A stretch of 24,659 nucleotides of DNA from a virus (taxonomy: Duplodnaviria; Caudoviricetes), in IMG/VR virus record IMGVR_UViG_3300037484_000212, positions 1 to 24,659 of that record; one strand, written 5' to 3'. Positions within the stretch are counted from its first letter, which is position 1; every line of letters starts with the position of its first letter. The position numbers were made by a program, and so were the translations under genes. The notes under the pieces were generated by a model, which made no database searches, was not told the DNA's origin, and worked only from the letters and a program-made list of their open reading frames with translations. Below, one piece after another: positions 1 to 24,659 of the stretch.

Positions 1-2
1 AT

Positions 3-269
3 CCTTTCAAAAAGGGTCAATCAGGTAATCCTGGCGGACGCCCTACATTCGACCCTGATGTAAAACGAGCATTCATCAAGTTGGCCCCAATCGCCCTGCA
101 AAGATGCGAGGAAGTACTGACTAAAAAGAAAACCAAGGCAGGGGATATCATTAAGGCCGCGACTCTTGTTCTTGCTTACGCTTACGGAAAGCCTACCCTC
201 CCTATCGAGATAAGAGATAAAGTATACGTTGTTAGACCAGCCCAGGAGTCGACCGATGACAACGGTTGA
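3..269 (+). CDS. Terminase small subunit-like protein, 5' partial (DUF5681-type motif)
   Basis: Frame is open from base 3: PFKKGQSGNPGGRP...AYAYGKP...DDNG*. The FKKGQSGNPGGRP motif is typical of small proteins directly upstream of TerL, and it overlaps the TerL start. Confidence 0.7.
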   Translation, partial: PFKKGQSGNPGGRPTFDPDVKRAFIKLAPIALQRCEEVLTKKKTKAGDIIKAATLVLAYAYGKPTLPIEIRDKVYVVRPAQESTDDNG

Positions 270-1548
270 TTTCAGACAACTCACCAAGGCTGTCAATCCC
301 GCTTACCGGCCTTATCTCACCGATTATCGGCCTGTCCAGATATTTAAGGGCGGTTCAGGTGCCGGCAAATCGTATTTCATCGGACAAAACAGGATATACA
401 ATACCATCGGACTTAAAGGGTTCAACGGTCTTGTAGTTCGTAAGGTGGGCCGCGACAACCATGATTCCACCTTCGCCCTCTTGTGTCGGGTTATCCGCGA
501 CATGGGCCTTGAAGAGCTTTTTGACATCAACCGCTCAAAGGGGGCCGAGGAAATCTCCTGCAAGCTCAACGACAATCAGATCATTTTTCGCGGCCTTGAT
601 GATGTGGACCAGATCAAGTCAGTGACTTTCCGCACCGGCGACCTGTCATGGGTGTGGGTGGAGGAAGCTGACCAGACCGCGATAGACGATTACCGGCAAC
701 TTACGCTCAGGCTACGCGGGAAAGACCAGCCGGTTGCGGTGATTCCGACAAAGACGCCCTTCAAGAAACATATCATCCTGTCATTCAACCCTATCGATAT
801 TTCATCATGGATAAAAACCGAGTTTTTTGACCGTCCACTTTCCAAGGAAGAAGGCTTCATTCTCGAAACCACCTATCACGATAATGAGCACTTGGACAAA
901 GAGTACATCGGCAAGCTCGAAAACCTTAAGAACATCGACTATTACTATTACCAAGTCTATGTGCTCAATCAGTGGGGGGCCAGAACTACCGCCCGTGTGT
1001 TTCACAATCTTGAAATCCACGACTTCGAGGTCAAGGAGCACGACTTTACAAACATCCGGGCCGGGGCTGACTTCGGGTTCAACCATGCGAACGCCTGGGA
1101 GCTCTCGGCCATGAAAGACGGGGAGCTGTACATCTATTCGGAGGTGTACGCGAAGAACATACTCAATAAAGTTTTCGGCGAACGGATTGCCGCAAAGCAC
1201 ATCAAGACGCGGCCTATCATCTGCGATTCGGCGGACCCGGCGTACATATCAGAATTCAACGCGCTTGGGCTTGTGGCTTATGGAGCGAAGAAGGGGCCGG
1301 GATCACTCGAACGCGGTGTGAACTGGTTGAAGTCCTTGCCGAAAATCCATATTCATGCTACAAATTGTCCTAATGCGGCCCGCGAGTTCCCTCGATTCAA
1401 ATACCGGGAACTGAAGGACGGAACGGTGACTGACGAATACGTCGAGATTGATGACGATACTATCGCCGCTGTACGATACGGCAACGAAGACCTGGCCAAC
1501 ACCCCGGCGGCTGGAGCATTCTTTGTTTTGAAACGAGGCGTCCGATGA
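256..1548 (+). CDS. terL: Terminase large subunit, PBSX family
   Basis: Walker A GGSGAGKS, Walker B WVWVEEA, coupling motif LSFNP, nuclease motifs GADFG and CDSADP. AGGAG at 244-248 precedes ATG 256, which is preferred over TTG 229. Confidence 0.95.
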   Translation: MTTVDFRQLTKAVNPAYRPYLTDYRPVQIFKGGSGAGKSYFIGQNRIYNTIGLKGFNGLVVRKVGRDNHDSTFALLCRVIRDMGLEELFDINRSKGAEEISCKLNDNQIIFRGLDDVDQIKSVTFRTGDLSWVWVEEADQTAIDDYRQLTLRLRGKDQPVAVIPTKTPFKKHIILSFNPIDISSWIKTEFFDRPLSKEEGFILETTYHDNEHLDKEYIGKLENLKNIDYYYYQVYVLNQWGARTTARVFHNLEIHDFEVKEHDFTNIRAGADFGFNHANAWELSAMKDGELYIYSEVYAKNILNKVFGERIAAKHIKTRPIICDSADPAYISEFNALGLVAYGAKKGPGSLERGVNWLKSLPKIHIHATNCPNAAREFPRFKYRELKDGTVTDEYVEIDDDTIAAVRYGNEDLANTPAAGAFFVLKRGVR

Positions 1549-3944
1549 ATCAATCAGGATTCCGACAGGTAATCGATTTACAGCGCCGCCGCATTCAGTC
1601 TATGAACGGGTTTCATCCTATCGCCCGCGCGCGCATGACCAGAAATCTACAGGCACTTGAAGAAGCCGAACGAGATATACTCAATATCGCCGTTACCGGG
1701 TTCAACGTCACTACCGGTGTTGCTGACAAGAACAACTTCCGAACCTACGCCGAACAGGTGTCCGCCGCATATGAAATGTATGAAGCTCGTGGAGATTATG
1801 GCGCGGAGTTGTTCGGGTCTGTCGTTGACATGCGGGCGTCGTTCATCGGCGGAGAAGGCATATCGGTTGTCACTAAGAACAAAGCCGCCGAGAAGTGGAC
1901 GGCCGATTTTCTCGCCGATAACAAGCTAAACGGCTCACGGCTTATCGACATCATCCTTACCGGGGAACTGGAAGGGCGCAATCTACTCACGCTTGCGATT
2001 TCCGGGAAGGACACGGGCCTTGAACGCGACAAGGGCGCGAAGTATATCGCCGTCGAGGAGGTGCTTTGGTACGCGAAACGATATCAGGTCACCGAGAATG
2101 GCCAGCGATTTGAAAAGGCGACGTATAAGAGCGAGAGCAAAGATGTGACCGTCAATCCCGGCGACTCTGCATACATCGTCCTGGGGAAGCGGCTTTGGAG
2201 CGATCACAATTCCACGCCGGGCCGGTTGCACAAGGTCATAACCGACTTTCAAAACTTCTCGCGCGCGAAGTATGACCTTCGGAATAACACGCACCTTTTC
2301 GGCAAGGTCATGCCGAATTTTAAGACGAAAGACGCCGGGGACGCGGCCGCCGTGAACAAACTTCTCTCCGAAAAAGACGGCTGGAAAATCGGCGATGCGT
2401 TTGTCGGCCCGGCTGAGTTTGGGCTCAAGGAACCGACGGGAGCCGCCGGGAAGTCCGTCGAGTCGGACGCTCTCCTCGCGCTCAAGCTCATTTCCTCGGC
2501 TTCCGGTATCCCGATGCACTGGCTCGCCTGGCCCGAACTTATGAGCAACCGCGCGACAGCCGAGAATCTTATGGAAGTAGTGAACGCCGCGACCGCGCGC
2601 GAGCGGTTGGTGTGGGAGGAAGGGCTCCGGGAGCTTATCCTCAAAGCCATGATCATGGCGGCTGAAAAGACCGGCGCGGGGAATGGGATCATCGATCCCG
2701 ATATCAAGGTCATGCTCCCGTTCACGTCCGTGGCTTTGCAGAAACAGACATCCGAAATCATGGGCGCTGACCTTGACCGGAAGTTGATAAGCAAGAAAAC
2801 ATACGTCGCCGCTGTGTATCCCGGATCGATTGACTATGAGACTGAAAAAACGATCATCGACAAGGAAGACGAAGAGGCGGCGGAAAAGTCACCGATGAAA
2901 AACGGAGCGCTTGAAGAGGCGCTCAAGAACATACGCGACGGCCAAGGCGAACTCAAACAGGGCCAACAGCAGACACAGGAGCAGATCAAGGCATTCCGTA
3001 AGCGCCTGAAGGCATGGAATCCCGAACAGCCGCGAGATGAGGCGGGAAGATTTGGAGAAGGCGGGGGTGGGGGAGGAGTAAGTAATGATAACCTTAAAAA
3101 AAAAATTAATGTATCATTAGAAGATATAAATTCGCTCGACGTTAAAGATGAAGAATCGATAAATGCTTTCGTAGATAAAATAGCAGAAAGCGAAATGAGA
3201 AAAGAATATGTAAAATTAGCAAAAGAAGATAATCCAGAAAGATTTTCAAACGGGTTTAATGAGTTCTATGAAAATAATGACTTGAATGATGATTTAGATG
3301 ATGATGAATTGTTCAGAAGTACATTGCGGGAACAATTATCAGTTGTTGAAGAAGGTAGACATTGGGGAAGTGCTGATGAAGAAAACAGAGTTGCGATATC
3401 AACGGCATTGATAAATAATGGAGGCAACTACACGCCAATAAATGAATTGGGGAATCCTGATTACAATTCACAATCTGATTATTTAAATATGGAAAATGTC
3501 ATCACCGGTATACAGATGAAAAATTATGTGAATGAACGTATCGGGAATTTCCCAAGAGAAGATTTTCCGGAAGTATATCGTGGCATGATGCTTTCCGAGA
3601 ACGATATCGAAAATATAAATAGTGGTTCTATGGCGGATATAAGATTGACCGGAGCAAGTGCCTTTACATTTCATAGAGATGTGGCGGAGCACTATACCCA
3701 AAGCGAATGGACATCAGAAAAATCATCGGGGAATGTCCCCGTACTTTTAAGAGTTGGGCGAACAGAAGATTTTGATAATAGAATTGGAATGTGGCATGAT
3801 TCATATGAAGAAACCGCAAGACCATCAAATAAAATCCCGCCATATGAAATATTAAATGGTTCTGGTAGAATGCGTATAACGGGGATACAAAAAATAAGTA
3901 GTGGCGGAAAAGATTATTATGAGATAACCGGGGTAACGCAATGA
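1545..3944 (+). CDS. Portal protein (about aa 1-480) fused to an AT-rich C-terminal extension with an ADP-ribosyltransferase-like domain
   Basis: Immediately follows TerL (ATGA overlap). Portal-like segment ISSASGIPMHWL...SNRATA. After WNPEQPRDEAGRFGEGGGGGG (W491, nt 3015) composition turns abruptly AT-rich and acidic. Motifs VYRG, SAFT and YEIL follow. Confidence 0.85.
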   Translation: MNQSGFRQVIDLQRRRIQSMNGFHPIARARMTRNLQALEEAERDILNIAVTGFNVTTGVADKNNFRTYAEQVSAAYEMYEARGDYGAELFGSVVDMRASFIGGEGISVVTKNKAAEKWTADFLADNKLNGSRLIDIILTGELEGRNLLTLAISGKDTGLERDKGAKYIAVEEVLWYAKRYQVTENGQRFEKATYKSESKDVTVNPGDSAYIVLGKRLWSDHNSTPGRLHKVITDFQNFSRAKYDLRNNTHLFGKVMPNFKTKDAGDAAAVNKLLSEKDGWKIGDAFVGPAEFGLKEPTGAAGKSVESDALLALKLISSASGIPMHWLAWPELMSNRATAENLMEVVNAATARERLVWEEGLRELILKAMIMAAEKTGAGNGIIDPDIKVMLPFTSVALQKQTSEIMGADLDRKLISKKTYVAAVYPGSIDYETEKTIIDKEDEEAAEKSPMKNGALEEALKNIRDGQGELKQGQQQTQEQIKAFRKRLKAWNPEQPRDEAGRFGEGGGGGGVSNDNLKKKINVSLEDINSLDVKDEESINAFVDKIAESEMRKEYVKLAKEDNPERFSNGFNEFYENNDLNDDLDDDELFRSTLREQLSVVEEGRHWGSADEENRVAISTALINNGGNYTPINELGNPDYNSQSDYLNMENVITGIQMKNYVNERIGNFPREDFPEVYRGMMLSENDIENINSGSMADIRLTGASAFTFHRDVAEHYTQSEWTSEKSSGNVPVLLRVGRTEDFDNRIGMWHDSYEETARPSNKIPPYEILNGSGRMRITGIQKISSGGKDYYEITGVTQ

Positions 3945-4010
3945 AAAAAAAGACAGAAATAACGATAGCCTCGATTTTAGGGACAGAAATAAATTTGGAA
4001 GGAGACACGA

Positions 4011-4181
4011 ATGGAACAGGAAAACAAGCAGGGGCAGGAAGTGCCAATCTCGACCGGGGCGATGGTCCCGGCGGGAGTGGAACTGACGCCGAAGGTAATG
4101 GCGAAGGCTAAGGCCGCAACGCTGGCGAAGCTCGCCGCGAAAGAAGAGAAACCGAAAAAGCCCGACAAGCCGAAGGAGTAA
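4011..4181 (+). CDS. Small Lys/Ala-rich hypothetical protein (56 aa; not in ORF track)
   Basis: AAGGAG at 3999-4004, then ATG 4011. Translates as MEQENKQGQEVPISTGAMVPAGVELTPKVMAKAKAATLAKLAAKEEKPKKPDKPKE*. GC-rich third positions; stop is 2 nt before the protease ATG. Confidence 0.7.
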   Translation: MEQENKQGQEVPISTGAMVPAGVELTPKVMAKAKAATLAKLAAKEEKPKKPDKPKE

Positions 4182-4183
4182 CG

Positions 4184-5356
4184 ATGCTGACGCAAGCTTT
4201 TGAGCGGATACCCGTCCGACTCCAAATGCAAGCCCTCGCCGGGTTTGACGTTCTCTTAATGGTCGATCCGGCCACGCTTGCCAAGATCAAGGAACGCGAC
4301 CCGCATCCGCTTTTGCAGGCGTATTCAATCTGTCACGAGGGAACAAGCAATCCAACAGTATTGGGCGAAGGCGCGCGGTCGATATCGTGGTTTCGCCGGG
4401 CGGTGCAGTCGATCAAAAATGTCATCGTCAAGGGCGTCAAGTTTTTTCTCGACCACAACGCTGATAATTCAACCGAGGGGCGTGAAGCACTCGGCGAGGT
4501 TGTGGCGTCTGGCGAAAAAGAGATCGAGGGGACACTTCATCATGTCGTGGTCGGTTACTTTCCGAATAAAGAGAAAGTTGCCGATCTCGACATCTGTAGC
4601 CAAGAAGCTGAATGGGATTTGGCGCAGACGGCGACCGGGTGGGTGGCGGATAAAATCGCGGCGCTCACCGGAATCGCTCTTTCCTCAAGCAAACGCGACA
4701 AACCTGCTTTTCCTGGGGCGGTGCGCCTCGGGATGGTTCAGGCGTTTGAAAATAAAATTGATGGCGGCCAGGACGGCGGCCAGACTCTTGACGAGTCAAG
4801 GAGATATCCTATGGATTTAGCACAGGCAACCTTTCCAGAACTTCTGGCCGAGATGCAAAAGCGCCAGGTGAAACCGTTACAGGTATTCACCCGCGAACAG
4901 CTCGAAGCCGACCAGCTTTTCTCGCCGACATTTGAGAAGGCCAAGGCTCACGACGAACTCAAGAAGAACGTCGATGATCTTACCGCCAAACTCACGACGG
5001 CCGAGGCAGACAAGTCGAAGCTCTCCGGAGATCTCAACGCAATGAAGCGCGCGGTCGAGTTTACCAAAGCCCCGAAAAGGCTGGGTGAACTCATGAAGGC
5101 CGCGAACTACACGGAGAAACAAGCGGCGTTCATTCTTAAACGTCTCACCGATAAGGTGGAGGACGTAACGGACGCTGGTTTGCAGAAGTTCGCGCAGGAA
5201 CAGGTTGCCATATACAACGACGTTGCAGGCGTCGGCACCGATAGCGCCACGGGTGCTTCGAGTGCCGCTTCCACTAGCGCAAGCGGACAGACCTCGAACG
5301 ATCCAAACGATCTGACGAAAAAGGTCAACAACCCTCTCTTGGAAGAGGATGTCTAA
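4184..5356 (+). CDS. Prohead maturation protease fused to scaffold domain
   Basis: Position upstream of capsid genes. Candidate catalytic His (FFLDHN) and Ser (DICSQE), plus the terminal strand LTGIALSS...KPAFPGA typical of prohead serine proteases. The C-terminal half is coiled-coil/low-complexity. Confidence 0.75.
   Translation: MLTQAFERIPVRLQMQALAGFDVLLMVDPATLAKIKERDPHPLLQAYSICHEGTSNPTVLGEGARSISWFRRAVQSIKNVIVKGVKFFLDHNADNSTEGREALGEVVASGEKEIEGTLHHVVVGYFPNKEKVADLDICSQEAEWDLAQTATGWVADKIAALTGIALSSSKRDKPAFPGAVRLGMVQAFENKIDGGQDGGQTLDESRRYPMDLAQATFPELLAEMQKRQVKPLQVFTREQLEADQLFSPTFEKAKAHDELKKNVDDLTAKLTTAEADKSKLSGDLNAMKRAVEFTKAPKRLGELMKAANYTEKQAAFILKRLTDKVEDVTDAGLQKFAQEQVAIYNDVAGVGTDSATGASSAASTSASGQTSNDPNDLTKKVNNPLLEEDV
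4811..5356 (+). CDS. Nested in-frame scaffolding protein (181 aa) from internal start
   Basis: AAGGAG at 4798-4803, 7-nt spacer, in-frame ATG 4811 (M210) right after a flexible linker. Helical, charged product. Same arrangement as lambda C/Nu3 and Mu I/Z. Confidence 0.7.
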   Translation: MDLAQATFPELLAEMQKRQVKPLQVFTREQLEADQLFSPTFEKAKAHDELKKNVDDLTAKLTTAEADKSKLSGDLNAMKRAVEFTKAPKRLGELMKAANYTEKQAAFILKRLTDKVEDVTDAGLQKFAQEQVAIYNDVAGVGTDSATGASSAASTSASGQTSNDPNDLTKKVNNPLLEEDV

Positions 5357-5366
5357 GGGGGTCCTT

Positions 5367-5750
5367 ATGGGACCTTTCCATTGGGCTGATAACGTCATTT
5401 ATGACGAACTCCGGAACGTCGCGCCGGCGGGTGCTGTCGAAAAAGGCGACTGCGCCGTCAGGCAGGACTGCGCCGGTTTCTGGGTCACCGATCTTGCGGC
5501 TTTGGCGGCTGGCACTTTCATTTATAGGTGTAGGCAGGTCATCGCCAAAAAGGTGACAGGCACGGGCGAGGCGATCCTCGCGGGCGACAGGCTCTACTAT
5601 ATCGTTGCTTCGGATGCCGTGTCCCCGACTCCCTCGGGTGTGGCCGGAACCGATAGCTACTTCGTCGGGTGGGCAAAAGAAGACGCTGGCGAAGACGTTG
5701 ACGAGGTGCTGATGAACTTTGACGGCACCCGTTACGATCAACTCGTTTAA
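5367..5750 (+). CDS. Capsid decoration/cement protein (DUF2190-like)
   Basis: 127 aa, Gly/Ala-rich beta protein between scaffold and MCP, with AILAGDRLYY...VGWAKEDA pattern. AAGGGGG at 5355-5361 precedes ATG 5367. Confidence 0.7.
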   Translation: MGPFHWADNVIYDELRNVAPAGAVEKGDCAVRQDCAGFWVTDLAALAAGTFIYRCRQVIAKKVTGTGEAILAGDRLYYIVASDAVSPTPSGVAGTDSYFVGWAKEDAGEDVDEVLMNFDGTRYDQLV

Positions 5751-5765
5751 AGGAGGCGGGAGAAT

Positions 5766-6818
5766 ATGATTACGAATAAGAATTTTTTTACCGCCAACGA
5801 CGAGCTGTTCATGAACATGCTCCTCAAAGTGGCAGAAAAGACCGCGAGCCCGGCCGAATGCTCGCAGGTCAATGTGGCCCTTCAGGCTTTCATGCAGAAA
5901 CCCAACAGGGTCATGCGTGCCAGCCTACAGGCCATGAAAAAGAGCTTGCAGGCCGTCTCCGTGTCCACTGATTTCGCGGTGCTCACTACGAACGCTTTCA
6001 ACGTCACCGTCGAGGAAGACAACTTCGATATGGGATGGGAACTGTCGTTTCAGGACGTGCCGCGTGATGGGACCTCTGATTTCTGGGAGATCGGAAACAT
6101 CAAGAACGGTATCACGTTCAAAAAGGTGCTTGAGGGAGAGCGCATCGAAGTGCTCACCATGACCGGCACCAAACAGAATATCTACGTGGACTACTACGGT
6201 GGTGCGCTTGGGTTCACCGACAAGGCGATCCGGTTCCGCAAACTGGCGCAGATGTTGGACCAGGCCCGTGCTTTCCGTAATAAGTTCTACGCGAATAAGG
6301 CTGATAATCATTATCTGTTGCTCGCTACGGCGGCGGCCCTCAATGTCATCACCTGGCAGGGCGTCGGCGGTACTCAGGTACAGCGGGACGTTGCCACGAT
6401 CAACGAGGGCGCGTTCCAGATCGGCAACGTGAACAAAGACAAGGGATATGGAGACATGGCGAATGCCGGGCTCATCCTTTACGCGAACCCGTCCGACCGT
6501 GCGCGCATCGAAGCGGCTTTCGTGCTGACCTCGAACTACCTCACGGTTGCCGCCGGTGCTATCGGCGCGAACTCGCCGGGAGCCTCTGTCACCACGCAGC
6601 CGATTCAGCGGGTCTATACGTACAACGCGAACATCGTGGCCCGTCACCCGCTTTTGGTTCTCCCGGGAAGGAAGAGCCAGAAAAACGAGGCGATGGCCCC
6701 GACCACCTTTACCCAGCCGAAAGACATCTTGACGCTGAACGAAGTACAGTCGGTGTGGAGCATCTACGGTGCTGGTATGGGCGACACCGACCAGGCCTAC
6801 GAACTGGAACTTGAATAA
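5766..6818 (+). CDS. Major capsid protein (HK97 fold, Mu gpT-like) with probable cleaved leader of about 63 aa
   Basis: Strong RBS AAGGAGG. 350 aa with STDF near the N-terminus, FKKVLEGE and YYGGALGFT motifs. Followed by an intrinsic terminator. Confidence 0.85.
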   Translation: MITNKNFFTANDELFMNMLLKVAEKTASPAECSQVNVALQAFMQKPNRVMRASLQAMKKSLQAVSVSTDFAVLTTNAFNVTVEEDNFDMGWELSFQDVPRDGTSDFWEIGNIKNGITFKKVLEGERIEVLTMTGTKQNIYVDYYGGALGFTDKAIRFRKLAQMLDQARAFRNKFYANKADNHYLLLATAAALNVITWQGVGGTQVQRDVATINEGAFQIGNVNKDKGYGDMANAGLILYANPSDRARIEAAFVLTSNYLTVAAGAIGANSPGASVTTQPIQRVYTYNANIVARHPLLVLPGRKSQKNEAMAPTTFTQPKDILTLNEVQSVWSIYGAGMGDTDQAYELELE

Positions 6819-6831
6819 AAAGTGATCTCTT

Positions 6832-6859
6832 GGGCGGGGCTTCGGCTCCGCCTTTTTAT
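6832..6859 (+). terminator. Rho-independent terminator after major capsid gene
   Basis: Stem GGGCGGGGC / GCTCCGCCT closing a cTTCGg tetraloop, followed by a T-run (6853-6857). Confidence 0.85.
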
Positions 6860-6932
6860 AGCAGGCGGGTGGAGCGGTTCCACGTCAGTTATATAGCTGA
6901 ATCCGCCGGGGTTCGACTCCTCGGGTCTGCTA
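6860..6932 (+). tRNA. tRNA-like cloverleaf with non-canonical anticodon loop (pseudo-tRNA or tRNA mimic; identity undetermined)
   Basis: Acceptor AGCAGGC(6860-66)/GTCTGCT(6925-31). D arm GTGG-AGCGGTT-CCAC. Anticodon arm TCAGT-TATATA-GCTGA (6-nt loop). Variable loop ATCCG. T arm CCGGGG-TTCGACT-CCTCGG. Discriminator A6932; no encoded CCA. Confidence 0.7.
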
Positions 6933-6946
6933 AAAGGAGCGTGAAG

Positions 6947-7354
6947 ATGATCGTAATCGGAAATAATTCATGGGTCACTATCGCGGAGGCAAACGATTAC
7001 ATTTCCTGGCGATACGGCGCGGGCGCATGGGCCGGGCTCCCGGATACCGATAAAGAAGCACTACTCCGCACGGCTTACAACCTCTTGATGAGGCAGTCCG
7101 GCTATACCATCGCCGCGACATCGACCGCGCAGTCAGTAAAAAATGCGCAATGTGAGACGGCGTGGTTTTGGTACCAGCATGGCGAGGAGTGGGACAAGCG
7201 GTCGGCGCTCTATGCTGGCGGGGTGCGGTCATTCTCTGTTATGAGTTGGAGCGAAAGTCTCACGGCCCCAGACCTACCACCGTTCATCAAAAACATGATC
7301 AAGGATTTTTATACAAGCGGGAACTACAAGCCAACCGTATCAAGGAGTTATTGA
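6947..7354 (+). CDS. Head-tail connector/adaptor protein
   Basis: NSWVTIAEANDY...W...DKEALLRTA...VKNAQCETA pattern of adaptor proteins. AAGGAG at 6934-6939 precedes ATG 6947. The track start at 6830 runs through the terminator and tRNA-like element and is rejected. Confidence 0.8.
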   Translation: MIVIGNNSWVTIAEANDYISWRYGAGAWAGLPDTDKEALLRTAYNLLMRQSGYTIAATSTAQSVKNAQCETAWFWYQHGEEWDKRSALYAGGVRSFSVMSWSESLTAPDLPPFIKNMIKDFYTSGNYKPTVSRSY

Positions 7355-8319
7355 TGGCGCGTCTACAGTTCCGCGAAGCGGCGGGACAGGCAAAGCAGAT
7401 TTCTCAACGGCTCAGGCGGATACAAACAAAACTCGATAGGCTTGTCGCGGAAGTTGCTGGGACAAGTGAAACATCGAACACTTACTGGCTCATGACCAGG
7501 CGTGAAATGACCGCGCTCTATGAAGAGATGCGGGCCATTACAAAGAGATTTGTTACCGCACAGATTCCGGCCGCGTATGACCAATCCGTACGTGATGAAA
7601 TCGCAAAGCTCAAGGCGTCCGAGTTCACTCCGCGGACGATTCACTACAACGCCTTTTCGCGGTCGAATGTGTATGTCCAGGGCCTGGCGTCGATTCTTAA
7701 CGATACCCTCTCCGCGTTCGATCAAGGGTATCTGTCTGGGGAGGCCACGTTCAACAGGCTCATGCGGGCCACGCAACAGGTCAACCTCGCCGAGAAACAA
7801 ATCAACCAGGCGATTCAGGAAGGATACCTCGAAAGCGGATCGCCTCAGGGGACGGCAAAGAATCTACGGGAAGCGCTTTTAGAAAAATTAAAAGATGGGA
7901 AATTCGTAACCATCGTTGACAAAAACGGAGATACCCGCCAGTACACCGTGGACGCATATGCCGAGATGGTGACACGGACGAAGCTCATCGAAGCAACGAC
8001 GATGGGCGTGACTACGGCCGTGCGCGCGGCAGGGGGCGACCTTGTGCAGGTGAGCGCGCATAATACGAATTGTGAAATTTGCATGGAGTTCGAGGGGAAA
8101 ATATACAGCCTCTCAGGCGATGATCCAGACTTCCCGCCGGCGACGGAGCTTCCTGGATTTCATCCAAATTGCCGCCACACAATAGATTCAGCGTTTCGGG
8201 AAGGCATGGAAGTACAGGGGACGCTCGAAGACTTTATCGAGTTCTCGAATGGCGAAACCGAAGAGCACCCGACGCGGGATAGCTTCGTGCCGGTCTCGCA
8301 AAGAAAAGGTGAAGACTAA
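7354..8319 (+). CDS. Minor head protein (phage minor capsid 2 / MuF-related), 321 aa, no C-terminal extension
   Basis: YAEMVTRT, DLVQVSAH...CEICMEFEGKIYS and FHPNCRH motifs. TGATG overlap with the connector stop; AAGGAG at 7342-7347. Confidence 0.85.
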   Translation: MARLQFREAAGQAKQISQRLRRIQTKLDRLVAEVAGTSETSNTYWLMTRREMTALYEEMRAITKRFVTAQIPAAYDQSVRDEIAKLKASEFTPRTIHYNAFSRSNVYVQGLASILNDTLSAFDQGYLSGEATFNRLMRATQQVNLAEKQINQAIQEGYLESGSPQGTAKNLREALLEKLKDGKFVTIVDKNGDTRQYTVDAYAEMVTRTKLIEATTMGVTTAVRAAGGDLVQVSAHNTNCEICMEFEGKIYSLSGDDPDFPPATELPGFHPNCRHTIDSAFREGMEVQGTLEDFIEFSNGETEEHPTRDSFVPVSQRKGED

Positions 8320-10007
8320 TGGGCATGATTCAGCTACGCGACATCGACCTTGAAAAAGCGCGTAAAAACAAAAGCCCGGACAGGACCTGGCGGCTGTTCC
8401 AGGAGATGGGCCTTCTTGATGGATCTTCACTCAAGGATCGCAACTATTCGGGCGTTGACGGCGTGTGGGCGGGAAAGCCTGCCTACGTCATCGGGACAGG
8501 CAAAGGCCTCAAGAACACGCTCGCGGCCGTCGGCGGGTGGGAGTTCTTCCTGGGGAAACATACCATCGGGATTAACCACGCCATTGAGGATTGGGATGGA
8601 TTCGAGTGGTTCCTGTTTCTTGACGAACGGTTTATCAAACGCACGACCTACGACCTCGGCCGTTATCGCGGACTCATTTTCGCTCAGGCAACAACGGGGC
8701 TGAAGCCGAGCGGTAACGTGAAGGTGTTTTTCTGCCAGCGACGGGGGCCGAGTGAACGGCTAAAGGATGGACTTTTCAACGGGAACCTGTCTGGGCTGGC
8801 GGCGTTGAATCTCGCTATTTGCTCAGGGGCCGACCCTATCTATCTCATCGGTAACGGCGGTGACGGGGAAGCGACGGCGCAGAGTTACCACTACAAGGAA
8901 AACTATACCGCCGAGATAAAGGAACCGAAGCGGCTCAAGAAGTTTCAAAACGTGCTCAAGTACTTTGACCACTTCGCGCCCTGGGCGTCTCGGATTATCC
9001 ACGTCTCGAAAGTATCTGACATCCCGACTTTCAAGCGCATCGATCACGCAACTTTCGCGGCCAGGCACAAACTTATGCCCCGCATCGAGGCCCGAACGGC
9101 CCGGATCGTCCACCTTTCATTTTCCGGGGACATCAAGGTTCATGGAGACATCACCCGGCACGTTTTCGCCGAGTGTGTGGGCAAGCATATGATCGTCGAC
9201 GCGAGGAAAGGTATCCCCCCGGCTGACCTGTATATCGCCGAGCATTTCCTATCGACCACGCAGGCGATTAACGTTATGACTCCCGCGCAGAAAGCGAAGA
9301 CAATAAATATTGTCCATACCGTGAACGTGCTCCCGCAAGGAACATGGGGAAAGACCATCGCGCTCACCCATGCATGGAAGCGCTGGTTGCAAAAGCACCT
9401 CATCAAGGTCGACCGCGTGATCGTCCCCGGTATCGACCTTGCGCCTTATCGTGACGTGGCGCCTGACTATTCCGCTCAGGTGTTCGGCCGTATGACCCGC
9501 TGGAGCGCGTCAAAGGTGCACCCTGAATGGAACCGGGCGACACTCGAAATACTCGCAGCGGTTCCGGGAAGCCGGTGCGTCATGTTCACGGAAAAGCCGG
9601 AAGGCGGCTCGCGGCCGTTTCTGAAAAATGAGCGCGTCACTTATGACCATAGTTGCCGAATCGATATGTTCAAGGGCGACTTCCTCCGCCGATTATCGGT
9701 CTACGTTCATGCGAACGGGAGTTTCAAAGAGACGCTTTCCTTCGCCGTGATAGAGGCTATGGCGACCGGACTGCCGATTATCTATCTTGACGAAGGGACG
9801 GGGGTACTCGAAGAAGTGACCGGCGGGATAGGGATACGGTGCGCGACTATCAACGCCGCCAGGGATTCAGTGATTGACCTATTGCGCGATACCGGGAAAC
9901 GTAAAGCGCTCGGCGCAAAATGCCGGGAGTTTGCTTTTTCCCGATACGATAAAACAAGAATGGTGAGCGAGTTTAATTCGATCATCGAAGAAGAATTGAG
10001 GAGATAA
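8319..10007 (+). CDS. Two-domain glycosyltransferase: N-terminal Maf/DUF115-sialyltransferase-like domain + C-terminal GT-B (GT4-like) domain
   Basis: N-domain GKPAYVIGTGKGL...TIGINHA...FLFLD...SGLAALNLAICSGADPIYLIG. C-domain VIVPGIDL...ETLSFAVIEAMATGLPII (E-x7-E motif). TAATG overlap with the upstream gene. Confidence 0.8.
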   Translation: MGMIQLRDIDLEKARKNKSPDRTWRLFQEMGLLDGSSLKDRNYSGVDGVWAGKPAYVIGTGKGLKNTLAAVGGWEFFLGKHTIGINHAIEDWDGFEWFLFLDERFIKRTTYDLGRYRGLIFAQATTGLKPSGNVKVFFCQRRGPSERLKDGLFNGNLSGLAALNLAICSGADPIYLIGNGGDGEATAQSYHYKENYTAEIKEPKRLKKFQNVLKYFDHFAPWASRIIHVSKVSDIPTFKRIDHATFAARHKLMPRIEARTARIVHLSFSGDIKVHGDITRHVFAECVGKHMIVDARKGIPPADLYIAEHFLSTTQAINVMTPAQKAKTINIVHTVNVLPQGTWGKTIALTHAWKRWLQKHLIKVDRVIVPGIDLAPYRDVAPDYSAQVFGRMTRWSASKVHPEWNRATLEILAAVPGSRCVMFTEKPEGGSRPFLKNERVTYDHSCRIDMFKGDFLRRLSVYVHANGSFKETLSFAVIEAMATGLPIIYLDEGTGVLEEVTGGIGIRCATINAARDSVIDLLRDTGKRKALGAKCREFAFSRYDKTRMVSEFNSIIEEELRR

Positions 10008-10009
10008 AC

Positions 10010-10210
10010 ATGGGCGGAAAGGAAGCGAAACGCTACAGGAAACTATCGCGGCAAGCAATCGAGATGGGGACGCGGGCGAAGTTTGAAGTACTTGTCGGCA
10101 AGGCGAAGCGGGCGCTCCGTCGCCAGGCGGTGCTCATAGGGGCAATTATCGCGCTCACCCCTGCGAACGTATACGCGGCCTATCTGCTCATAAAGGAGAT
10201 CGTAAAATGA
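10010..10210 (+). CDS. Small basic protein with one C-terminal hydrophobic helix
   Basis: GAGGAG RBS. Fills the gap exactly; stop overlaps the neuA start (ATGA). Hydrophobic stretch AVLIGAIIALTPANVYAAYLLI. Confidence 0.65.
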   Translation: MGGKEAKRYRKLSRQAIEMGTRAKFEVLVGKAKRALRRQAVLIGAIIALTPANVYAAYLLIKEIVK

Positions 10211-10833
10211 AGATAGTCACGGTCATCCTCGCTCGCGCGGGAAGCAAACGGATACCCAAGAAGAACATCGCTTTGCTCAAAGGCGTCCCGCTCATCGAGT
10301 ACACTTTGCGGGATGCCGTGGCGCTTGGGTTCCCGGTCTACGTCTATACCGATATGCCGGAAGTCCGCGCGGTTGCGTCCACTTACCAGGTCGAAGTGAG
10401 GGGCAAGTTATTCGAGCATGCCGATGGGGTCCACGAAACCGGCAAGGAACTGGCGGAGTACAACAAAGAGCTTCAAGCAGATCATATCATTCTTTTACAA
10501 CCGACCTCGCCGCTCCGAGACGTGCCGCGCATAAAGGAATGGGTCAAGCAATATCTCGATGGCAGATACTCTGTCGGGCTGGCCGCGAAGGCTTTGAAAC
10601 CGGCATTCTACTACGACGAAGCGGGTGGCGCTCTCAACTTCTTTGACAAATATCGGGACTACAACTCGACCGGGAAAAGCATCATCTACCGGGAAACGGG
10701 ATCATTTTACATTTTCAAGGCTGACCAGATACGGGAAAACCATTTTGCCAACTCGAAGGCGCGGATCATTTTTCCAGATCCGTATGACAACGACATCGAC
10801 AACCTGAAAGAACTATTAGAGGCAGGGAAATGA
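10207..10833 (+). CDS. neuA: Acylneuraminate cytidylyltransferase (CMP-nonulosonate synthetase)
   Basis: ILARAGSKRIPKKNI, LLQPTSPLR, ETGSFYIF and DID motifs. Confidence 0.92.
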   Translation: MKIVTVILARAGSKRIPKKNIALLKGVPLIEYTLRDAVALGFPVYVYTDMPEVRAVASTYQVEVRGKLFEHADGVHETGKELAEYNKELQADHIILLQPTSPLRDVPRIKEWVKQYLDGRYSVGLAAKALKPAFYYDEAGGALNFFDKYRDYNSTGKSIIYRETGSFYIFKADQIRENHFANSKARIIFPDPYDNDIDNLKELLEAGK

Positions 10834-11126
10834 AGACGTACGTCATCGACATCGATGGAACACTTATAAAAAGCGAGCGCGTGGATTGTGGAATCTGTTT
10901 CCGCGCTCAATATAGAATAGTGAAAGTGAACAAGAAGGAAATTGAGGCCGTCAATCGACATTACGCCGAGGGAGATACGATCATACTCTGGACCGGGCGA
11001 GGGTGGGACTTGTATAAAACAACGGTAGATCAATTGCGCCGTATTGGAGTAAGATATCACGAACTTTACATGGGCAAACCGATAGGAATATACGTTGACG
11101 CAGATGCTTTAAGGAGTCTGACATGA
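10830..11126 (+). CDS. Minimal capless HAD-superfamily phosphatase
   Basis: Motif I YVIDIDGTL, motif II LWTGR, motif III/IV MGKP..IYVDAD. ATGA overlaps at both ends. Confidence 0.85.
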   Translation: MKTYVIDIDGTLIKSERVDCGICFRAQYRIVKVNKKEIEAVNRHYAEGDTIILWTGRGWDLYKTTVDQLRRIGVRYHELYMGKPIGIYVDADALRSLT

Positions 11127-11944
11127 AAGTTCGGCTCATCGAAGAAATTGGGTGCAACCATCAAGGGGACATGAAAATCGCCCGCCAGATGATCGATGAT
11201 GCGGCCCGGCTCGGCGTGTGGGCGGTGAAGTTCCAGAAGCGCGATACCGAAAGCCTTGGCGAAGCACTCCGGCTCATGCCGCGCGATCCAGCTACCAGCT
11301 TCGGCGGGAACTACTACGAACACCGAAAAGCACTTGAGTTAACGGCCGGCCAACTCGAAGACCTTTTGATTTCCGCGCATAACCTCGGGCTTGCGGCCGG
11401 GGTGTCCGTGTTCGATATGGTGTCCATCGAGGAGATGAAAAAGCTCCCATGGGACTTCATCAAGCTCCCGAGTCAGTTCTATACACACTACGCTTTCACG
11501 CGCGCGCTCATGGGCTGGAATTATTCCTTCATGGCTTCAACCGGGATGCACACCTTTGACGAAATCACCGGCTGGCAGTTTTTCGGTAAGCACGACGTGA
11601 CCATGTACTGCCGGTCCCTCTACCCGGCGACAATCGATCAAGTACGCATGGCTGAATTCAGGGCGCTCCGGGATGCGCTCAAGGGGTCGACCATCGGATA
11701 TTCAAGCCACGAAAGAGACGGGGAGGCAATCCCGATGATGGTGCTCCTCGGGGCTGAATACATCGAAAGGCACTACACTCTCGACAAAACCATGAAGGGG
11801 TCAGACCACAAAACCGTATCATCCGATTTCCGCGATATGGAAAAGATCATCGCGGCCGTCAAGCAGGTCGAGGAGTCGGAGGGCGCTGTCCAGGACATCA
11901 TCGATGCGGAGAAGAAAGTCCGCAAAGTCTACAGGGGGTTTTAG
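11123..11944 (+). CDS. neuB: N-acetylneuraminate(-9-phosphate) synthase family protein, lacking C-terminal AFP/SAF domain
   Basis: EIGCNHQGD, AVKFQKR, STGM, CRSLYP, GYSSHE and IERHYTLDKTMKGSDH motifs; 273 aa. Confidence 0.93.
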   Translation: MKVRLIEEIGCNHQGDMKIARQMIDDAARLGVWAVKFQKRDTESLGEALRLMPRDPATSFGGNYYEHRKALELTAGQLEDLLISAHNLGLAAGVSVFDMVSIEEMKKLPWDFIKLPSQFYTHYAFTRALMGWNYSFMASTGMHTFDEITGWQFFGKHDVTMYCRSLYPATIDQVRMAEFRALRDALKGSTIGYSSHERDGEAIPMMVLLGAEYIERHYTLDKTMKGSDHKTVSSDFRDMEKIIAAVKQVEESEGAVQDIIDAEKKVRKVYRGF

Positions 11945-11945
11945 C

Positions 11946-12056
11946 ATGGACGCGAGAAAGAAAGACAAAATCATGTGGAACGCCATCATCATTATCAGTG
12001 CTCTCAATATCGCGCAAACCATCTTCTTTATTGTTTTAAGAGAGGTAATGAAGTGA
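11946..12056 (+). CDS. 36-aa single-TM microprotein (not in ORF track)
   Basis: MDARKKDKIMWNAIIIISALNIAQTIFFIVLREVMK*. Starts 1 nt after the neuB stop, preceded by AGGGGG; stop overlaps the next GTG (GTGA). Confidence 0.6.
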   Translation: MDARKKDKIMWNAIIIISALNIAQTIFFIVLREVMK

Positions 12057-12583
12057 ATATACCGGAGCGGACGAAAGCAAGCATCGCCGGACTCGACGCC
12101 ATGTGCCGGTGGCTCGTGGAAAAATTAGACGGGCGCACCGATTTGATTATGGCGGAGATAGGCGTATGGACCGGGGCAGGGACTCAAGTATTCGCGAAAT
12201 ACTTCGATAAGATTTACGCTGTCGATCCATGGTCATCCGATCAACCTGAAATAGCGAGCGAGTACGACATGAAGCAGGTTGAAGCAATCTTTGACATGCG
12301 CTTTTCCATGAATGAAAAAGTCATCAAGGTCAAGCAACCATCCCCCGGAGCTGCGGCGCGCTATAAGAATGGCTTTTTCGATATGGTCTACATCGACGCC
12401 ATCCATGGATACGAAGGAGTCAAGGCGGACATCAAAGCATGGTTTCCGAAGGTACGGCTTGGCGGGTTCCTTTGTGGGCATGATTATTCGCGTAAGTTTC
12501 CGAGCGTTGTAAGGGCGGTCGATGAACTGCGCGGCGGACGGCATAAAATGTTTCCCGATACTTCCTGGGCGGTGAGAATATGA
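12053..12583 (+). CDS. Class I SAM-dependent methyltransferase (Methyltransf_24-like)
   Basis: AEIGVWTGAGT, YAVDPW and FDMVYIDAIHGYEGVKADIKAWFPKVRLGGFLCGHDY motifs. GAGGT RBS before GTG 12053. Confidence 0.88.
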   Translation: MNIPERTKASIAGLDAMCRWLVEKLDGRTDLIMAEIGVWTGAGTQVFAKYFDKIYAVDPWSSDQPEIASEYDMKQVEAIFDMRFSMNEKVIKVKQPSPGAAARYKNGFFDMVYIDAIHGYEGVKADIKAWFPKVRLGGFLCGHDYSRKFPSVVRAVDELRGGRHKMFPDTSWAVRI

Positions 12584-13188
12584 AGCGGGGAATCATAGTA
12601 TCAATCCAAGGATACCAGCCTAAAACGACCGGGGAACTGGCGAGCGAAGCAGTCAGGGCCGGGGCAATCGCGCTTCGCACGGATAAGTTGATCCGTCTGC
12701 AGGAAGGCGTCGAGCGCGTGCCTGTTATCGGGTTGCAGAAAATGCACGTCAACGCGCCAGCGCGAGAGGCGTATATCACCGTGACCATTGAGGCGGTCCA
12801 AGAGGTGGCGAAATGGGCGGATTACGTGGCGGTCGATTGCCGTACCTGCAACGTGAAGCGCATGGATATCCTCGCATGGTGCAAGGAGAACAATATCAAG
12901 GTGGTTGCCGACATCGCCACCTTCGACGATTGGGCCTCACTTCAGGGCCAAGCCTATGCGTTCGCGGCTACGACACTTTCAGTCTTTCACAAAAATCACC
13001 GGCCAGACCTGGCGCTGGTTGACCAGATTATCGAGGCTGGTGAAAAGAACATCATAGCCGAGGGGAACTATGCGACCCGTAAAGATGTGCAGACGGTACT
13101 AAAACGAGGAGCCCGATGCGTATGTATCGGGGGAGCGATCAGTAATGTGTACAAGCTGACGCGCAAATTTACAACCGTGGAGTTTTAA
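12580..13188 (+). CDS. nanE: N-acetylmannosamine-6-phosphate 2-epimerase
   Basis: GIIVSIQ, AGAIALR, PVIGLQK (catalytic Lys position), YIT, VADI, ATTLS, PDLALV, IIAEG and IGGAI occur in NanE order. Confidence 0.85.
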   Translation: MKRGIIVSIQGYQPKTTGELASEAVRAGAIALRTDKLIRLQEGVERVPVIGLQKMHVNAPAREAYITVTIEAVQEVAKWADYVAVDCRTCNVKRMDILAWCKENNIKVVADIATFDDWASLQGQAYAFAATTLSVFHKNHRPDLALVDQIIEAGEKNIIAEGNYATRKDVQTVLKRGARCVCIGGAISNVYKLTRKFTTVEF

Positions 13189-13853
13189 TGATGAAACAGA
13201 AACAACTCGCCTTTAATATGAATCGCTTTTGGAATGGAACAAACGAAAGAAACGCACACCTCGGATTGTCTGGCGAGGCGGAATATCTGATCGAACGGTG
13301 CCGCACTATCGTAGCTGAAATGGGGAGCGTGAAAAATAAAACTGTCATTGATTTCGGTCATGGCGGCGGATATATGGGCCTGGTAATACTCGAAGGCGGA
13401 GCCAAAAAATATATCGGATATGACATCGCCGAGAGATCGAACAAACGGGCGGCGGCGAATCTCGCAGAGTTTGAAAACAAAGAGCTCATCCTATTAAAAG
13501 AACACCGCTGGAACTTCGCGGAAAAAACGCCTGACATCATCGTGGCCTTGGCGGTTATTATCCATTTCCCGACCCGGCTTTATCTCGACAACTTCCTGAA
13601 GACTTGTGATGAATCCGGCGCGAAAAAACTTGTCCTCGAAATCAGAGACATGGGGCGCGGGACTGAATTACAACGCGAACCATATAGCGAATCGAGCTTC
13701 GCGCTACGACCGCGCACCTGTCTCACGTGTAACACCGATGAGAAATATGTGTCGGCGCATTTGACGAATTATGAATTGATGAAGGCGGGCGAGCGGAATG
13801 ACAACGGGTTGCAAGTCCTTTGGTTCACGAGAAAGCGAAAGGAACGCGAATGA
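13188..13853 (+). CDS. Class I SAM-dependent methyltransferase
   Basis: VIDFGHGGG, YIGYDI and DIIVALAVIIHFP motifs; TAATG overlap with nanE. Confidence 0.82.
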   Translation: MMKQKQLAFNMNRFWNGTNERNAHLGLSGEAEYLIERCRTIVAEMGSVKNKTVIDFGHGGGYMGLVILEGGAKKYIGYDIAERSNKRAAANLAEFENKELILLKEHRWNFAEKTPDIIVALAVIIHFPTRLYLDNFLKTCDESGAKKLVLEIRDMGRGTELQREPYSESSFALRPRTCLTCNTDEKYVSAHLTNYELMKAGERNDNGLQVLWFTRKRKERE

Positions 13854-14173
13854 TAAGCACGTATCTCACCGATACCGTAGACATCGTGACTCGGATAGTC
13901 GATCAATGGGGAGCGGTTACGGAAACGACTCAGGCGGGAGTGCGCGCGCGATGGGAGGATAAGAATTCTATCGTCCGCGACCAGACCGGGAAAGAAGTTG
14001 TCTCAAACGTCCACCTATTGCTTGACCCGGCGGCTTTGGTGAGTTATCAAAGTATGTTCATGCTCAAGATGCGATGCGGGAAGACGGCGGAACTCCCGGC
14101 GAAGAAGTGGCCGGTGAAGTCGTTTACTAAAGGCCATGGATTTGCTATACTTGATTGGGAGGTATGGCTTTGA
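13850..14173 (+). CDS. Head-closure / head-tail joining protein
   Basis: 107-aa beta-rich protein (DQWG...VRARWE...IVRDQTGKEVVS). ATGA overlap; first of the neck trio. Confidence 0.7.
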   Translation: MISTYLTDTVDIVTRIVDQWGAVTETTQAGVRARWEDKNSIVRDQTGKEVVSNVHLLLDPAALVSYQSMFMLKMRCGKTAELPAKKWPVKSFTKGHGFAILDWEVWL

Positions 14174-14682
14174 GTTTTACGTTCAAGGCGACGTTGCCTG
14201 ACGGTTTAAAAAGATATCAACAGCTCGTAGCCATGGACAAAACGGGAGGCGTTGACTTTCACGCGAAATCTCAAGTCGCCATGCAGTTTTTGAATTGGTG
14301 CAACCAAGGGAGTTCGAACGATTCGACGGTGCCGCCGATCGATACAAGTAATTTGCGCGGGTCGGCGTCCGTGTTCGTTGGCCCGGTACTCATACAGGAC
14401 ACGCGCGGAATGTATAAAAAGGGGACGCCTGCTAAAACGCACAACGCGCCAATGCACATTATCACCATCGTTTACAATACGATATACGCCGCGAAGATGC
14501 ACGAGGATACATGGCTTCCGGGAGGAAGAAATCCAAGCGCGAAGAAGATGGCGTCTAATCTTGCGCGGTCCGCAACTTTTGGCGATGTCGGGAATAAGTG
14601 GCTGGAAAAGCACATGACCGCCGACGGGAAAGACCTGCTTGAAATGTACGCGATGCTTTTGAAGAAGGGAACGGGCGCATGA
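14164..14682 (+). CDS. Neck/tail-completion protein (HK97 gp10-like)
   Basis: PPIDTSNLRGS, VYNTIYAAKMHE and GNKWLE motifs. GGAGG precedes ATG 14164. Confidence 0.75.
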   Translation: MALSFTFKATLPDGLKRYQQLVAMDKTGGVDFHAKSQVAMQFLNWCNQGSSNDSTVPPIDTSNLRGSASVFVGPVLIQDTRGMYKKGTPAKTHNAPMHIITIVYNTIYAAKMHEDTWLPGGRNPSAKKMASNLARSATFGDVGNKWLEKHMTADGKDLLEMYAMLLKKGTGA

Positions 14683-14786
14683 CAGCATATTCAATCATCG
14701 CATGTGTAATCGATGTGTTTGTAATCATTATCAATATTGTGCTGGTAATTTATATTATTAGAAACAAGAGGAGCCGGGGCGCATGA
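14673..14786 (+). repeat. 10-bp direct repeat GGGCGCATGA at 14673-14682 and 14777-14786
   Basis: Exact copies read from the sequence. Each contains the ATGA stop/start junction, and together they flank the microprotein ORF. Confidence 0.8.
14679..14786 (+). CDS. 35-aa AT-rich single-TM microprotein (not in ORF track)
   Basis: MTAYSIIACVIDVFVIIINIVLVIYIIRNKRSRGA*, with ATGA overlaps at both ends. Confidence 0.6.
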   Translation: MTAYSIIACVIDVFVIIINIVLVIYIIRNKRSRGA

Positions 14787-15202
14787 TTATAATTTATAAC
14801 TTCGTCCAGCACCTTCGAAACGAATTCCCTGCGCTCGACTTCTACGCGAACATCAGAGAGAATACCGCCCTACAGGTCACGCTTCCCGACCGTTGCATTC
14901 TTGTACAGGATTCAGGCGGGCCAAGCCAGCCGTGGACGAAGTATAGCACCGCTCATTTCCAAGTGCTCAACCGCGATTTGAGCTCGCCGGTGGCCGCGAA
15001 GGACGCTAAGGATATCTTTGACGAACTTCATGGCCGATTCGGCCTCATACTCCCCGCCGCGTTAAACGTGAACGGGGTAAACTATCCGGCCGTACAAGTG
15101 TCGGAAATAGCCGCCATTCAGCTCCCGTATTGTATAGGGCAGGATGGCGCAGGAAGAACGTCGTTTACGACGAATTATGGAGTCATATATGAGGAGTCAT
15201 AA
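14783..15202 (+). CDS. Tail terminator protein
   Basis: 139 aa directly before the tail tube, with ILVQDSGG...FQVLNRD...IFDELHG...IGQDGAGRTSFTTNY pattern. Confidence 0.75.
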   Translation: MIIIYNFVQHLRNEFPALDFYANIRENTALQVTLPDRCILVQDSGGPSQPWTKYSTAHFQVLNRDLSSPVAAKDAKDIFDELHGRFGLILPAALNVNGVNYPAVQVSEIAAIQLPYCIGQDGAGRTSFTTNYGVIYEES

Positions 15203-15751
15203 ATGGCTAATAATCCTATGGGTCTTGATCTAAGCGATGGAAGCTTAGATGTTTGTAACCTAAAATTTAATGGCGTTTCTTTGGGAAAGACGCTTGATGA
15301 GGTTACGATTGACTACACGGAAGACATTAAGGATATATTCTTTGCTCAGGACGGCACGCAGCCTGCTGATAAGGTTGTGACAGGGCAAGCATATATCGTT
15401 AAAGCCAAACTTGCTCAAACTACATGGGCGAGACTCAAAGAGCTTATGCGCGGCGTGACCGTTGTAGGACATAGCGCTTTGCTCGCGGCAGACTTGTACC
15501 GGAGCGGTAAAGATAATTTTGCTAAAGAGCTTGTATTATCTCTTGCCGATTCCGATGGGGTATCTTCGGCTGTTCCAGAATATATCCTTACATTCTACAA
15601 GGCATATCCCCGCCTTACCGGTCCTATGGCCACATTCGGGCCTGACACCCAGCGCGCGGTTGACGTTGAGTTCTACTGTTTCAGGGACGCGACGCGCCAC
15701 AATGCTTTTGGCGTTTCCGGCCACGCTTCCAGTTTGGGAACCGGCTACTAA
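15203..15751 (+). CDS. Major tail (tube) protein
   Basis: GAGGAG RBS, 182 aa, position before chaperone/TMP, and LGKT...V...Y...DQ-like and LTFYKA...VEFYCF strand pattern. Confidence 0.8.
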   Translation: MANNPMGLDLSDGSLDVCNLKFNGVSLGKTLDEVTIDYTEDIKDIFFAQDGTQPADKVVTGQAYIVKAKLAQTTWARLKELMRGVTVVGHSALLAADLYRSGKDNFAKELVLSLADSDGVSSAVPEYILTFYKAYPRLTGPMATFGPDTQRAVDVEFYCFRDATRHNAFGVSGHASSLGTGY

Positions 15752-15769
15752 AAAACATAAGGAGTAGAC

Positions 15770-16072
15770 ATGATGCAGAGAGAGACAAAGAAGATCATGA
15801 ACCCGGACCCCATTACCTGCGAAGTGCAGGCTATGGATGGGCGCATGAAGACACTCACGGCAAAGACCATGACGCGCGACATCCAAAAGACGTGGGGAGA
15901 GATTGCGTCGGGGACTCATCCGATCAACAAGCTCCCGATGCAGGATCAATCTTACGCGACCGCCGCTTTCATCTATGGCGGGAAAACGGAGGATTACTTC
16001 GATCTTGATATCCGCGTGGTCAACGCCGCCGTGAAGCATTTTACGACTGAACTGCAAAACCCCAGCATGTAG
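15770..16072 (+). CDS. Tail assembly chaperone (G-like)
   Basis: AAGGAG RBS; lies between tube and TMP; ends ...ELQNPSM* with a slippery heptamer. Confidence 0.75.
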   Translation: MMQRETKKIMNPDPITCEVQAMDGRMKTLTAKTMTRDIQKTWGEIASGTHPINKLPMQDQSYATAAFIYGGKTEDYFDLDIRVVNAAVKHFTTELQNPSM

Positions 16073-16404
16073 ACGGGGCATTTCTTCACGGTCCGCTCCG
16101 TCTTATTCACTGGGGGTTTTCGCTCGATGAAGTCGAGCGGTTATTTGCGGATTATGATGTCAGGTTGCCGAGCGTTTTGGTGCGGGAAGTCCTGAAGCTA
16201 CAGGAAACGGATGGACTTCTCCGCCAGCTCGACACCGCTGAGGCGTTCAACGTCGCCTATGTCGGCTCTAAACCGGGGAGCCGCAATTCACGCCAGCTAC
16301 AAAACTGGCGGACGAAGATCATCAACCGGCTCAATAAGCTCGTCTACGGAGGAGCCAGGCAGACTTTATGGGATACCATCGGGCGTAAAGCCAGAAGGTT
16401 CTGA
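16051..16404 (+). CDS. C-terminal part of frameshifted tail chaperone (GT-like), -1 frame
   Basis: Open frame ...KPQHVDGAFLHGPLRLIHWGFSLDEVERLF...IGRKARRF*. No convincing own RBS+ATG; stop is 2 nt before the TMP ATG. Confidence 0.7.
   Translation, partial: TAKPQHVDGAFLHGPLRLIHWGFSLDEVERLFADYDVRLPSVLVREVLKLQETDGLLRQLDTAEAFNVAYVGSKPGSRNSRQLQNWRTKIINRLNKLVYGGARQTLWDTIGRKARRF
16057..16063 (+). promoter_or_regulatory. Candidate -1 ribosomal frameshift heptamer A-AAC-CCC
   Basis: X-XXY-YYZ in the chaperone frame (CAA AAC CCC). The -1 frame is closed by TGA 16048-16050 and open from 16051 to 16404, confining any shift to 16051-16069. Confidence 0.7.
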
Positions 16405-16406
16405 CA

Positions 16407-18683
16407 ATGGCATTCGACGCTGGCAGTATCGTCGGGAAGATCAATCTTGAAACCGGCGAATTTACAGCCGCTTTAACCGGCGCAGTTGCTAAAACGAAGA
16501 GCATGACGAAGAGCATGTTTGATGCTCAAGTCGCTTTTGCCGCCGTCAAAAAAGCCATAAATCTTGTTACTGGATTCGTCAAAGACTCGATAGGCGCATG
16601 GAACGCGCAAGAGCAAGCAATCGCCATCACGCGGGCCACGCTCAAAAGTACGGGTAACGCCATTGGCATGACCGTGAAAGAACTGGTCGACCTTTCCGGT
16701 GAAGTACAAAAAAATACAACCTTCGCGGATGAGAATGTACTCGCCGCGCAGAACATGATCCTTACCTACACGAAAATAGGAAAGGACATTTTTCCGCGCA
16801 CGACGATGGCGATTGCCGATATGTCGGCGCGTATCGGGGACCTGAACGGTAATGCGCGGCTTGTCGGTCGAGCGCTTGAAGACCCGATACGTGGGCTCAC
16901 CATGCTCCAGCGCATGGGCGTAACCTTTTCGGCTTCGCAAAAAGACCAGATAGAAAACTTCGTCAAAACAAATCAACTCGGGAAGGCGCAAGCCATTATC
17001 CTCACCGAGCTTGAAAAGAAGTTCGGCGGAAGCGCGGCCGCTATCCGTAACACGTTCGGCGGGGCCGTGACAGCACTCAATAACACTTGGGGCGACTTTC
17101 AGGAAAACATCGGACAGTATGCGGCGGCCGTAGGCAGACCGCTTGTCGAGAATCTTAATCAGATAGTCGGCGCTATCAATAAATGGCTTACCTCAACGGA
17201 GGGGATGGAAACAATCTCCGATATTCTCTCGAATGTCGCGGCGGCTTTTGAGACTATAAAAATGGTTGCCCAGCCCATTGTTGACGCCATCGGACCGGCG
17301 CTTGCTGAGATCATTGAGCAGATAAAGAAGTCTTTCGCCGATATCGTAGGGCCGGGGAACGAAGCACACGCCATTTTCACCGCTCTCGCTGTCGTTGGAA
17401 AAGTTCTTGCTCTTGTTATAACTGTGATAGCGAAAGTCATCCAGTTTACCATCCAGACGACCGGGAATTTAATCAAAGCCTTTATAATGACCGCCGATGT
17501 TATCGGTAAAATGGTCGATGTGTGGGCACATCTTGGAGACCCGAAATATGCCAAGGCGTTCCTCACGGCCGCCCAGAGCGCGGGGAAGGCATGGGAGACT
17601 TTTGTCGTCGATCAATATAAAGGGGTCGAGGATATAATCAAGGTCGGCGTACTTGGAGTCGTAGACATTTTCAAGACGGCCGATTCTGAAGGCGCGAAGC
17701 TCGAAGCGGCATTTAAAAAAACACAGGAAACACGCAAAAAAGAAATCAAAGATTATCTCAGCGGGACGACCGAAGAATCCGCCAGGCAGATGACAAAACT
17801 GCTTGCCAACGGGGAGGACACCGGCCGCAAGCTCACCGACATCGAGAAGGATTGGGCGGAAGCACGGAAGACCATCGGCGAAAACGAGCTACAGACAAAA
17901 ATCAGACAACTTAAGGATCAAGCAGACAAGTATCGGGAAGTGGCGAAAGACAAGTCTGAAGTTGATAAATGGGTTGCCGCAGAAAGCGAGAAAGCCGCTG
18001 GCAAGACAAAGACGGCATGGGAAAAGGCCGTTGATGATATTACGACCGTATTTGGGCAAGTACAAAACGTCGCTACACAGGTTTGGGGACAGATTAGCGC
18101 GATATGGACCCAGGCGCTGGATAATGAAATGCAAGCGCTTGATAATGATTATGAAAAACGTAAAGCAAACATCGAGGCGAACGTAACCGACGAGGAGGAC
18201 CGGGCCGCACAGCTGGCAGCCCTTGACGAGGAGTACGCCGCCAAGAAACGTGAGATAGAGAAACAACAGTGGATCGCACAGCAGGCCGCGGCGGTTACGC
18301 AGGCGATCATGAACACCGCCACGGGCGTGGCCTCCGCTATCGGCATGGCCTGGCTCTGGCCTTTCAACTTCGTGCTTGCCGGGATCATCGGCGCGTTGGG
18401 AGCCGTGCAGGTTGGCCTTATCGCTAGCCAGCCCATGCCGGCGTTCGCCAGTGGTGGTCTTGCCCAGCCAGGTCTTGCACTGGTAGGTGAGCGCGGCCCT
18501 GAGGTCGTGCAGTTTGAAAGAAGCGCACGGGTATACTCGAATGAAGATAGCCGCGCGATGTTCGGCGGCTCTGGGCCACAGATGAATAACTATTTTGGTG
18601 ACGTCCATAACGATACCGACACCGATCGGGCCAGCGCCATCATCGCGGCGCAATATCGGGCGATGTTGAGGGGGGCCGCATGA
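16407..18683 (+). CDS. Tape measure protein
   Basis: 758 aa, helical and Ala-rich, with GRALEDPIRGLTMLQRMGV, ILTELEKKFGGSA and C-terminal PAFASGG...LVGERGPE motifs. Confidence 0.92.
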   Translation: MAFDAGSIVGKINLETGEFTAALTGAVAKTKSMTKSMFDAQVAFAAVKKAINLVTGFVKDSIGAWNAQEQAIAITRATLKSTGNAIGMTVKELVDLSGEVQKNTTFADENVLAAQNMILTYTKIGKDIFPRTTMAIADMSARIGDLNGNARLVGRALEDPIRGLTMLQRMGVTFSASQKDQIENFVKTNQLGKAQAIILTELEKKFGGSAAAIRNTFGGAVTALNNTWGDFQENIGQYAAAVGRPLVENLNQIVGAINKWLTSTEGMETISDILSNVAAAFETIKMVAQPIVDAIGPALAEIIEQIKKSFADIVGPGNEAHAIFTALAVVGKVLALVITVIAKVIQFTIQTTGNLIKAFIMTADVIGKMVDVWAHLGDPKYAKAFLTAAQSAGKAWETFVVDQYKGVEDIIKVGVLGVVDIFKTADSEGAKLEAAFKKTQETRKKEIKDYLSGTTEESARQMTKLLANGEDTGRKLTDIEKDWAEARKTIGENELQTKIRQLKDQADKYREVAKDKSEVDKWVAAESEKAAGKTKTAWEKAVDDITTVFGQVQNVATQVWGQISAIWTQALDNEMQALDNDYEKRKANIEANVTDEEDRAAQLAALDEEYAAKKREIEKQQWIAQQAAAVTQAIMNTATGVASAIGMAWLWPFNFVLAGIIGALGAVQVGLIASQPMPAFASGGLAQPGLALVGERGPEVVQFERSARVYSNEDSRAMFGGSGPQMNNYFGDVHNDTDTDRASAIIAAQYRAMLRGAA

Positions 18684-19453
18684 GCGCGAATGTATATCTC
18701 ATAGACTCAGACGGCAACCGCTATGATTTCCCTCCAGACTTTTTCCTTGGAGACGATTCATGGCGGGTATCCTCGAACGTCCAGAATATTCCCTTCGCCA
18801 ATGGGGGACGGGACACGGCGGACGGGTTCCTTGAGTCTCGGATCATCGTGGTCACAGGGGCGATCCGGGCCGATAGCCTGGCCGCGTGGGAAACGAAGCT
18901 CAGGGCATTTAAACGGGGCGTGAAGAAGGGCGGTAAGTTCTACGTTTCCGATGATCATGTCCAGCGATTTCTCACCGTCAAAGCCCCGCAAGTATCAAGC
19001 TCCTATATCGGGGAATACCGGATCGAACATCCGGCTACCATTTCATTCGTTGTCGAGTATCCATTTTGGCAGGCCGAAGCTCAAAGCCTTGTCACCACGG
19101 GGACAGGGTTTCTCACTGATGGCGAGGAGTTCAGCGTCGACAACTCCGCTTCTGATGATGTGGCGCTTCCGGTCATCACCATCACCGCCGATCAAGGGGC
19201 CGACGTGCCGTCTGTCATCATCAGAAACTTAACCGACGGCGGGATGGTGTTCGAGTACAACGATCCAAACTTCAAACAAGGCGACATCCTTGAAATCGAC
19301 TCGTTCAACGGCACGGTGAAACGCAACGGCAACTCGACGATTGAATACGTGGTACAGGCCAGATTCCCCCGGCTCCAACCGATGGTTAATACTATAAGAT
19401 ATGAAGGCGCGGACGTGTCCATGGACATCATCTGGCGGGAGATCTATTTATGA
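18680..19453 (+). CDS. Distal tail protein (Dit-like)
   Basis: Follows TMP (ATGA overlap), with SRIIVVTG, ISFVVEYPFW, GDILEIDS and FPRLQPMVNTIRY motifs. Confidence 0.8.
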   Translation: MSANVYLIDSDGNRYDFPPDFFLGDDSWRVSSNVQNIPFANGGRDTADGFLESRIIVVTGAIRADSLAAWETKLRAFKRGVKKGGKFYVSDDHVQRFLTVKAPQVSSSYIGEYRIEHPATISFVVEYPFWQAEAQSLVTTGTGFLTDGEEFSVDNSASDDVALPVITITADQGADVPSVIIRNLTDGGMVFEYNDPNFKQGDILEIDSFNGTVKRNGNSTIEYVVQARFPRLQPMVNTIRYEGADVSMDIIWREIYL

Positions 19454-20670
19454 GCACGCCTTACGGAAGCCCTGCCTACGGCGGCGGCCCTTACGGCGGC
19501 CGGACAGGGACATACACTCCATCCGGGGCGACCATCCTTATCTATGACAGGCTTGGAGGAGCCAAGGGATTTTTTCAGTCCGGTATCGGATCGTTCCTCG
19601 GCCTTGAGTTTGTTCTTGATGAAAACGGTTGCAACTCTTTTACCCTGCATTTTGCCGGGTATGTAGAAATCGACAAGACCGACAGGATACGCATTTTCCT
19701 TTTCGACAACGAGGATCCGTTCTTCTTCGGGGTTGTTCGTTCAGTTCCCATCGATGGTTCGACTTCGCAGGTCTACGATTATTCTGGGTACGGGATGAAT
19801 GACTACCTCCTCCGGCTGTCCACGGGCGAGCTCACCTACGCCGGGGACACCATCGAGGAGATCGTCGCGGATTTGGTTGACTCCATTATCGTCACGGCCG
19901 GCCAGATTACCAAAAACCTTTTGAAACTTCAGGCCCCGGCCACGGTAATCACCTCAATCAACTTTCACTACGTGAGTATCAAAGCGGCATTCGAGGAGCT
20001 CCAGAAAATAGCAAACGCCGACGGGAATGAATACGTGTTCGGCGTCGACGGATGGGGTGACTTCTTTTTCCGGCCCCGGTCAACCGACCTCATGGCGACG
20101 CTCCATGTCGGGCGCGGTCGGTACGGTATCAGTTCATACGAACCAACCGACTCCGGGGAACAGAAAACAAAGCTCCACGTTTTTCGTGACGATGGGACGT
20201 ACTACGGCACATACATCTCGGACGACGCCGACCTCGACATATGGGAAGAGAAACTTACCGCGCCGAAAATAGACGATGCGGATATTGATAACTGGGCGAC
20301 GGGACAGCTCCTCCAGCTCGAACAGGTGACGCGGAGCGCGTCCGTGGTCTGGACGATCTGGCCGCAAAAGCCGCTCCTCCTCACCGCCGATGGACTTATC
20401 CGCGTCCTCTGCGCCCGGCCGCCCACGAATACCACCGTCTCAGGAACACCGTTCGGGGTTGGTTTTTTCGGGGAAGGTCTTTTCGGCGGTGATGTCTATA
20501 CCGGATTCCTTATTGATGATACGCTCAAAGTAAAACGAGTCACCTGCAAACTCGCCGGGAAAGAAAGCTCAAGGGACATCGAACTCGGGACGGTCGAAGT
20601 CGATATGCCGGGCGAAGTCATAAAAGTCTATAAGAATATCGAGGCCCTCCGGGTCTCAAGCGGGAGATAA
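19450..20670 (+). CDS. Baseplate hub / tail tip protein (Tal-like)
   Basis: Follows Dit; 406 aa, acidic, with FFGVV, IVADLV and FGVDGWGDFFFRP patterns. Confidence 0.7.
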   Translation: MSTPYGSPAYGGGPYGGRTGTYTPSGATILIYDRLGGAKGFFQSGIGSFLGLEFVLDENGCNSFTLHFAGYVEIDKTDRIRIFLFDNEDPFFFGVVRSVPIDGSTSQVYDYSGYGMNDYLLRLSTGELTYAGDTIEEIVADLVDSIIVTAGQITKNLLKLQAPATVITSINFHYVSIKAAFEELQKIANADGNEYVFGVDGWGDFFFRPRSTDLMATLHVGRGRYGISSYEPTDSGEQKTKLHVFRDDGTYYGTYISDDADLDIWEEKLTAPKIDDADIDNWATGQLLQLEQVTRSASVVWTIWPQKPLLLTADGLIRVLCARPPTNTTVSGTPFGVGFFGEGLFGGDVYTGFLIDDTLKVKRVTCKLAGKESSRDIELGTVEVDMPGEVIKVYKNIEALRVSSGR

Positions 20671-20671
20671 T

Positions 20672-21496
20672 ATGGCAAACACATTCGTTCGGTTCCCACA
20701 GGTAAACGGCGACAAGGACGCCTGGGCCCCCTACCTCCTCGAACAGCTTGAGGGTGCACTGGGGACGCTCACCGGCCGGCTTTATAATAACGCAGGGGCG
20801 CTCACCGTCCCGAAGTGCCGCATTGGTTTCGATAATGGCCTCACGCGCGGGATTGCCCATATCGACACGGTGACGGCGATTACTCTTCCTCCAGGTGTAA
20901 ACAGTACATGGATTTCGATAGAAATGTTCGCATCGGGATCGGCTGTAGTTTTTATAGCAGAAGAGATCGTGGGCGCGACAGACCCGACCATTATTCCCGC
21001 AAGCGTCCGCGCGGCTTGGGACGGAGAGAAGGGCGGCTTCTATCTGACGGCCACCAAACGTCTCATCGGCCTGGCGTGGAAGTCGGCGGCGGGTGTGCTC
21101 CTGGCCGTGGTGAACTTCGACGGGCAGAAAATATGGGCCTCGCAGATCGGGCTCCATACCGGGACGATTCACGAACAGTACGGGCCGTGGAAAGGCTTTC
21201 GCTTCACATGGAGCGGTTGGAACATGGATACTACGGCTTTTATTACCATCGCCCATTCTCTCGGTGTGTTTTGTGCGGCGGTCGATTCTATCCGCGCGAT
21301 GGTAACAATAGGCGGAGGAGTATCTTTGCCTATAAACATGTTCACAGACGGGGCAGACCCGGCACTCGTAGCAGGTGGTTCCACGGGAGTGTCATTGACA
21401 ACAATCAGTGTGAACCGACGCACGGGCGGAGCATTCGATGGGCCTGTTTATACAAACCAGTCAGGCGTTGTGAAACTAACGATGTTCGATTTTTAG
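20672..21496 (+). CDS. Tail fibre / receptor-binding protein 1 (putative)
   Basis: Position after the hub; beta-rich; N-terminal about 150 aa visibly paralogous to the next gene. Confidence 0.65.
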   Translation: MANTFVRFPQVNGDKDAWAPYLLEQLEGALGTLTGRLYNNAGALTVPKCRIGFDNGLTRGIAHIDTVTAITLPPGVNSTWISIEMFASGSAVVFIAEEIVGATDPTIIPASVRAAWDGEKGGFYLTATKRLIGLAWKSAAGVLLAVVNFDGQKIWASQIGLHTGTIHEQYGPWKGFRFTWSGWNMDTTAFITIAHSLGVFCAAVDSIRAMVTIGGGVSLPINMFTDGADPALVAGGSTGVSLTTISVNRRTGGAFDGPVYTNQSGVVKLTMFDF

Positions 21497-21505
21497 GAGG
21501 GGCCA

Positions 21506-22681
21506 ATGGCCAATCGTTTCGTACAACAGCCGCCAGACGGCGGCCTTTCAGGCCTCTGGGCCGACCCCGAGTCGCGGATCAACTCCCTCGGGCGTGGGGT
21601 ATGCTCCGGCTATCTCTATAATGACGCCGGGGCGCTGAAACTCGCGAAAGGCATGATCGGCCTTGACGACGGCTCGCAAAAGGGCGCGGTCATCATCGAT
21701 ACCGTGCTCACGCTCTCCCTCATCGGCCTCACCGCATCATGCTGGGCGCGGGTGGAAGCTTCGCGGACCGGCACGGTTCCAGCTGTCTCCATCACGTCCA
21801 TAGCTGGCGCGACCAACCCTGCCGCACTTCCCGCTGGGTTCACGGGCGCTTACGACGGCGACAAGCAGGGGTACTACGTCACAGCTACCAAGCGCGTTGT
21901 TGGTTTGGCATGGATCAACGCGGGCGGGGTGCTGGAAGGAGTCATAAACTGCCTCTCCGGTTCCGACTACGCCGGATATTCAACGAGTAATGACGCTTAT
22001 GACACCATCTACAACTTTAACCGTCAAAAGTATTCACTCCCGCTCATCCCCGAGCGAAAGGTCTACGAGCAGACCGGGGTCTTCACCGCCGGGGCATATT
22101 ATCAGTACCAGGCGCACATGGTCACAAACGCCGCGAACTCGTTCAACGCCACCATCCCGGCCGCCAGTGCCGCTCGCGTGGGCCAGCGCATCCGCGTGGA
22201 GAAGGTTGACACCGGAGCCGGGATTACGACAGTCGCAAGGACGGGGGCGGACACGCTCGGGAGCACGGGAGCGACGGCATTTCCACTTCGTGTTCAGGGA
22301 GACTTCATCGAGCTGGAATGCGTTCAGGCGGGGGCTGGCTATAATTGGAGATGTATTGATTCACTGGCTACCCTTGACGGCGCGGCATTTGGCGCAGCCC
22401 AGCATCAAACCCTCGCGCACGGATGCGGTGTCAAGCCACGATTCCTTGAGACGGTCCCGAAGTGCGGAACCGCAGAGCTTGGGTGTGCCATCGGTGATGA
22501 GGCGACGCTGACACCGAATTGGTACGACGGAGGCAGTGATCGGCGATGGGGGACATTGATGGACGCGACGAACATCCACACCGGAACCGGGTCACTCATC
22601 ACCATCATCAGGAAAGACACAGGTGCGCTCGCCGAGATCACGATGGCCAATTGGTACCCACGGTGCCGGTATGAATTGTAG
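21506..22681 (+). CDS. Tail fibre / receptor-binding protein 2 (putative)
   Basis: AGGAGG RBS; shared N-domain; fibre-like modules TIPAAS...RIRVEKVD...TGADTLG and LAHGCGVKP...C..AE.G.AIGDE. Confidence 0.7.
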   Translation: MANRFVQQPPDGGLSGLWADPESRINSLGRGVCSGYLYNDAGALKLAKGMIGLDDGSQKGAVIIDTVLTLSLIGLTASCWARVEASRTGTVPAVSITSIAGATNPAALPAGFTGAYDGDKQGYYVTATKRVVGLAWINAGGVLEGVINCLSGSDYAGYSTSNDAYDTIYNFNRQKYSLPLIPERKVYEQTGVFTAGAYYQYQAHMVTNAANSFNATIPAASAARVGQRIRVEKVDTGAGITTVARTGADTLGSTGATAFPLRVQGDFIELECVQAGAGYNWRCIDSLATLDGAAFGAAQHQTLAHGCGVKPRFLETVPKCGTAELGCAIGDEATLTPNWYDGGSDRRWGTLMDATNIHTGTGSLITIIRKDTGALAEITMANWYPRCRYEL

Positions 22682-22689
22682 GAGATAAA

Positions 22690-23262
22690 ATGAAGCAATC
22701 CGAGAAGATCGACAAAGCATGGGAGCGAATAATGGCGATTAGAAGAATAAAGCCAAAGAATAAGAAACTTAGTCTGCTTCAGATTTTACAGCGCATGGAA
22801 CTATTCACAAAAGAAAATATAATTTTCATGGACCGCATCGAAAAAAAATTGCATGAAATACAGGAACTTGAAATTGAAATTCAAAAAAACCAAATTGAAA
22901 ATACGCTGGGCATGACGGAGGAACTGTCAAAACAGAATGACGTTCTGACGCGGTTTAAAATTGGTATACAGGGGATTGAACATGCAATTTTCGGGGTCCC
23001 AGGAGACCCGAACCAGCCGGGGATCGTCCAGCGGTGTATCCTCCACGCGGAAAAATTCGCCACAATTGATACGTTTATCCGGGGGCATGAACATGAGACC
23101 GCTGTAACCGCTGGGGAATTGATCGGCGAAAGAGATGGAATCCAAAAAGGAAAAACATCAAAGGACCTGACTATAAAATTATGGCAGATGATAACGGGAG
23201 TCATCGCAACTATTGTTTTGAGCGGCGTGCTCCCTATTTTCCTCGCGAGATGCGTGAATTGA
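22690..23262 (+). CDS. Coiled-coil protein with C-terminal TM helix (lysis-region membrane protein)
   Basis: AGGAG RBS, heptad-rich middle, hydrophobic end LWQMITGVIATIVLSGVLPIFL. Confidence 0.6.
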   Translation: MKQSEKIDKAWERIMAIRRIKPKNKKLSLLQILQRMELFTKENIIFMDRIEKKLHEIQELEIEIQKNQIENTLGMTEELSKQNDVLTRFKIGIQGIEHAIFGVPGDPNQPGIVQRCILHAEKFATIDTFIRGHEHETAVTAGELIGERDGIQKGKTSKDLTIKLWQMITGVIATIVLSGVLPIFLARCVN

Positions 23263-23269
23263 GGTGGAT

Positions 23270-23791
23270 ATGATTGTAACTGCGGCCTCTTATATTCTCA
23301 GCAATAAAATCATCGAGATCATATCAAAGCCGGAATACGAGCCGGGGAAGAAGCGGCCGGACGGGACAGAGATTACCTACTGCAACGAATCGTGGGAGCG
23401 CATCGAGCGAGAGCTCGGATTTGATACCAGCGTCCTGCTTGAGATGCAGGGGATCGGCTGGACGGGTGCTACAAAAATATGCGACAACGCGGCGGCCATG
23501 GCGAAGATCGGCAAGGTGTGGGAGATATCTCCCCTACAGGCCCAGCTATTCGCGAACCTGTACGGGATACCAGTCCTCGCGGCCGCGCGTAGGAAAATCG
23601 ACGACAAGTTCCATTCTTCGCATGTCGGGACCGTCGCGCCGACTGACTCGCCATGGAACCCGGCGGCCGGGCCGTATATCGGTCAGTGCGGGTCGGCGCT
23701 TGTACAGGGACATCATTCGGCGTATGATAGCTTTACCCGTTGGGGCCTTGCCTCACCGCATTATTATATCCTGCCGCTCAAGACGGCGTAG
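23270..23791 (+). CDS. Putative endolysin, Cys-His (CHAP/NlpC-P60-like) catalytic domain
   Basis: TYCN followed about 80 aa later by SSHVGTV and IGQCG; located in the lysis region. GAGGT precedes ATG 23270 (GTG 23264 is an alternative start). Confidence 0.55.
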   Translation: MIVTAASYILSNKIIEIISKPEYEPGKKRPDGTEITYCNESWERIERELGFDTSVLLEMQGIGWTGATKICDNAAAMAKIGKVWEISPLQAQLFANLYGIPVLAAARRKIDDKFHSSHVGTVAPTDSPWNPAAGPYIGQCGSALVQGHHSAYDSFTRWGLASPHYYILPLKTA

Positions 23792-23800
23792 GGAGGGAAC

Positions 23801-23947
23801 ATGAACCGTATTCTGTGGTATTTAAAACAATTGTTGCCGCTGACCTATCGATCGCATTACAAGAAAGCGGGCAAGCCGTATTTTTGCGTATGGTGCATGT
23901 GGTTCGGTCGCATTTTCGCAAACGAAGAACATCAAATTGTAGAATAG
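23801..23947 (+). CDS. 48-aa aromatic-rich hypothetical protein (not in ORF track)
   Basis: GGGAGG RBS; MNRILWYLKQLLPLTYRSHYKKAGKPYFCVWCMWFGRIFANEEHQIVE*; fills the intergenic gap. Confidence 0.65.
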   Translation: MNRILWYLKQLLPLTYRSHYKKAGKPYFCVWCMWFGRIFANEEHQIVE

Positions 23948-23955
23948 GGGGATTT

Positions 23956-24306
23956 ATGCTCAAACTTTTGCAGATCGTCACGGTTATCATTTTCGCCGTC
24001 ATGGTATTATTCGGCGGCGCTCTCGTGATTTTCGCCACTGACAAAGTACCTGCGTTCATTCAGTTTGCCGGGTACATCATGCCGGTTTGGCTATTGTCTA
24101 TCACATCCGCGTTGCTCGGAAAACCGATCACCGAAGCGGCGGAAGGTTTGAAGGCGAAATTATCCGCGACTACCACTACGACAACGGCTGACACGGTTAC
24201 TACTATTACCACGCCCGCGATTGGAAAACAGAAACAAGATCCTGACGGTGGAACCATTACTTATGAGGGACCATCGCCGGGCTATCCTGCCGGTGGCGAT
24301 CAGTGA
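23956..24306 (+). CDS. Holin-like two-TM protein with Thr/Pro-rich tail
   Basis: AGGGGG RBS before ATG 23956 (track start 23740 is over-extended); two hydrophobic segments followed by a polar tail. Confidence 0.6.
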   Translation: MLKLLQIVTVIIFAVMVLFGGALVIFATDKVPAFIQFAGYIMPVWLLSITSALLGKPITEAAEGLKAKLSATTTTTTADTVTTITTPAIGKQKQDPDGGTITYEGPSPGYPAGGDQ

Positions 24307-24626
24307 CACCGCTGGCGTGGGTCGGTATCGGGTGCGGCCTGGCGGGCGCGTTCCTTGTCGCCGCTTGCATCTTCGCCGCTGTCAAAAAAATAGCAATCGG
24401 TGACGCCCTGAAAGTTTATTTTTTCGGGTTGGCGTCTGCCATTCTTCTCACCGCCGGAATCCTGGCGGCAATCTTCCTCGGGAGAAAAAAGCATGATCAA
24501 GACGTTACTGACATTTTTCCTCCTCCTGATTCTGGGGCATCCGGTATCGGCGCAACTTTGGACGCGACCAGAGATCGAATCCATGATCGGATCAAAGCAA
24601 TCATTCTCTCGGGCGGAAGTGATTGA
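24303..24626 (+). CDS. Two-TM membrane protein (holin or inner-spanin-like)
   Basis: GTGA overlap; two hydrophobic helices and a short helical C-terminus. Confidence 0.55.
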   Translation: MTPLAWVGIGCGLAGAFLVAACIFAAVKKIAIGDALKVYFFGLASAILLTAGILAAIFLGRKKHDQDVTDIFPPPDSGASGIGATLDATRDRIHDRIKAIILSGGSD

Positions 24627-24659
24627 ACTTTTTTATGAGGCCGGGGTACAGATCGGGAC
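24493..24659 (+). CDS. Signal-peptide-bearing protein overlapping previous gene in +1 frame, 3' partial
   Basis: GGAG at 24481-24484, ATG 24493. MIKTLLTFFLLLILGHPVSA|QLWTRPEIESMIGSKQSFSRAEVIELFYEAGVQIG..., open to the window end. Confidence 0.6.
   Translation, partial: MIKTLLTFFLLLILGHPVSAQLWTRPEIESMIGSKQSFSRAEVIELFYEAGVQIG

Follow-up and report, generated by a model that had tools for sequence, protein, structure and literature searches.

A phage portal protein fused to a tagged C-terminal cargo with a predicted ADP-ribosyltransferase fold

The window, a 24,659-nucleotide stretch of DNA, is a 24.7-kb linear virus record that is 32% complete and contains a terminase-to-tail module. Within it, a single open frame without internal stops (ORF 1545-3944, plus strand) encodes 799 amino acids, consisting of a portal protein followed by a 309-aa extension. 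This portal-cargo fusion is real. The extension starts with a short tag, WNPEQPRDEAGRF (aa 491-503, nt 3015-3053), and a Gly run ending at aa 511 (nt 3077), behind which lies a cargo with a predicted ADP-ribosyltransferase (ART) fold (Table 1). We propose that the fusion protein would assemble into the portal ring, the tail lying within the prohead, and that the phage's own head protease would cut at phi-K-A sites just before the tag. The cut would free a 35-kDa cargo bearing the tag at its start. Leaving the head together with the DNA, this piece would then ADP-ribosylate a host target early in infection, with NAD+ as its substrate. Cleavage, retention, ejection, and catalysis are steps that we infer, and we put forward the whole chain tentatively, judging it somewhat short of an even chance.

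Table 1. Features of the window discussed in the text, with nucleotide positions
Feature	Position	Strand	Remarks
Portal core	1545..2939	+	aa 1 to ~465; AF2 model, VIA matches, 112 homologs
Gln-rich helical linker	2940..3014	+	Candidate head-protease sites IKAF (aa 481-484) and LKA|W (aa 488-491)
Tag WNPEQPRDEAGRF and Gly linker	3015..3077	+	aa 491-511; GC 0.63, the phage's own GC
Acidic helical spacer of cargo	3078..3344	+	aa 512 to ~600
Predicted ART-fold domain	3345..3944	+	aa ~600-799; unannotated family
Small gene between portal and protease	4011..4181	+	Look-alike in locus L081; GC back to 0.59
Likely prohead protease-scaffold gene	4184..5356	+	Gene position; invariant H91 and S139
Major capsid protein	5766..6818	+	PF25209, E 1.2e-6; phi-Q-A at aa 39-41 and 61-63
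MuF gene	7162..8319	+	PF06152, E 2e-16; no cargo in the window

Pfam gave no name for the N-terminal part of ORF 1545-3944, which the initial annotation had taken for a portal. Structural comparison supports that assignment. An AF2 model of the portal core built from 95 sequences (pLDDT 87.5) matched the portals of Chi, lambda, and SPP1 with VIA Z scores of 20.1, 19.9, and 18.1 (rmsd 5-6), and 50/50 of the VIA matches listed were portal or neck entries. The gene also lies between the terminase and the protease and capsid genes. A search over the range of 439-1399 aa found 112 portal relatives, all 449-559 aa long, and neither the extension nor the tag was present in any of them (0/112). Among 169 sequences scanned (168 loci plus the window), there were 124 distinct closed portal ends; the other 123 were at most 582 aa long, and the extension was found at 0/123. 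The portal-cargo fusion is a singleton within its portal family. Since none of the 112 related portals is extended, the swapping of C-termini among related portals suggested in the initial annotation is unsupported. The C-terminus of a portal faces the capsid interior, and the portals of tailed phages have 12 copies per ring. In T4, the gp20 portal is a dodecameric ring at one vertex (PMC9026906, accessible text).

Base composition changes sharply behind the tag. GC content is 0.552 over aa 1-490 (portal core, GC3 0.68) and 0.353 in the cargo (GC3 0.27), and the computed change point falls at nt 3077-3079, at the end of the Gly run. The low-GC stretch ends at about 4000-4028, and the lowest GC of any 860-nt stretch elsewhere in the window is 0.459. 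A drop at about nt 3077 that lasts to about 4000 had been described before, and recounting reproduced the hand counts behind it (18/60 in the line at 3121 and 41/60 in the line at 2401). The position of the break agrees with the earlier view of the cargo as foreign DNA joined just behind the tag. The cargo frame contains 0 stops, compared with 9-39 in the five other frames, and the probability of 286 stop-free codons by chance at the cargo composition is 1e-11. We found no flanking repeats marking a cargo insertion and no strong in-frame internal start near the junction. Recombination at the tag, or immediately behind it, is the probable route by which the cargo gene was acquired, and the tag would then be a landing pad on the recipient side.

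The acidic spacer contains 29 D/E and 14 K/R residues (aa 514-625), and some cargo homologs align into it; in Atlas it gave no match above 0.85 and none that was credible. Searching Atlas with aa 640-799, the segment singled out earlier for a structure check, returned ADPrib_exo_Tox clusters (features 0.97, model TM 0.71). A profile built from 17 phage ARTs scored the cargo at 22.4 bits, versus 8.3 for the best of 2000 shuffles. We then modeled the cargo on an 18-row ART alignment (pLDDT 70.6). Vis was the first VIA match (Z 12.7, rmsd 2.7, 150 aligned), a fold test that is partly circular because the model was folded on an ART alignment. Further matches included chain 6drh_B (Z 10.7) and HopU1 (Z 10.4), and the best 23 VIA rows all had the ART fold, at 11-18% identity with one at 8%. 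A profile of 67 cargo homologs also matched the 17-phage-ART profile (probability 93.3, E 2.7e-7), with the window left out of both. The models and profiles together predict that the cargo has an ART fold with a split beta-sheet, of the ARTC branch, in keeping with the ART-like domain proposed in the initial annotation.

This domain has no name in Pfam, PHROGs, or NCBIfam. A PDB sequence search with the cargo returned nothing below E 0.49, tblastn in INPHARED phages gave no match, and single-sequence locus scans found nothing. A full HMMER search detected 67 other clusters of cargo homologs at 26-41% identity; word-index searches over 157-501 aa and 502-2000 aa had found none, blanks that the HMMER result shows to be a limit of sensitivity. 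Pfam scans of 61/67 homologs left the ART-fold domain without a match and identified as partners InPase (7/61), NUDIX, LPD1, and PAPS reductase. MuF-type N-termini occurred in 6/48 homologs scanned, and 34/67 homologs exceed 600 aa. The family occurs in MuF and polyvalent phage proteins, company that supports the proposed chain. A host lookup gave nine genome-collection matches, 23-41% identical and scattered over unrelated bins.

The R-S-E motif is defined to include an E or Q two residues before the catalytic Glu (PMC8120803, accessible text). The cargo had been read as a divergent R-S-E match with P-x-E in place of E/Q-x-E. Its VYRG sequence lies at aa 677-680 (nt 3573-3584), exactly as annotated, and provides the strand-1 Arg of Y-R-G, R679, which is present in 64/65 homologs and is Arg in 17/17 phage ARTs. 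The catalytic Glu, E768, is found in 64/66 homologs and 17/17 phage ARTs, within the motif P-[AP]-[FY]-E768. The R and E of the earlier reading therefore stand, but its Ser does not: S705 of ASAFT is off the triad column, where A706 lies instead in a register taken from alignments, not coordinates. This column is Ala in 60/65 homologs and Ser in 16/17 phage ARTs. The P-x-E reading was correct, as the window has P-Y-E at P766-E768 and the family has A/P-F/Y-E (Ala 49, Pro 9, and Gly 5 of 66 homologs at the P766 column; Ala/Pro 58/66). As judged from the alignments, the site in the window is R-A-E with P-Y-E, not R-S-E. Because the homologs share the Ala at the triad Ser and the absence of E/Q, both are features of the family. 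Decay was considered as a cause of the odd active site and dropped, given that A706 and A/P766 are conserved across the 67-cluster family.

Several other positions are conserved among the homologs. These include T702 and G703 (65/66 each; motif LTG-x-[ST]-A706-F-[ST]), Y717 (62/65), R739 and D744 (64/65 each), H751 (57/65), and an HWG motif at 606-608 (H 55/62, W 60/62, G 59/62). The cargo shares the predicted fold, the strand-1 Arg, and the final Glu with ARTC enzymes (cholera-toxin-like, VIP2/C3/Vis), whereas its family has Ala at the triad Ser, A/P-F/Y-E at the ARTT loop, and the extra N-terminal HWG. By motif, the domain in the window is neither an Alt/VIP2 R-S-E enzyme nor an H-Y-D polyvalent ART of the kind set out in the accessible text on polyvalent proteins.

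Arginine is probably not the acceptor of the putative ADP-ribosylation, since the family is without the E/Q that selects the acceptor and has other residues conserved. That two usual ARTC motif positions are non-standard counts against the proposed chain. The E/Q acceptor residue and the first STS serine are lost throughout the family, which also favors a reading with the same delivery and another chemistry: either NAD+ hydrolysis or cyclization, or activity toward nucleic acid or a small molecule of the ADP-ribose type. Such chemistry would blunt nucleotide-signaling defense in the host rather than modify a protein. The extra conserved residues H606, R739, D744, and H751 point in the same direction, as do the InPase, NUDIX, and PAPS-reductase domains that accompany homologs and the presence of Acb1 and 2H phosphoesterases among the other cargos of the tag. 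However, the nearest folds are protein-modifying ARTC enzymes, and the DNA-modifying and other ART rows of the VIA comparison scored Z <5 against the cargo model. We regard this other chemistry as fairly unlikely and retain ADP-ribosylation of a host target as the preferred activity.

The tag is found on a range of carrier proteins. QPRDxxGR[FW] is common to the window and loci L006, L015, and L081. In L081, the closest relative (57% portal identity), the tag and an ART form a separate gene downstream of the portal, immediately before the protease. The tag and ART are appended to MuF in L006, while L015 has five tagged genes between portal and protease, two of them ARTs. L164 has a tag variant and cargo lodged inside the protease gene, and L005 and L010 have a second header, GGPGSG, on the protease, with an ART there in L005. 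Five ART domains were present in 4/123 distinct loci, only 61 of which extend at least 6 kb downstream of the portal. Immediately behind the header, GC content falls in L006 (0.65 to 0.30), L081 (0.61 to 0.45), and L005 (0.47 to 0.37). Within this phage family, cargo modules with a tag are mobile across carriers, which include the portal, MuF, the protease, and stand-alone genes. Tagged cargos on differing carriers uphold the earlier suggestion that the tag marks a module boundary.

Beyond these loci, the DNA pattern [DNH]QPRD[DE]xGR[FW] was found in 136 viral loci (132 distinct instances) from 23/64 parts of the collection, for an estimated total of about 350; a stricter DNA pattern gave 0 matches. 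We scanned 55 tagged proteins from the first 80 loci, omitting short and scaffold-like ones. A portal domain precedes the tag in 15/55, and two of these portal carriers (L208 and L248) have the portal-tag-ART arrangement. Other cargos include topoisomerase IB, a Zeta-like kinase, a papain-fold deamidase, PBECR3, and pesticin, in addition to the phosphoesterases mentioned above. GC3 is lower behind the tag in 23/33 cases (P 0.011; rows not independent). PHROG 38358 matches the tag alone, weakly (E 0.043). The QPRD tag is absent from all 67 cargo homologs, and no homolog is a portal of the window's family. The tag is thus not needed by this type of cargo, which counts against the proposed chain, and the distribution agrees with a recipient that already had the tag and acquired the cargo behind it. 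The most likely role of the tag is in retaining or sorting the released cargo, either within the head or at the time of ejection.

We next considered how the cargo might be released. The protease gene had no sequence match in Pfam or PDB, so its identity is an inference from its position and from His91 and Ser139, which are invariant in 51/51 aligned sequences; Q186, at the domain end, is nearly invariant. The motif phi-Q-[AS] is enriched over shuffled sequences in the protease (239 vs 51), capsid (213 vs 66), and portal (162 vs 82), and shows a weak excess in MuF (53 vs 40). It is not enriched in the terminase (5 vs 13), tail tube (3 vs 9), or adaptor (19 vs 20); all of these counts come from related sequences and are not independent. 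By analogy with the L/I-x-E motif of T4 (PMC9026906, accessible text), this is the distribution expected for a prohead-protease site. The two capsid sites have Gln in 59/76 and 69/76 relatives, and in 4/122 portal relatives the C-terminus is phi-Q-[AS]-[FW] followed by a basic tail.

In the window's phage family, phi-Q-[ASG] precedes 9/12 tag or header junctions, the exceptions being L081, L051, and the window. Inserted cargos in L010 and L164 are flanked by phi-Q-[ASG]-type sites on both sides. Outside the family, phi-Q-[ASG] lies upstream of 1/96 tags, and Lys or Arg lies directly before the aromatic residue in 56/96, so the residue before the tag differs by phage group. At its pre-tag sites the window has Lys, in contrast to the Gln of its other head-protein sites. 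This Lys, together with the lack of phi-Q-A in L081 and L051, counts against the proposed chain. Among 15 relatives with a match at the homologous pre-protease site, phi-K-[AS] replaces phi-Q-[AS] in five, whereas Lys is rare at the best-conserved sites (1/76 at each capsid site and 0/99 at protease 186). Cleavage of the portal at the phi-K-A candidate sites is plausible from these comparisons. Neither these sites nor the cargo's own conserved family had been noted in the initial annotation.

A Lys in place of Gln at each pre-tag site would also suit a cargo that is never cut and remains attached to the portal within the capsid, or that acts only late in the producing cell, for example by shielding the packaging machine from host sensors. 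Protection of the portal or terminase has been raised as an alternative role for head-linked ARTs (PMC9503650, accessible text), and T4 tolerates engineered C-terminal portal fusions (PMC9026906, accessible text). Against this, IKAF is present at the homologous candidate site in relatives, and portal position 36 has Lys in 7/94. Twelve folded 35-kDa domains on the crown would also be expected to crowd the DNA path. We find an uncut cargo distinctly unlikely and favor release by the head protease.

The singleton fusion and the separate tagged ART gene in L081 could also indicate a weakened or non-catalytic passenger, arising either as a recent accidental fusion of a tagged cassette or as a decoy that binds NAD+ or protein. 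In line with this, the window departs from the family at 4/30 conserved columns, including V662 where 63/63 homologs have Ala; 14/67 family members depart at more than four. These departures and the singleton state count against the proposed chain as well. On the other side, the frame is open over 286 low-GC codons and 26/30 conserved columns are kept. Of the seven listed strain differences in the ART domain, 5/7 are synonymous against a neutral 21% (P 0.006), although the variant contigs are shallow (depth <5) and about three unlisted differences near contig ends would, if all non-synonymous, give 5/10 (P 0.04). The portal-tag-cargo arrangement also recurs among the tagged proteins scanned. 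An inert passenger is in our estimation improbable, and an active, delivered enzyme remains the preferred reading.

ARTs fused to head-associated or portal proteins have already been stated (Iyer et al. 2022, PMC9503650), portal fusions of PBECR and 2H domains have been reported (Iyer et al. 2017, PMC5512222), and MuF-ART fusions are in print (PMC5576092, PMC7302621), all according to the accessible text of these papers. The portal-ART architecture is therefore already in print, while we found no published description of the tag or of the cargo family; supplements of the Iyer papers may list the domain. In the accessible text on portal and MuF effectors and polyvalent proteins (PMC5512222, PMC9503650), an enzyme is likewise joined to a head protein, with packaging and injection proposed, and homologs of the window's cargo likewise occur with InPase, LPD1, and MuF domains. 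That text makes no mention of a peptide tag behind a head-protease site. T4 Alt is likewise an ARTC-fold head protein, but a separate one with R-S-E (PMC9026906, PMC8120803, accessible text), and it undergoes prohead-protease cleavage at a short motif followed by ejection (PMC9026906, accessible text), a precedent for the proposed chain. The T4 targeting sequence is cleaved off, whereas the window's tag is positioned behind the candidate site, so that a cut would leave it on the cargo; the cleavage motifs differ too, L/I-x-E in T4 and a candidate phi-Q/K-A in the window (T4 data from the accessible text).

MuF toxins (Jamet et al. 2017, PMC5576092) and Microbacterium phage MuF-VIP2 fusions (PMC7302621) have, in the accessible text, variable enzymatic C-terminal extensions that are likewise patchy among relatives. 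The window differs from MuF toxins as described there in that its carrier is the portal, its own MuF is short, no convincing immunity gene is present, and the active site is non-standard. A polymorphic toxin of the MuF type that kills non-lysogens and is neutralized by a downstream immunity protein would account for variable C-terminal cargo on head proteins, and putative ARTs make up 14% of MuF toxins (PMC5576092, accessible text). A 56-aa ORF (3941-4111) begins at the stop codon of the fusion, but it runs across the conserved small gene in a different frame and is probably not a real gene; no clear immunity gene was seen after the cargo. In L081, L005, and L015, the next head or cargo gene follows the ART gene directly, leaving no space for one, and in a 32%-complete record a lysogenic lifestyle would be conjectural. 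A toxin-immunity pair is accordingly very improbable here, and we return to the delivered enzyme.

Head-fused effectors have long been predicted, and this phage family offers a clean test of how they are freed and ejected: it combines a single candidate protease motif and a single tag with cargos on four different carriers, two of them with sites on both sides. If it works, the tag would be a simple means of loading proteins into phage heads. As a conserved, unmatched ART-fold group with a rebuilt active site, the cargo family could reveal new NAD+ chemistry or anti-defense activity. In a bolder reading, the cargo would be the first-noticed member of a distinct ART-fold class (R-A-E plus HWG, R, D, and H) with new NAD+ chemistry against host defense. 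Delivery would be by a general plug-in system: given a phage-specific protease site and a portable QPRDxxGRF peptide, any enzyme could be loaded, released, and ejected by way of any head protein. We consider this combination unlikely, though with a real chance of being right.

A stop or misassembly near nt 3015-3080, a concern of the initial annotation, was not found. A contig from sequencing run X1 covers nt 2800-3126 gap-free, with eight substitutions, all within 2837-2912, that result in one amino-acid change and zero stops. Run X1 is possibly the source sample, so this contig is a second assembly, not a second population. In run X2, 0.15 of words are present, and the junction is not bridged because its contig ends at 3034. 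An assembly chimera at nt 3015-3080 could explain the abrupt GC step and the single record in the protein database, but the X1 contig crosses the junction with at least 49 nt per side and a GC step of the same kind follows the tag or header in L006, L081, and L005, leaving it next to no probability. The best-matching sequencing run is labeled a sediment metagenome.

Among phages related to the window, cargo is also found within or on protease genes. In L010, an acidic cargo with no assigned function is placed between the protease and the scaffold, with candidate cleavage sites flanking it on both sides. The protease of L005 terminates in an ART, and its scaffold is encoded as a separate gene. 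The insert in the protease gene of a third relative, L164, is flanked by phi-Q-S sites. Within the window, the sites in the tape measure have the same motif as those in head proteins (phi-Q-A).

Features in the window and in related phages (L-numbers).
Feature	Location	Details
Tape measure	window 16407-18683	Three phi-Q-A sites close to the C-terminus (aa 568, 575, 631)
Second header (GGPGSG) on protease	L010:11637-13442; L005:12164-13543	Behind phi-Q-A-type sites
Protease gene with tag variant and cargo	L164:1024-3018	Cargo has HExxH motif
Five tagged stand-alone genes in tandem	L015:4855-7654	Between portal and protease
Small conserved gene	window 4011-4181	3' of cargo; look-alike in L081
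Nonulosonic (sialic-like) acid gene cluster	window 8319-13853	Between MuF and head-closure genes

Two of the five tagged genes of L015 encode standard R-S-E ARTs; the other three encode basic proteins without assigned function. The small gene that follows the cargo in the window has its look-alike ahead of the tagged ART in L081, the closest relative, and the cassette has therefore entered at different positions. Several homologs of the window's cargo (P0122, P0123, P0157, and P0121) share other short header-like motifs, which start with P-x-G-[TS] and end with G-K/Q-W.

The aromatic residue three places ahead of the tag motif is absent in about a quarter of the tag instances (36 of 132), including L172, L173, L176, L183, L184, L188, and similar loci. 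In many of these cases the tagged protein looks like a scaffold: it is acidic, 250-400 aa long, and rich in Ala, Glu, and Pro, with the tag close to its N-terminus. A scaffold motif may be the origin of the tag. Two such tagged proteins were tested for PHROG matches, and neither had one.

The MuF genes of four relatives (L027, L029, L031, and L064) encode 590-664 aa; their alignment to the window's MuF is interrupted, and their C-termini are normal. Of these, L027 looks intein-like. The window's nonulosonic acid cluster encodes a glycosyltransferase with an alpha-2,3-sialyltransferase-like part, a cytidylyltransferase, a HAD phosphatase, NeuB, NanE, and two methyltransferases, and possibly serves in virion glycosylation. 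Similar genes apparently occupy the equivalent place in L006, another related phage.
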